This document shows positions 1 through 40,391 of a stretch of 40,391 bases of DNA, in pieces; positions within the stretch are counted from its first letter, which is position 1, and each line of letters opens with the position of its first letter. The DNA is taken from positions 1 to 40,391 of the forward strand of contig URXR01000002.1 in the NCBI GenBank assembly GCA_900551925.1. Direction: 5' to 3'. Origin of the DNA: an uncultured Mycoplasmatota bacterium (GTDB lineage Bacteria; Bacillota_I; Bacilli_A; RF39; UBA660). The notes under the pieces were generated by a model, which worked only from the letters and a program-made list of their open reading frames with translations, did no database searches and had not been told where the DNA came from. A program made the position numbers and the translations under genes.

Positions 1-1
1 T

Positions 2-556
2 TTTTTGGAAGTAGGGGAAACTTTAGATGATGCAGTTGGAGAATGTTATGATAAAGTTGCAAGAGTTATGAATATAGGTTATCCTGGAGGGCCTGTTGTT
101 GATAAACTTGCTCATTTAGGACATCATACATATAGTTTACCAATTCCTAAAAACGATGATAGTTTTGATTTTAGTTTTAGTGGATTAAAAAGTGCTGTTA
201 TAAATCTCGTTCATAACGAAGAACAAAGAGGAAATGAAATAAATAAAGAAGATTTAGCATGTTCTTTTCAAGATGCTGTTGTTGAAGAATTATCTTCTAA
301 AACAATTAGAGCAGTAAAAAAATATAAAGTTAATAATTTAATCCTTGCAGGTGGTGTTGCGGCTAATAAAGGAATAAGAGAAAAATTAACAAAACTTTCT
401 TTAGAAAATGGTATTAACTTTTCTTATCCAAGTATGAAATATTGTACTGATAATGCTACTATGATAGCAACAGCAGGATATTTCTGTTATAAATTAAAAA
501 ATGATGACTGGTATAATTTAATTTTAAATGGTGTATCTAGTGAAAAATTATCTTAA
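2..556 (+). CDS. tsaD: tRNA N6-adenosine threonylcarbamoyltransferase TsaD, C-terminal ~184 aa (5' end lies upstream of the window)
   Basis: The frame is open to the window edge. GECYDKVARVMNIGYPGGPVVDKLA and LAGGVAANKGIREKL...CTDNATMIA are conserved Kae1/TsaD motifs. The track's M at 5 is only an in-frame TTG. Confidence 0.9.
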   Translation, partial: FLEVGETLDDAVGECYDKVARVMNIGYPGGPVVDKLAHLGHHTYSLPIPKNDDSFDFSFSGLKSAVINLVHNEEQRGNEINKEDLACSFQDAVVEELSSKTIRAVKKYKVNNLILAGGVAANKGIREKLTKLSLENGINFSYPSMKYCTDNATMIATAGYFCYKLKNDDWYNLILNGVSSEKLS

Positions 557-653
557 AAAATAATAAAATTTATAAAAAAAAGAAATAATCATCTATTTTT
601 GTAATAAAATATACTAAAAAAGGAAAAAAATTAAAGAAATTTTAAAAAAGTTC

Positions 654-682
654 TTGTCAAAGTTTAATTTTTATAGTATCAT
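654..682 (+). promoter_or_regulatory. sigma-A-like promoter for the tRNA cluster (TTGTCA-17 nt-TATCAT)
   Basis: -35 TTGTCA at 654-659, a 17-nt spacer, and -10 TATCAT at 677-682, about 25 nt upstream of tRNA-Ile. Confidence 0.5.
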
Positions 683-706
683 TGATATTGCTTGGTGGTT
701 ATAGAT

Positions 707-783
707 GGGCTCGTAGCTCAGTTGGTTAGAGCACTACTCTGATAAGGTAGGGGTCGATGGTTCAAGTCCATCCGGGCCCACCA
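707..783 (+). tRNA. tRNA-Ile (anticodon GAU), CCA encoded
   Basis: Hand-folded cloverleaf: acceptor GGGCTCG/CGGGCCC, D arm GCTC-AGTTGGTTA-GAGC, anticodon stem CTACT/GGTAG with loop CTGATAA, T arm GATGG-TTCAAGT-CCATC, 3' ACCA. Confidence 0.9.
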
Positions 784-805
784 TTTATAATTTTTATTAT
801 TAAAT

Positions 806-882
806 GCCTCAATAGCTCAGTTGGTTAGAGCACTTGACTGTTAATCAAGGGGTCCTAGGTTCGAGTCCTAGTTGGGGCGCCA
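806..882 (+). tRNA. tRNA-Asn (anticodon GUU), CCA encoded
   Basis: Acceptor GCCTCAA/TTGGGGC, anticodon stem CTTGA/TCAAG with loop CTGTTAA, T arm CTAGG-TTCGAGT-CCTAG, 3' GCCA. Confidence 0.9.
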
Positions 883-890
883 TTTTTAAT

Positions 891-967
891 GGCCTGTTGG
901 TGAAGCGGTTGAACACACTGCCCTTTCACGGCAGCATTCACGGGTTCAAATCCCGTACAGGTCACCA
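891..967 (+). tRNA. tRNA-Glu (anticodon UUC), CCA encoded
   Basis: Acceptor GGCCTGT/ACAGGTC, anticodon stem CTGCC/GGCAG with loop CTTTCAC, T arm ACGGG-TTCAAAT-CCCGT. It closely resembles Bacillus tRNA-Glu. Confidence 0.9.
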
Positions 968-978
968 TTTTTGTTTAT

Positions 979-1006
979 AAAACCCTAAATTAGGGTTTTT
1001 TCTTTT
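979..1006 (+). terminator. intrinsic terminator of the tRNA cluster
   Basis: AAAACCCTAA / TTAGGGTTTT hairpin followed by a T-run. Confidence 0.7.
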
Positions 1007-1089
1007 GTAAAAATGATTATTTATAGGATAAACAAAAACTCTCAATATAATTGATAGAATAAAATAAAAATAGGAAAGGAAGTGAAAAA

Positions 1090-1848
1090 ATGAGTAAAAT
1101 ATACTTTAAATATCCTACTGCATTTGTTGGAATAACCACTAAATTCTCTAAAGATCATCCCGGTATAGATTTAGGCTGGAATAATAGTTATGGAGGACAA
1201 AATGCTCCAATCTATTCTGCCAGTGCTGGATATGTTTATGAAATAACAACTGCTGGAACTGCAGGTAATGCTGTAACTATAAGAAGAAACGATAAAACAA
1301 ATAATTGTACCTGGTATTTTAAATATAAACATCTGTCAAAAATAAATGTCAAAGAAGGTCAAAATGTTAATATATATACTAAAATTGGTAATATGGGAAA
1401 CACTGGAGGAGATTATGCTAGCCATCTCCACTTTGATGTTGTAAAATGTCCATATGGTTATGATTATACTCAAACAGAATCAACAAGAGCTAAATACTCT
1501 GTAGATCCTACTAAATATGTATATTTATATCCCGATCAATTTGTAGGAGAAAGTAAAAAACTAGTAAAAACTTATTCCGCATTAGGAGCTTATAAGACTA
1601 CTAGAAGTATGAATATACGATCAGGAGCCGGAACAAACTATAGAATTAAAAAAGTAAGTGAGCTTACTAAAGATGGCAAAAAGAAAGCTACCCTTCAAAA
1701 TCCTAATGCCTATGCAGCACTAAAAAAAGGAGCAACTTTTACAGCCAAAAAAATCTATAAAAATGCCGATGGCTCTATTTGGGCTAAAATACCATCTGGA
1801 TATATTTGTTTACAAGAAGGCTATACTTTTTACTGTAAAAAATTGTAA
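1090..1848 (+). CDS. M23 (LytM-type) metallopeptidase with C-terminal bacterial SH3 domain; no signal peptide visible
   Basis: HPGIDLG (HxxxD) and SHLHFDV (HxH) M23 zinc motifs. The C-terminal YKTTRSMNIRSGAGTNYRIKK...SIWAKIPSGYICL is SH3b-like. RBS AGGAAAGGAAG lies upstream of the ATG. Confidence 0.8.
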   Translation: MSKIYFKYPTAFVGITTKFSKDHPGIDLGWNNSYGGQNAPIYSASAGYVYEITTAGTAGNAVTIRRNDKTNNCTWYFKYKHLSKINVKEGQNVNIYTKIGNMGNTGGDYASHLHFDVVKCPYGYDYTQTESTRAKYSVDPTKYVYLYPDQFVGESKKLVKTYSALGAYKTTRSMNIRSGAGTNYRIKKVSELTKDGKKKATLQNPNAYAALKKGATFTAKKIYKNADGSIWAKIPSGYICLQEGYTFYCKKL

Positions 1849-1874
1849 AAAACTTAAACTATTATACCATCCCC

Positions 1875-1903
1875 TTGTTTTTTTGCATAAAATGTAGTAT
1901 AAT
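1875..1903 (+). promoter_or_regulatory. sigma-A-like promoter (TTGTTT-17 nt-TATAAT)
   Basis: -35 at 1875-1880 and consensus -10 at 1898-1903, 30 nt upstream of the ATG at 1933 (RBS AAAGGGGGA). Confidence 0.5.
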
Positions 1904-1932
1904 GTATACTGTTCGCTTGAAAGGGGGATAAT

Positions 1933-2391
1933 ATGGAAAATAAAAACATTTCTTATCAAAGAATAGATAATAAATATATTAAATGGCTATCTGATTATAG
2001 TAAAAAACATTCAAGTTTTGATGACAGTGGAGACTATTCATTAGAGACAACAGAAGAAACAAAAAGAAATATAATTCTAGTTTCTAATTTATATGAAGCT
2101 ATTGAATCTTATGCAAATTTTAAAGATATTCCTGCGAATGAATCAGATAATGAGTTTTTTCTAATTAAAAGCTATCATGTTAAATGTCAAGATGAAATAT
2201 TTCAAGTTGGTGTTATATCTGAAGATAGAACTATATTTTATTGTTCTTTATTAGCAGTAAATAATAATATAGAAGCTATTGATATTGATAATGTTATAGA
2301 GTATAGCAAAAGACAAAAGGTAAAAGCAACTAGAAATTTAATAGAACCCCAAAAACAAAGCTTAAAAAAACGCTCGCGTAAGAGAAAATGA
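1933..2391 (+). CDS. hypothetical protein, 152 aa, strongly basic C-terminal tail (KKRSRKRK)
   Basis: ORF with a good RBS, its own promoter and a terminator. I recognise no family motif. Confidence 0.6.
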   Translation: MENKNISYQRIDNKYIKWLSDYSKKHSSFDDSGDYSLETTEETKRNIILVSNLYEAIESYANFKDIPANESDNEFFLIKSYHVKCQDEIFQVGVISEDRTIFYCSLLAVNNNIEAIDIDNVIEYSKRQKVKATRNLIEPQKQSLKKRSRKRK

Positions 2392-2414
2392 TTTTTCATT
2401 TTCTCTTTTTTTTT
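2381..2414 (+). terminator. intrinsic terminator overlapping the stop codon
   Basis: AGAGAAAATGA / TCATTTTCTCT hairpin followed by T9. Confidence 0.75.
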
Positions 2415-3054
2415 ATAAGAATAATTAAGTAAAAATATTGAAATCAAACTAACAACTATGTATAATTATGATATAAAAAACTATAAGGAGTGAAGTAATA
2501 TGCAATTAAAAAATGTATATAAAAGCTCATCAAAAAATATCACTTCCCAAACAAAAAACTATAAACAAAAAATAATAAGGATATCGCTTTATATTATTGT
2601 ACTAGTAATTATAGCAATTTTAATATCGTTGCAAACAAATACAACTCTAGCAACAGACCTAAGTACAACAATAAAGCACGAAGAAATAACAACAAATAAT
2701 AAATCAAAAATAAACTTTTCAAATGATGATAATTATCTATATTTTAATACAGAACTTTTAAAGCCTACAAGTAATGAAACATTATACACAACAGCTACCA
2801 TAAATATGAGTAAAATTTGGTCAGAAGCCAGAAATAAAGAAATAACAGTAATATTAGAAAAAAGCACAAACAATCAAACTTATACAAGAGTAACAGCAGA
2901 AGAGCTATCTCAAAATAATACTATAACATTAATGGAAGATGAAGAACAAACAATAGCTAAGATGTATTATAGAGTATCAATAGAATTAGACAATGAAAAA
3001 GTAAAAGTGAGTGAAAGAAATATAGATCTAGATTTAAATGTAGAAACAGATATA

Positions 3055-4165
3055 AGATATAATTTTGAATTTGAAGAAAAACAACAAGAATTTGTAACTC
3101 CAGTAACTGGAGAATATAGAATAGAACTATGGGGAGCAGCAGGAAATTACTTTCCAAATAACATGAAAGAAGAAGTAGGAAAAGGTGCCTACACAGCAGG
3201 AACAATAGAATTAGAAGAAGGACAAGAATTATATATTTATACCGGAAAGAATTCTACAGATGAAGGAAATTTCTATACAGCCTCATTTAATGCTGGAAGT
3301 ACAGCGAAAGGAAAAGATAGGACAGATGAATATGGACACAACTCATCATCTGGCGGAGGAGCAACCGATGTAAGATTAGTAAGTGGAAATTGGAATAACA
3401 CAGCCTCTTTAAGATCAAGAATCATGGTAGCAGCAGGAGGCGGAGGAACTCACTATTATTTATCAACAGATGACAGAGTTATAGTAAAAGGTGAAGGCGG
3501 AGCCGCTGGAGGATTAATAGGATATCGAGGTTATCAAATGAGTGTTAAATATCCTTATAGCTTTAGCTGGACTTTTACCGAATATGATAGCAGTGTGCAT
3601 ACAGTTGCCACTTTAAATACACCATATGCCTATACCGGTGGTGGTTCTCAAAAAATAGGAGGTTCTACTAACACTTGTAAAATTGCCTCTTCTTGTGCAG
3701 AAAACGCTATGGGGCAAGCTGGATCATTAGGAATTGGAGGATCTGGTGCTCAATTAGTTGGAGGAGCTGGAGGAGGCGGAGGCTACTACGGAGGTGGTGG
3801 CGGAGGCCAATCATATGCTGATAATAGACCCGATAGTGGACTATGCCACTCCTCAGGAGCAGGAGGTTCATCATACATATCAGGACATACCGGAAGTATA
3901 GCCATAACTTCAGCAACAAATGAAAATCCTAAAGCAGGCTGTACGGAAACTGGAACAACTCCAGAAAGATATGTAGGAACAACTAATAATACTTGTTCTG
4001 TACATTATTCAGGGTTAACATTTACAGATACAGTAATGATAGATGGAGAAGGTTATAGCTGGACTAATAGAAGAGGAAGTAAACAAGCAATGCCAAGCTA
4101 TAATGAAGAAGAAATAGAAACAGGAAATTCCGGCAGTGGAGCAGCCAGAATAACAGCTTTAACCC
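3055..4165 (+). other. region encoding the glycine-rich domain (bacterial 'glycine-rich protein' family related to the ALK/LTK receptor GRD)
   Basis: FEFEEKQQEFVTPVTGEYRIELWGAAG, GGGATDVRLVSGNW...RSRIMVAAGGGG, GGAGGGGGYYGGGGGG, GAGGSSYISGHTG, GNSGSGAARITAL. The call rests on remembered family motifs. Confidence 0.65.
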
Positions 4166-4398
4166 TAGGGGCCGAAAGTAACCTATCAAAAACAAGTTCA
4201 ATAGTAATAACAAGTAAATATGTAGATGAAGATGGGATAGAAATAGGAGAAAGAGAACAAATATTAAAAAATGAAGGAGATAGTTATACAACAAATCCCA
4301 AAGACATAGAAGGATATATTTTAAAAGCAACCCCTTCAAATGCCAGTGGAACAGTAGGGGATGCAGACATAACAGTAACATATGTATATCAAAAATTA

Positions 4399-5177
4399 TA
4401 TACAGTCAGATATCAAAGTGATAATTATGGTAAAATAACAGGGAAAGAAGCTGAAGAGGTAATAGATAATAATAATCCAACCGGAACGACAGAAAGTTCA
4501 AATACAGGTTATCATTTAACATATTGGACAGCCAATAAAGATTTAACTTTAGAAGACGGAACTAAAAAAACATCAGGAACAAGTTTAACCATGAATGAAA
4601 TAAAAACAGTAGTAGTAACTGAAGATATAACTTTCACAGCCCATCATGAAATAAATAGATATAATATAATATATAAAAGTGATGAACACGGAACAATAAC
4701 AGGAATAACAAGCGAAACAGTAAACCACAATAATAGTCCAACTGGAACGACAGAAAGTTCTAACACAGGTTACCACTTAATCTATTGGACAGCAAATAAA
4801 GATATAACCTTAGAAGATGGAACAAAAAAACATCAGGAACAGGTTTAACTATGAATGAAATAAAAACAGTAGTAATAACCGAAGATCTAACTTTCACCGC
4901 TCATCATGAAATAAATAAGTATAACATAACTTATAAAAGCGATGAAAATGGAACAATAACTGGAAAAACTGAAGAAACAATATCATATGAAAATAATCCA
5001 ACCGGAACAGAAGAAGTACCAAATCCAGGATATTGTGAAGCTAAAGGTTGGGTAGCAGATAAAAAAGTAGAATTAAAAGATGGAAACACTGTAGAGGCCG
5101 GAAATATAATGACCTTTGAACAAATGCAAAATGTAATGGTAAAAGAAGACATCACCTTTACAGTATTACATGATCGC
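4399..5177 (+). repeat. three tandem ~261-nt (87-codon) coding repeats: 4399-4659, 4660-4919, 4920-5177
   Basis: Repeats 1 and 2 are very similar at the DNA level. Repeat 2 is 1 nt shorter, which is the frameshift. Repeat 3 is more diverged. The pattern Y.I.Y.SD..G.ITG...E.V....PTGT...P..GY....W is InlB B-repeat-like. Confidence 0.85.
4824..4830 (+). repeat. A7 homopolymer at the frame break; reads A-AAA-AAA in the upstream frame
   Basis: The sequence is gga aca aaa aaa cat. A8 (aca aaa aaa aca tca) would give TKKTSGTGLTMNEIK, matching repeat 1. Confidence 0.9.
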
Positions 5178-5849
5178 TGCTATGGAGAATTAACAATATT
5201 AAAAATAGATGAAGAGACAAAAAAAGTAATACAAGGAGTAGAATTTAGACTTTTGAATAAAGATGGAAGCGAAGCCAAAGATATTTATAATAATCCAATT
5301 GCTAATGTAACAACTAATGAACAAGGAATAGCTAGATTTATAAATGTACCATATGGTGACTATATACTAGAAGAAGTAAAAACAAATAGTTATTATAAAA
5401 TATTAGAAGAGCCAATAGAAATCACCTTTGGAGAAAATGAAGATGCAATAAATATAGAAAAGGTAAATAAAGAAGCAACCAGTTTTGTAATAAGTAATAT
5501 CCCGATAGACTTTAAAATGCTAAAAAAAGACATCGATACAGACAAAAATATAAAAGGAGCAGAATTTGAAATAATAGATGAAAATGGCAAAGTATTTAAA
5601 ACAATAACCATAAAAAATGAAATAGAAACAATTTCGATTCCAACTGGAAGTTATACATTAGTAGAAACAGTATCACCAGATGGTTATAAAACCTCAAACA
5701 TAGAAATTAATTTTAAAGTGCTAGAAGATGGGAATATCGAAATAACCGAAGAAGAAAGTAATTTATATGAATTAGAACAATCAGAAGAAGAAACAGACAA
5801 TGATAAAGATAGTCTAACAATATATAATGAAAAAACCGAAATATTAAAA

Positions 5850-5864
5850 ATACCGAATACTGGA
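5850..5864 (+). other. LPXTG-type sortase sorting motif (IPNTG)
   Basis: IPNTGS is followed by IKIITIVGGIVLILGGSYIIY and a basic tail RKYKD at the C-terminus. Confidence 0.8.
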
Positions 5865-5976
5865 AGCGAAATAAAGATAATAACAATAGTAGGAGGAATA
5901 GTCTTAATATTAGGAGGAAGCTATATAATTTACAGAAAATATAAAGACAGTAATTTTACTATTTAACCATTGTTTA

Positions 5977-6007
5977 AGAGAAAATAACTTTACGTTTTCT
6001 CTTTTTT
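5977..6007 (+). terminator. intrinsic terminator of the adhesin gene
   Basis: AGAGAAAA / TTTTCTCT stem with a 10-nt loop, followed by T6. Confidence 0.7.
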
Positions 6008-6049
6008 GTGATATAATTCATCATGGTTATAAAAGAGGGGGGTAATAAA

Positions 6050-7057
6050 ATGAATAATATAACAAATGCTAGAATTTTTAACACAAATCTTATAGATGGA
6101 CCAATGCGTTTTAAACATTATTTAGAGGAAAATTATGGTAATGTTCCTAAAAGAAAACAAACTGATTGGCTAGAATCTGAAGTAAAAAAAGAATTTTTAG
6201 GAAATAGAATAAAAGCTGGTTTAAAATATGGCTTTAATGGTAAAAAGATAATTGTCCCATATGATAATGATGAATATCCAAAAGGACATTATTTTGTCGC
6301 AGATGAAACAATATATAACAAAGATGATGACCTTTGGAATGTAGATATTCCAGCTGACATCGTACTTCTAAAAAAAGATAATCCTGGAATAGTAGTAGCA
6401 TACCCAGTATCAGATGATCCAGTAGTAATAATAGAGGATCAAGAAAATGGTGCTTTAGCGCTTACTCATTGTGATATAAATAAAATAAACAATAGAATCC
6501 CGGCTCATGCCATAACAGCTTTAGAAAAAGAAGTAGGATCTAATGTTAAAAACTTAAAAGTTTATATTGGTCCAAATTTAAAGAAAGAAAACAATATATC
6601 TTATTTATTTAAACCTAAAAATATCAAAAAACATAAAAATATTTGGGAAAATTGTATTGAAAGAGAAACCAAAATTATCATTGAACCTAAAATATATCAA
6701 AAATATCAAAAACAGTTAAAAACAGCCGAAAATTTAAAAAATAAATTAAGTATAGTGTCAAAAATACTAAAAGAATCAAAGGAATTTACACAAAGTAGAG
6801 GATTTCAATCTCCTAAGTTTTATCATATTTATCAAATAAATGAAGAACAAGCTATAAAAAATATTCTTTTAAAGCGAGGTATACAAGAAGAAAATATCAC
6901 TATTAATCAAGCTGATACTTTCAGTAGTGTTGGCTATTACTCAACAGCTAACTATGAAACAGGAAACGAAGCAGCTTTTGGTAAGTTCTTAGTAGGAGCT
7001 TATTATGAAGATACTTTCCCTGACTATGATGGTAGTTATAATACTAGAAAGTTATAA
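6050..7057 (+). CDS. hypothetical protein, possibly a divergent YfiH/PgeF (DUF152, laccase-domain) family member
   Basis: The start is moved to ATG 6050 (RBS AAGAGGGGGG, 8 nt upstream). ADIVLLKKDNPGIVVAYPVSDDPVV...ALALTHCDINK and the C-terminal FSSVGYYS...GKFLVGA line up loosely with the remembered ADxLxT..PGV...TADCxPV...AHAGWRG...FSYRR motifs. Confidence 0.35.
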   Translation: MNNITNARIFNTNLIDGPMRFKHYLEENYGNVPKRKQTDWLESEVKKEFLGNRIKAGLKYGFNGKKIIVPYDNDEYPKGHYFVADETIYNKDDDLWNVDIPADIVLLKKDNPGIVVAYPVSDDPVVIIEDQENGALALTHCDINKINNRIPAHAITALEKEVGSNVKNLKVYIGPNLKKENNISYLFKPKNIKKHKNIWENCIERETKIIIEPKIYQKYQKQLKTAENLKNKLSIVSKILKESKEFTQSRGFQSPKFYHIYQINEEQAIKNILLKRGIQEENITINQADTFSSVGYYSTANYETGNEAAFGKFLVGAYYEDTFPDYDGSYNTRKL

Positions 7058-7072
7058 AACTTTCTTTTTTTT
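7046..7072 (+). terminator. intrinsic terminator overlapping the stop codon
   Basis: AGAAAGTT / AACTTTCT stem with a 4-nt loop, followed by T8. Confidence 0.7.
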
Positions 7073-7139
7073 AGGTTCTTTTATTGCTTATTACTAATAA
7101 AAATGATACAATTACTTATATAAAAAAATGAGGTGAATT

Positions 7140-7388
7140 ATGGATAAAACTATAGTATTTAAAGTAGATGAATTAGAAAATTATATGATTACTGAAACTC
7201 TATCTTATGTTAATAATGCTCTAAATGAAAAAGGTTATAATGGCATTAGTCAAATAGTAGGATATTTAATGAGTGGAGATTTAGGATATATTTCTAGTTA
7301 TAAAGATGCTAGAAAAAAAATGCAAAAGTTAGAAAGAGAAAAAATTCTCGAAGCTTTATTAAAATATTATTTAAGGGATGTTAAGTGA
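7140..7388 (+). CDS. ireB: IreB-family regulatory phosphoprotein (UPF0297, YrzL-like)
   Basis: ALNEKGYNGISQIVGYLMSGDLGYISSYKDARKKMQKLEREKILEALLKYYL matches the UPF0297 signature. Its position directly upstream of ruvX matches B. subtilis yrzL-yrrK. Confidence 0.8.
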   Translation: MDKTIVFKVDELENYMITETLSYVNNALNEKGYNGISQIVGYLMSGDLGYISSYKDARKKMQKLEREKILEALLKYYLRDVK

Positions 7389-7801
7389 GATATTTAGGAC
7401 TTGATTTAGGAGCCAAATCTCTAGGAATAGCGCTTTCTGATCAAACTGGCACGATAGCATCTTTTTATAAAAATATTAAATTTACTGATCAAAATAAAAT
7501 GCTTGAAGAATTAAAAGAGATAATAGCAAAAGAACAACCAGATAAAATTATTTTAGGATATCCTAAAAATATGGATAATTCTGAAGGTGAAAGAGCTAAA
7601 GAAACCAAAAAATTTAAAGAAACTTTAGCCAAGATATATAATCAAGAAATAATCTTAGAAGATGAACGATTAACAACCAAAGTAGCAACCCAAACTTTAA
7701 TAGAAGCAGATCTTTCTAGGAAAAAAAGAAAAAAAATAATAGATGGCGTTTCTGCTGTATTAATATTACAATCTTATTTAGATAGAAAGGATAGAATATG
7801 A
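7385..7801 (+). CDS. ruvX: putative pre-16S rRNA nuclease / Holliday junction resolvase-like protein RuvX (YqgF)
   Basis: MRYLGLDLGAKSLGIALSD N-terminal RNase H-fold motif. ~138 aa, with a 4-nt overlap with ireB. Confidence 0.85.
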   Translation: MRYLGLDLGAKSLGIALSDQTGTIASFYKNIKFTDQNKMLEELKEIIAKEQPDKIILGYPKNMDNSEGERAKETKKFKETLAKIYNQEIILEDERLTTKVATQTLIEADLSRKKRKKIIDGVSAVLILQSYLDRKDRI

Positions 7802-8142
7802 AAGAAGAAGAAAAAAAGAAAATAGATGAAAACATCAAAGATTTGAATCAAGATTTAAGAGATGATATGTTTATAGGATTTAATGATCAAGGAGAAAAAA
7901 AGACTTTTTATAAATTACTGGAATTTGATTCAAGTGAAACAGGAAAACATTATTTAGCTTATACTGATAACGAAAAAGATGAAAACGGTAATTTAAAAGC
8001 CTATGGCTCAATTGTTATTCAAGATGGACCTTATATGAAACTAGAAAATATCACTAGTGAAAAAGAATGGAAAGTCATTGAAACAGCTTTAAAAGTACTT
8101 CAAGATGAATTAAAGGAAGCAAATAATGAGGAAAATAACTAA
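7798..8142 (+). CDS. DUF1292 (UPF0473, YrzB-like) protein
   Basis: FYKLLEFDSSETGKHYLAYTDNEKDENGNLKAYGSIV pattern, plus conserved position between ruvX and mltG. Confidence 0.7.
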   Translation: MKEEEKKKIDENIKDLNQDLRDDMFIGFNDQGEKKTFYKLLEFDSSETGKHYLAYTDNEKDENGNLKAYGSIVIQDGPYMKLENITSEKEWKVIETALKVLQDELKEANNEENN

Positions 8143-9205
8143 AAAAAAGTATTTCAAAAGAAACCTAGTCTTATCGATTATATTAATTATCAATATTATC
8201 ATAATTGGAGTACTTATTTATCTATTAAGTCCTGTTTCTAAAAATAACAAAGATGTAGAATTTATAGTACCAGAAGGAGCTTCACTACTTCAAATAGGTA
8301 GAAGTTTAAAAGAAGAAGGCTTAATAAAAAGTGAAAAATTCTTTTTAGGATATACTATTTTAACTAATAAAAGAAATATATATGCTGCAACTTATACCTT
8401 AAATGATAATATGAAATTAAGTGATATAGTAGATACTTTAGATACTGGTGGAGTAAATAGTGAAGAAATAACTATAACCTTTAATGAAGGTCTTAACATT
8501 CGTCAAATAGCTGGTATTATTTCTGAAGAAACTAATAATTCTTATGATGAAGTAATAGCATTAGCCAATGATGAAACTTATATAAATGAACTTATAAATA
8601 AATATTGGTTTATTACCAAAGATATTAAAAATAATAATATTTACTATTCTTTAGAAGGATATCTTTATCCAGACTCTTATAATTTTTCTTCTAAAGATGT
8701 CACTGTAAGAGAAATATTTGATGCTATGATTACCCATATGGCTGAAAACTTAGAAAAATATCAAGATGATTTCGAAAAGAGTGATTACAGTATTCATGAG
8801 CTTATGACTTTAGCCTCTATTGTTGAATTAGAAGTAACTGAAAATAGTCGTAAAGACATTGCAGGACTTTTCTACAATAGACTAGAAGCAAATATGAGTT
8901 TAGGAAGTGATCCTACTAGTTATTACGGAGCTCAAAAAGATATGGACGCTGAACTTTCTCAAGCTGAATATGATGAAGTAAATGCTTATAATACTAGAGC
9001 AGCAGGAATGGAAGGAAAATTACCAGTGGGACCAATATGTAATCCGTCATTAAATGCTATTGAAGCAGTCCTAAACCCAAGCACTCATGATTACTATTAT
9101 TTCGTTACTGATAGAAATGGTAAAGTATATCTAACCAAAGATTATGATAATCATACTAAAGTAATAGAAAATTTAAAAAGTGAAGGATTGTGGTTAGAAT
9201 GGTAA
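8126..9205 (+). CDS. mltG: endolytic murein transglycosylase MltG (YceG family)
   Basis: N-terminal TM helix and the YceG signature LEGYLYPDSY, ASIVELE, LGSDPT, YNT. yrrL-equivalent position. Confidence 0.9.
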   Translation: MRKITKKKYFKRNLVLSIILIINIIIIGVLIYLLSPVSKNNKDVEFIVPEGASLLQIGRSLKEEGLIKSEKFFLGYTILTNKRNIYAATYTLNDNMKLSDIVDTLDTGGVNSEEITITFNEGLNIRQIAGIISEETNNSYDEVIALANDETYINELINKYWFITKDIKNNNIYYSLEGYLYPDSYNFSSKDVTVREIFDAMITHMAENLEKYQDDFEKSDYSIHELMTLASIVELEVTENSRKDIAGLFYNRLEANMSLGSDPTSYYGAQKDMDAELSQAEYDEVNAYNTRAAGMEGKLPVGPICNPSLNAIEAVLNPSTHDYYYFVTDRNGKVYLTKDYDNHTKVIENLKSEGLWLEW

Positions 9206-9810
9206 ACAGTACCCAAAACATTTACAGTGGAATAAGAGAAATAAAAAGAGAAGCCTTAGAAGAAAACGTTCCCATTATGCAAGATGCTACCATTGATTTT
9301 ATAACAGATTATATTGGAAAAAAACGCATCAAAAAAATTCTAGAAATAGGAACAGCCACAGGATATTCAGCTATCATGATGGCTTTATCAGATCCTGAAG
9401 TTACTATTACAACTATTGAAAAAGATAAAGATCGCTATATAAAAGCCCTAAAAAATATTAAAAAGATGGACTTAGAAAAGAGAATAACTTTAATTTTTAA
9501 CGATGCTCTAGAAGTTAAATTAAAAGAAAAATTCGATTTAATCATCATTGATGCTGCTAAAAGTAAAAATCTAGACTTCTTCAAAAATTTTGAAAAAAAC
9601 CTAGAAATAACTGGATCAATTATAACAGATAATTTAAATTTTCATGGCTACGTAAAACAAGATTTAGAAAAAATAGCCAGCAAAAATATTCGTGGCTTAG
9701 TTAAAAAAATAAGACTATATATTGATTTTTTAGATAATAATTTAAAATACAAAACTAAATTCTATGACCTTGGAGACGGTATATCCGTAACAGAAAGAAG
9801 GCTAAAATAA
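9190..9810 (+). CDS. trmR: class I SAM-dependent O-methyltransferase (YrrM/TrmR-like, tRNA ho5U methyltransferase family)
   Basis: ILEIGTATGYSAIMMA SAM-binding motif and DLIIIDAAK. Synteny with the two U32 genes matches yrrM-yrrN-yrrO. The start could be ATG 9199 rather than GTG 9190. Confidence 0.7.
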   Translation: MVRMVNSTQNIYSGIREIKREALEENVPIMQDATIDFITDYIGKKRIKKILEIGTATGYSAIMMALSDPEVTITTIEKDKDRYIKALKNIKKMDLEKRITLIFNDALEVKLKEKFDLIIIDAAKSKNLDFFKNFEKNLEITGSIITDNLNFHGYVKQDLEKIASKNIRGLVKKIRLYIDFLDNNLKYKTKFYDLGDGISVTERRLK

Positions 9811-10646
9811 TGGAATTAATTATAAAAAAAACTAACATGAAAGAGGGCTATCCTCTTTTTGGTTTAAAAGACCTATCAATAAATAAACCAACTTTATCTT
9901 TAGAAGAGTTAAAAAATATCAAAGACAAAAATATTTTTATCTCCATTGATAAAAACATTTTTAATAGTGACTTGCCTTATCTAGAAAAAGCTCTACAACT
10001 TATAGAAAAATTAAACCTAAAAGGCATCTTTTTCTATGATTTAGCAGTACTTTCCTTAAGCAAAAGGCTAAACTTAAAAACCAAACTTATTTGGAACCAA
10101 GATTTTTTAGTAACTAACTATAAAACTTGTAATTTTTATCAAAAAGAAGGTGTAAAAGGAGCAGTTTTATCTCCTCTTACTATCGAAGAAATTGAAGAAA
10201 TAAGAAATAACACCAACTTAGAGCTATACGTAAATATTTTTGGTCATCAATTAATGGCAGTCTCAAAAAGACACTTATTAACAAGTTATTTTAATTATAT
10301 AAATAAAGAAAATAATCAAAATATTAAATTCATGAAAGAAAAAACCGGTACTTACCCCGTAATCGAAGAATTTTATGGAACCAAGTTTTTAACCAAAGAT
10401 ATATTAAATGGCATTAGATATTTAAATAAATTAAAAGAAATAAAAATAGATTATGTAATTTTAGATAGTATTCTAATAGAAAATGACACTTTTTCTAAAA
10501 TACTAGAATATTATAAAGAGGCTATTTATAAAGATGTAACAGAAGAAAGGCTATTAGAAATGGAACAAGAAATAAATAAAATAATACCAACTAGTTTAGA
10601 ATTTTTTGCTAAAAAAACTATTTATAAGGTGAAGAAAAATGATTGA
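9810..10646 (+). CDS. peptidase U32 family protein (YrrN-like)
   Basis: Size and position upstream of the canonical U32 gene. General U32 TIM-barrel-like pattern (IFFYDLAV, GVKGAVLSP). Confidence 0.65.
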   Translation: MELIIKKTNMKEGYPLFGLKDLSINKPTLSLEELKNIKDKNIFISIDKNIFNSDLPYLEKALQLIEKLNLKGIFFYDLAVLSLSKRLNLKTKLIWNQDFLVTNYKTCNFYQKEGVKGAVLSPLTIEEIEEIRNNTNLELYVNIFGHQLMAVSKRHLLTSYFNYINKENNQNIKFMKEKTGTYPVIEEFYGTKFLTKDILNGIRYLNKLKEIKIDYVILDSILIENDTFSKILEYYKEAIYKDVTEERLLEMEQEINKIIPTSLEFFAKKTIYKVKKND

Positions 10647-11820
10647 ATTACTTGCCCCAGCGGGAGATTTAGAAAAGTTAAAAATAGCCTATCTTTATGG
10701 AGCAGATGCTTGTTATATCGGAGGAAAAGACTATAGTTTAAGAGCTAATGCCAATAATTTCTCGAAAGAAGAACTAAAAGAAGCCTCTAAAATAGCCCAT
10801 GAAATGAATAAAAAATTATATGTCACTGTAAACATAGTTTTTCATAATGAAGATTTACAAGGTTTAACAGAATATTTAAAATACCTAAGCACAATAAAAA
10901 TAGATGCCATAATTATAAGTGATCCTCTTATAATTGATATAATAAAAGAAAACAACATTGACTTAAACTTTCACATCAGCACTCAAAGTTCCACAACTAA
11001 TAAAGAAACTGTGAAATTTTGGCAAAGTAAAGGTGCTGAACGTATTGTTTTAGCAAGAGAGCTATCTAAAGCCGAAATAAAAGATATAATAGAAGAAACA
11101 AATGCTGAAATTGAAGTGTTTTTACATGGTGCTATGTGCACGTGCTATTCAGGAAGATGCATTCTATCCAATTATTTTACAGGTAGAGATTCTAATCGTG
11201 GAGGATGTGCTCAAGTATGTCGCTTTATCTTTGATTTAGAAGAAGGCAAAGACCCAAAATATTCCTTAGCAACCAAAGACTTAAATCTTGGCATCAATAT
11301 ACCAGACTTAATTGACATAGGAGTAAAATCTCTAAAAATAGAAGGAAGAATGCGAGGAATCTATTATTTAGCAACAGTAATTAGTTGTTATCGAAAACTA
11401 ATAGACGCATATTATAATAATAGCTTTGATTTAAACCTATTAAAAAAAGTCCAAAAAGAGCTTGATAAAGTAGCTAATAGAGAATCAACTACTCAATATT
11501 TTAAAGGAAACGTTACTCAAGATGATCAATATTATATTGGGAGAGAAGAACCATCTAATCAAGACTTCTTAGGAATAGTCATAGGGTACGATAATAAAAA
11601 TAAAATGCTAATTATTGAACAAAGGAACTATTTTAAAATAAACGATAAAGTAAATATTTTTACTCCAGAAAAGAAAGAATATACTTTTACTTTAGAAAAT
11701 ATTTATGATGAAGACAATAATCCTTTAGAATGTGCTAGACATCCAAGACAAATAATTAAAATTCCATTTTCTAAAGAAATACCTAATAACTCTTTTATGA
11801 GAACTTACTTTTTCGAATAA
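10639..11820 (+). CDS. peptidase U32 family protein (YrrO/TrhP-like, implicated in tRNA ho5U formation)
   Basis: ELLAPAGDLEKLKIAYLYGADACYIGG..YSLRANANNF, KLYVTVN, and EGRMR with the Cys-rich CTCYSGRC...GGCAQVC segment, all typical of U32. Confidence 0.85.
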   Translation: MIELLAPAGDLEKLKIAYLYGADACYIGGKDYSLRANANNFSKEELKEASKIAHEMNKKLYVTVNIVFHNEDLQGLTEYLKYLSTIKIDAIIISDPLIIDIIKENNIDLNFHISTQSSTTNKETVKFWQSKGAERIVLARELSKAEIKDIIEETNAEIEVFLHGAMCTCYSGRCILSNYFTGRDSNRGGCAQVCRFIFDLEEGKDPKYSLATKDLNLGINIPDLIDIGVKSLKIEGRMRGIYYLATVISCYRKLIDAYYNNSFDLNLLKKVQKELDKVANRESTTQYFKGNVTQDDQYYIGREEPSNQDFLGIVIGYDNKNKMLIIEQRNYFKINDKVNIFTPEKKEYTFTLENIYDEDNNPLECARHPRQIIKIPFSKEIPNNSFMRTYFFE

Positions 11821-11825
11821 ATATC

Positions 11826-11854
11826 TTGACAAATACTCAAAAAAATAGTATCCT
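11826..11854 (+). promoter_or_regulatory. sigma-A-like promoter of greA (TTGACA-17 nt-TATCCT)
   Basis: Consensus -35 at 11826-11831 and -10 at 11849-11854. RBS AAGAGGTGA lies before ATG 11889. Confidence 0.55.
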
Positions 11855-11888
11855 TTTACTTAGTTTAAAAATTAAGAGGTGAATTAAC

Positions 11889-12362
11889 ATGTCAGAAAGA
11901 AAGAAAATTTTCTTAACTCAAGAAGGATATGATGATATAAAAGAAGAATTAGATTATCTAATTAACACAAAAAGACCAGAAAATATCAATGCTATAAAAG
12001 AAGCTAGAGCGCTAGGAGACTTATCTGAAAATGCTGATTATGATGCTGCTCGTAATGAACAAGCTGAAATTGAAGCTAGAATAAAAAAACTAGAATCTAT
12101 TATGGATAACGTCGAAATAATAGAGGAAGTATCAACAGATCAAGTTGGGATTGGCAATACTGTTAAAATTTCTTATATCGATGATGAAGACGATACAGAT
12201 GAATATAAAATAGTAGGAAGCCAAGAAGCAGATCCATTTGAAAGTAAAATTTCTAATGAATCTCCTATTGCTAAGGCTCTTATGGGTCATAAAGTAGGAG
12301 ACGTAGTATCTGTTGAAAGCCCTAATGGAAGTTATGAAATTAAAGTAGTAGAAATTGGGTAA
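11889..12362 (+). CDS. greA: transcription elongation factor GreA
   Basis: LTQEGYDDIKEELDYL...R..I...I..AR..GDLSENADYDAA..EQ coiled-coil finger with the DxxE acidic tip, and a C-terminal FKBP-like domain. 157 aa. Confidence 0.95.
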   Translation: MSERKKIFLTQEGYDDIKEELDYLINTKRPENINAIKEARALGDLSENADYDAARNEQAEIEARIKKLESIMDNVEIIEEVSTDQVGIGNTVKISYIDDEDDTDEYKIVGSQEADPFESKISNESPIAKALMGHKVGDVVSVESPNGSYEIKVVEIG

Positions 12363-12384
12363 GAACTAGCAATAGTTCTTTTTC
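12361..12384 (+). terminator. intrinsic terminator of greA
   Basis: AAGAACTA / TAGTTCTT stem with a GCAA loop, followed by a T-run. Confidence 0.7.
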
Positions 12385-12404
12385 TTAAAAAAGTAGGTGG
12401 TAGT

Positions 12405-13544
12405 TTGGAAAGTTTAAATAAAAAAGACGTAATAACTATGAAATTACTTCATTATTTTATAACCGAAGAAAATTATAGTCCTGTTGTTTTACACGGAGCC
12501 AAAAATGAAATATGGCTTGAAAATATGGATAATGATTATAAAATAGTTAGAATTGTCTCAAATTATATTCATAATAATGAACAATTAGATTTTGATATCT
12601 TTAAAACAAAAAAAATAGTAAAAAGTATTAAGAAAAAAACTTTAAACGTTAATATGCCAGTTCTAAGTATCTTTATTGATCTTGGTGATAATGTAGAGCT
12701 ACGTGAAGAAAAAGATATGGATCTAGTTTACCTAGAAAATGAAAAAGATATTAAAAAATATGATTTTCTTTACAAACACTTTCCTGATTTAGATAAAAAA
12801 TTGACTTTTAAAGAAAAGGGGATGAATTTATTTTTGAAAATAACCGAAGATATAAATAAAAAAAATGTCGAAGAAGCTAGAAGAGTAGAAGAAATTTTTA
12901 AACCTAAATTTCCAATTGTAACTTATGTTCTAATAGGAATAAATGTTGCTATATTCTTAATAGGTATGTTATTTGGACTTAATAATGTCTTTATTAATCT
13001 ATTTGCTAACTATGGACCATATGTAGTAGATGGAGAGTATTATAGACTTTTAACTGCAACCTTTATTCATGCCAATATTTTTCATATTGCTTTTAATATG
13101 TATGCTTTATATTTATTAGGAAGTCAAGCGGAAAGTTTTTTTGGCAAATGGAAGTTTTTAATAATTTATTTATTAAGTGCTATTTCAGGTAGTTTACTAT
13201 CAATCCTTTTAAATCAAGGAGCAGTATCAGTAGGAGCCAGTGGGGCAGTATTTGGAATTATGGGAGCTTTATTATACTTTGGTTATAATTATAGAGTTTA
13301 TCTAGGTAATACCCTAGTAAAAGCAATAATACCAGTCATACTAATTAACTTCGCCTTTGGTTTTATATTAACTGGAGTAGATAACTATGCTCATATCGGA
13401 GGATTAGTCGGAGGTATAACAACTGCTATGGCAGTAGGACTAACTACTAGATCAGGAAAAACAGATAAATTAAATGGTATTATTATTACAATTCTATTAT
13501 TTGCATTCTTAATATTCATGAACTTTTTCTATCAAAACATATAA
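12405..13544 (+). CDS. rhomboid family intramembrane serine protease with ~170-aa N-terminal cytoplasmic extension
   Basis: FIHANIFHIAFNMYALY, GASGAVFGIMGA (catalytic Ser) and AHIGGLVGG (catalytic His) within a 6-7 TM core. The TTG start is preceded by GTAGGTGG. Confidence 0.85.
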   Translation: MESLNKKDVITMKLLHYFITEENYSPVVLHGAKNEIWLENMDNDYKIVRIVSNYIHNNEQLDFDIFKTKKIVKSIKKKTLNVNMPVLSIFIDLGDNVELREEKDMDLVYLENEKDIKKYDFLYKHFPDLDKKLTFKEKGMNLFLKITEDINKKNVEEARRVEEIFKPKFPIVTYVLIGINVAIFLIGMLFGLNNVFINLFANYGPYVVDGEYYRLLTATFIHANIFHIAFNMYALYLLGSQAESFFGKWKFLIIYLLSAISGSLLSILLNQGAVSVGASGAVFGIMGALLYFGYNYRVYLGNTLVKAIIPVILINFAFGFILTGVDNYAHIGGLVGGITTAMAVGLTTRSGKTDKLNGIIITILLFAFLIFMNFFYQNI

Positions 13545-13549
13545 AAATT

Positions 13550-13579
13550 ACAAGTATCAGAAATGGTACTTGTTTTTTT
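13550..13579 (+). terminator. intrinsic terminator of the rhomboid gene
   Basis: ACAAGTA / TACTTGT stem followed by T7. Confidence 0.75.
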
Positions 13580-13598
13580 ATCTAATAAATTATATAAT
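13570..13598 (+). promoter_or_regulatory. sigma-A-like promoter (TTGTTT-17 nt-TATAAT) driving the orphaned 12-codon leader
   Basis: Consensus -10 at 13593-13598. A paralogous arrangement (TTGCAA-17-TATAAT) precedes the second leader at 40241-40269. Confidence 0.55.
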
Positions 13599-13633
13599 TA
13601 ATACATAATAAGACTAAGAAAGTAGTGAGAAAT

Positions 13634-13671
13634 ATGAAAAAACAAAAAGAACAAACTACAAAGGGGAGTTA
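13634..13671 (+). pseudogene. 5' fragment (ATG + 12 codons, MKKQKEQTTKGS) of the glycine-rich protein gene, cut off by the IS
   Basis: The reading frame runs into the IS terminal repeat and stops inside it. It joins in frame to 15081 onward if 13672..15080 is removed. Confidence 0.6.
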
Positions 13672-13707
13672 TGTCAATATTTGGTACAACATTTTGAGGG
13701 GGTTTTA
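13672..13707. repeat. IS terminal inverted repeat (orfB-proximal end)
   Basis: TGTCAATATTTGGTACAACATTTTGAGGGGGTTTTA pairs with the reverse complement of 15041-15080. Confidence 0.7.
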
Positions 13708-14573
13708 GAAGAAATTTGAGATTTTTCAAACTCAATTGGAGACATTCCCCCAATAGAAGAATGAATTCTCTTAGGGTTATAAAACCCCTCAATATAATCA
13801 AAAATAGTTTTGTAAGCATCTTCATAGTGATATAAAGTAGTATTATATATACATTCTTTTTTTAAAGTAGCATGGAAAGATTCTTGAGCAGCATTTTGAT
13901 CGCATGAATGATTAAGTTCTGTATAACTATAAAGACAATGATGATTACTTAAAAGCTTTCTATAAGATTTAGATCTAAATTGAGCACCTTTATCAGAATG
14001 AATGATTAAACCTGGTAAAGGTTTTCTTTTTTTAAAAGCAATGTTAAAAGCAATCTCGATGTTAACAGTTTTTTGATTTCTAGATAAAAACCAACCAACA
14101 ACTTTTTTACTAAAATAATCAATAAAAGAGATTAAATATAAAGTACCATCATAAACAGTCTTAATATAAGTAATGTCAGTAGTCCAAACTTGATTTATAT
14201 GCCATATATTTAAATTGATAATTAAGTTTTTAATTAAGGCTTTTTCTTCTAAAGTCATAGGAGATTTTCTATGTGGGAAGTTTTTAGTGTGGATACTTTT
14301 AATACCAAGGAATTTCATTTCATTAGCAATTTTCTTTTGAGAGAAAGAAAAGCCTTGATTTTTAAGTTCAATAGTGATTCTAGGGGCACCATATATACCA
14401 TTAGAATTCCAATAAATATCAAGAATTTTAATTAATAATTTAGCTCTTTTTTCTAGATTAATATGATAAAAATGTTTCCAGTTGTAGAAAGAATTTCTAG
14501 AAATGCCTAGGACTTTACATTGAGCAGCGATAGAATGAAATTTAGAGTTTTGTAAAATAGCAAGATAAATCAT
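13674..14573 (-). CDS. IS3-family transposase OrfB (DDE/RNase H-like integrase core), probably made as an OrfAB fusion by -1 frameshifting
   Basis: WTTDITYI (D), IHSDKGAQFRS (D) and NAAQESFHATLKKE (E), followed by YNPKRIHSSIGGMSP. The stop codon lies inside the terminal repeat. Confidence 0.9.
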   Translation of the reverse strand: MIYLAILQNSKFHSIAAQCKVLGISRNSFYNWKHFYHINLEKRAKLLIKILDIYWNSNGIYGAPRITIELKNQGFSFSQKKIANEMKFLGIKSIHTKNFPHRKSPMTLEEKALIKNLIINLNIWHINQVWTTDITYIKTVYDGTLYLISFIDYFSKKVVGWFLSRNQKTVNIEIAFNIAFKKRKPLPGLIIHSDKGAQFRSKSYRKLLSNHHCLYSYTELNHSCDQNAAQESFHATLKKECIYNTTLYHYEDAYKTIFDYIEGFYNPKRIHSSIGGMSPIEFEKSQISSKTPSKCCTKY

Positions 14574-14851
14574 TTTCCGTTTTTGATGTAAAATCCTAAA
14601 GTTTTTTTTAAAATATCATTGGTGTTCTCGAGTTCAGCAATTCTCTTTTTAAGCTTTTGAATGTGTTGTTCTGGAGAGATGTAGTCAGAGTCAAAAACTT
14701 TATTATTTTTATTATAAGCAGTAATCCACTTTTCAAGAGTTTTTAAAGGGACATGTAAATCATTAGCAGTTTTCAAAGTAGAATGTTTAGAAATAATAAC
14801 AAGTTCAGCAGCCATTTTTTTGAATTCATTGCTATAATAACTATTAGCCAA
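14570..14851 (-). CDS. IS3-family transposase OrfA (helix-turn-helix)
   Basis: 93 aa with TTG start 7 nt after GGAGGTGA. MAAELVIISKHSTLKTANDLHVPLKTLEKWI HTH and a leucine-zipper-like C-terminus. Confidence 0.85.
   Translation of the reverse strand: MANSYYSNEFKKMAAELVIISKHSTLKTANDLHVPLKTLEKWITAYNKNNKVFDSDYISPEQHIQKLKKRIAELENTNDILKKTLGFYIKNGK
14602..14609 (-). promoter_or_regulatory. programmed -1 ribosomal frameshift site (A-AAA-AAA within an A8 run)
   Basis: In the orfA frame the sequence reads TTA AAA AAA ACT. A -1 slip continues as NFRILHQKRKMIYLAIL, which is the orfB frame. This is the canonical IS3-family arrangement. Confidence 0.75.
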
Positions 14852-14914
14852 AAAATCACCTCCTTTAAAATAAAGATAAAGATAAAAAAGAATAAAATCA
14901 AGGAAAAAGGTATT

Positions 14915-14936
14915 TTACTTTCTTTAAAGAAAGTAA
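14915..14936. repeat. perfect 22-nt palindrome in the IS leader (TTACTTTCTTT|AAAGAAAGTAA)
   Basis: Read directly from the sequence. It lies between the terminal repeat and the orfA start. Confidence 0.9.
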
Positions 14937-15040
14937 AGGAAATTATAGACATGAAGATGTAGAAATGGTATTATAGATATATAGAAAAGTAGAAGAAAGG
15001 AAGACAGTTGTATGAAGAGAAATAAAGAAAAAGTAACTAA

Positions 15041-15080
15041 TGAAACCCCCTCTGAAAACTGTCCCAAAAATATACTAACA
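15041..15080. repeat. IS terminal inverted repeat (orfA-proximal end)
   Basis: The reverse complement is TGTTAGTATATTTTTGGGACAGTTTTCAGAGGGGGTTTCA. It shares TGT.A.TAT.TT..GG.ACA..TTTT..GAGGGGGTTT with the other end. Confidence 0.7.
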
Positions 15081-15096
15081 TCCAAGAAAAATAGAC

Positions 15097-17283
15097 TTGG
15101 GGGGGGGGTACTTTTACAAACAATTAAATAAAGATGTAAAAGAAATAAACAAAGTATTTCTATCTTTATTTAGCATGGGAATAATACTTGTTGCCATATA
15201 TGTAGGAGTGAGCATAACAAATAATTCATATGCTTTATTTACAGATACCCTAAAGGGAGAAAAAACTATCGAAGTAACAGTTCATAATGAATGGAATTTT
15301 GGATTTACTGGTGATGAACAAACTTTTATTGTACCCAAAAACGGCTATTATTATATAGAACTCGGAGGGGCTCAAGGAGGTTCCAACTATAGTGAAATTG
15401 AGTATGGAGGAAAAGGAACTATAACAAGTGGTTATATTTATCTTAATAAAGGAGAAACTTTGTACATTTATGTTGGAGAAAAAGGGAAACACGGTAGTAA
15501 TGTAGATCCCGCTTATAATGGTGGAGGCGGCCAAGGTGATGGGGTACTTTCCACTAATTTATATGCTACTGGAGGAGGAGCGACCGATATAAGGCTAACT
15601 AATGGAGATTGGGATGACATCTCCTCACTCATATCCAGAATAATGGTCGCTGGAGCTGGAAGTGGCTCATATGGTTTTTATACAAAAGGTGTTCCTGGAG
15701 GAGCATTATATGGTAATAATGGGTTAAGAACTTTAACGACTTATGAGACTTATGGGCACGGAGCAACTCAAACCAGTGGAGGTTCCAAAGGAGAAGTTAT
15801 TAATGCTGGATTGGATTGGTATGGTTCCACTGATGGAGGTTTTGGCTATGGAGGTGAAGGGCCTCTTAAATACGGAGGAGGAGGTGGCGGAGGCTACTAC
15901 GGTGGCGGAGGAGCCGGAGTTTCCTCAGCCAATGGTTCAAGTGGTGGCAGTGGTTCCTCATATATCTCAGGCTATGCCGGAGTAAATAGTGTTGAAGAAA
16001 ATACGACAATAACTCATACCAACCAAACTCTTCATTATAGTGGTAAATACTTTATCGGAGGAAAAATGCTTGAAGGACAAAATGAAGGCCATGGTTATGC
16101 TAAAATAGGATTTATAGGAGAAAAACCAGAAAAGAAAACTACTAAATTAAACAATGTCAGATATATAAAAAATTGTATAAGCCATAATAGTGTATATGAT
16201 TATAATAACTGGCTAGAAATAGAAGCCATAAAAGATGGAATAAATATAGCCAAAGGAAAGACAGTAACAGGAACAACTTCAGAACACACTTCATATCCTT
16301 ACTCTAGAATAACAGATGGTGATATAGATTATGAAAATTTTGCATCACCTTCAAGCTCTGCCTTAAATCAGTGTGTCACAGTAGACCTAGAACAAGAATA
16401 CAATTTAGATGAAATAGCAGTATGGAATTTTTTCGGTGATCAAAGAACTTATTATAACAATACTACCTCAGTATCAAGTGATAATCAAAACTTTACTGAA
16501 ATAATAACCGGAAATGCTATGCTAGAAACTAGCAATGGTCATAGAATAAATGCTTATACAGATACTTATAATGGTTACGTTTCAGATAATTTACTATTGT
16601 GGTACGATGGTTATGCTAACACAGGAACAAAAAAAGATTATACTATAGCAACTTGGAAAGATTTAAGTGATAATGATAATGATGGAACTTTAACCGAAGG
16701 AACTTGGGAATATGATAGCTTATTATTGGACGGAGATAACAATACAGTAGAAACTAATCTTGATGCTAAAACAACTTTGCCAACCGATGAAGATAGAACT
16801 CTAGAAATAACTTTCAAAATAAATAGTGTTCCGTATGATGAAAACACAAATGGCTATACCGGAGTTTTCTTTGGAGCAATTAATTATGGAGGAATGGGAA
16901 TAACTTGGATAAGAAATGTTTCCGCTAATTCTTATTCTATTAATGGTGTTACTAGAGCTAATGAAATAAGACAAGTAAAAATATTACACCAGACTTATCC
17001 CACTAAAATTATAACTTTAACCTATGTAAATAACCCCTCAAACAATAAAATACTATTTTATTTAAACGGAGAAAAAATAGGAGAAGATTTAAGCACAACA
17101 GGAAGTTATCCTAATGAAATAGGAAATATTGGTATAAATAAAGCTCAAGTACCTGGAGGAATAGAAAGTGGTAATTATGCTAACATTAATGTTTATAGTG
17201 CTAGAATCTATAATAAAGCTCTAACAGAAACAGAAATAAAAAATAACTTCTCATATGATAAAGAAAAATTTTATTTCAACTAA
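15097..17283 (+). CDS. membrane-anchored glycine-rich-domain (ALK/LTK GRD-like) protein with discoidin (F5/8 type C)-like and LamG/ConA-like C-terminal domains; native 5' end displaced by the IS
   Basis: TM helix VFLSLFSMGIILVAIYVGV. GRD motifs FGFTGDEQTFIVPKNGYYYIELGGAQGG, GGGATDIRLTNGDW...SRIMVAGAGSG, GGGGGGGYYGGGGAG, GGSGSSYISGYAG, GHGYAKIGFIG. ITDGD...QCVTVDLEQEYNLDEIAVWNF is discoidin-like. LLLWYDGY...ARIYNKALTETEIKNNF is LamG-like. The frame is closed 7 codons upstream and there is no SD before TTG 15097. Confidence 0.75.
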   Translation: MGGGYFYKQLNKDVKEINKVFLSLFSMGIILVAIYVGVSITNNSYALFTDTLKGEKTIEVTVHNEWNFGFTGDEQTFIVPKNGYYYIELGGAQGGSNYSEIEYGGKGTITSGYIYLNKGETLYIYVGEKGKHGSNVDPAYNGGGGQGDGVLSTNLYATGGGATDIRLTNGDWDDISSLISRIMVAGAGSGSYGFYTKGVPGGALYGNNGLRTLTTYETYGHGATQTSGGSKGEVINAGLDWYGSTDGGFGYGGEGPLKYGGGGGGGYYGGGGAGVSSANGSSGGSGSSYISGYAGVNSVEENTTITHTNQTLHYSGKYFIGGKMLEGQNEGHGYAKIGFIGEKPEKKTTKLNNVRYIKNCISHNSVYDYNNWLEIEAIKDGINIAKGKTVTGTTSEHTSYPYSRITDGDIDYENFASPSSSALNQCVTVDLEQEYNLDEIAVWNFFGDQRTYYNNTTSVSSDNQNFTEIITGNAMLETSNGHRINAYTDTYNGYVSDNLLLWYDGYANTGTKKDYTIATWKDLSDNDNDGTLTEGTWEYDSLLLDGDNNTVETNLDAKTTLPTDEDRTLEITFKINSVPYDENTNGYTGVFFGAINYGGMGITWIRNVSANSYSINGVTRANEIRQVKILHQTYPTKIITLTYVNNPSNNKILFYLNGEKIGEDLSTTGSYPNEIGNIGINKAQVPGGIESGNYANINVYSARIYNKALTETEIKNNFSYDKEKFYFN
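15099..15108 (+). repeat. G10 homopolymer within codons 1-4 of the remaining ORF (TTG GGG GGG GGG)
   Basis: Counted directly: two G at 15099-15100 plus eight at 15101-15108. Surrounding DNA is very AT-rich. Confidence 0.95.
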
Positions 17284-17285
17284 AA

Positions 17286-17307
17286 AAGAAGCTCTTAATT
17301 AAGCTTC
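17286..17307. terminator. hairpin between convergent genes, with a T-run only on the minus strand (ferredoxin terminator)
   Basis: AGAAGCT / AGCTTCT stem. The A-run at 17282-17286 becomes the T-run on the minus strand. Confidence 0.5.
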
Positions 17308-17499
17308 TTCTTCTGTAACTGTTATCGCACTAGTAGGGCAATTATCTTTAGCTTCTTCTACTAATTCTTCATTTTCTTTCTTTACAGTACTATTAAGATT
17401 ATAGGCCACTCCTTGATCATTTATATCAAATTCATCAGGAACTAAAGCAGCACATGCACCGCAACCTATACATAGATTTTCAATTATTTTTGCTTTCAT
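17299..17499 (-). CDS. small single-cluster ferredoxin (4Fe-4S or 3Fe-4S type)
   Basis: 66 aa with CIGCGAC...CP cluster-binding pattern (CxxCxxC...CP). Acidic. RBS GGAGG. Confidence 0.85.
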   Translation of the reverse strand: MKAKIIENLCIGCGACAALVPDEFDINDQGVAYNLNSTVKKENEELVEEAKDNCPTSAITVTEEEA

Positions 17500-17578
17500 A
17501 ATTACCTCCTATCTAATTATATAACATTTCTATTAAAAATTAAATATATTTTTAAAATTTTAAAGATTCTTGTAAAGC

Positions 17579-17607
17579 TTGATTTTTAAAATATGATTTG
17601 ATATAAT
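17579..17607 (+). promoter_or_regulatory. sigma-A-like promoter (TTGATT-17 nt-TATAAT)
   Basis: -35 at 17579-17584 and consensus -10 at 17602-17607, 30 nt upstream of ATG 17637. Confidence 0.55.
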
Positions 17608-17636
17608 TTTTATAGTAATATAATAAGGTGATTGAA

Positions 17637-18491
17637 ATGAACAGTAGAATGGATAAATATGTAAATAACAGTACTACTATTAAAAAACGTACACAAAAAA
17701 ATGAAAAATTATATGATAAGGTTTTGGATATGAGTATAGATTACGTAGATATAGATGTAAACAATGCTATTGAATTAAATCCTAATAATACTTCTAAATC
17801 TACTAGGGAAGATTATCAAAAACAAAAAGAGTTAAGTAAAATCTTGCCTCGTAATGAAAAACCAGAAGCTTATGTTAAACAAGAAGTAGAACCTAAAGAG
17901 AATCGTATCTATGATATAAATGAAATTCTTGAATTAGCTCGTAAAAATAAGTTATTCGAGGATTCTGAAAAAAAACGACTTATTAATACTGAATATAATA
18001 TTTTAACTAAGCTAGATATTGATAATTTAGATAGTGAAGATATGAAAAAAGAAGATTTAAAATCTCTAATTAATGATATTTATGAAAAAGAAAAACCTGT
18101 CAAAGTAAAAAAATATTCAAAGAAAGATGAAGATGCTTTATTAAATGATTTATTTGATGATTATGAACCTGATAATGACTTAAAAGAAGAATTACGACTT
18201 CAAGAAGAATTAAGTAAAGAAATATTAGATAAGAATACTAAGTCTGAATCTTTAGAAACCCCAAAAGAAGAAAAACCTAGTAAATTACTAGATGAAATAG
18301 TGGATGAAGAAGACACTAAAAAAGCTAAAAAGAAGAAAGAAGCTGACAAAATAGTAAAAGAAGAAATGACCGATGAAATGATTGAAGAAGTAAAAGAAGG
18401 CAAAGGTCTTCTAATTGCGATAATAGTGGTAGTAATTTTAATTCTTTTAACAGGAGCCTTCTTTGTTTATGAATACTTTTTTGGATTATAA
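17637..18491 (+). CDS. hypothetical highly charged (K/E/D-rich) protein with a single C-terminal TM helix (tail-anchored)
   Basis: The start is moved to ATG 17637 (RBS AAGGTGA). C-terminal GLLIAIIVVVILILLTGAFFVY helix. I recognise no family. Confidence 0.6.
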   Translation: MNSRMDKYVNNSTTIKKRTQKNEKLYDKVLDMSIDYVDIDVNNAIELNPNNTSKSTREDYQKQKELSKILPRNEKPEAYVKQEVEPKENRIYDINEILELARKNKLFEDSEKKRLINTEYNILTKLDIDNLDSEDMKKEDLKSLINDIYEKEKPVKVKKYSKKDEDALLNDLFDDYEPDNDLKEELRLQEELSKEILDKNTKSESLETPKEEKPSKLLDEIVDEEDTKKAKKKKEADKIVKEEMTDEMIEEVKEGKGLLIAIIVVVILILLTGAFFVYEYFFGL

Positions 18492-18512
18492 GCACTTATA
18501 AGTGCTTTTTTA
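18490..18512 (+). terminator. intrinsic terminator
   Basis: AGCACT / AGTGCT stem followed by T6. Confidence 0.65.
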
Positions 18513-18536
18513 ATTATCTAAAAAATAATATTAAAT

Positions 18537-19232
18537 ATGAGAATGATTTTAAAGAATAAACAAAAAACTTTCAGGAGACGAAGAATAATATTTTTAATAG
18601 TATTTTTTCTTTGCTTTGGTTATCTTTTCTATAAAATAAGTGAAAATATCAGTTATTATTATATGAACTACTCTGTAAAAGAAGCTAGACAAATAATAGA
18701 TATTTCCTTAGCTAATGCCTTCACTGATGATGTTTTAGAACTTGTAAAAGATAAAGAATTATATAAAATAACTAAAAACGAAGCTGGAGAAATCGAAATG
18801 ATTGATTATGACACTTATTTAGTAAGTGCTTTTTTAAGAGATATAAGTGACAACATCGCTGATACTTTAAAAGAAGAAGAAACTAATACTGATAGAATAG
18901 CTTTTTATATTCCTTTGGGCTCTATTACTCAAAATCCATTATTCAATTCAAGAGGACCTAAAATTCCTGTTAGAATGGAAATAATTGGGTCAGTTTTATC
19001 TAGCGTTAAGACTACAGTGACCGAATACGGAATAAATAATTGCTTAATTGAAATGGTTGTCGAAGTAGAAGTAACCGAAAAAGTTATTCTTCCAGTAATT
19101 ACAGATACTGTTACTATTGTAAATGAATTTCCTATCTCTTATAAAGTAATTCAAGGAAAAATTCCTACTTATTATGGAGATAGTATCAATAAAAGTTCTA
19201 GTATTTATTCATTACCTATAGAACAAAAATAA
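18537..19232 (+). CDS. yunB: sporulation protein YunB
   Basis: N-terminal TM helix and IPLGSITQNPLFNSRGPKIPVRMEIIGSV...YGINNCLIEMVVEVEV...VIQGKIPTYY, matching the remembered YunB signature (IPLGQVTGN.LLGNLGPKIPVRF...YGINNAL...VQGEVP.FY). No obvious SD, so the start is uncertain. Confidence 0.8.
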   Translation: MRMILKNKQKTFRRRRIIFLIVFFLCFGYLFYKISENISYYYMNYSVKEARQIIDISLANAFTDDVLELVKDKELYKITKNEAGEIEMIDYDTYLVSAFLRDISDNIADTLKEEETNTDRIAFYIPLGSITQNPLFNSRGPKIPVRMEIIGSVLSSVKTTVTEYGINNCLIEMVVEVEVTEKVILPVITDTVTIVNEFPISYKVIQGKIPTYYGDSINKSSSIYSLPIEQK

Positions 19233-19263
19233 AAATTGTGTTAAACTTAAAGAGGTGATAACT

Positions 19264-19545
19264 ATGCTTAAAGAATATGAATTTAATAATAAAAAATATA
19301 TCATAGAAAAAGATGATAATAAAATTTTTGATTATGAAACCATGAAAGATCTTATAACTTCTTATTTTGATGATTACGATTATATTTTTGCAGATGTTGC
19401 TTATAATAAATTAAGACTTAAAGGTTTCTGTGACAAGAATAATAAACTTTATAAAAAAAATAATGATATAACAACACTTGACGATTATATTAAAAATTAC
19501 TGTGCTTATAATTGTAAATGGCTTTTATTAAAAAAACAAAAATAA
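19264..19545 (+). CDS. yutD: YutD-like protein (DUF1027)
   Basis: YDYIFADVAYNKLRLKGFCDKNNK...LDDYIKNYCAYNCKWLLLKK matches the YutD pattern DYIVGDWGY.QLRLKGF.D. The start is set at ATG 19264, 6 nt after AGAGGTGA. Confidence 0.75.
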   Translation: MLKEYEFNNKKYIIEKDDNKIFDYETMKDLITSYFDDYDYIFADVAYNKLRLKGFCDKNNKLYKKNNDITTLDDYIKNYCAYNCKWLLLKKQK

Positions 19546-19566
19546 TTATGAAAATGGGGTTTTGAG

Positions 19567-20514
19567 ATGATTAGTAGTAGTATTGATACCGAAGAAAAAT
19601 TAGCTTTAGGAAGAAAAATTTTAAATTTTAAACTTCCTTTCCGCAAAGATTTATTATATGATAATAAAATCACTTTTGGTTTTGAAATAGAATTTTGTTA
19701 TGCTAGATTTCTTCAAGTTAGAGATGAGATAGACGAACAAAATTTAGCAAATTGGAAGGCCTATAATGAACCAACTGTTCAAGTTAAAGATAAATACGAT
19801 AGAACCAGAGGAGGAGAAGTAATCTCTCCAATTTTAAGAGGAAAAAACCCAAATTGGAATGAATTAGAAAAAATATGTGATCTTATCAAATTTTGTCTAG
19901 GAGAAGTAAATGATAAAACTGCCGGGCATATTCATATTGGATCCCAAATTTTTAAAAACGATAAACAAAAACTAACTAACTTTTTACTCTTATGGGCAAT
20001 ATTTGAAGATACTATAAAACAATTTTTTTACGGAGAATTTATTCAAGGTGATTTCTTTAATAGACTAGCACCAGATTGCCAAGAAGAATTTTCAGTAGCT
20101 AACTATGATTTCGAGAAATTACAAGAACTAAGAAATAACAAATCTCGTGATCTTAAATTTTATAGCGTGAACTTTAAAGACTATAAATCCCCATATGAAG
20201 AAAAAAATAATACTGTAGAATTCAGAGCCATCTGTGGTACTTTAGAACCAGAAATATGGCAAAACAATCTAAATTTTTTAATTCATTTTATAGATTGGAC
20301 TAATAATATTACAGCAAAAGATCTAGAAATTATAAAAAATCAATCATTTTTAAACTCTCATAATCAAACTGAAAATAAATTCGATAAAGCTCTATTTTTA
20401 GCAAATTCTATTTTTACCAAAGAAATAGATAAAATGTGCTTTTTAAAACAATACTTTAAAGATTTTTACCAAAAAGATGCTACCATCGAACGTGTTAAAT
20501 TAATAAATCACTAA
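19567..20514 (+). CDS. amidoligase family protein (glutamine synthetase-like 'Amidoligase_2' fold), function unknown
   Basis: FGFEIEF, GGEVISPIL, AGHIHIG and NTVEFRAICGTLEPEIWQNNLNF match the remembered family pattern GxEhEh / EhVSP / GhHVHh / TxEFR..xGTL. Confidence 0.55.
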   Translation: MISSSIDTEEKLALGRKILNFKLPFRKDLLYDNKITFGFEIEFCYARFLQVRDEIDEQNLANWKAYNEPTVQVKDKYDRTRGGEVISPILRGKNPNWNELEKICDLIKFCLGEVNDKTAGHIHIGSQIFKNDKQKLTNFLLLWAIFEDTIKQFFYGEFIQGDFFNRLAPDCQEEFSVANYDFEKLQELRNNKSRDLKFYSVNFKDYKSPYEEKNNTVEFRAICGTLEPEIWQNNLNFLIHFIDWTNNITAKDLEIIKNQSFLNSHNQTENKFDKALFLANSIFTKEIDKMCFLKQYFKDFYQKDATIERVKLINH

Positions 20515-20643
20515 TTAACGAAAAAATACCAATATTTTTCTCATTTTTTCCTTAATTCTATTGATTTTAAACGAAATAAATGATATCTTATATATGTAAG
20601 CATATTGTGAGCTTATATATTTTTAATAGGAGGTAACCAAAAA

Positions 20644-20916
20644 ATGAAAAAAGTAGAATTAATCGAAGCAGTAGCAGCTAAAGCTGGTATCACAAAAGCT
20701 GATGCTGGAAGAGCAGTTGATGCTACAATCGCTACTATTACAGAAGCACTAGTTAAAGGAGATAAAGTTCCTCTAGTAGGATTTGGAACTTTCGGAGTTT
20801 CTAAAAGAGCTGCTAGAACTGGTCGTAATCCTCAAACTGGAGAAACTGTACAAATCGCTGCTAGAAATGCTGTTACTTTTAAAGCTGGAGCAGCACTTAA
20901 AGACGCAGTAAACTAA
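20644..20916 (+). CDS. hup: DNA-binding protein HU
   Basis: 90 aa. [11 protein letters not shown]...[25 protein letters not shown] is the canonical HU arm. Strong RBS AGGAGG. Confidence 0.95.
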
Positions 20917-20938
20917 AAAAGCCCTTGGCTTTTTTTTT
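20917..20938 (+). terminator. intrinsic terminator of hup
   Basis: AAAAGCC / GGCTTTT stem followed by T9. Confidence 0.75.
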
Positions 20939-20992
20939 GCTTTCTCCTTGTTTTTAACCTGTGAGTTTTGTATAATAAATATGGAGGAATTT

Positions 20993-22090
20993 ATGGATAA
21001 ACCAATTTATGATGTATTAAAACTTTTAGAGGATAATTCTTATGAAGCATATATAATCGGTGGTTATACAAGAGATTTTTTATTAGGGAATCCTACCACC
21101 TTAGATATTGATATAACTACCAATGCTCGTCCTAAAGATGTAGTAAAAATATTTAATAATTATAATGTTAAGTTATATGAATATGGCAATGTAACTTTCG
21201 ATATAGATAATTATAAATTTGATATTACCACGTTTCGCAAAGATATTAAATATAAGAAAAATAGAAAACCCGAAAAAATTATTTATATTGACTCTTTAGA
21301 AGAAGATATTAAAAGACGCGATTTTACTATTAATACGATTTGTTTAGATAAAGATAACAATATTATTGATTATTTAGAAGGCAAAAAAGATTTAAAAAAG
21401 AAACTAATAAGAAGTGTTGGAGACCCTGATCAAAAACTAAAAGAAGATTCACTTCGCATTTTAAGAGCTATACGTTTTGCCACAATGTACAAATTTAAAT
21501 TAGAGCCAACCTTAAAAACTGCTATTATAAATAATAAAGAATTATTAAAAGATTTATCATATGAAAGAAAAAAAGAGGAATTAAATAAAATATTTTGTTC
21601 TAAGCATAAAAAATACGGTGTGAAACTATTAAAAGAATTAAATCTACTTGAAGTTCTAGAATTAAAAAATATTGACAATGTCTTACTTAATAATGATTTA
21701 ATTGGAATGTGGGCTACTATCACCAATGGTAATTACGCTTTTACTAAAAAAGAAAAAGACTTAATTGACAAAATAAATAATCTTTTACATGAAGATATAA
21801 ATGATATTTTTATTCAATATAAATATGGTCCTTATCCTCTTAGTATAGTAAGTAATTTAAAAAAATTAAATACTAAAAAAATTATTGCTAAGTATGAAAA
21901 ACTTCCAATTAAAGATCGTAATGAAATTAATATCACAGCAGAGGAAATATGTACTATTTTAAATAAAGAACCCGGTAATTTTATTAAAGATATTATGGAG
22001 GTTTTAGAAAAAGAAATTTTATTAGGACATTTAAATAATAACAATTCAGATATCAAAAAATTCATCAAAACTAATTTTCAGGAGGTTTAG
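20993..22090 (+). CDS. cca: CCA-adding tRNA nucleotidyltransferase
   Basis: GGYTRDFLLG...DIDITT (GGxVRD...DxD) and RRDFTIN motifs. The start is moved to ATG 20993, 5 nt after GGAGG. Confidence 0.85.
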   Translation: MDKPIYDVLKLLEDNSYEAYIIGGYTRDFLLGNPTTLDIDITTNARPKDVVKIFNNYNVKLYEYGNVTFDIDNYKFDITTFRKDIKYKKNRKPEKIIYIDSLEEDIKRRDFTINTICLDKDNNIIDYLEGKKDLKKKLIRSVGDPDQKLKEDSLRILRAIRFATMYKFKLEPTLKTAIINNKELLKDLSYERKKEELNKIFCSKHKKYGVKLLKELNLLEVLELKNIDNVLLNNDLIGMWATITNGNYAFTKKEKDLIDKINNLLHEDINDIFIQYKYGPYPLSIVSNLKKLNTKKIIAKYEKLPIKDRNEINITAEEICTILNKEPGNFIKDIMEVLEKEILLGHLNNNNSDIKKFIKTNFQEV

Positions 22091-22092
22091 CT

Positions 22093-22737
22093 ATGAAAAG
22101 TGAAAAAATCTTAAATTTACTACAATCTAAAGATTTAATTGTACCTAATTTTTTACTTGCAAACTATAAAAAATTAAAAATAAATGAGAAAGAACTTATC
22201 TTACTTTCTGCACTTATAAGCAATAATGATTTAATAGAATTTAATCCTGAATCATTAAGCAATTTTTTAAATTGGGAAATAAAAGATGTAATGCTAACTA
22301 CTTCTAGTTTATGTGATAAAAAAATAATCGATTTAAAAGTAAAAAAAGAAAATAAAAAAATGAAAGAGTATATTAACCTAGAAAATCTTTATGGAAAAAT
22401 TTTATTAGACTTACTTGAAGAACCAGAAGAAAATGACAAAGAAGAAAATAGTAAGATTTATGATATTATCGAAGAAGAATTAGGTAGAACCTTATCTCCG
22501 ATAGAATATGAAACTATAAGTGGTTGGTTAAATTCTAATATTAATGAAAACCTAATCAAAGAGGCCTTAAAAGAAGCTGTTTTAAACGGCGTTCGTAATC
22601 TTAAATACATTGATAAAATTCTTTATGAATGGACTAAAAAAGGGTATAAAAAGCCATCTGATATCAAAAGAAAACCTAAAAAAGAAACACCACAAGAAGA
22701 TTTATTTGAATATGATTGGTTAGATGAAAATGACTAA
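22093..22737 (+). CDS. dnaD: DnaD-domain replication initiation / membrane attachment protein
   Basis: C-terminal DnaD/DnaB_2 domain (IEEELGRTLSPIEYETISGWL...ALKEAVLNGVRNLKYIDKILYEWTKKG). It lies directly upstream of nth, as in B. subtilis. Confidence 0.75.
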   Translation: MKSEKILNLLQSKDLIVPNFLLANYKKLKINEKELILLSALISNNDLIEFNPESLSNFLNWEIKDVMLTTSSLCDKKIIDLKVKKENKKMKEYINLENLYGKILLDLLEEPEENDKEENSKIYDIIEEELGRTLSPIEYETISGWLNSNINENLIKEALKEAVLNGVRNLKYIDKILYEWTKKGYKKPSDIKRKPKKETPQEDLFEYDWLDEND

Positions 22738-23356
22738 AGAAATATTAGACTATTTAGATGAAATTATCCCTAATCCTAAATGTGAACTTAATTATCAAAA
22801 AGATTATGAACTTTTAATAGCAGTTATGTTAAGTGCTCAAACTACAGATAAAAGAGTAAATATGGTAACCAAAGAGTTATTTACTAAATATGATACTCTA
22901 GAAAAACTTAGTAAAGCCTCGTTAAAAGATATTGAAAAACTTATTTATCAATTAGGAAGTTATACTAAAAAAAGTAGGGCAGTAATAGAAATAGCAACTA
23001 AACTATTAGAAAATAACAGTAAAGTTCCTAATGATAGAACTTTTCTAGAAAGTCTTCCTATGGTAGGAAGAAAAACTACTAGTGTAGTACTAAGTGAATT
23101 ATTTAATGAACCAAATATTGCTGTAGATACCCATGTAGAAAGAACTGCTAAAAGATTAAAACTAGCCCCTCAAAAAGCTACCGTTTTAGAAGTAGAAAAA
23201 GCTTTAAAAAAGAAATTTCCTAAAGATGAATGGTGTAAACTGCATCTTCAATTAGTACATTTTGGTAGATACTATTGTACTGCTAAGAATCCCAAATGTG
23301 AAAATTGTAAATTAAAAAATAATTGTACCTATTATAAAAAGAAAGTTAGTAATTAA
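22724..23356 (+). CDS. nth: endonuclease III
   Basis: HhH-GPD motifs (LLIAVMLSAQTTD, LPMVGRKTTSVVL, VDTHVERTAKRL) and the C-terminal 4Fe-4S loop CTAKNPKCENCKLKNNC. Confidence 0.95.
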   Translation: MKMTKEILDYLDEIIPNPKCELNYQKDYELLIAVMLSAQTTDKRVNMVTKELFTKYDTLEKLSKASLKDIEKLIYQLGSYTKKSRAVIEIATKLLENNSKVPNDRTFLESLPMVGRKTTSVVLSELFNEPNIAVDTHVERTAKRLKLAPQKATVLEVEKALKKKFPKDEWCKLHLQLVHFGRYYCTAKNPKCENCKLKNNCTYYKKKVSN

Positions 23357-23404
23357 TTTTCTTTTTATATTGAAAAAAATATAAAAGAAGTATATAAGGA
23401 GCAA

Positions 23405-23647
23405 AATTATGGTTGGTATAACGATTATATTCGTGTAACACTCCCTAATGCCCCGTGGCATAGTCGAGGAGGTTACTGTTATAGCAATCTTGAGGCCGGT
23501 ATAATAAGTGCTAGTAGTAGTGTAGGCTCATCTACTGTTGCCTCTTCCCGCTTTGTCATAATTTCTTAATCACTAAAATAATTAATAATTCCTTAATATT
23601 TTCAAATAAAAAACCTTAATAATTTAATATTACTAAGGTTTTATTTT
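23405..23647 (+). ncRNA. candidate unclassified structured RNA or nth 3' UTR element: GC-rich island ending in an intrinsic terminator
   Basis: There is no ORF over 30 codons on either strand. My hand count for 23441-23550 is 54 G+C in 110 nt, against clearly AT-rich flanks. Several stems are possible (ATGCC/GGCAT; TAGTAG.../...CTACTG; GAGGAGG/CCTCTTC). A possible promoter is TTGAAA-17-TATAAG at 23370-23398. Class and strand are not established. Confidence 0.25.
23608..23647. terminator. bidirectional intrinsic terminator between convergent transcription units
   Basis: AAACCTTA / TAAGGTTT stem with further inner AT pairs. It is flanked by an A-run at 23608-23613 and a T-run at 23639-23647. 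Confidence 0.7.
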
Positions 23648-23652
23648 TATTA

Positions 23653-24924
23653 TTAATTTTTAATCTTTCTTGATTTTTTTTGATTTAGTTTAACAGCTAT
23701 GATTATAACAATAATACCAAATAATAAAGTTGTCCCTGCTAGTATATATATTAATACTTGAGTATTTTGAATTTTATCTTGATAATAATCATCTATTTCT
23801 GAATTGTATTTTTGCAAGGTATTTTCATCTTCATTATATGAATACCATCCTTTTTCTCCAGTTTCAGTATTAACCCCATATATAACAGCGAATTTAGAAT
23901 CTGAGGTTAATTTATAACAATCAAGGTCTGTATCATTTATAGTTATGTTATATTTTGAATAATTTTCAGGTATATCTTTAGGAGTAAGAGGGTAAAATGA
24001 TATTTCACTAAAATTAAGAACTATATAAGGGGAGTAACTATTTGTATCTTCATCGTAAATATAAAGTTCTAAATCTCCATCTTCATTTTGTAATCCCACT
24101 AAAGTAAGGTCTAATAAGTCATTATATAAAGCAATTACTTTTTGTCCTTCAATAGTTATTTCTTTCTCTATAAAGCCTTTTGGTATTTTTATATCGTTTA
24201 AATTTTTAACTACAGTATATTCTTTATTATCAATTGTAACTTTAATAGGGTTACTATCTTTTAAATTAATATTTATTGTATAAGTTCTTTCATCGTCATC
24301 ATTAGTAACAGTAAGTTTTATTTTGTTTGTTCCTGATATTAAAGATATTTCTCCATCACCTTTTAAAGTGGCATCTGGATCTTCAGTTTCGGCAGAAATA
24401 TTAACGCTAGAAATATCATCATTAATATCGACATTATAACTGGTAGTAGTTTTATTAAATTTTGGTGATAAATCATAATCATCTATTTCTAAAGAGGTAA
24501 GATAAGTACTACCAGAATTATTTGAACTATTTGTTCCACTTATATTTAAAGTTACAGGTTTAACATTGGCACTTATATTTTTGTCTTTGGTATCTAAAAC
24601 AGCATAAGTTTTTACACTTATTTTACTATTTCCTTGTTTTAAAGTTCTAAATTTAAAACTTTTGGTAATTTTTTTAGTGGCATTATTAGGCCTATCAACA
24701 GTATAATTATTTCCTTTTACTAATTTTAAGTAATCATTATTGTAATCTAAAGTGTATTCATAGTAACCAATGTTGGCTGAACTATTAATTGTAACATCTA
24801 CAGTTACGCTATCACCTGTTTTTACTTTAGTATTATTTGCTTCCAAGTTAATAGTAGCGCTTGCAGCATTAACAGAAATTGGAATAATTAATAAACTCAT
24901 TAATAAAATAAAATATTTTTTCAT
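23653..24924 (-). CDS. secreted, C-terminally membrane-anchored protein with cohesin-like and cadherin-like beta-sandwich domains
   Basis: The start is moved to the ATG of MKKYFILLMSLLIIPISVNA (signal peptide; GGAGG 5 nt upstream). YLTSLEIDDYDLSPKFNKTTTSYNVDI...ERTYTININ matches the cadherin-like beta-sandwich pattern. The C-terminal helix VLIYILAGTTLLFGIIVIIIAV is followed by a basic tail. Confidence 0.7.
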   Translation of the reverse strand: MKKYFILLMSLLIIPISVNAASATINLEANNTKVKTGDSVTVDVTINSSANIGYYEYTLDYNNDYLKLVKGNNYTVDRPNNATKKITKSFKFRTLKQGNSKISVKTYAVLDTKDKNISANVKPVTLNISGTNSSNNSGSTYLTSLEIDDYDLSPKFNKTTTSYNVDINDDISSVNISAETEDPDATLKGDGEISLISGTNKIKLTVTNDDDERTYTININLKDSNPIKVTIDNKEYTVVKNLNDIKIPKGFIEKEITIEGQKVIALYNDLLDLTLVGLQNEDGDLELYIYDEDTNSYSPYIVLNFSEISFYPLTPKDIPENYSKYNITINDTDLDCYKLTSDSKFAVIYGVNTETGEKGWYSYNEDENTLQKYNSEIDDYYQDKIQNTQVLIYILAGTTLLFGIIVIIIAVKLNQKKSRKIKN

Positions 24925-24937
24925 ATAAACCTCCATA

Positions 24938-27562
24938 TCATTTTAAAGCATTTAGATGAGCAGATATTGAACCAATTGGGGGATGAGATGTTTTTGTAGG
25001 CATATTATTATAAACAGGAATTGTAAAGGTTAAAGCTTTGCTATCAATATTTAAGTCATCATAAGAATAATAAGTTGATAAACTTTCACTAGAAGGAGCA
25101 ATTATATTAGTCATATATTGATGAGTAAATGGTGAATAATCAGAATTTGGGCCGGTATTAAACTTTTGATAATATAATGTATTTTGTCCAGCATTTATAT
25201 AACCATCGGCAATAAATTTAGCACCATAAGTAATAGCTTTTTTTCTAGTATTCCATGGAGTTCCATCTAAGTCATCGACATAACCTGCTGCGGCTGCTAA
25301 ACCTCTTATTGTAGGATTATCTCCATAAGCTCCAATGTTATAATAATTATATATTCCTTTTAAAGATTTATTAATCTTAACTTTATACCAAGAACCACTG
25401 CAACCATTTCCTTTGCTGTATGTTTTAGAAATAGTTAAGGTGTCATTAGAATTAGCAGTTATGTAATTACCATTAGGATAAGTTAGCTTTTTATAACCAG
25501 TTCCAGCACCGCTTCTAACATTTAAGTTTGTTCCGGATTTTACTTTAAAAGTTGTTCCGGATTTAGTTCCATAGCTACTTGAACCACAGACATATCCACT
25601 ATTAGTAACATTCCATTTAGTAGTAACTTTACCACTTACTGGAGCATAGGAACTATTTGTACCACCTTCTTGTTTTACACGTGCTGCTAAATGAACAGGA
25701 CTAACATCGTATGTTTTTCCGGCATTTACAAAGTAACTAGCATAAGTATCAGTATCTAAATAAGAACCATCTACAATTGATCTTACTACAGATTTTGTTT
25801 GATTTACAGAATCATAACTTAAATCTTCAAAAGCATAGATATTGGTATCATTTAAATAATTACGAGGATCAAGTAGATAGGCGATATAGGCTGACGAAGC
25901 TTCTCGCCAATTGCCAGATTCTTGAATTTTCCAAGAGTTTAAATATTCATCTTCTTCAATTTGAGTATAATTTTTACTTAGTTCTCCATCAATAGCATCG
26001 GTAAAATTAATACCAGTTTTTTCAGCTTTAAAAATCCAGTTAGGATGTTTTGCATGTAAATATGAAAGGTATGGACAATAGCTTTCTGGGAATCCTTTAG
26101 CTTTTAACTGATTACAATAAGTAGAGTTAGTCTTAGTAACTTCGTTATATTTATCAAGTAATCTAGTTAAGATATATCCAGTTCTACCATTATAATAAGA
26201 TATTTTGGTATAATCTCCAGAGGTACTTATTGGTTTAATTTCAGTTCCTAAGTAAATTAATTCTTTTTGGCTTCCTCCCGCACTTGTTCTTACTGTAGCA
26301 TAGTTTTCATTTACTTTATAAGTCCACTTATTAGTAGTATAATAAGTATTTTTATCAGGAGTAGTAAGTTTAGTAACGGTTTTAGAAGAACTATTTGAAG
26401 AACTTGATTTACCAAGTTCTGTATAAGAACTACATACATAACCTGTTTTAGCATTGATACTTATTTTATACCAACCACTAGAACATCCTGTACCTTTATA
26501 TTTAGTTGTACTTGATAATAATACTAAATCACCTTTATTTAAATAAGTAATTTTTGAATAACCAGTTCCCGCTCCAGTTCTAACATTAACTCCACTTGCA
26601 ACATTAGTACTTAAATTGGTATCAGTAACATAAGTTTTGCAAACATAGCCAGTCTTACCATTAACGGTTATTTTATACCAACCACTAGAACATCCTCCCG
26701 TACTTTTATTAATTGTAGTATTTTCCAAAGCAACAGTAGTAGAGTATTTTAAAGTAGCAATTTTAGTACTGTTAGATGAAGGTTTTGATCTAATATAAGC
26801 TCCCGTATTTAAATCATTTATTCGCCATAGGTTTTTAGAATTTGTAACAAAACTACTACAAACATAGGCTTCTTTTCCTTGATAATAAACTTTATACCAA
26901 CCATTAGAACAACCAGTTCCTGTATATTTTTTGGTACTATCTAAACTAAGAGCTTGTCCATATTTTAAATAAACTAACGAACTTGAATTAGTAGTAGCTT
27001 TTTCTCTTACATTAACTCCTCCAGTGTTAGTAATCATAACGTTACTATTACTATTATAGTTTTTAGTATAAGTACTACAGATATATCTAGTTTTTTTAGC
27101 ATTATAGTTTAAACTGTACCAACCATTAGAACATCCTGTTCCAGTAAATTTACCAGTATTAGATAAGGTTACTAATTTGTTATTATTAAATTTGGTATAG
27201 ATAGAGTAATTAGTTCCCGCTCCATTTCTAATATTAACAGTACCACTATTACTAACTTTAGCAGTATAGGTAGAAGTTGAAACATAACTACTACAGACAT
27301 ATCTGATATTACCATTGTGGTTTATTTTATACCAGCCAGCTGAACAACCAGAACCGGTATATTTTCCTGTACTAATAAGAGGAACAACATCATTATATTT
27401 AAGACCTGCTTTTAAAGTATAACTAGTACCTGGACCACTTCTTATATTAACTCCTGTTTCATTAGTAACTCTTCCCATACTAAGGGCATTTACATTATCT
27501 ATGATTAGTAAAGAACTAAATAACATAAAAATTGCTATTAGACAATAATTTATTTTCTTCAT
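24938..27562 (-). CDS. cell-wall hydrolase: signal peptide, six N-terminal SH3b repeats, GH73-like N-acetylglucosaminidase domain carrying a seventh SH3b repeat
   Basis: The start is moved to the ATG of MKKINYCLIAIF (GAGGTG 9 nt upstream). The repeats have the form GVN[IV]R.G.GT.Y...GCS.GWYK....G..GYVCSSY. YDVSPVHLAARVKQEGG and YNYYNIGAYGDNP resemble GH73 glucosaminidase motifs. Confidence 0.75.
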   Translation of the reverse strand: MKKINYCLIAIFMLFSSLLIIDNVNALSMGRVTNETGVNIRSGPGTSYTLKAGLKYNDVVPLISTGKYTGSGCSAGWYKINHNGNIRYVCSSYVSTSTYTAKVSNSGTVNIRNGAGTNYSIYTKFNNNKLVTLSNTGKFTGTGCSNGWYSLNYNAKKTRYICSTYTKNYNSNSNVMITNTGGVNVREKATTNSSSLVYLKYGQALSLDSTKKYTGTGCSNGWYKVYYQGKEAYVCSSFVTNSKNLWRINDLNTGAYIRSKPSSNSTKIATLKYSTTVALENTTINKSTGGCSSGWYKITVNGKTGYVCKTYVTDTNLSTNVASGVNVRTGAGTGYSKITYLNKGDLVLLSSTTKYKGTGCSSGWYKISINAKTGYVCSSYTELGKSSSSNSSSKTVTKLTTPDKNTYYTTNKWTYKVNENYATVRTSAGGSQKELIYLGTEIKPISTSGDYTKISYYNGRTGYILTRLLDKYNEVTKTNSTYCNQLKAKGFPESYCPYLSYLHAKHPNWIFKAEKTGINFTDAIDGELSKNYTQIEEDEYLNSWKIQESGNWREASSAYIAYLLDPRNYLNDTNIYAFEDLSYDSVNQTKSVVRSIVDGSYLDTDTYASYFVNAGKTYDVSPVHLAARVKQEGGTNSSYAPVSGKVTTKWNVTNSGYVCGSSSYGTKSGTTFKVKSGTNLNVRSGAGTGYKKLTYPNGNYITANSNDTLTISKTYSKGNGCSGSWYKVKINKSLKGIYNYYNIGAYGDNPTIRGLAAAAGYVDDLDGTPWNTRKKAITYGAKFIADGYINAGQNTLYYQKFNTGPNSDYSPFTHQYMTNIIAPSSESLSTYYSYDDLNIDSKALTFTIPVYNNMPTKTSHPPIGSISAHLNALK
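26400..27480 (-). repeat. tandem ~210-225-nt coding repeats (SH3b modules 1-5); approximate bounds
   Basis: The plus-strand motif TATACCAACCA(C/T)TAGAACA(T/A)CC, which is the complement of GCSxGWYK, recurs near 26470, 26680, 26895, 27120 and 27330, and once more near 25385. Confidence 0.6.
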
Positions 27563-27783
27563 TACCCAAAACACCTCACATTCTTATTTTATCTATATAG
27601 TATTTTATCATATAAATTATGAACATTGTGTGAAAATTACGGAGAATTTTGTTAATTTTACACTTTATTTTGCATAATTATATGGTAAATTAATTATAAA
27701 GAATAAATAGTTTTAAGGCAAATCGTTAAACTATATAATTAGGATGGCTTATTTTCTGAAAATTAATAATTCATTTTAGGAAA

Positions 27784-27812
27784 TTGCGATATTTAACAAA
27801 ATATGTTATAGT
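27784..27812 (+). promoter_or_regulatory. sigma-A-like promoter (TTGCGA-17 nt-TATAGT)
   Basis: -35 at 27784-27789 and -10 at 27807-27812, 24 nt upstream of ATG 27836. Confidence 0.5.
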
Positions 27813-27835
27813 AATTTTTAAATATGGAGGAATTT

Positions 27836-28396
27836 ATGAAAAAAAGAAATATTATTTCCTTATCCGGTGATTTAGCATCAGGAAAAGGTACGGTATCAGA
27901 AATATTAATGGAAAAGTTAACTTATGGAATATATAGAAATGGTGAATATTTTAGGGCTTTAGCCAAAAGTATGAAGATGAGTTTAAAAGAATTTAGTGAA
28001 TACGTAGAACTTCATCCGGAAATAGATATAGAAATTGAAAATAGTGCTAAAGAATATGCCAAAACTAATGATAACTTTATAATAGATGCTAGACTTGGCT
28101 GGTACGCAGTTCCTGAATCTTTTAAAGTATATTTAAAAGTTGATTTAGATGAAGCTGCTAAAAGAGCTTTTTTAGATAAAACTAGAAAAGATTTAGAAAA
28201 CTTTAGCAGTATTGATGATCATAAAAAAGCTCTAGTAGAAAGATTTAAAAAAGAAAACGATAGATATTATAAACTATATGGAGTAAAAAAAGATGATATG
28301 TCTAATTATGATTTAGTTATTGATACAACTAATAAAACTCCAGAAGAAGTCGCGGATATAATTATTACTGAATATAAAAAATGGCAAAACCAATAA
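27836..28396 (+). CDS. cytidylate kinase-like P-loop NTPase family protein
   Basis: ISLSGDLASGKGTVS Walker A. ~186 aa with NMP-kinase-like layout (IIDARLG). The start is moved to ATG 27836, 5 nt after GGAGG. Confidence 0.6.
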   Translation: MKKRNIISLSGDLASGKGTVSEILMEKLTYGIYRNGEYFRALAKSMKMSLKEFSEYVELHPEIDIEIENSAKEYAKTNDNFIIDARLGWYAVPESFKVYLKVDLDEAAKRAFLDKTRKDLENFSSIDDHKKALVERFKKENDRYYKLYGVKKDDMSNYDLVIDTTNKTPEEVADIIITEYKKWQNQ

Positions 28397-28493
28397 TTTT
28401 TTATATTTGCTACCAATTTTATACAAAAAGAAACTAAAACTTGATAGTGCAACTAGTTTTATTTATATTAAAATATCGGTGGAGGTGGAAAAT

Positions 28494-29861
28494 ATGAGGT
28501 TTTGTGACAAGCTACCAAAGCTTCGAAAAGAAAATAATTTATCGCAAGAGGTTTTAGCAGAAAAACTTGGTATTTCAAGACAAGCGGTATCAAAATGGGA
28601 ATCAGGAAGTTCTTATCCTGATATGGAAAAAATGATTGAAATGTGTAAAATACTTAATTGTACTTTAGAAGATTTACTAGATGATGGATCAATAAGTAAT
28701 AATCAAAATAGTAATAATAATAGCAAATTTAATTTTACTAATTATGTGCATGATTTTTTAAAATTTGTTACTAAAATGTATAACATGTTTTGTGCTATGA
28801 AATTTAAAGATAAAATAAAATGTTTATTAGAATTAGCATTCATTGCTTTTGTTTTATGGCTTTTATCATTTTTAGTATTCTCTATATTTGATAGTGTAAT
28901 TTTTAGACTACTAGAAGATATTCCCCATTTAGGTTCTTATATGCACTTTTTAATAGGAAATATCTTCACAATTATTTTAATAGTAATCTCTGTTATCATT
29001 TTTATTCATTTATTTAAAATTAGATATTTAGATTATTATGTAACAGTAGAAGATCAAAATGCCAAAGAAAAAGTTTTAGAAAAACCAGTAGATATTAAAA
29101 ATGAACCCAACGATAAAAAAGAAAAAATAATTATTAGAGATCCCAAACATTCCAAATTTAGTTTCTTTGAGTTTTTGGCAAATATCGTTGTTATTATGAT
29201 AAAATTTATTTTAATTTTATGTGCTGTTCCTGCAATTATAGTATTTATAATTTTAATAATGGGATTATTCATGGCTCTTTACCATATTAAATTCGGAATT
29301 ATCTTCTTCTTTATATCTCTAATGGCTTTAGGATTATGTGGATTAAACTATGTTATATTAGAATTTATCTATAATTTTATTATTTCTAAAAAGCAACACT
29401 TCAAAAGAATGTTTATCATTATCATAACCGGTTTTATTTTAGTAGGAGCAGGATTAGGATTAGCAACTTGCGTCTATCTAAATTTTGATAAAGCTGAAGA
29501 TTTACCTAAAGAGTTTCAAACAAATAACACTTTAAATTTAGATATGACTGATAATACAGTTCTTGAAGGTAGCAAAGTAAATTATAAAATTGATAATTCT
29601 ATAAAAGATATAAAAATTACAACCAATTCTTCTTTAATTGATGTGAATATAAATGAATACCAATCAAAAAAATATAAAATTTTAGACTTATATTCATATT
29701 ATGAAAGTAATGAAATGATGAACTTGCTATATTATGATATAAAACATAAAAACACAAGAGATTATGAAAATATTATTAATGATTCTATTACTGTTACAGT
29801 ATCAAAAGAAACCTATGATAAATTGATAAATAATTATAACAATCACGGTAATAATCTATAA
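28494..29861 (+). CDS. XRE-family helix-turn-helix protein fused to a polytopic membrane domain and a C-terminal extracytoplasmic region
   Basis: The start is moved to ATG 28494 (GGTGGAGGTGG upstream). LRKENNLSQEVLAEKLGISRQAVSKWESG is a canonical HTH_3. At least 5 hydrophobic helices follow. Confidence 0.75.
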   Translation: MRFCDKLPKLRKENNLSQEVLAEKLGISRQAVSKWESGSSYPDMEKMIEMCKILNCTLEDLLDDGSISNNQNSNNNSKFNFTNYVHDFLKFVTKMYNMFCAMKFKDKIKCLLELAFIAFVLWLLSFLVFSIFDSVIFRLLEDIPHLGSYMHFLIGNIFTIILIVISVIIFIHLFKIRYLDYYVTVEDQNAKEKVLEKPVDIKNEPNDKKEKIIIRDPKHSKFSFFEFLANIVVIMIKFILILCAVPAIIVFIILIMGLFMALYHIKFGIIFFFISLMALGLCGLNYVILEFIYNFIISKKQHFKRMFIIIITGFILVGAGLGLATCVYLNFDKAEDLPKEFQTNNTLNLDMTDNTVLEGSKVNYKIDNSIKDIKITTNSSLIDVNINEYQSKKYKILDLYSYYESNEMMNLLYYDIKHKNTRDYENIINDSITVTVSKETYDKLINNYNNHGNNL

Positions 29862-29870
29862 AAAAACAAA

Positions 29871-29904
29871 AACTTACGAACCAAAAATTCGTAAGTTATT
29901 TTTT
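29871..29904. terminator. bidirectional intrinsic terminator
   Basis: AACTTACGAA / TTCGTAAGTT 10-bp stem, with an A-rich run before it and a T-run after it. It serves the XRE gene (plus) and tRNA-Cys (minus). Confidence 0.8.
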
Positions 29905-29908
29905 ATTA

Positions 29909-29983
29909 TGGAGGGCCTAGCCGGATTTGAACCGGCGAATCAAGGTTTTGCAGACCCATGCCTTACCACTTGGCTATAGACCC
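29909..29983 (-). tRNA. tRNA-Cys (anticodon GCA), CCA encoded
   Basis: The reverse complement is GGGTCTATAGCCAAGTGGTAAGGCATGGGTCTGCAAAACCTTGATTCGCCGGTTCAAATCCGGCTAGGCCCTCCA. Acceptor GGGTCTA/TAGGCCC, loop CTGCAAA, T arm GCCGG-TTCAAAT-CCGGC. It resembles Bacillus tRNA-Cys. Confidence 0.85.
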
Positions 29984-29995
29984 ATGTGCATACTA

Positions 29996-30025
29996 ATTGT
30001 AACATTAATCTAATTATTATGTCAA
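29996..30025 (-). promoter_or_regulatory. sigma-A-like promoter of tRNA-Cys (TTGACA-18 nt-TACAAT)
   Basis: On the minus strand, the consensus -35 is at 30025-30020 and the -10 at 30001-29996, 12 nt upstream of the mature 5' end. Confidence 0.6.
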
Positions 30026-30100
30026 TCTATTTAATTATATAGTTTTTTTTAATAAAATAGACTAAAGATAGTAAAATAAATAATAAATCCTTAATTTTCC

Positions 30101-30128
30101 TTGAAATATATAGATTTTATGGTAAAAT
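30101..30128 (+). promoter_or_regulatory. sigma-A-like promoter with extended -10 (TTGAAA-16 nt-TGgTAAAAT)
   Basis: -35 at 30101-30106, TG at 30120-30121 and -10 at 30123-30128. RBS AGGAG lies before ATG 30151. Confidence 0.55.
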
Positions 30129-30150
30129 TATTGTAGTTAGGAGTGTTATA

Positions 30151-31779
30151 ATGAAAAAAACATATATTTTTGGACATCATAATCCTGATACAGATTCAGT
30201 TTGTTCAGCTATTAGCTTATCATACTATAAAAATAAATTAGGTTTTAATACTGAACCTAGAGTACTAGATGAAATAAATAAAGAAACTGATTATGTTTTA
30301 AAATACTTTAAAGTATCAGAACCTAATTATTTAGATAATGTCAAATTACAAATTAAAGATATTGAATATCATAAAAATTATTATATGCACGATACTGATT
30401 CTATTAAAAGAGTACATGACTTCTTAGTAGAAAAATCTATAACTGGAGTACCTTTAGTAGATAAGAATCATAAATTTGTAGGCTTAATTACTTTAAAAAT
30501 GATTTTAGAAAAACTAATAAGAGGAAATTTAAGACATATTAATACTTCTTATGAAAATATGTTAGATGTTTTAAATGCTAGAGAACTTTTAAGATTTAGT
30601 GAAGAAATAACTGGCGAAGTAATAGTTGGAGGCTATCGTTCAATGATTTTCGTCAAAGAGATAAAATTAAGTGAAAAAGATATTTTAGTAACCTCTAATC
30701 GTCCTCTTATTATAAATTATGCCATTAATGAAGGAATAAAAAATATTATTATCGTAGGAAGCCAAGAACTTGATCCTGAATGTTTAGAAAACGCTAGAAA
30801 ACATGAAGTTAATGTAATTAGAACAGAATATGATACTTTTTATACCTTAAAACTTATCTCTCTTGCAAACTATGCTAAAAACTTTTGTGATGATAAAAGA
30901 GTAGTATGTTTTAAAGAAGAAGACTATTATAATGATTTTGTTGATATATCTAAAAAACTTAAACATAACAATTATCCCGTAATAGATGAACAAAATACTT
31001 GTCTAGGACTTTTACGTCTTACTGACTTAGACAATGTAAACAGGAAAAAAGTTATTTTAGTAGACCATAATGAAAGTGGTCAAAGTGTTATGGGTCTAAG
31101 ACAAGCTGAAATAGTAGAGATTGTCGATCATCATAAAATAGGAGATCTTACCACTAATAATCCGATCAACTTTAGAAATATGGCTGTAGGTAGTACTTGT
31201 AGTATAATCTATCAACTTTATAAAGAAAAAAATCTAGAAATTCCAAAGGATATAGCAGGCCTAATGCTTTCCGGAATTTTATCAGATACTATAATTTTAA
31301 AAAGTCCTACCACTACAGAATTAGATAAAGAAGCAGTTTTAGCCTTAGCAGAAATTACTAATCTTGATTATGAAACATACGGAATAAATATGTTTAAAGC
31401 TGGAACTTCTTTAAAAGGCAAAACAAAAGAAGAAGTCATAAATACTGATATCAAATCATTCAATTATGATGAAGAATTAAGATATGCTGTAAGCCAAATA
31501 TTTACGTTAGATATTGATTCAATAACTAAAGATATTGATAGCTATATCGAGTTAATTGAAAACATGGCTGAAAAAGGTGGTTACCAATTCATAGTAGTAG
31601 CTATTACCGATATCTTAAAAAATGGCTCTTACTTTATCTATAGCAAAAAAGCCAAAGAAATTTTAGAAGCTGGCTATGGAATTCAAGATATCAAACAAGG
31701 AGAATATATTGATAATCAAGTATCTCGTAAAAAACAAATTGTTCCTACAATCATACATGGAATAAATAGATTAAGATAA
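30151..31779 (+). CDS. ppaC: family II (DHH/DHHA2) manganese-dependent inorganic pyrophosphatase with inserted CBS/DRTGG regulatory region
   Basis: IFGHHNPDTDSVCSAI (DHH motif I), LVDHNE, VDHHKIG, GILSDT and the DHHA2 C-terminus. ~250 aa are inserted between motifs, as in CBS-PPases. Confidence 0.85.
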   Translation: MKKTYIFGHHNPDTDSVCSAISLSYYKNKLGFNTEPRVLDEINKETDYVLKYFKVSEPNYLDNVKLQIKDIEYHKNYYMHDTDSIKRVHDFLVEKSITGVPLVDKNHKFVGLITLKMILEKLIRGNLRHINTSYENMLDVLNARELLRFSEEITGEVIVGGYRSMIFVKEIKLSEKDILVTSNRPLIINYAINEGIKNIIIVGSQELDPECLENARKHEVNVIRTEYDTFYTLKLISLANYAKNFCDDKRVVCFKEEDYYNDFVDISKKLKHNNYPVIDEQNTCLGLLRLTDLDNVNRKKVILVDHNESGQSVMGLRQAEIVEIVDHHKIGDLTTNNPINFRNMAVGSTCSIIYQLYKEKNLEIPKDIAGLMLSGILSDTIILKSPTTTELDKEAVLALAEITNLDYETYGINMFKAGTSLKGKTKEEVINTDIKSFNYDEELRYAVSQIFTLDIDSITKDIDSYIELIENMAEKGGYQFIVVAITDILKNGSYFIYSKKAKEILEAGYGIQDIKQGEYIDNQVSRKKQIVPTIIHGINRLR

Positions 31780-31806
31780 AAGTGCAAGAAATTGTACTTT
31801 TTGTTT
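31779..31806 (+). terminator. intrinsic terminator of the pyrophosphatase gene
   Basis: AAAGTGCA / TGTACTTT stem (one G-U pair) followed by a T-run. Confidence 0.6.
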
Positions 31807-31869
31807 GTTAAAATTTATTTAAAAAACTCATCTTTTAAGATATAATCAAATTAGAAAGGAGTCATAACA

Positions 31870-33213
31870 ATGTATTTAAAATCAGAAAACAAAAAAGAAT
31901 TATTAGAAATTCTAGAACGTTTAATCTCTTATAAAACAATTTATGAAAAAGATAGTAACTATCCCTTTGGTCTAGAAAACAAAAAAAGTTTAGATTATGT
32001 TCTTTCTATCGGAGAAAAATTAGGCTTTAAAACTAAAAATCTAGATAATTACTGTGGTTTTATGGAAATAGGAAAAGGAAATGAAACTATTGGTATAGTC
32101 TGTCATTTAGATGTAGTTCCTGCCGGAGAAAACTGGGATACCAATCCTTTTGAATTAACCAAAAAAGGAAATAAATTATATGGGCGTGGCGCCACAGATG
32201 ATAAAGGACCTTTAGCAGCCTCAATTATAGCTTTAAAAATAATAAATGACTTAGGAATAAATATAACTAAGAAAATAAGACTGATAGTAGGATGTAATGA
32301 AGAAACTGGTTGCAAGTGTATGAAATATTATAAAACTAAAGAAAAAGATTTTGACTACGGTTTTACTCCTGATGCCGACTTTCCTTTAATTCATGGCGAA
32401 AAAGGTATATTAGAGTTTAACTTATTAACTAAAACTACTAATATTATAGATATCGAAGGTGGCACCGCATTTAACAAAATTGCGGGAACAGCCAAAATAA
32501 AAATTCCCGCTAATAGTTATGATAAAGAAATTTTAAAAAACTATCTAACCGAAAATGGGCTAACTTTAAAAATAAATACCAATAATGATATAGACACCAT
32601 CATAGTAGAAGGTAAAGAAGGCCATGCCAGTACTCCAAATTTAGGAAAAAATGCTATTTCTTATTTACTAACAGACTTAAAAAAAGCTAATTTTCAAGAT
32701 GAGTTTATCGATTTTTTTAATACTTATCTAAACACTTCTTATAATGGAGAAGAATTAGGTTTAAATCTAAAAGATGACTATAGCGACCTAACTTTAAATA
32801 TTGGAAAAATTAAAAAAGAAAATAATCTTCTAAAAACCTCAATCGATATAAGATTTCCAGTAACTTTTAAAAGTACAGAAATAATTAAAAAACTAAATAA
32901 TAAACTTCAGGACGAAGAAACAGAACTTGAACTTATCGAAGTTATGGAACCATTATTTTATGATCCGAACACTAAACTAATAACTAAACTTTACGAAGCC
33001 TACCAAGAAATATCTCACGACAAAGAGTCTAAACCTTTAGTAATCGGCGGAGGAACCTATGCTAAAACCTTAAATAATTGTGTAGGTTTTGGGCCATGTT
33101 TTCCTAATGAAAATAATAATATTCATAATGCCAATGAATTTATTGAAATAAATAGACTATATGATTTAGTAGAGTATTACGTCGTGGCAATTTTAAAATT
33201 ATTAGAAATATAA
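31870..33213 (+). CDS. pepV: M20-family dipeptidase PepV (Sapep-type)
   Basis: [27 protein letters not shown] and GGGTYAK motifs. 447 aa. RBS AAAGGAG. Confidence 0.85.
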
Positions 33214-33572
33214 CTTGACAAAAAAGTGTAAATTATTACTAAAAAGTAAAAAAATCGAAAAAATTTAAAAAAAACTATTGCCAAAATAAAAAATAGCTGC
33301 TATATTTAAATCACTTAGTAGCATACAGAGCGTGTATATAGTAAATAATTTATGCAAATTTATTATTTATTATCTCTTTTCATATTTTTATATATGAAGT
33401 TGCTCTCAATCATTTATTATTTATTATAATATGTTATGATATTTAATATTTGAGTTTTATGAATGCCTACTTGTAGGTCTTATTGGCTACTAGGTATATG
33501 ATCATATGGAGAAAGAAAACTCCGAAATAAGCATTTCATATTATGACTAAAATATGAATTGATTCAAACTAG

Positions 33573-33602
33573 GGTAACGACTTGTCAACGTTATCTTTTT
33601 TT
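33573..33602 (+). terminator. intrinsic terminator inside the pepV-CYTH intergenic region
   Basis: GGTAACG / CGTTATC stem followed by T7. It lies 68 nt upstream of ATG 33670. Confidence 0.6.
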
Positions 33603-33669
33603 GTGCTAAAAAATCTAAATCTAGTAATAATATAAATCATATATTATAATTATCGTAAAGGAGAAAATT

Positions 33670-34227
33670 ATGGAAAAAGAAATAGAGATAAGATTATTAG
33701 AAATAGATAAAGAAAAATTTATAAACAATATAACAAAATGTGGTGCTAAAAAGATTGATTCATATTTGCAAAGAAGATATGTTTACGATTTTAATCCTAC
33801 AAAGGAAAATAAGTGGCTTAGACTTAGAACTAATGGTAAGAAAACAACTCTTACTATTAAAGAGTTAACTGATAACAAAAAAATAGATGGTACTTTAGAA
33901 TTAGAAGTTATAACCTCAGATTTTGATAAAACTAATAATATTCTAGAAGAATTAGGATATTTTAACCGAAACTATCAAGAAAATTACCGAGAATTATATA
34001 TCTTAGATGATGTAGAAATTTCTATTGATTCTTGGCCTTTAATTCCTACCTATGTGGAATTTGAAGCAAAAAAATAAGAAGACATCTATAAAGTTTTAGA
34101 AAAAATAGATTATGACAAAGATAAACTAACTACCTTAGATGTTACCTCTATTTATGAAGAAATATATAGTATAAATGTAATGAATATTAAAAATTTGAAA
34201 TTTGCTGATAAAGCTGATAAAAGTTAA
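33670..34227 (+). pseudogene. CYTH-domain (CyaB/ThTPase-like triphosphate tunnel) protein interrupted by an in-frame TAA at 34075-34077
   Basis: N-terminal EIEIRLLEID (ExExK-type motif). After EFEAKK-TAA the same frame stays open for 49 more codons (EDIYKVLEKIDYDKDKLTTLDVTSIYEEIY...), which looks like the usual C-terminal part of the domain. Confidence 0.7.
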
Positions 34228-34238
34228 ATTAAAAAATA

Positions 34239-35450
34239 CTATTTCTGATTTAAATAACTATTAAGTAAATCCTTATATTTTTTTACTCCTGGTTGATCAA
34301 AAGGATTAACTTTAAAAAGATACGAACTAACAAAAGCACTCATCATAAAAAACATCATAAGCTGTCCTAAATAATATTCATTTAACTTTTTAAAGCTTAT
34401 AATAAGCGACGGACAATTGTTCTCTAAATGAGAAGTAGCAACACTTTTTTTAATTAATTCAATTATTTCTGTTAACGTTTTACGATATTTTTCTATTTTA
34501 AATGATTTGGTTTTAGAAATAGAAATTACAGTTTCAAATAATATAGGATTTCCTTCCTGAATAAATTGTCCAAGGGAATGCAAATCTTTAGTATACATAA
34601 GTTTAACAGGAAGAATTCCTTTTTTATTTTTACCTTCTGATTCTGCTAAAACTTGTTTTATCCATTCGGTTAAATTAGATAATTTTCCTTCACATATTAC
34701 AAGCCCTTCTACAAACTTATTTTTTCTAAAAAATATATTTCTAAAAGTAGCATATTTAAAAGCCTCTTCTACATAACTTTTTCCTTTCAAACCGCCTCTT
34801 AAAAAAGTTTTAATATCTAAATTAGCAATTGCCATAGGAAAAAGAGTAACTGGAGTAAAAATAGAATATCTACCACCAATTTCCTCTGGGATATAGAGTT
34901 TTTTAAAACCATATTTTTTGGCATAATTATTAAGAATTCCGTTATTAGTGCCTGTTGTAATTACAATTCTTTTTCTTATTTCCTCATCGTTATATTTAGT
35001 TTCCATTAAATCTTTTATAAACTCAAATACTAATAAAGTTTCCATCGTATTACCAGATTTAGATATTACATTTATACTAAAGTCTTTATTCAGTATATAT
35101 TCTTTTAAATCAAGTAAATATTCACTAGATAAATTATCTCCTACAAAAATTATTTCTGGAGTATCATCCTTAAAATAAGGTGTAAGAGCACTAATTATGC
35201 CTTTAGCACTATTACTAGAACCTCCAATTCCTACGATTAATATTACATCACTATTTTTTCTAAAGTAAGAAGCTAAATCACTAATTTGCTTAATTTCATA
35301 ATCATTAATATAACTACCAATGTTATACCAATCCAAATTATCATCAACATTAGAAAAGCCCTTTTTTATTTCACTTTCTTTTTTTGAATATTCAACTAAA
35401 TCCTCCTTATCTATTAAATTTTTAGTATAAGAATTAAAATCAAATTTCAT
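34239..35450 (-). CDS. pgi: glucose-6-phosphate isomerase
   Basis: VGIGGSSNSAKG, ISKSGNTMET, GGRYSIFT and FDQPGVKKYK are the PGI SIS-domain signatures. Confidence 0.9.
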   Translation of the reverse strand: MKFDFNSYTKNLIDKEDLVEYSKKESEIKKGFSNVDDNLDWYNIGSYINDYEIKQISDLASYFRKNSDVILIVGIGGSSNSAKGIISALTPYFKDDTPEIIFVGDNLSSEYLLDLKEYILNKDFSINVISKSGNTMETLLVFEFIKDLMETKYNDEEIRKRIVITTGTNNGILNNYAKKYGFKKLYIPEEIGGRYSIFTPVTLFPMAIANLDIKTFLRGGLKGKSYVEEAFKYATFRNIFFRKNKFVEGLVICEGKLSNLTEWIKQVLAESEGKNKKGILPVKLMYTKDLHSLGQFIQEGNPILFETVISISKTKSFKIEKYRKTLTEIIELIKKSVATSHLENNCPSLIISFKKLNEYYLGQLMMFFMMSAFVSSYLFKVNPFDQPGVKKYKDLLNSYLNQK

Positions 35451-35576
35451 TTTTCACCTCATTTAAACTAATTACTAAATTATACGTTTAAAGAAGATAA
35501 TATATTATTAAATTAAAATACCCTCCAAAGTTATGACAAAAAATTATTATATCCTATTTATTGGAAAAGGTTATCA

Positions 35577-35605
35577 TTGACAAATTTTGTAATTTGTGGT
35601 AAAAT
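35577..35605 (+). promoter_or_regulatory. strong sigma-A-like promoter with extended -10 (TTGACA-17 nt incl. TGg-TAAAAT)
   Basis: Consensus -35 at 35577-35582, TG at 35597-35598, and -10 at 35600-35605. Confidence 0.65.
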
Positions 35606-35743
35606 ATAGCCCATAAAAAAAGGGAGGTAATGCATTTATATAATCGAGATAAGGAAAGTAGTGTTCAAATTGATGTGTTATGATTTAATCAATGGATATT
35701 TTAATAACAAAAATCTTTATAATGAAAAGGAGAGTTTGATAAA

Positions 35744-36163
35744 ATGCAATTAAAAACTAGATTTGATGTTTTTTGTGAAGTTTATTACGATGATATAATT
35801 AAAATAATGTTTCATGAATATAACATAGGTTTTGAAAAAAGTAAAAATATGAATTCATTTGAGAAGCAACAAATTTTTAATGAAATAGCTTTAAAGCTAT
35901 TTAAAGCAGCAACACCCTCTCAAATTGAAGAAATTGATAAAAAAGTGGAAGAAACAAATAAGCTACTAATTGAATATGAGGATGAGTGCAAAGAAATAAG
36001 AAAAACAATAGAACAAAAACGTATAGAAACACCGGAACAGCAAGAGAAAGCAAGAGAAAATGCAGCTTGGATTAAAAAAAATATTAAATTAGAAGATGAA
36101 GATGAACAATTAGATCAGGAAAGTGGTTTAGAAAAACTATATATATGGCATTTTCGTTACTGA
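35744..36163 (+). CDS. hypothetical coiled-coil-rich protein; probably the N-terminal part of a longer gene whose remainder is open in another frame to 36370
   Basis: RBS AAAGGAGAG. The frame starting at 36132 is open for 79 codons with no start codon, and overlaps the end of this ORF at a (TA)4 repeat. Confidence 0.55.
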   Translation: MQLKTRFDVFCEVYYDDIIKIMFHEYNIGFEKSKNMNSFEKQQIFNEIALKLFKAATPSQIEEIDKKVEETNKLLIEYEDECKEIRKTIEQKRIETPEQQEKARENAAWIKKNIKLEDEDEQLDQESGLEKLYIWHFRY

Positions 36164-36492
36164 TTATATACTTGAACCTGAATATATAGGATATCTTTAC
36201 GATGTTTCTAGTTTAACTCAAAGTGTTAGTGCAGATGAAGAATTAGAAGCAATAAGAATTTATAAGAAAAGACAATCTATAGAAACAAAAAAGCTTGTAG
36301 GCAAATATAATATGCTTGAACAACAAGTTAAAAACAAACAAAAAGTAAGAAATGCAGTTAGAAACAATTAATAACTGCTTTTAATTTGTGATAATGCTTG
36401 AGTATTAAATAATTCCATCATTTAAAATATACTAAACCTATTATTTTATTTGTTATCACTAATACATAAAATTTTTGCTAAGTAGTCCAGAT

Positions 36493-36521
36493 AGTAAAAA
36501 TATAAATAGTTTTACTTTTTT
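36493..36521 (+). terminator. intrinsic terminator downstream of the split hypothetical gene
   Basis: AGTAAAA / TTTTACT stem with a 10-nt loop, followed by a T-run. Confidence 0.5.
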
Positions 36522-36573
36522 ATTTTTCAATATTATAATAATATTATTATATTATTAAAAAGGAGCCAATATT

Positions 36574-37182
36574 ATGACAGATTATACCATATTAGTAAAT
36601 AAAGAAAATTTACTTGATAGAAATTATATACCTAATGATTTAGTGATCACTGATGAAAATGAAAATAATTTTCATATGTTTATAGACCCTAATTCAAAAC
36701 CAATGGTCAGTAATACTATTATTCCTTATTTCCAAGCTTTACAAAAAGCTGCTAAGAAAGCAGGACTCAAAGATATCATTATTGACAGTGGGTATCGATC
36801 TTTCGATTATCAACAAAAGGTATTAGAAGATTTTATTTTGAAAGTAGGATATGAAAATGCTGTTAAAAGAGTGGCTATCCCAGGATCTAGCGAACATCAA
36901 ACAGGACTTGCATTTGACATCGCTTATATTAATAACAAAGGAATTTTTGAAGAACCTACAGAAGATGATTTAGAAATCAAATGGTTACAAGAAAATAGTT
37001 ACAAATTTGGTTTTATTCTAAGATACCCTAAAAATAAAGAAAATATTACAGGATACCAATATGAACCATGGCATTATAGGTTTGTTGGTGTAGAGCTTGC
37101 CACAATTTTATATAATCAAGAAATAACTTTAGAAGAATATTATGAGAGATTAAAAAATAATAACATATCTAAAAAGTTATAA
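36574..37182 (+). CDS. M15B-family D-alanyl-D-alanine carboxypeptidase (VanY/LdcB-like); no signal peptide visible
   Basis: SGYRSFDYQ, PGSSEHQTGLAFDI and EPWHYRFVG are the VanY zinc-peptidase motifs. RBS AAAGGAG. Confidence 0.85.
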   Translation: MTDYTILVNKENLLDRNYIPNDLVITDENENNFHMFIDPNSKPMVSNTIIPYFQALQKAAKKAGLKDIIIDSGYRSFDYQQKVLEDFILKVGYENAVKRVAIPGSSEHQTGLAFDIAYINNKGIFEEPTEDDLEIKWLQENSYKFGFILRYPKNKENITGYQYEPWHYRFVGVELATILYNQEITLEEYYERLKNNNISKKL

Positions 37183-37238
37183 TAAAATCCTACAAATATC
37201 TCATTTTATCAAGCATATATATTTTTTAGGTGAGCTAA

Positions 37239-39149
37239 ATGTTTGTAAAAAAAAATAATGAGAGAATTAAATTAGTTTTTATAATAGCAATATTATTATT
37301 TTTAATTATCTTTTTTAAAATAGTTTATGTTCAAACTGTCTCCTATGATAAACTTAGTACTTTATCAGATGATTTATGGAGTAGAGAGCTTCCAATAAGT
37401 GCTTCTCGTGGTAAAATTCTAGATAGAAATGGAGTAGTTTTGGCAGATAATATCACTATTACTAGTCTTGTCATTATTCCCAATCAAGTTAAAGAACCAG
37501 AAAAAGTAGCTAAAGTATTAAGTAATATTTTAAATACTGACTATGATGATATGTATGCTCATGTTACTAAAAATACTTCTATTGAAAGAGTTCATCCCGA
37601 AGGAAGAAATCTATCCTATGAAATAGCAGATGAAATAAACAGTTATAAATTTGATGGAGTATATGTAGTAAAAGAAGCCAAAAGATATTATCCAAATGGC
37701 AATATGCTATCTCATGTTTTAGGTTATACGGGTATAGACAATCAAGGACTTTCCGGAATAGAGCTTTTATATGATGATTATCTAACTGGAGAAGATGGTG
37801 CTATTAAGTACTATAGTGATGCGAAAGGCAACAAATTAGATATGGCTGAAGTTTATACTGAACCTGAAGCTGGACTAGATGTTATGCTTACTATTGATTA
37901 TGATATTCAAGTCTCTATCGAAAGAGAATTAGATAATATTGTTTCCAGTTTTTCTCCAGACCATGCTCTAGCAGTAGCAATGAACCCTAATACTGGCGAA
38001 ATACTAGCTATGAGTTCTAGACCAAATTTTGATCCCAACAATTATCAAAAATATGATGAAGAGACTCTAAATAGAAATCTTCCCATTTGGATGACCTACG
38101 AACCTGGTAGTACTTTTAAAATAATTACTACTGCTGCTGCAGTAGAAGAAGGAGTTGTAAATTTAGAAAAAGATGAATTCTATGATAGTGGCAGTGTCAC
38201 TGTAAGTGGTGTTAAGCTTAGATGTTGGAAAGCTGGAGGTCACGGTCATCAAACAATGCTCCAAGTTTTTGAAAATTCTTGTAACCCAGGTTTTGTCAAA
38301 ATGGGATTTTCTCTAGGCAAAGAAAAACTCTTTGATTACATAAATTTATTTGGCTTTGGAGAAAAAACAGGTATAGATTTAAATGGAGAAGGCGAAGGAA
38401 TTATTTTTGATGTAGAAGATGTTAAAGACCTAGAACTTGCAACGACTGCCTTTGGTCAAGGAGTAAGTGTAACTCCAATCCAACAAGTAACAGCAGTATC
38501 CTCAATAGTTAATGGCGGTTATTTATATAAACCCTATATCATGAAGAGCATTTTAGATAGTGAAACCAATAATGTCTTTACTAGTGGCGAAAAAGAACTA
38601 GTTAGAAAAACAATTAGTAAAAATACTTCAAATATATTAAAAATGGCCCTTGAAAGTGTTGTAGCAAATGGTGGAGGAAAAGTAACATATATCGATGGTT
38701 ACCGAGTTGGAGGAAAAACTGGAACAGCTCAAAAAGTAGAAAATGGTAGGTACTTAGAAAATAACTATATAATGAGTTTTATGGCAGTTCTCCCTAGTAA
38801 TGATCCAGAAATAGTTTTATATCTAGCCATCGATAATCCTAAAAAGACAGCGCTTTTATCAAGTTATACTACAACTCCTTTTGTTAGAAAAATTCTTCTT
38901 GATATTATTAACATCATGGATATCAAAAAGCAAGATAATCAAAAAGAAAAAGATTATGAATGGATGGATAAAAAATATTATGAAGTCCCAAATGTTATTG
39001 GTATGACTAAAGAAGAAGCTAAAAAATATTTAACAGGTTTTGAAATAGAATTTGTTGGAGATGGCGACATAGTAGTAGAACAAACCCCTGAGGCTAACAC
39101 TAGATATTATGAAACTGGTACTATCAAACTTCTTATGGGTAATAAATAA
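37239..39149 (+). CDS. class B penicillin-binding protein (PBP2B/SpoVD-type transpeptidase) with one C-terminal PASTA domain
   Basis: N-terminal TM helix, dimerisation domain, and GSTFK (SxxK), SCN (SxN) and KTGTA motifs. The C-terminal YEVPNVIGMTKEEAKKYL...IVVEQTP is PASTA. It lies upstream of mraY. Confidence 0.9.
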   Translation: MFVKKNNERIKLVFIIAILLFLIIFFKIVYVQTVSYDKLSTLSDDLWSRELPISASRGKILDRNGVVLADNITITSLVIIPNQVKEPEKVAKVLSNILNTDYDDMYAHVTKNTSIERVHPEGRNLSYEIADEINSYKFDGVYVVKEAKRYYPNGNMLSHVLGYTGIDNQGLSGIELLYDDYLTGEDGAIKYYSDAKGNKLDMAEVYTEPEAGLDVMLTIDYDIQVSIERELDNIVSSFSPDHALAVAMNPNTGEILAMSSRPNFDPNNYQKYDEETLNRNLPIWMTYEPGSTFKIITTAAAVEEGVVNLEKDEFYDSGSVTVSGVKLRCWKAGGHGHQTMLQVFENSCNPGFVKMGFSLGKEKLFDYINLFGFGEKTGIDLNGEGEGIIFDVEDVKDLELATTAFGQGVSVTPIQQVTAVSSIVNGGYLYKPYIMKSILDSETNNVFTSGEKELVRKTISKNTSNILKMALESVVANGGGKVTYIDGYRVGGKTGTAQKVENGRYLENNYIMSFMAVLPSNDPEIVLYLAIDNPKKTALLSSYTTTPFVRKILLDIINIMDIKKQDNQKEKDYEWMDKKYYEVPNVIGMTKEEAKKYLTGFEIEFVGDGDIVVEQTPEANTRYYETGTIKLLMGNK

Positions 39150-39233
39150 TGTAAATTATTAGTAAAATTCTAAAAAAATCTAGTAGCATAAAAAAAAGTG
39201 TAGTATAATTGACCATAGAACGAGGTGTGTAAT

Positions 39234-40214
39234 ATGTTAATTTTAACTAAATCAATTTTATCTATTATGATAGGATTTATAGCCGCAGTTGTAATAGGAC
39301 TTATTCTAATCCCACTATTAAAAAGAATAAATTTTGGACAAAGAATAAGTGAATATGTCGGAGAATCACATCGAAAAAAAGAAGGTACCCCTACAATGGG
39401 AGGAATAATATTTATTGTTCCAACAATTTTAGCTATCTTTTTTTTAGTTTTTGATGGCAGGCTCGAGATGACCTATAATTTATTAATTATCATGATTGTC
39501 TTTGTGCTATATGCCTTTTTAGGATTCTTAGATGATTTTTTAAGTATCAAACGAGGCAAAAACGAAGGATTAACTGTTATTCAAAAGTTTATAGGACAAA
39601 TAATAATAGCAGTGATATTCTTTGCTATTTATATGAAATATAATGGTAATACTGTTTTTTCAATAAGTACTTTAGGTATACATGTTGATTTAGGTTGGTT
39701 TTACGGAGTATTAATACTAATCTTACTAGTAGGCTTTTCTAATGCTGTAAATCTAACTGATGGACTAGATGGTTTAGTCGGAGGGTTAAGCGCTATAGCT
39801 TTCATTGCTTTTGCCCTTATTTCTCTATTCATTGGAAAAGAAGATGTTGGTATATTTTGTTTTGTACTAACCGGGGCTTTAGCAGGTTTCTTAATGTTTA
39901 ATGCCTACCCGGCTAGAGTTTTTATGGGAGATACTGGGTCCCTCGCTCTAGGAGCAGTTCTAGCCACTGTAGCACTTCTAACCAGAAGAGAAATAACTTT
40001 ATTTGTTATTGGGCTTGTTTTCTGTTTAGAAACTTTAAGTGTAATGATTCAAGTATTTTGGTATAAGTTAAAAGGCAAACGAATATTCTTAATGACCCCA
40101 ATCCATCATCACTTTGAAAAAAGTGGATATGAAGAACCAGATATTGTTAAAGGGTTCTGGTTAGTAGGAATAATTTGTGCTGTACTAGGAATATTTTTTG
40201 CAGTTTGGATATAA
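39234..40214 (+). CDS. mraY: phospho-N-acetylmuramoyl-pentapeptide transferase MraY
   Basis: PTMGGIIF, DDFLSI, NAVNLTDGLDGL, FMGDTGSLALG and PIHHHFE motifs. The start is set at ATG 39234, 7 nt after GAGGTG. Confidence 0.95.
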   Translation: MLILTKSILSIMIGFIAAVVIGLILIPLLKRINFGQRISEYVGESHRKKEGTPTMGGIIFIVPTILAIFFLVFDGRLEMTYNLLIIMIVFVLYAFLGFLDDFLSIKRGKNEGLTVIQKFIGQIIIAVIFFAIYMKYNGNTVFSISTLGIHVDLGWFYGVLILILLVGFSNAVNLTDGLDGLVGGLSAIAFIAFALISLFIGKEDVGIFCFVLTGALAGFLMFNAYPARVFMGDTGSLALGAVLATVALLTRREITLFVIGLVFCLETLSVMIQVFWYKLKGKRIFLMTPIHHHFEKSGYEEPDIVKGFWLVGIICAVLGIFFAVWI

Positions 40215-40239
40215 AGTGTCAAAGCACTTTATATTTTTT
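40213..40239 (+). terminator. intrinsic terminator of mraY
   Basis: AAAGTG / CACTTT stem followed by ATATTTTTT. Confidence 0.55.
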
Positions 40240-40240
40240 A

Positions 40241-40269
40241 TTGCAATAAATATAAAATTTTTGTATAAT
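40241..40269 (+). promoter_or_regulatory. sigma-A-like promoter (TTGCAA-17 nt-TATAAT) of the second orphaned leader
   Basis: Its position relative to the leader ATG is about the same as the promoter at 13570-13598 (about 35-37 nt from the -10 to the ATG). Confidence 0.55.
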
Positions 40270-40306
40270 TAAAATGTATAAAAACTAAAGAAAGTAGTGA
40301 GAAAAT

Positions 40307-40344
40307 ATGAAAGAAAATAAAAAGCAAACTACCAAGGGGAGTTA
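40307..40344 (+). pseudogene. second 12-codon leader fragment (MKENKKQTTKGS), paralogous to 13634..13671 and again cut by the IS
   Basis: The upstream AGAAAGTAGTGAGAAA element, length and terminal AAGGGGAGTTA are the same as in the first leader. There are 6 nt differences, in 4 of the 12 codons. Confidence 0.6.
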
Positions 40345-40391
40345 TGTCAATATTTGGTACAACATTTTGAGGGGGTTTTAGAAGAAATTTG
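40345..40391 (-). mobile_element. first 47 bp (orfB-proximal end) of a second copy of the same IS3-family element, truncated by the window edge
   Basis: 47/47 identical to 13672..13718 (TGTCAATATTTGGTACAACATTTTGAGGGGGTTTTAGAAGAAATTTG). Confidence 0.85.

What the first reader, a model, noticed from the sequence alone, without database searches (positions are those of the whole stretch)
13570..15131. An IS3-family element sits inside codon 13 of a glycine-rich surface-protein gene, and removing exactly the IS rejoins promoter, leader and gene body in frame
Seen in sequence: the 728-codon ORF at 15097..17283 has no credible start. Its frame is closed by TAA at 15076-15078, and the first possible start is TTG 15097 with no Shine-Dalgarno sequence. 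About 1.4 kb upstream, immediately after the rhomboid terminator, there is a TTGTTT-17-TATAAT promoter and ATG 13634. Twelve codons (MKKQKEQTTKGS) follow and run straight into the IS terminal repeat (TG at 13672), stopping 11 codons later. Deleting 13672..15080 (1409 nt, TG...CA ends) joins TA|T. The result reads MKKQKEQTTKGSY-PRKIDLGGGYFYKQLNKDVKEINKVFLSLFSMGIILVAIYVGV..., continuous with the 15097 frame. That gives a basic N-terminus plus a TM helix, as expected for an exported protein. A 3-bp target duplication would keep the frame; a 4-bp one would not. Inference: the gene is insertionally silenced or 5'-truncated. Reversible IS insertion and excision is an established on/off switch for surface structures, for example IS492 in Pseudoalteromonas eps and IS256 in staphylococcal ica.
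Basis: partly seen in the sequence, partly recalled or inferred. Interest (0 to 1): 0.72.

Follow-up and report, generated by a model that had tools for sequence, protein, structure and literature searches.

The report
Insertion element targeting poly-G gene leaders
A mobile DNA element does split the start of a surface-protein gene, but the gene's real on/off switch is a run of ten G's just downstream, and this element inserts next to that G-run in many related genes of uncultured human-gut bacteria.

Summary
The IS3-family element is real, but its ends are 13664 and 15083 (1,420 bp, AAG duplicated), not 13672 and 15080. It lies after codon 10 of the leader, not in codon 13.

An IS-less allele of the same gene (L059) shows the empty site ACTACAAAG|AAAAATAG. 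True excision gives MKKQKEQTTKKNRLGGGVLLQTIK*, which is out of frame.

The overlooked feature is the G10 tract at 15099-15108. Terminator hairpin, promoter, SD, ATG, about 10 Lys-rich codons and a poly-G tract form a conserved 5' cassette. A large paralogous family of glycine-rich (ALK/LTK-GRD) secreted proteins in uncultured gut Bacilli shares it. G9 alleles are ON (P0141/L081: MKKQKEQTTKKNRLGGGYLYKQL...). G10 and G11 alleles are OFF. This fits a slipped-strand contingency switch.

The IS specialises on this cassette. Eleven of 12 distinct left flanks are such leaders. All 13 distinct right flanks lie 15-19 nt upstream of the G run, always in one orientation. Its outward-facing end carries a promoter, SD and ATG in the leader's frame.

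A reversible IS excision switch is not supported. The contig join across the multicopy IS may be chimeric.

The parts
13550..13580 (+). Terminator hairpin plus T-run after the rhomboid gene. It is also the first element of the conserved 5' cassette.
   Evidence: One search found a 10-bp stem. Near-identical hairpins precede the paralog leaders in L059 and L010.
13570..13598 (+). Native promoter-like site TTGTTT-17-TATAAT.
   Evidence: The TATAAT and a TTGnnn -35 are conserved in IS-less cassettes L005, L008, L009, L010, L059 and L071.
13616..13633 (+). Conserved SD region AAGAAAGTAGTGAGAAAT upstream of the leader ATG.
   Evidence: Conserved as AAAGAAAGTAGTG(GT/AG)AAA in all cassettes.
13634..13663 (+). 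Leader codons 1-10, MKKQKEQTTK. Reading continues into the IS and stops at TAG 13706.
   Evidence: The same 10 residues open the intact ON protein P0141.
13661..13663 (.). Left copy of the 3-bp target duplication AAG.
   Evidence: The empty site in L059 has a single AAG.
13664..15083 (-). IS3-family insertion sequence, 1,420 bp. Its ends are defined by junctions, not by TG/CA.
   Evidence: Copies in 10 or more other contigs are 96-99.9% identical over 1-1420, each with different flanks.
13664..13704 (+). Inverted repeat at the orfB side, GGGAGTTATGTC...TTTTGAGGGGGTTT.
   Evidence: About 30 of 42 positions match the other end.
13674..14573 (-). orfB, a DDE (rve) transposase domain of 299 aa.
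14570..14851 (-). orfA, an HTH protein of 93 aa.
14603..14609 (-). Slippery heptamer A AAA AAA. A -1 slip fuses orfA to orfB (OrfAB).
   Evidence: The fusion translates without a stop into the orfB frame.
14946..14974 (+). Outward-facing promoter-like site inside the IS, TAGACA-17-TG-TATTAT.
   Evidence: It is the best sigma70-type match in 13450-15300, at 10 of 12 positions with an extended -10.
14996..15083 (+). IS-borne SD (AAAGGAAG) and ATG at 15012. Twenty-four codons (MKRNKEKVTNETPSENCPKNILTS) stay open to the IS tip, in the native leader frame. With G10 the ORF stops at 15129-15131.
   Evidence: The same start heads called genes in L061/P0155 and, in a diverged copy, P0091/L011. Eight short OFF ORFs also begin here.
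15043..15083 (+). Inverted repeat at the orfA side, AAACCCCCTCTGAAAA...ACTAACATCC.
15084..15098 (+). Right copy of AAG plus the remaining leader codons, AAG AAA AAT AGA CTT (KKNRL).
   Evidence: Identical in IS-less L005, L008-L010 and L059.
15099..15108 (+). Poly-G tract (G10), the presumed slipped-strand phase switch. G9 or G12 reads through; G10 or G11 is out of frame.
   Evidence: The tract is G9 in L081 (ON) and L004, G10 in L059, and G11 in L060 and L066 for the same or near-identical genes.
15109..17283 (+). Body of the secreted protein: YFYKQLNKDVKEINKVF, a TM helix, a SYALFTD signal region, an ALK/LTK-type glycine-rich domain and a weak discoidin-like match. Homologues also carry LamG (PF13385).
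40288..40336 (+). Second leader cassette after mraY: promoter, SD and ATG at 40307, MKENKKQTTK.
   Evidence: IS-less alleles of this locus (L071, L077) continue into another GRD paralog with G10.
40337..40391 (-). Left end of a second copy of the same IS. The contig ends inside it.
   Evidence: The same junction occurs in L072, L073 and L075.

Best explanation
A 1,420-bp insertion sequence of the IS3 family occupies 13664-15083. It has OrfA and OrfB with a -1 frameshift site, imperfect inverted repeats of about 41 bp, and a 3-bp AAG duplication. It sits after codon 10 of a short Lys-rich leader.

That leader is part of a conserved 5' cassette: terminator hairpin, sigma70-type promoter, SD, ATG, about 10-14 codons, then a poly-G tract encoding Gly3. 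The cassette heads a large family of paralogous secreted glycine-rich proteins in uncultured human-gut Bacilli.

The poly-G tract is the switch. Its length sets the reading frame: G9 or G12 is ON, G10 or G11 is OFF. In more distant paralogs a G tract sits in the promoter spacer and would set the -35/-10 spacing. Length changes by slipped-strand mispairing are inferred, not shown.

The IS specialises on this cassette. It lands 15-19 nt upstream of the G run in one fixed orientation. The transposase runs antisense to the gene, and the orfA-side end abuts the G run.

In this window the native promoter and first 10 codons are cut off and run into the IS. The gene body is left behind an IS-borne outward promoter, SD and ATG (14946-15014) that reads through the IS tip in the native leader frame. 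With G10 the gene is out of frame with both start codons, so it is OFF whether or not the IS is there.

Shown: the anatomy, the ends, the empty site, tract-length polymorphism with ON and OFF alleles, and recurrent site- and orientation-specific insertion. Inferred: actual switching, the mechanism of target choice, and activity of the IS-borne promoter and start.
For: IS identity: NF033516, 236 bits; OrfAB fusion at A AAA AAA; IR alignment.

Ends and duplication: searches give 12 distinct left and 13 distinct right flanks around a constant GGGAGTTATG...ACTAACATCC. One search gives the empty site in L059 for the same gene (98.9% identical). One search covers frames.

Cassette and family:
- IS-less leaders in L005, L008, L009, L010, L053, L059, L071 and L077.
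- 2,747 homologues. Many start MKK...GGGY and many are called from 'MGGGY'.
- At least 6 paralogs in one MAG.

Poly-G:
- It is the only G/C run of 7 or more in the window.
- G9 is ON in L081/P0141. G10 is OFF in L005, L059 and L009. G11 occurs in L060 and L066. G12 is ON in L017.
- Tracts sit in the promoter spacer in L036, L038, L046 and L044.

Targeting: 11 of 12 left flanks are leaders, cut 13-36 nt after the ATG (27-36 nt in 10 of the 11). All 13 right flanks lie 15-19 nt before a G6-G11 run, in one orientation. Both IS copies in this contig are in leaders.

Outward signals: best promoter match in the region; frame. Called genes starting at the IS ATG: P0155/L061 and P0091/L011.
Against: - No read-level data, so switching within a population is not shown. 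Every assembly of this particular gene is OFF (8 of 8 members of the P0001 cluster start at an internal Met).
- The IS tips are GG...CC, not the TG...CA usual for IS3.
- Left and right flank pairings in short metagenome contigs are often inconsistent. The L007, L066 and L067 contigs share one left flank but have three different right junctions. The AAG duplication therefore rests on this contig plus L059.
- IS-less L059 places this gene after PolC, not after rhomboid. L062 has rhomboid plus IS followed by a different paralog. The window join across the IS may be chimeric or rearranged.
- No expression data exist for the IS-borne promoter and ATG. Eight of the 9 candidate proteins starting with its peptide are short OFF ORFs.
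- The host is known only as 'uncultured Bacilli bacterium'.
Confidence: 0.8

Rival explanations
1. First reader's model. The IS ends are TG 13672 and CA 15080. It sits in codon 13, and its exact excision restores an in-frame gene. IS insertion and excision is then the reversible on/off switch, as with IS492/eps, IS256/ica and IS1301/siaA.
For: Deleting 13672-15080 is in frame with G10. IS-less alleles of the rhomboid, GRD-A and mraY loci exist in other samples (L053, L059, L071).
Against: Junction-defined ends are 13664 and 15083. The real empty site (L059) gives an out-of-frame G10 allele. Intact homologues read ...TTKKNRLGGGY, not ...TTKGSYPRKIDLGGGY. A frame match has a 1 in 3 chance. IS3-family transposition is copy-out/paste-in (my knowledge). 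IS-less alleles differ from IS-bearing ones at other leader positions too, so they are not simple excision products.
Confidence: 0.04
2. The IS reached many leaders mainly by homologous recombination or gene conversion between paralogous cassettes, carrying adjacent flank with it. Sequence-targeted transposition would then play little part.
For: Seven IS-bearing 'QTT' leaders share the SD variant GTAGTGAGAAATATG. IS-less leaders have GTAGTGGTAAAAATG. The same ...AAG|IS|AAG... junction recurs at several loci. Cassette homology flanks the IS on both sides.
Against: There are at least 7 different left and at least 8 different right junction positions within about 12 nt. The IS also sits in a different leader type (L065) and in KEIFA-class leaders with the other SD variant (L003, L061, L064). 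These require independent transposition events.
Confidence: 0.2
3. The window contig is a chimeric join through a multicopy repeat. The rhomboid-side leader half and the GRD-side half belong to two different IS copies, so this promoter and leader never belonged to this gene.
For: - L059 links this gene, with identical downstream synteny, to PolC plus two small genes through an IS-less leader with a different 5' half.
- L062 links rhomboid plus IS to another paralog.
- Most assemblies break at this IS.
- The contig itself ends in copy 2.
Against: The AAG/AAG duplication fits a single insertion, but AAG is also the commonest junction. A real IS- or cassette-mediated rearrangement would look the same.
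Confidence: 0.35
4. G10 alleles are not OFF. Translation would start at the TTG of cTTGGGG (15097), or a +1 ribosomal or transcriptional slip on the G run would restore the frame. The G tract would then tune expression rather than switch it.
For: In G10 alleles the TTG is always in frame with the body. G10 is the majority length in assemblies. A +1 shift on GGG-G allows perfect tRNA re-pairing (inference).
Against: No SD precedes the TTG. ON alleles with the full Lys-rich leader exist at G9 or G12 and supply the expected signal-peptide n-region. Lengths G9 to G12 all occur.
Confidence: 0.12
5. The leader and G run are part of a longer mobile element (about 13580-15108) with subterminal repeats.
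For: This was my first reading. Copy 2 and L001/L002 share the leader and the AAGAAAAATAGACTT-G10 segment on either side of the IS.
Against: The same leader plus G run occurs uninterrupted at several loci (L005, L008-L010, L059, L071, L081). Leader flanks are only about 85% identical, against 96-100% for the IS.
Confidence: 0.01

Closest known systems
IS3 family insertion sequences (for example IS911, IS150, IS2, IS3)
   Same: OrfA (HTH) and OrfB (DDE/rve) overlap, with an A AAA AAA -1 frameshift site giving OrfAB. It has imperfect terminal inverted repeats, a 3-bp duplication and a length of 1.4 kb. It matches NF033516 above the cutoff.
   Different: OrfB is under 40% identical to the closest plasmid-borne IS3-family relatives found. 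The tips are GG...CC, not TG...CA. A 232-bp spacer between the tip and orfA carries an outward promoter, SD and ATG. Insertion is strongly specific for region and orientation.
IS1397 / ISKpn1, IS3-family elements that insert specifically into REP/BIME palindromes (my knowledge)
   Same: An IS3-family member that lands again and again at one position of a short repeated genomic sequence. Empty copies of the target are also present.
   Different: The target here is the coding leader of a gene family, 15-19 nt upstream of a poly-G tract. It is not an extragenic palindrome, and orientation relative to the gene is fixed.
Poly-G/C contingency loci of Campylobacter jejuni, Helicobacter pylori, Neisseria and Haemophilus (slipped-strand phase variation)
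   Same: A long homopolymer lies in the 5' coding region of surface-protein genes. It is a multigene family. Alleles differ by plus or minus 1-3 G and toggle the frame.
   Different: The host is an uncultured low-GC gut member of the Bacilli. The protein family is ALK/LTK-type glycine-rich domain plus discoidin/LamG. The whole promoter, leader and G-tract cassette is conserved across paralogs. Switching itself was not observed.
Mycoplasma hyorhinis vlp and similar genes with homopolymer tracts in the promoter spacer (my knowledge)
   Same: Distant paralogs (L036, L038, L046, L044) place the G8-G10 tract between the -35 and -10 hexamers.
   Different: The tract is poly-G, not poly-A. The window gene itself uses the coding-leader configuration.
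IS-mediated phase variation: IS492 in Pseudoalteromonas eps, IS256 in staphylococcal ica, IS1301 in meningococcal siaA
   Same: An IS interrupts a gene for a surface component. IS-less alleles exist in the population.
   Different: Nothing indicates precise excision. The exact empty site is still out of frame. The IS family and transposition chemistry differ. A separate reversible switch, the G tract, is built into the target.
SipW-dependent (TasA/TapA-type) signal peptides of Bacillus
   Same: The layout is a Lys-rich n-region, a hydrophobic helix, then ...SYALFTD. There is a weak hit to the TapA N-terminus (TIGR04087, E = 0.026).
   Different: The score is far below the cutoff. No SipW gene was identified in the window.

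Membership tests
IS3 family | DDE (rve) transposase matching the family model | tested here: met
   NF033516 scores 236 bits for orfB against a cutoff of 160. Pfam gives rve, rve_2, rve_3 and HTH_21.
IS3 family | Two overlapping ORFs joined by a programmed -1 frameshift at an A-rich slippery site | tested here: met
   orfA and orfB overlap by 4 nt. A AAA AAA lies at 14609-14603 (minus strand). A -1 slip gives an uninterrupted OrfAB. Frameshifting itself was not measured.
IS3 family | Imperfect terminal inverted repeats of 20-40 bp | tested here: met
   The repeats span about 41 bp with about 30 of 42 positions matching, starting from the junction-defined tips.
IS3 family | Tips 5'-TG...CA-3' (typical, not universal) | tested here: not met
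The constant ends across 12 left and 13 right flanks are GGGAGTTATG... and ...ACTAACATCC.
IS3 family | Target duplication of 3-4 (5) bp | tested here: met
   AAG lies on both sides here, with a single AAG in the empty site L059. Other contigs are uninformative because flank pairings are unreliable.
IS3 family | Copy-out/paste-in through a circular intermediate | not testable with these tools
   This needs experiments or read-level detection of IR-IR junctions.
Slipped-strand contingency (phase-variable) locus | Long simple repeat in the 5' coding region or promoter of a surface-protein gene | tested here: met
   G10 lies at 15099-15108, 15 nt after the insertion point and inside the leader ORF. 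G8-G12 tracts occur at the same place, or in the promoter spacer, in paralogs.
Slipped-strand contingency (phase-variable) locus | Near-identical alleles differ in repeat number, producing ON and OFF frames | tested here: met
   G9 is ON in L081/P0141, against P0036 and L005 with G10 OFF on the same leader. This gene has G10 in the window and L059, and G11 in L060 and L066.
Slipped-strand contingency (phase-variable) locus | High-frequency reversible switching within a clonal population | not testable with these tools
   No reads or cultures were available.
IS-mediated reversible switch (IS492 / IS256 / IS1301 type) | Exact removal of the IS restores an open gene | tested here: not met
   Removing 13664-15083 plus one AAG gives MKKQKEQTTKKNRLGGGVLLQTIK* at G10. 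The natural empty site L059 is likewise OFF.
IS-mediated reversible switch (IS492 / IS256 / IS1301 type) | Observed precise excision events | not testable with these tools
   This needs reads or PCR from one culture.
Site-specific IS (IS1397-like behaviour) | Recurrent insertion at one position and orientation of a repeated sequence, with empty targets present | tested here: met
   Eleven of 12 left flanks are leaders. All 13 right flanks lie 15-19 nt from the G run, in a single orientation. Empty cassettes occur at three loci.
SipW/TasA-type signal peptide | Match to the curated N-terminal models | tested here: inconclusive
   Only TIGR04087 (TapA) matched, at E = 0.026 and 14 bits against a cutoff of 80. 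The SYALFTD motif fits from memory only.

The most novel reading that the evidence does not exclude
This IS lineage is a dedicated parasite of poly-G contingency-gene leaders. It recognises the G run or its surroundings and inserts a fixed distance upstream in one orientation. It also carries a replacement promoter, SD and start codon whose 24-codon ORF exits the IS tip in the leader's own frame. The interrupted surface-protein gene would then stay expressible and still be phase-variable through the same G tract, so the insertion costs the host little.

Hints:
- Nine of 13 IS-tip-to-G-run distances are multiples of 3 (binomial P about 0.009; the junctions are not independent).
- Genes are called from the IS-borne ATG in P0155/L061 and, in a diverged copy, P0091/L011. 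P0152/L082 starts at a different ATG inside the inverted repeat of another related IS.
- Two related IS types hit the same cassette (L060/L082, and L074).
Probability: 0.25. Interest if true: 0.75.

Novelty: new variant of a known kind. Interest (0 to 1): 0.55.

Why it matters
1. It corrects the finding. The gene's state is set by a G10 tract, not by a reversible IS.
2. It points to a large poly-G contingency gene family with a shared promoter-leader cassette in abundant but uncultured human-gut Bacilli. Four literature searches found no description of such switches in this group. They would bear on immune evasion and phage or host interaction.
3. An IS3-family element with tight site and orientation preference for a coding leader is unusual. 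If target choice depends on the G run, it is a tractable case of DDE-transposase targeting.
4. There are practical consequences. Gene callers start these genes at the TTG of cTTGGGG or at internal Met codons. Assemblies break or mis-join at the IS.

Tried and rejected
- **Leader and G run as part of a longer IS.** The copy at 40288-40391 suggested this. IS-less cassettes rejected it.
- **The IS end captured a native leader.** I aligned 14930-15083 locally against five native cassettes. Fifteen to 158 of 500 dinucleotide shuffles reached the observed score, so the similarity is not significant.
- **L011 as a solo, domesticated IS end.** This is not established. The 3' end of another IS3-like orfB lies just upstream, and the contig starts there.
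- **DNA-pattern scan of genome contigs** for AAGAAAAATAGACTTGGGGGG gave 0 hits. In the metagenome scan, L006 is an unrelated GC-rich chance hit.
- **Search for proteins starting with the IS-borne peptide** returned only 8 short OFF ORFs.
- **Flank pairings in short contigs** could not be used to measure the duplication, because they are inconsistent.
- **Rfam** found no known RNA family in the leader.
- **Four literature searches** found no description of this IS, this cassette, or bacterial PF12810 proteins under poly-G control.
- **Taxonomy** could not be taken beyond 'uncultured Bacilli bacterium'.

Full report
**1. What the sequence shows**

The window is 27.8% GC. A complete IS3-type element lies on the minus strand between the rhomboid gene and the 728-codon ORF.
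- orfA is 14851..14570 (HTH_Tnp_1).
- orfB is 14573..13674 (rve, rve_2, rve_3, HTH_21). It matches NCBIfam NF033516 'IS3 family transposase' at 236 bits against a cutoff of 160.
- A slippery A AAA AAA at 14609-14603 lets a -1 shift fuse orfA to orfB without a stop.

- ATG 13634 follows a terminator hairpin (13550-13573) and TTGTTT-17-TATAAT.
- TAA 15076-78 closes the long ORF's frame, and the first start is TTG 15097 with no SD.
- Deleting 13672-15080 gives MKKQKEQTTKGSYPRKIDLGGGYFYKQ....

**2.

A self-BLAST found a second partial copy at the end of the window. It repeats the IS end and also, at about 85% identity, the promoter, SD, ATG and leader.

Look-ups of contigs encoding the same OrfB, OrfA, GreA and MraY, plus one metagenome pattern scan, gave many more copies. 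Across 12 distinct left flanks and 13 distinct right flanks the constant sequence is |GGGAGTTATGTC ... ACTAACATCC|. The IS is therefore 13664-15083, 1,420 bp.

The two tips are inverted repeats of each other (GGGAGTTA and GGATGTTA). The full repeat is about 41 bp, with a GAGGGGG box in both arms.

AAG flanks the element on both sides (13661-63 and 15084-86).

**3. The empty site**

L059 carries the same gene at 98.9% identity over 2.6 kb, with identical downstream synteny. Its leader has no IS:
...AAAGAAAGTAGTGGTAAAGATGAAGGAACAAACTACAAAGAAAAATAGACTT-G10-TACTTTTACAAAC....

It holds a single AAG. This confirms a 3-bp duplication and an insertion after the tenth codon.

Removing the IS and one AAG from the window gives MKKQKEQTTKKNRLGGGVLLQTIK*, which is out of frame.

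**4. The overlooked feature: the G10 run at 15099-15108**

It is the only G or C run of 7 or more in the contig.

IS-less leaders from several loci share one cassette: terminator hairpin, TTGnnn-17-TATAAT, AAAGAAAGTAGTGGTAAAAATG, 9-14 Lys-rich codons, AAGAAAAATAGACTT, then a G run. After the run comes TA(C/T)(C/T)TTTA(C/T)AAACAATTAAATAAAGAT..., encoding YFYKQLNKD(V/I)KEINKVF, a hydrophobic helix and SYALF(T/S)D. These leaders are L005, L008, L009, L010, L053, L059, L071, L077 and L081.

The protein has an ALK/LTK-type glycine-rich domain (PF12810, 1.5e-38) and a weak discoidin match. Homologues add LamG. It has 2,747 homologues at E <= 0.001. All are from metagenomes or MAGs, and none carries a name in its source.

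Their called N-termini fall into three classes.
- Full leaders such as MKKQKEQTTKKNRLGGGYLYKQL (P0141).
- 'MGGGY' or 'LGGGY', where the gene caller took the TTG of cTTGGGG.
- Internal Met starts.

L081, which encodes P0141, has G9 and is ON. The same leader with G10 (L005) stops after 20-21 codons.

Tract lengths observed elsewhere:
- This gene has G10 in the window and L059, and G11 in L060 and L066.
- In other MAGs the tract is G11-G12 at GRD paralog leaders, and G9 at the leader of a non-GRD gene in L037.
- In more distant paralogs a G8-G10 tract sits between the -35 and -10 hexamers instead (L036, L038, L046, L044).

One MAG has at least six paralogs. The hosts are 'uncultured Bacilli bacterium' MAGs from human gut samples.

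This is the signature of a slipped-strand contingency gene family. Switching within one population is inferred, not shown.

**5. The IS specialises on the cassette**

- Eleven of 12 distinct left flanks are leaders. Ten are cut 27-36 nt after their ATG; in L065, a different leader type, the cut is 13 nt after it. The exception is L070.
- All 13 distinct right flanks place the IS tip 15-19 nt upstream of a G6-G11 run.
- Every copy has the same orientation, with the orfA side next to the G run.
- Eight further junction peptides appear in short ORFs that begin inside the IS.
- Both copies in this contig are in leaders. The second follows mraY, where IS-less alleles (L071, L077) continue into another GRD paralog with G10.

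At least seven left and eight right junction positions within about 12 nt imply independent transposition events.

Some spread by recombination between cassettes is also likely. Seven IS-bearing 'QTT' leaders share an SD variant (GTAGTGAGAAATATG) not seen in IS-less leaders.

Two other related IS types hit the same cassette (L060/L082, and L074). One of them also inserts into the end of this IS (L063, L070).

How the target is chosen is unknown. The GAGGGGG box in both inverted repeats suggests the transposase may bind G runs. That is speculation.

**6. Consequence for the gene**

The native promoter and ten codons now read into the IS, antisense to orfB, and stop at 13706.

The IS end next to the gene carries three signals.
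- The best sigma70-type match in the region: TAGACA-17-TATTAT with an extended -10, at 14946-14974.
- An SD, AAAGGAAG.
- ATG 15012. Its ORF (MKRNKEKVTNETPSENCPKNILTS) stays open for exactly 24 codons to the IS tip and continues in the native leader frame as KKNRLGGG.

With G10 this ORF is OFF as well, stopping at 15129-15131. With G9 it would read into the whole protein.

Genes are called from this ATG in L061 (P0155). In a diverged copy the equivalent ATG starts a full 669-aa protein (P0091/L011). In a variant IS, a different ATG inside the repeat starts P0152/L082.

Nine of 13 tip-to-G-run distances are multiples of three (P about 0.009; not independent, and confounded with target preference).

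Whether the IS-borne signals work is untested. A test for sequence homology between the IS end and native leaders was negative.

**7. Caveats**

- The window is an entire contig that ends inside IS copy 2. Most assemblies break at this IS.
- Flank pairings across the IS disagree between assemblies.
  - L059 (IS-less) puts this gene after PolC.
  - L062 has rhomboid plus IS followed by another paralog.
  - L053 (IS-less) has rhomboid followed by a third 5' sequence.
- The rhomboid-side half-leader and this gene body may therefore not be contiguous in the organism, or the locus is rearranged between strains. This does not change what the element is or where it inserts. It does weaken the claim that this promoter once drove this gene.

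**8. Comparison with known systems, and novelty**

The element passes the IS3-family tests except for the usual TG...CA tips. OrfB is under 40% identical to plasmid-borne relatives.

In behaviour it is closest to the REP-specific IS3 members IS1397 and ISKpn1 (my knowledge), but its target is a coding leader.

The gene family behaves like the poly-G contingency loci of Campylobacter, Helicobacter and Neisseria. Its promoter-spacer variants resemble Mycoplasma vlp.

The IS492, IS256 and IS1301 analogy fails on the one point that could be tested: exact removal does not restore the frame.

Four literature searches found no description of this cassette or this IS.

**9. Verdict**

The locus is a new variant of known kinds: a site-specific IS3-family element living in the poly-G leaders of a phase-variable surface-protein family in uncultured gut Bacilli. 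Interest is moderate (0.55). It would be higher if the leader-replacing reading holds.

Noticed in passing
window 40288-40391: A second copy of the same IS sits in a homologous leader just after mraY, and the contig ends inside it. IS-less alleles of this locus (L071, L077) carry another GRD paralog behind a G10 tract.
   Followed up: yes
L036 198; L038 1926; L046 1898; L044 583: In distant paralogs from other gut Bacilli MAGs the G8-G10 tract lies between the -35 and -10 promoter hexamers, not in the coding leader. An example is TTGACA-ACATT-G10-TATAAT.
   Followed up: partly
L060 1-53; L082 1-66; L074 (end of locus); L063 and L070 (inside the IS right end): Two further related IS types use the same cassette. 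One ends ...GATAAACTCC|CAAAG at almost the same site in the same gene; a variant has a C9 run in its repeat. The other starts TGCATTGGTCAAG..TTTGAGGGGG. It sits between the -10 and SD at the mraY locus and also inside the right end of the IS studied here.
   Followed up: partly
L076, L078, L080 (mraY locus): In these alleles the cassette is cut right after the SD and the paralog is gone. A TPR-protein gene follows. The cassette loci appear to be deletion hot spots.
   Followed up: no
L071, L076, L079, upstream of mraY (window equivalent 37239-39149): The 636-aa PBP (PBP_dimer, Transpeptidase, PASTA) is split in some samples. In L071 a 581-aa large serine recombinase and a T4SS coupling-protein gene precede the 282-aa C-terminal part. 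This looks like an integrated element inside a SpoVD/PBP2B-like gene.
   Followed up: no
window 2500-4848 and 4851-5966: These two adjacent ORFs (GRD plus MucBP, then SpaA) appear to correspond to a single 1,155-aa gene in L052, which carries all three domains. The alignment was not checked. If so, the gene is split by a stop in this contig.
   Followed up: no
L053 6668-6864 (rhomboid locus, IS-less): This IS-less allele has an interrupted G tract (GGGGGGAGGTG). Its leader reads GAACATCCTCCAAG, where 'ACATCC' equals the IS right tip. It could be a footprint or a coincidence; this is unresolved.
   Followed up: partly
P0007, P0008, P0022, P0036, P0048 and others: Gene callers routinely start OFF alleles at the TTG of cTTGGGG ('MGGGY...') or at internal Met codons. 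Database N-termini for this family are therefore systematically wrong.
   Followed up: partly
window 707-964 and 29912-29983: There is a cluster of three tRNA genes and one further tRNA. No other Rfam family reached its threshold in the contig.
   Followed up: no
L002 1-75 (as stored); L037 1665: The same poly-G leader also heads a different gene type whose product begins LLNRK followed by a TM helix, with no GRD N-terminus. The cassette is therefore not restricted to GRD proteins.
   Followed up: no

What the first reader, a model, noticed from the sequence alone, without database searches (positions are those of the whole stretch)
15099..15108. A G10 homopolymer lies in the first codons of the glycine-rich protein gene, a candidate slipped-strand phase-variation tract
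Seen in sequence: ten consecutive G in a region that is otherwise about 70% A+T. The run encodes GGG in the reading frame of the long ORF. It sits 16 nt downstream of the IS end and upstream of the TM helix. Established knowledge: poly-G/C tracts of 8 or more in the 5' coding region of surface-protein genes are classic contingency loci in Neisseria, Campylobacter, Helicobacter and mycoplasmas. With G10 the body is in frame with both TTG 15097 and the reconstructed native leader. G9 or G11 would switch it off. G9 or G12 would instead fuse it to an ATG inside the IS (see the next finding).
Basis: partly seen in the sequence, partly recalled or inferred. Interest (0 to 1): 0.62.

Follow-up and report, generated by a model that had tools for sequence, protein, structure and literature searches.

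The report
Poly-G on/off switch, currently off
The run of ten G's is real and is one of at least twelve identical slippage switches at the start of a family of secreted sugar-binding-type protein genes in an uncultured gut bacterium.

Summary
G10 at 15099-15108 is confirmed. In this 1.08-Mb, 27% G+C genome, every G/C run of 7 or more (12 runs, all G9 or G10; 0.03 runs of 9+ expected) lies at the same place. That place is codon 10-15 of paralogous genes that encode a basic leader, a TM helix, an SYALF(T/S)D motif and an ALK/LTK-type glycine-rich domain.

The same tract sits at the same place in at least seven other species of the genus, at G10 to G13. Family members with no tract, or a short or interrupted one, almost always keep the frame. 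Long pure tracts are mostly out of frame (about 18 to 5), yet the bodies stay open for 300-900 codons.

Tract length differs between independent assemblies at orthologous loci:
- This gene: G9, G10, G11 and GGGGGGAGGG.
- Paralog C7: G9, G10, G12 and G8TG.

This supports slipped-strand phase variation. No per-read or clonal data were available.

The native SD+ATG leader and the IS-borne ATG 15012 both need G9 or G12. G10 fits only TTG 15097, which has no SD. An IS3-family element splits the leader 15 nt upstream of the tract. MutS and MutL are present. Verdict: a new member of a known kind.

The parts
15099..15108 (+). Poly-G tract (G10), the slippage switch. It encodes GGG GGG GGG plus one extra G.
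   Evidence: Ortholog lengths are G9, G10, G11 and G6AG3.
15087..15098 (+). 3' half of the native leader (AAA AAT AGA CTT = K N R L). It is conserved in most paralogs and sets the leader frame that needs G9 or G12.
15084..15086 (+). AAG, the right copy of the likely 3-bp target-site duplication of the IS (left copy at 13661-13663).
   Evidence: The empty site ACTACAAAGAAAAATAGACTT is seen in L101, L103 and L105.
13664..15083 (-). IS3-family insertion sequence. It has orfA 14851-14570 (HTH_Tnp_1), orfB 14573-13674 (rve) and imperfect terminal inverted repeats of about 40 bp. It splits the leader 15 nt upstream of the tract.
   Evidence: (I2).
13634..13663 (+). 5' half of a family leader (ATG AAA AAA CAA AAA GAA CAA ACT ACA AAG) with its upstream promoter/SD region (about 13575-13633). 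By synteny it belongs to a different family locus from the gene body.
15012..15098 (+). Open frame that starts at an ATG inside the IS end (SD-like AGGAAG 8 nt upstream). It runs in the leader frame into the tract and gives a 756-aa fusion at G9.
14946..14974 (+). Outward-facing promoter-like site in the IS end (TAGACA-17-TATTAT with TG, 10 of 12 matches).
   Evidence: This is a consensus match only.
15097..17283 (+). 728-codon ORF as it stands at G10, starting at TTG with no SD. Parts: TM helix about 15154-15216, SYALFTD motif 15226-15246, ALK/LTK glycine-rich domain 15337-16113, then weak F5/8-type-C-like and further C-terminal modules.

Best explanation
The G10 run is a hypermutable poly-G tract that gates translation of a secreted or surface glycine-rich-domain protein by slipped-strand mispairing. 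It is one of at least 12 such tracts. All of them sit between a short basic leader (SD + ATG + 9-14 codons) and the signal/TM helix of a paralogous gene family.

Gain or loss of one G during replication moves the body in or out of frame with the start codon. Each paralog can therefore switch independently, which gives a population with mixed surface repertoires. In this family G9 or G12 is ON. G10, G11 and G13 are OFF, with a stop about 6-10 codons after the tract.

The window's copy reads G10, so it is OFF. In addition, an IS3-family element has cut its leader off from the native promoter and ATG. The IS end offers a promoter-like site, an SD and ATG 15012 in the same frame as the native leader, so this copy would be re-expressed as a fusion only at G9 or G12.

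Shown here:
- The tract, its restriction to this family, and the frames.
- The length differences between paralogs, species and independent assemblies.
- The intact bodies downstream of out-of-frame tracts.

Inferred:
- Switching is fast and reversible within a lineage.
- The protein is surface-exposed or secreted.
- The IS-borne start is used.
For: (1) All 12 G/C runs of 7 or more in the genome are G9 or G10 and lie in the same leader context. About 0.03 runs of 9 or more are expected. The run-length distribution has a gap at 7-8 and a spike at 9-10.

(2) From the conserved SD+ATG, G9 gives a full ORF (C26). G10 gives a stop after 15-20 codons (C7, C9, C23, C69, C35, C44), yet the bodies remain open for 329-906 codons.

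(3) The genus survey finds the same tract position in G003, G005, G006, G008, G010, G011, G013 and G014, with G10, G11, G12 and G13. Of the tract-free members whose start could be placed, all but one (G013_L073) are in frame. Short or interrupted versions are in frame where a start could be placed (GGGGAGGGGAGG, G6, GGGGGGCGGG). Long pure tracts are about 18 OFF to 5 ON.

(4) At orthologous loci: L101, L103, L105 and X6 have G10; L102 has G11; L104 has GGGGGGAGGG; a 903-nt X2 contig has G9. For paralog C7: G10 (own genome, X3), G12 (X1), G9 (X2), G8TG (X7). Short unitigs with G10 and G11 coexist in single runs.

(5) GGG is a rare Gly codon (7.8%), and tract-free relatives have no Gly-Gly-Gly. 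The run is therefore kept at the DNA level, not for the peptide.

(6) The frames for G8-G13 are computed explicitly.

(7) The body carries PF12810 (E 1.5e-38) behind a TM helix. A SipW-type signal peptidase is encoded in the genome.
Against: No raw reads were available; every run is held as Logan contigs. Within-population heterogeneity and reversibility are therefore not shown per read. Short unitigs across the tract cannot be assigned to one paralog.

G10 (OFF) is the mode at this ortholog in 5 of 8 assemblies, so switching is not so fast that every sample differs.

MutS and MutL are intact, unlike in Campylobacter, Helicobacter or mycoplasmas, which argues for moderate rather than very high rates.

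This particular copy is IS-disrupted and may be silent at any tract length if the IS-borne promoter and ATG are not used.

Expression evidence is limited to two short metatranscriptome contigs on the gene body.
Confidence: 0.8

Rival explanations
1. The DNA length is not the switch. G10/G11 tracts would be decoded by RNA-polymerase slippage or by +1 ribosomal slippage on GGG GGG GGG G. Out-of-frame genes would then be expressed constitutively at a low, stochastic level.
For: The length mode is G10 whichever frame G10 gives: it is ON in G010 L072 and L099 and OFF in L082 and most others. Most long tracts are out of frame in consensus assemblies while the bodies stay intact. From general knowledge, homopolymers of 9 or more are known substrates for transcriptional slippage.
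Against: DNA length does differ between assemblies at the same locus. Both ON and OFF DNA states exist. About one third ON is what unselected DNA slippage alone predicts. No RNA data across the tract were obtained. The two mechanisms can coexist.
Confidence: 0.1
2. In this copy the tract is an inherited relic with no current role. The IS insertion has killed the gene, and the 728-codon frame from TTG is an accident.
For: The IS separates the body from the native promoter and ATG. TTG 15097 has no SD. At G10 neither real start is in frame.
Against: The body is intact and 99% identical to IS-free orthologs. The IS end carries a promoter-like site, an SD and an ATG in the leader frame. Two of the in-frame copies in this genome are IS-fused (C11 at G9; C16 at G10 with the second IS type). 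The gene body appears in two metatranscriptomes. This rival concerns only this copy, not the family-wide switch.
Confidence: 0.08
3. The run is a sequencing or assembly artefact: a homopolymer error or two-colour-chemistry poly-G.
For: Homopolymer lengths are error-prone. One NCBI MAG shows GGGGGGAGGG and one contig end shows G4, both of which could be errors.
Against: The tract recurs at 12 loci in this assembly and in at least 7 other species' assemblies. It also recurs in more than 10 independent metagenome assemblies made with different assemblers. It is always embedded in matching unique flanks.
Confidence: 0.02

Closest known systems
Neisseria opa gene family (CTCTT repeats in the signal-peptide coding region); from general knowledge
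   Same: A multigene family of surface proteins (about 11-12 copies). Each copy is gated independently by a slippage-prone repeat inside the leader or signal-peptide coding region. Most copies are off at any time. The organism is MMR-proficient.
   Different: Here the repeat is a mononucleotide G run, not a pentamer. The proteins are ALK-type glycine-rich-domain and lectin-module proteins of a Gram-positive-type, reduced-genome gut Bacilli lineage. No experimental switching data exist.
Poly-G contingency loci of Campylobacter jejuni and Helicobacter, and Neisseria pilC (poly-G in the 5' coding region)
   Same: Intragenic G8-G13 tracts in 5' coding regions. Plus or minus 1 G toggles the frame. 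Tracts are strongly over-represented for an AT-rich genome.
   Different: Those genomes spread tracts over many unrelated genes (LOS, capsule, flagellar modification, restriction-modification). Here every tract belongs to one paralogous family. Campylobacter and Helicobacter lack MutS/MutL mismatch repair; this organism has it.
Bifidobacterium breve UCC2003 sortase-dependent pilus G-tract slippage switch (PMC9187656, title and abstract seen)
   Same: A gut commensal Gram-positive organism in which an intragenic G-tract gives ON/OFF replication slippage of a surface structure.
   Different: That case involves two pilus clusters in a high-GC actinobacterium and was shown by maximum-depth sequencing. 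Here at least 12 paralogs are involved in a 27% G+C uncultured organism, and the evidence is only comparative.
   Same: An IS3-family element is found repeatedly at the same few bases of a repeated genomic sequence.
   Different: The target here is the coding leader, 15-18 nt upstream of a poly-G switch. The IS end can supply a start codon in the leader frame.

Membership tests
Simple-sequence-repeat (homopolymeric tract) translational phase-variable locus | Uninterrupted homopolymer of about 8 or more nt inside the 5' coding region | tested here: met
   G10 at 15099-15108 lies 12 nt after the leader's KNRL codons and before the TM helix.
Simple-sequence-repeat (homopolymeric tract) translational phase-variable locus | A change of plus or minus 1 repeat unit toggles between a full-length ORF and early termination | tested here: met
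   From ATG 15012, G9 and G12 give 756 and 757 aa; from the rejoined leader they give 741 and 742 aa. G8, G10, G11 and G13 stop within 22-40 codons.
Simple-sequence-repeat (homopolymeric tract) translational phase-variable locus | Tract length is polymorphic between strains at the same locus | tested here: met
   This gene shows G9, G10, G11 and G6AG3. Paralog C7 shows G9, G10, G12 and G8TG. These come from independent assemblies and Logan contigs.
Simple-sequence-repeat (homopolymeric tract) translational phase-variable locus | High-frequency, reversible switching within a clonal population | not testable with these tools
   Only contigs were available, not reads, and the organism is uncultured. 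Coexisting G10 and G11 unitigs in one run are suggestive but confounded by paralogs.
Simple-sequence-repeat (homopolymeric tract) translational phase-variable locus | Tracts are over-represented relative to base composition and the codon choice is non-random | tested here: met
   12 observed against 0.03 expected. GGG is 7.8% of Gly codons.
ALK/LTK glycine-rich domain proteins (Pfam PF12810) | Match to the PF12810 profile above the gathering score | tested here: met
   133.6 bits against a cut-off of 24.5; residues 81-339.
SipW-cognate (TasA-type) signal peptide, TIGR04088 | Match to the signal-peptide HMM, and a SipW-type peptidase in the genome | tested here: inconclusive
   No NCBIfam hit at E <= 1. 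An archaeal/SipW-type signal peptidase I (TIGR02228, 102.6 bits) is encoded at C21. The resemblance of SYALF(T/S)D to the TasA motif is from memory.
IS3 family insertion sequence | Two overlapping ORFs (HTH orfA, DDE/rve orfB), terminal inverted repeats and a 3-bp target duplication | tested here: met
   HTH_Tnp_1, and rve/rve_2/HTH_21. orfA and orfB overlap at 14570-14573. Inverted repeat I2. AAG is duplicated relative to the empty sites L101, L103 and L105.

The most novel reading that the evidence does not exclude
The poly-G tract may do two jobs. It is the frame switch, and it may also be the landmark that two or three diverged IS3-family elements use to insert 15-18 nt upstream. Such insertions are seen in different paralogs, strains and species. 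Each IS brings its own promoter-like site and an ATG in a defined frame: type 1 needs G9, type 2 needs G10. The IS would then act as a mobile promoter and start-codon cassette that re-wires which tract length means ON. That would be a two-layer (SSR + IS) variation system in a mismatch-repair-proficient, reduced-genome gut lineage.
Probability: 0.2. Interest if true: 0.72.

Novelty: new member of a known kind. Interest (0 to 1): 0.5.

Why it matters
The result shows that an uncultured, small-genome gut Bacilli lineage devotes all of its long G/C homopolymers to a single family of secreted lectin-like proteins. The lineage occurs in chicken-gut, dust and sludge metagenomes, and its relatives occur in Hadza human-gut MAGs. 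This is the signature of opa-like stochastic surface variation in a commensal that cannot yet be grown.

For annotation, gene callers truncate or mis-start these genes: the database copies start at Met27 inside the TM helix. ON/OFF states must be read from the SD+ATG leader, not from the longest ORF.

The finding also gives a concrete set of loci for measuring in-vivo phase variation directly from metagenomes.

Tried and rejected
- Read-level tract counts: every run that holds the locus is served only as Logan contigs, and no PacBio run was listed. Per-read heterogeneity could not be measured.
- The C26 paralog (G9, ON) could not be followed across samples. X1-X4 lack contigs across its tract, and in X1 an IS end sits in its leader.
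- Loss of mismatch repair as an explanation for hypermutability is rejected. MutS and MutL are intact in this genome and in every genus genome of at least 90% completeness (8 of 8).
- The tract as part of the IS is rejected. IS-free paralogs and orthologs carry it.
- The tract as a conserved Gly3 coding requirement is rejected. Tract-free relatives lack GGG, and GGG codons are rare.
- TTG 15097 as the real start is judged unlikely. It has no SD, and the TTG exists only because CTT precedes the tract in this species. Paralog C7 (CTC) and other species (TCT, TTC, GCT) have no such start.
- The strict DNA pattern scan over 30 relatives was too narrow and found only one other genome. The protein-based genus search was needed.

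Full report
**Observation.** Window 15099-15108 is ten consecutive G. It is the only G or C run of 7 or more in the 40-kb window, and no shuffle reaches the observed count. The window is contig C2 of a 1.08-Mb, 79-contig genome with 27% G+C. The locus is held mainly by chicken-gut metagenomes, with some dust, sludge and soil runs. The nearest genomes are MAGs titled 'uncultured Bacilli bacterium' (Hadza gut) and 'uncultured Mycoplasma sp.'.

**The tract is a family feature.**
- A genome-wide scan finds 12 G/C runs of 7 or more: nine G10 and three G9. All are in one context: SD + ATG + 9-14 codons (mostly ..KKNRL), then poly-G, then YFYKQLNKDVKEINKVF, a TM helix and SYALF(T/S)D. A thirteenth copy starts at a contig end inside the run.
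- The G/C run-length histogram is 4: 889, 5: 146, 6: 10, 7: 0, 8: 0, 9: 3, 10: 9, against 0.03 runs of 9 or more expected.
- GGG is only 7.8% of Gly codons.
- The body of the window gene carries an ALK/LTK-type glycine-rich domain (PF12810, 1.5e-38) and a weak F5/8-type-C-like module. About 2,100 database homologues were found, none of them named among the 120 listed.

**Reading frames.**
- From the conserved leader ATG, G9 or G12 gives the full protein. G8, G10, G11 and G13 stop within 22-25 codons.
- The same holds for the ATG at 15012-15014 inside the IS end: 756 aa at G9.
- Only TTG 15097, formed by the CTT codon plus the first G, is in frame at G10. It has no Shine-Dalgarno sequence. Paralog C7 (CTC) and other species (TCT, TTC, GCT) have no equivalent start.
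- The window copy is therefore OFF as assembled.
- The observed IS-free orthologs confirm this directly. L101, L103 and L105 read ATGAAGGAACAAACTACAAAGAAAAATAGACTT + G10 and stop after 21 codons.

**Comparative evidence for a switch.**
- In this genome, C26 (G9) is ON. C7, C9, C23, C69, C35 and C44 (G10) are OFF. All bodies are open for 329-906 codons.
- Across the genus, 15 of 17 genomes have the family. The same tract position holds G10, G11, G12 or G13 in at least seven other species.
- Family members with no tract, or with a short or interrupted tract (GGGGAGGGGAGG, G6, GGGGGGCGGG), are in frame wherever a start could be placed, with one exception: tract-free G013_L073. Long pure tracts are about 18 OFF to 5 ON, close to the 2:1 expected for unselected slippage.
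- A pattern scan of 185,579 species representatives finds the poly-G + leader motif only in MAGs of this genus.

**Length differences at orthologous loci.**
- For the window gene, 99% identical orthologs have G10 (L101, L103, L105 and X6). L102 has G11, an NCBI MAG has GGGGGGAGGG, and a 903-nt contig of run X2 has G9.
- For paralog C7: G10 (own genome, X3), G12 (X1), G9 (X2) and G8TG (X7).
- Short unitigs with G10 and G11 coexist within single runs, but they cannot be assigned to one paralog.
- No raw reads were available, so within-clone heterogeneity and reversibility remain inferred.

**Context.**
- An IS3-family element (13664-15083, minus strand; orfA and orfB) splits the leader 15 nt upstream of the tract, with an AAG duplication relative to the empty sites.
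- The same IS end, or a relative about 71% identical, lies 15-18 nt upstream of the tract in several places. These are other paralogs (C11, C16, and the leader halves at the starts of C3, C4, C5 and C16 and at the window's end), other strains (L102, X1, X7) and other species (G008, G003).
- The IS end carries a promoter-like site (14946-14974, 10 of 12 matches plus TG), an SD-like AGGAAG and ATG 15012 in the leader frame.
- By synteny, the gene's true upstream neighbour (the PolC side) is at the start of own contig C16, which ends in leader half + IS end. The left flank in the window belongs to another family locus. The join across the IS is therefore either a recombinant or an assembly choice.

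**Other tests.**
- MutS and MutL are intact in this genome and in all 8 genus genomes of at least 90% completeness. Hypermutability does not rest on loss of mismatch repair; in this respect the organism resembles Neisseria rather than Campylobacter.
- A SipW-type signal peptidase is encoded, but the SipW-cognate signal HMM does not hit.
- Two chicken-gut metatranscriptomes hold short contigs on the gene body. None crosses the tract.

**Verdict.** This is a real poly-G contingency tract of a classical kind. It belongs to an undescribed multigene family, gated copy by copy, in an uncultured gut Bacilli lineage. Earlier notes of this scan on a sister tract (e1-3406370) and on the IS (e1-4335747) agree with what I found independently. 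The first-reader note e1-4335746, which says that removing the IS rejoins the gene in frame, is contradicted at G10.

Noticed in passing
window 13664-15083 and 40241-40391; own contigs C3, C4, C5, C16 (starts), C11 (start), C16:9535-9600; L102; L092 (G008); L097 (G003): IS3-family elements of at least two, perhaps three, diverged types sit 15-18 nt upstream of the poly-G tract. They are found in many different paralogs, strains and species, and always with the same IS end facing the tract. Occupancy differs between strains at the same locus: none, type 1 or type 2.
   Followed up: partly
window 13561-13663 versus own contig C16:41-2455 and L101/L103: In IS-free assemblies the gene is preceded by PolC and two small genes, not by GreA and the rhomboid as in the window. 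The syntenic flank lies at the start of own contig C16 and ends in leader half + IS end. Contig C2 is therefore either an IS-mediated recombinant or an assembly join across the repeat.
   Followed up: partly
window 14946-15014: The IS end holds an outward-facing promoter-like site (TAGACA-17-TGgTATTAT), an SD-like AGGAAG and ATG 15012. The K-rich start (MKRNKEK) resembles the native leaders (MKKQKEQ).
   Followed up: partly
L104 (NCBI MAG contig, tract GGGGGGAGGG); run X7 (C7 ortholog, GGGGGGGGTG): These are interrupted versions of the tract at total length 10. Such a tract would be locked in the OFF frame, unless these are consensus errors.
   Followed up: no
L073 (G013:C18, family member without a G tract): The leader ATGAAAAAAAGT.. 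carries an A7 run and is out of frame with the body. This may be a poly-A slippage site or an assembly error.
   Followed up: no
own genome C62:1829-4312 (mutS), C4:405-1922 (mutL): Mismatch-repair genes are intact in this 1.08-Mb genome even though it carries a dozen poly-G contingency tracts.
   Followed up: yes
database proteins P0001, P0121-P0127: Gene callers start this gene at Met27, inside the TM helix, giving 702 aa. Public annotations of the family are therefore N-terminally truncated wherever the tract is out of frame.
   Followed up: partly
window 13550-13573: A terminator-like hairpin lies after the rhomboid gene, directly upstream of the family promoter and leader.
   Followed up: no

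Follow-up and report, generated by a model that had tools for sequence, protein, structure and literature searches.

Introduction

Among the insertion sequences (ISs) known to have a specific target, most are directed at extragenic repeats or at other mobile elements. In poly-G contingency genes, e.g. of Campylobacter and Neisseria, the length of the tract sets the reading frame. The genes interrupted by the IS described here resemble them, since a G9-G11 tract lies in the 5' coding region and its allelic length sets the frame; the likeness concerns the target genes and not the IS, and the differences in length were seen between alleles rather than within a clone.

Within the IS3 family, IS1397, ISKpn1 and ISPsy8 target REP palindromic units, and for IS1397 and ISKpn1 this specificity has been ascribed to the transposase (PMC1525189). 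The element analysed here likewise belongs to the IS3 family and has nearly all of its copies in one short repeated target class. However, the target of the described elements is an extragenic palindrome which is hit in its loop, whereas here it is a coding leader without a palindrome, the insertion point is set by the distance to a poly-G tract and the orientation relative to the gene is fixed. Members of the IS3 and IS30 families can insert next to inverted repeats (PMC4471558), and in IS911 the transposase contacts the subterminal portion of the repeat, and not the tip, through its N-terminal domain (PMC7780238). Our element carries a subterminal GAGGGGGT that resembles the target TTG(G)n, but the resemblance is confined to the G-run, without significant wider similarity, and the distance from the insertion point to the G-run (16-19 nt) is shorter than that from the IS tip to its G5 (26-34 nt).

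Two further systems couple an IS with the expression of host genes. IS900 (IS110 family) of Mycobacterium avium subsp. paratuberculosis is reported to target host translation initiation signals in one orientation (Doran 1997, cited in PMC8141618). Here, too, IS and host expression signals are coupled, but IS900 has a DEDD transposase, makes no duplication and relies on host signals for expression of its own hed ORF, whereas the present IS, judging from its sequence, appears to donate signals to the host gene. ISAba1 in adeS leads to a truncated protein expressed from its promoter Pout, and a change of the start codon from ATG to AAG lowered resistance (PMC3498117). The common trait is an outward promoter at the IS end for the neighbouring gene, which in our case is only predicted; in contrast to the sporadic, drug-selected ISAba1 insertions, promoter, SD, ATG and leader are located inside the IS, which has a dedicated target.

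Results

Two IS copies in diverged leaders of one gene family

The window, i.e. the whole stretch of DNA that was analysed, comprises 40,391 nt of an AT-rich organism (27.8% GC) from the human gut with spore genes present. It contains two copies of the IS, A and B, next to the following leader features.

40241..40269, strand +: promoter-like site of paralogue B, TTGCAA-17-TATAAT, 10/12 in the consensus scan, downstream of mraY; the same promoter precedes an intact family gene at the mraY locus of the IS-free strains L024 and L029
40289..40304, strand +: SD-containing element AGAAAGTAGTGAGAAA of paralogue B, which precedes most IS-occupied leaders
40307..40336, strand +: first 10 codons of paralogue B, MKENKKQTTK (translation), truncated by the IS
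40334-40336: expected left target-duplication copy AAG of copy B, by analogy with copy A
40337..40391: terminal 55 nt of IS copy B (orfB-distal end), 55/55 identical to 13664-13718; the window ends inside the element, which continues in L001, L025 and L026
13550-13573: terminator of the rhomboid gene, before promoter A (terminator hit)
13570..13598, strand +: promoter-like site of paralogue A, TTGTTT-17-TATAAT, read from the sequence
13617..13663, strand +: leader A with SD element (13617-13632), ATG at 13634 and 10 codons, MKKQKEQTTK (sequence and translation)
13661..13663: left target-duplication copy AAG of copy A; AAG flanks both IS ends, and native relatives have a single AAG before AAAAAT

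The first-pass annotation had reported that 40345-40391 matches 13672-13718 at 47/47 positions, which we could confirm. By blastn, the IS-to-IS identity spans 55/55 nt and starts at 13664 in copy A and at 40337 in copy B, and a 31-nt probe of the IS end hit the window at exactly these two positions, with no hit in 100 shuffles. Upstream of the IS the two copies are indeed diverged (73% identical over 97 columns, covering promoter, SD and 10-codon leader), mismatch-free copies of the shared 16-mer AGAAAGTAGTGAGAAA are present in the window at 13617 and 40289 and nowhere else, and the leaders differ at 6 nt as described, with the translations MKKQKEQTTKGS and MKENKKQTTKGS. That each leader has a good promoter of its own holds for paralogue B; the -35 box of promoter A matches the consensus at only 3/6 positions, which is why it is absent from the hits of the consensus scan. 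The transition between diverged and identical sequence had been placed exactly at a TG, and this has to be corrected: the last mismatch is located at 13660/40333, and identity begins at 13661/40334 with AAG GGGAGTTA TG.

The junction is reproduced in independent assemblies (L001/L025, L026, which is NCBI GCA_964319725.1, L033 and L034) and is therefore not an artefact of one assembly. Every assembly found for copy B breaks inside the IS, and its right flank was not recovered. As to the further glycine-rich paralogue that the first-pass annotation expected past 40391, the IS-free strains L024 and L029 have an intact family gene behind the mraY promoter. An exact scan of 185,579 species-representative genomes found neither the IS end nor the target block GAAAAATAGACTTGGGGGGG, and a plasmid search returned only a distant IS3 match from Clostridium perfringens.

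Ends and family assignment of the element

The complete copy A has the following parts.

13664..15083, strand -: complete IS3-family IS copy A, 1,420 bp, GGGAGTTATG...CTAACATCC, defined by the junctions and blastn, with imperfect inverted repeats
13674..14573, strand -: orfB, DDE (rve) catalytic part of the transposase (PF00665, PF13333, PF13276; NF033516)
14570..14851, strand -: orfA, HTH_Tnp_1 (PF01527)
14602-14609, strand -: A8 slippery run, which allows a -1 frameshift from orfA into orfB
15084..15086: right target-duplication copy AAG of copy A

Junctions from unrelated metagenome assemblies were compared (17 distinct ones on the left, 11 on the right), and the part that stays constant is GGGAGTTATG...CTAACATCC. 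The border between flank and element always has the form N^GGGAGTTATG on one side and CTAACATCC^N on the other (^, junction), also in an IS variant of 84% identity. From this we conclude that the element extends 8 nt and 3 nt past the ends TG...CA assumed previously. The earlier view that the leader is target DNA thus stands for the about 60 nt upstream, which vary independently of the IS, and fails for the last 8 nt of the presumed leader, which belong to the IS when its ends are GGGAG...CATCC (13664..15083). In the IS-free family genes examined, GGGAGTTA and TCC are absent.

With these ends, copy A is flanked by a 3-bp duplication, AAG. Matching duplications comprise AAG in window copy A and GCT in L021, and native sites carry each triplet once. 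The duplications match in only 3/9 distinct full-length contigs; the six others possibly result from chimeric short-read assembly across the 1.4-kb repeat or from recombination between ISs.

The 11 full IS copies are 98.7-99.9% identical (blastn), with 31 variable columns in 1,423, too few to locate constraint along the element. The model NF033516 (IS3 family transposase) scores 236 bits against a cutoff of 160, with orfA covering model positions 1-83, and orfB lies in the -1 frame relative to orfA, the frames overlapping. The terminal repeats (13677-13705 and 15043-15071) are imperfect, with 76% complementarity, and their alignment reaches the tips. IS3-family elements typically measure about 1.2-1.55 kb, have imperfect terminal inverted repeats and make target duplications of 3-5 bp; their termini are usually, not universally, TG...CA. 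Here, TG lies 8 nt and CA 3 nt inside the GG...CC ends, which is unusual. Since all remaining IS3 features are present, the assignment stands and the termini are an anomaly. The element is a recently active IS3-family IS with orfA and orfB, an A8 frameshift site, imperfect repeats and a 3-bp duplication.

The interrupted genes form a large poly-G family

The gene body behind copy A has two features of relevance.

15099..15108, strand +: poly-G tract G10 in the 5' coding region of the target gene, the sole G run of at least 8 in the window
15097..17283, strand +: body of the interrupted glycine-rich family gene, 728 codons from an in-frame TTG (PF12810 ALK_LTK_GRD, 1.5e-38)

The target family encodes secreted glycine-rich proteins of the ALK_LTK_GRD type, its 5' leaders contain a poly-G tract, and 1,784 homologues of the interrupted gene were found at E <= 1e-10. 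G9 is in frame in the native paralogues L043 and L045 and G10-G11 are out of frame in other members; the G10 of the window is out of frame with both the ATG of the native leader and the IS-borne ATG. Between alleles, the reading frame changes with the length of the tract, as in contingency genes. G/C runs of at least 5 are rare, with eight in the 40 kb, and five of these eight belong to the IS or to its target. The sequence of intact proteins is ...KKNRLGGG or close to it (P0075), and the contig of P0002 begins at the poly-G tract.

The loci vary between strains: family genes of the mraY locus are deleted in L028, L030 and L032, and at the rhomboid locus of L035 the leader is of the B type. 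An empty allele was not found among the contigs of the rhomboid locus, which carry the IS or a second IS or end at a repeated terminator/promoter. A protein search with the reconstructed leader, a short N-terminal query, gave one match. A SipW-type signal peptide is no more than a lead, as the only hit was a match to the N-terminus of TapA that stayed below the threshold (E = 0.026; 14 bits, cutoff 80). Many database entries of the family start at 'MGGGY...' or at internal methionines. Since IS copies break short-read assemblies exactly at the family genes, the family is systematically mis-annotated.

Insertions share position and orientation

The insertions use a small number of staggered positions, which lie 16-19 nt ahead of the G-run, and the transposase gene is always antisense to the target gene. 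In 11/11 distinct right flanks the G-run starts 16-19 nt from the IS tip, with differing spacer sequences, and in the diverged variant L023 a G6 run begins 20 nt from the tip behind yet another spacer. The left junctions are staggered as ACTA^, ACTACA^, ACTAC(A/C)AAG^, TTTTTGCT^ and GCTAAG^, and the target can be written as a coding leader ...ACTACAAAG^AAAAATAGACTT(G)n; no inverted repeat was detected around the insertion point. Copies A and B both follow directly after ...ACTAC(A/C)AAG, in line with the statement of the first-pass annotation that they occupy the same phosphodiester bond, but family-wide the insertions use a few positions within about 9 nt.

The proposal that the IS targets the 5' end of this gene family is supported: the 17 distinct left flanks comprise 15 obvious family leaders, one leader of a third type (L015) and one probable remnant (L012/L014). 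The flanks of other IS copies are thus not unrelated, at least 16/17 being family leaders. Nor do the about 60 nt upstream simply accompany the IS, since the occupied leaders belong to at least three diverged types and no inverted copy is present at the other IS end. Among the junctions catalogued, none was found inside a gene body or in unrelated DNA. All junctions were taken from metagenome contigs rather than from defined strains, so that the count of independent events is uncertain. From these data we conclude that the short 5' coding leaders of a single large paralogous family are almost the only place where the IS inserts, and that 40241-40391 represents a second, independent insertion into the paralogue downstream of mraY, the first affecting the paralogue downstream of the rhomboid gene.

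The transposase itself may pick the target, anchored on the G-run or on the junction between A-tract and G-tract. The G-run, on the target side TTG(G)9-11T, resembles the motif GAGGGGGT, which is subterminal in the element's own inverted repeats and present in all four repeats of the two ISs. In local alignment, the IS end and the native 5' region score no better than shuffles. A palindromic target as for IS1397 (GGGGA-GTTA-TCCCC) was dropped because GGGAGTTA and TCC belong to the IS according to the junction catalogue. The predicted empty sites would read CAAACTACCAAGAAAAATAGACTTGG and CAAACTACAAAGAAAAATAGACTTGG, and at the rhomboid locus ...ACTACAAAGAAAAATAGACTTGG....

The gene-proximal IS end carries putative expression signals

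At its gene-proximal end, copy A contains the following candidate signals.

14946..14974, strand +: outward promoter-like site in the IS, TAGACA-17-TATTAT with TG extension, best consensus match in 13400-15300 (10/12), function predicted only
14996..15083, strand +: IS-borne SD AAAGGAAG (14996-15003) and ATG at 15012 with 24 codons, MKRNKEKVTNETPSENCPKNILTS, open through the tip (translation)

Insertion would cut the native promoter, SD and ATG off from the gene, and the native promoter would then drive antisense transcription into the gene of the transposase; once interrupted, the ORF of leader A enters the IS and stops at 13706-13708. The gene-proximal IS end would supply a replacement promoter, an SD and a 24-codon leader, which is predicted to stay open across the tip and to share the frame of the native leader. 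We propose that, with a leader supplied in the native frame, the gene can still be expressed and can still be switched by the poly-G tract, and we infer that the IS may drive expression of the interrupted gene. Gene calls in L018 (809..1504) and P0092/L023 start at the IS-borne ATG and run in frame into ALK_LTK_GRD proteins. In the variant of 84% identity, the stretch from the -35 box to the tip has 8 differences in 139 nt and the interior is heavily diverged; the promoter-like TAGACA-17-TGgTATTAT is conserved. A TATAAT on the opposite strand overlaps the conserved IS-end block, which could equally serve the transposase's own promoter on that strand. The idea that the IS-borne SD and leader are a captured native family leader was unsupported (alignment score 23, shuffles 23.6 +/- 3.8). 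As a short protein query, the IS-borne leader fusion gave 0 matches, and even the known P0092 was missed.

Other elements occupy the same regions

Genes of the same family also harbour a second, related IS, which has the same orientation and separates the -10 box from the SD. It carries an outward TTGACT-18-TATACT, and the adjacent gene is in frame. This second IS also inserts into a repeat of the first IS, beside a C5 run, and an IS30-like element is likewise inserted in the end of the first IS.

Discussion

Taken together, the data are probably best explained by targeted insertion of an IS3-family element into the leaders of poly-G genes, with a putative restart supplied by the IS.

Among the alternatives, near-random insertion without intrinsic targeting fares best, although we regard it as unlikely. 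In this case copies would persist only here, either since restart makes them harmless or since silencing or rewiring of surface proteins is favoured. It would fit that a second, different IS accumulates in the same 5' regions, that the end of the first IS also harbours the IS30-like element and the second IS, that the deletions at the mraY locus suggest dispensable loci under diversifying pressure, and that 14/15 leader junctions lie on codon boundaries, as expected if the frame matters. However, silencing could be achieved by insertion anywhere in the ~2-kb genes, and a fusion from any in-frame site across the ~60-100 nt ahead of the membrane segment, whereas the 16-17 events are without exception confined to about 9 nt and keep a fixed distance to the G-run despite different spacers, and no copy was found elsewhere in a gene body or in unrelated DNA.

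A single ancestral insertion, after which gene and IS were duplicated into the paralogues and the IS was homogenised by gene conversion, is appreciably less probable. The identical orientation and nearly identical position of all copies would be expected, as would the better conservation of the right-flank block AAGAAAAATAGACTTG and the poly-G tract compared with the surrounding gene, and paralogous 5' regions do swap between loci, e.g. in L035. Against this, the junctions are 2-9 nt apart and, where the pairing of ends is trustworthy, have their own matching duplications (AAG, GCT); at least three unrelated leader types are occupied, and the border between the IS (~99% identity) and its flanks (73%) is sharp at the same nucleotide in every copy. 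The nearly identical IS in diverged leaders, together with the intact gene at the IS-free mraY locus of other strains, supports independent targeted insertions over one inherited insertion.

We give slightly less credit still to a reversible switch, in which the junction is maintained and insertion and precise excision toggle family members in the manner of IS492 or IS256. The targets are contingency-type genes with poly-G tracts, the high similarity of the copies points to an active IS, and in L022 the last 7 nt of the IS tip (AACATCC) stand at the expected place of the IS end within a continuous ORF (P0075), which could be a scar of IS loss. This scar is imprecise, however, no clean empty site with the same leader was found among the rhomboid and mraY contigs, most of which break at repeats, and transposition in the IS3 family follows a copy-out/paste-in route, in which the donor copy is retained (PMC2909936).

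The least probable reading, that the element has canonical ends TG...CA (13672..15080) and entered a fixed, pre-existing 11-bp target GGGAGTTA^TCC without duplication, would agree with the usual IS3 termini, with the good alignment of the repeats from TGT(C/T)A(A/G)TAT and with a leader ATG in frame with the 728-codon ORF at G10, but is contradicted by IS-free family genes, none of which has GGGAGTTATCC or encodes ...GSYPRKIDLGGG, by intact proteins (...KKNRLGGG, P0075) that fit the other frame, by the duplications AAG..AAG and GCT..GCT, which would be unexplained coincidences, and by the fact that DDE transposases of this family make duplications.

Going beyond targeted insertion with restart, both ISs could be a working part of a system of surface-protein variation, in which the native promoter and leader are replaced by those of the IS while the poly-G register is kept, and the many copies, about 99% identical and in fixed orientation at gene starts, act as portable homology for recombination that re-assorts promoter/leader 'expression sites' and gene bodies among loci. 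Hints of shuffling are the same left flank with different gene bodies (L004 vs L005, L008 vs L017) and leaders at non-orthologous loci (L035); these hints, including the 6/9 non-matching flanks, could instead represent assembly chimeras, and we consider such a system doubtful. If true, IS-based cassette shuffling would be added on top of slipped-strand switching.

At the level of the element, an IS of the DDE type (IS3 family) homes to a window of about 9 nt in the coding leader of a large, probably phase-variable family in a human-gut Firmicute. This small target occurs in natural sequence variants, with a homopolymer as its possible anchor, and the end of the IS has the appearance of a device for restarting the gene that it interrupts. 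Should the outward module be functional, it would offer the IS a route to high copy number at little cost to the host and would place surface-protein variation in the gut microbiota under a further, new level of control.

Two occupied sites and the borders of the insertion sequence

The window carries the same insertion sequence (IS) at two sites, namely a complete copy at the rhomboid locus (copy A) and a partial copy after mraY (copy B), with the window end at 40391 falling within the repeat. In agreement with the first-pass annotation, positions 40345-40391 are identical to 13672-13718 (47/47 bases), and a 31-nt probe of the IS end matched only the 13672 and 40345 regions of the window and nothing in shuffled sequence. 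The upstream element reported to be shared could be traced to the 16-mer AGAAAGTAGTGAGAAA, which occurs exactly at 13617 and 40289 only within the window, together with a common -10 box, and the leaders are indeed of equal length from the ATG (MKKQKEQTTKGS vs MKENKKQTTKGS; six base differences). The two sites share 73% identity over 97 aligned columns running from the -35 box up to the junction. Regarding the promoters proposed for both leaders, the one at site B (TTGCAA-17-TATAAT, 40241-40269) is promoter-like (10/12), but the scan did not list site A, whose -35 box (TTGTTT) is weaker. The step from diverged to identical sequence had been placed at a TG; the last mismatch lies at 13660/40333, i.e. 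identity starts 11 nt ahead of this TG, which is the sole inaccuracy in the earlier description of the observation.

Features of copy A and of the adjacent target gene
13664-15083: complete IS3-family insertion sequence
Minus strand: orfA, 93 aa, HTH_Tnp_1
Minus strand: orfB, 299 aa, rve, in the -1 frame relative to orfA
14946-14974, target-gene strand: promoter-like TAGACA-17-TATTAT with TG extension, best match in 13400-15300
14996-15003, target-gene strand: SD, AAAGGAAG
15012, target-gene strand: ATG, with 24 open codons behind it reaching the final base of the IS (translation)
15097-17283: ORF with ALK_LTK_GRD glycine-rich domain
15099-15108: poly-G tract, family-wide (also L043 ~1490 and L045 ~1535)

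The overlap of orfA and orfB contains an A8 run, which could represent their frameshift site. The transposase matches NCBIfam NF033516 (IS3 family transposase) with 236 bits (cutoff 160), orfA spanning the N-terminal 83 model positions, and terminal repeats are present, though imperfect. The element belongs to the IS3 family and shows all of its tested defining features except the TG...CA tips.

Further IS copies were gathered from public assemblies in three ways, i.e. by exact look-up of OrfB/OrfA, by a metagenome scan with a 25-nt IS end and among the neighbours of the window's own genes (contigs with L numbers below). Left junctions read N followed by GGGAGTTATGTCAAT in 17/17 distinct cases and right junctions CTAACATCC followed by N in 11/11, the bases just outside being variable. 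In blastn, the copies align across the full 1,420 nt with 98.7-99.9% identity, and an 84%-identical variant likewise terminates in ...CATCC. Neither GGGAGTTA nor TCC is found at the insertion place in IS-free family genes, and GSYPRKIDLGGG, which is predicted under TG...CA borders, does not occur in intact proteins, which have ...KKNRLGGG... instead (homologous protein P0075). These observations place the borders at 13664-15083 and the start of copy B at 40337, further out than the TG...CA borders of the first-pass annotation. With the borders so placed, AAG stands at both ends of copy A and GCT at both ends of the copy in L021, both triplets being single-copy at related unoccupied or differently occupied sites; the pairs are 3-bp target duplications, in line with the IS3 family. 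The termini are GG...CC, and TG and CA, the usual tips of IS3-family elements, lie 8 and 3 nt inside, which is odd for such an element.

The target gene family and its poly-G tract

The ORF after copy A has 1,784 homologues (E<=1e-10), and the N-terminal plan in the homologues listed comprises a short basic leader, GGG, Y(F/L)YKxLNKD, a hydrophobic segment and SYALF(T/S)D. The GGG of the leader corresponds to a G9-G11 run in the DNA. Two native genes with G9 (L043/L044 and L045) have the leader ATG in frame, and the G10 or G11 tracts of the window and most other copies put it out of frame, which is why many family proteins in the databases have their start placed at TTG ('MGGGY...') or at an internal methionine. 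Homopolymeric tracts in coding regions are associated with slipped-strand phase variation, of which the leader tract would be a signature. Runs of at least five G or C are scarce, occurring eight times in 40 kb of 27.8% GC DNA, five of them within the IS or its target. A SipW-type signal peptide in the family proteins is a weak lead.

A terminator hairpin (ACAAGTATCAGAAATGGTACTTGT, window 13550-13573) is found again, with its following promoter, ahead of several paralogues whose upstream genes differ (left flanks of L007, L018, L022 and L010), so that the family's repeated 5' unit begins at the terminator; short-read contigs often end there (L036-L041). Another strain has a leader of the window B type (..GAGAAAATATGAAAGAAAATA), not A, at its rhomboid locus (L035 5140-5245), which suggests that 5' regions are exchanged among paralogous loci. 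After mraY in L028 (2329-2550), L030 and L032, the sequence behind the family promoter and SD is unrelated and leads to a TPR-protein gene, i.e. the family gene is deleted and a solo promoter remnant is left. In the mraY-neighbouring region orthologous to window 37239-39149 (L024 1-3916, L028 3-1263, L031 2-2495), only a 282-aa C-terminal part of the PASTA-domain penicillin-binding protein gene is called in several strains. Directly ahead of it lies a 581-aa large serine recombinase, accompanied in L024 by a TraG/T4SS coupling protein, suggesting that an integrated mobile element splits the gene in a manner that recalls the intervening elements of sporulation genes.

Evidence for repeated insertion into family leaders

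Recognisable promoter-SD-leader regions of the family make up 15 of the 17 distinct left flanks, with two main leader types (MK.Q/NKEQTT... and MKK..K.IFA...). The left flank of L015 has a third leader type, its right flank translating to ..NKCSSGG as in P0061, and that of L012/L014, which has a 14-nt string in common with the L024 leader, is probably a remnant. In all copies, the transposase is antisense to the target gene. Left flanks end after ACTA, ACTACA, ACTAC(A/C)AAG, ..AAGAAG, TTTTTGCT/GTT or GCTAAG, and right flanks open correspondingly (CCAAG, ACAAAG, ACCAAG, GCTAAG, AAG and so on), such that both align to one native sequence, ...ACTAC(A/C)AAGAAAAATAGACTT(G)n. The offsets span ~9 nt, so across the family the insertions are not confined to the one phosphodiester bond noted earlier for copies A and B. 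The G-run begins 16-19 nt from the IS tip in 11/11 right flanks, the intervening sequence differing in L013 (AAAAATGAGAGAGTT) and L015 (ACAAATAAATGTTCGTCC), and the diverged variant in L023 follows the same pattern (G6 run 20 nt from the tip, behind CGCAAACAAACGTTTGCCA). The proposed targeting of the family's 5' end is thereby upheld.

One inherited insertion could be envisaged instead, but the junctions are staggered and the duplications matched, 11 IS copies from different samples are nearly identical (31 variable columns in 1,423) against 73% identity in the flanks, and the family gene at the mraY locus is IS-free in other strains (L024/L029). Together, these points argue for repeated, recent, targeted insertions. 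Selection alone, acting upon random insertions, is opposed by the same four points, and any insertion in these 2-kb genes would silence them, and fusions would be tolerated across a much wider zone.

Matching duplications are present in only 3/9 distinct full-length contigs, and L004 and L005, like L008 and L017, share the left flank but differ in the right. The mismatched pairs are likely assembly chimeras, since short-read assemblers cannot phase a 1.4-kb repeat of 99% identity, the alternative being genuine recombination among IS copies. For this reason, left and right junctions were counted separately and flank pairing was taken from copy A of the window. The targeting pattern is solid.

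The gene-proximal end of the element

The stretch separating orfA from the tip measures 232 nt (14852-15083), and the IS-borne frame starting at 15012 runs into ...KKNRLGGG, the native-leader frame, in 8/11 right flanks. In L018 the fusion is in frame across the G-run, and the gene caller starts a 231-aa ALK_LTK_GRD protein exactly at the IS ATG; in L023 the diverged variant yields the 669-aa P0092 (MKRNKEKINNETPFENCPQNILTS-RKQTF...). From the -35 box to the tip, the two IS variants differ at 8 of 139 nt, and further inside they are heavily diverged. This conserved block would fit a selected outward expression module, a function that we only infer because the same DNA must also hold the inverted repeat and the transposase promoter, with a TATAAT overlapping on the other strand. 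At the occupied site, the native ATG opens 24 codons running into the IS, followed by a stop, and the native promoter would generate transcripts antisense to the transposase gene.

One family gene that looks intact (L022 618-680, P0075) has the leader ATGATGAAACCAAAAGGAACATCC followed directly by ACCAAGAAAAATAGACTT, with the final 7 nt of the IS (AACATCC) exactly at the expected position of the IS end; its ATGAAACC string occurs in the IS end, too. This leader looks like a deletion scar of an earlier insertion, with the frame reopened.

Target recognition and a second element

Both repeats of the IS, and those of a second IS described below, have a subterminal GAGGGGGT motif in common, and the target carries TTG(G)9-11T. 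In IS911, protection by the N-terminal part of the transposase falls on the subterminal repeat and spares the first ~10 bp (PMC7780238); insertion beside inverted repeats is known for IS3 and IS30 members (PMC4471558), and target specificity is determined by the transposase in IS1397, ISKpn1 and ISPsy8 (PMC1525189). On these grounds our preferred, albeit tentative, guess is that the transposase might anchor on the G-run as a mimic of its own repeat. Beyond the G-run, no similarity between IS repeat and target was found, and the G-run spacing in the target differs from that in the repeats.

In its behaviour, the element comes nearest to the IS3 members with a specific target (IS1397 type) and to insertion directed at repeats (IS911 type), but it falls outside the REP-targeting class, since it enters a coding leader instead of a palindrome. 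It resembles ISAba1 with its Pout (PMC3498117) in its predicted donation of expression signals, and it mirrors IS900, which is reported to exploit translation initiation signals as targets to its own advantage (PMC8141618). We came across no account of an IS that specialises in the leaders of a gene family with poly-G phase variation.

The second IS is a related IS3-family element with a 293-aa rve ORF and the ends TGCATTGGTCAAG... and ...GTATAGCAG (also given as TGCATTGGTCAAGTTAAAGTAGACAATTTGAGGGGG... and ...GTATACTTTAAGTATAGCAG).

Locations of the second IS between -10 box and SD
L027 ~4981+90: mraY locus, other strain
L039 ~1524+85: rhomboid locus, other strain
L013, L016 and L021: left flanks
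L043 1264-1441 (L043/L044): same placement

Its transposase is always divergent from the family gene, an outward TTGACT-18-TATACT site lies immediately inside its gene-proximal end, and in L043 the gene behind it is in frame. It also inserts in the right end of the first IS, adjoining the C5 run (L014, L020). In L019 (~1763), a first-IS copy is cut off at its right end after ...CCCCCTCT, followed by an apparent further element with a 404-aa HTH_38 protein, presumably IS30-like, which marks the repeat of the first IS as a hot spot for other ISs. Given that both IS3-family elements occupy them, the 5' ends of the glycine-rich protein genes are a shared habitat of a small IS clade.
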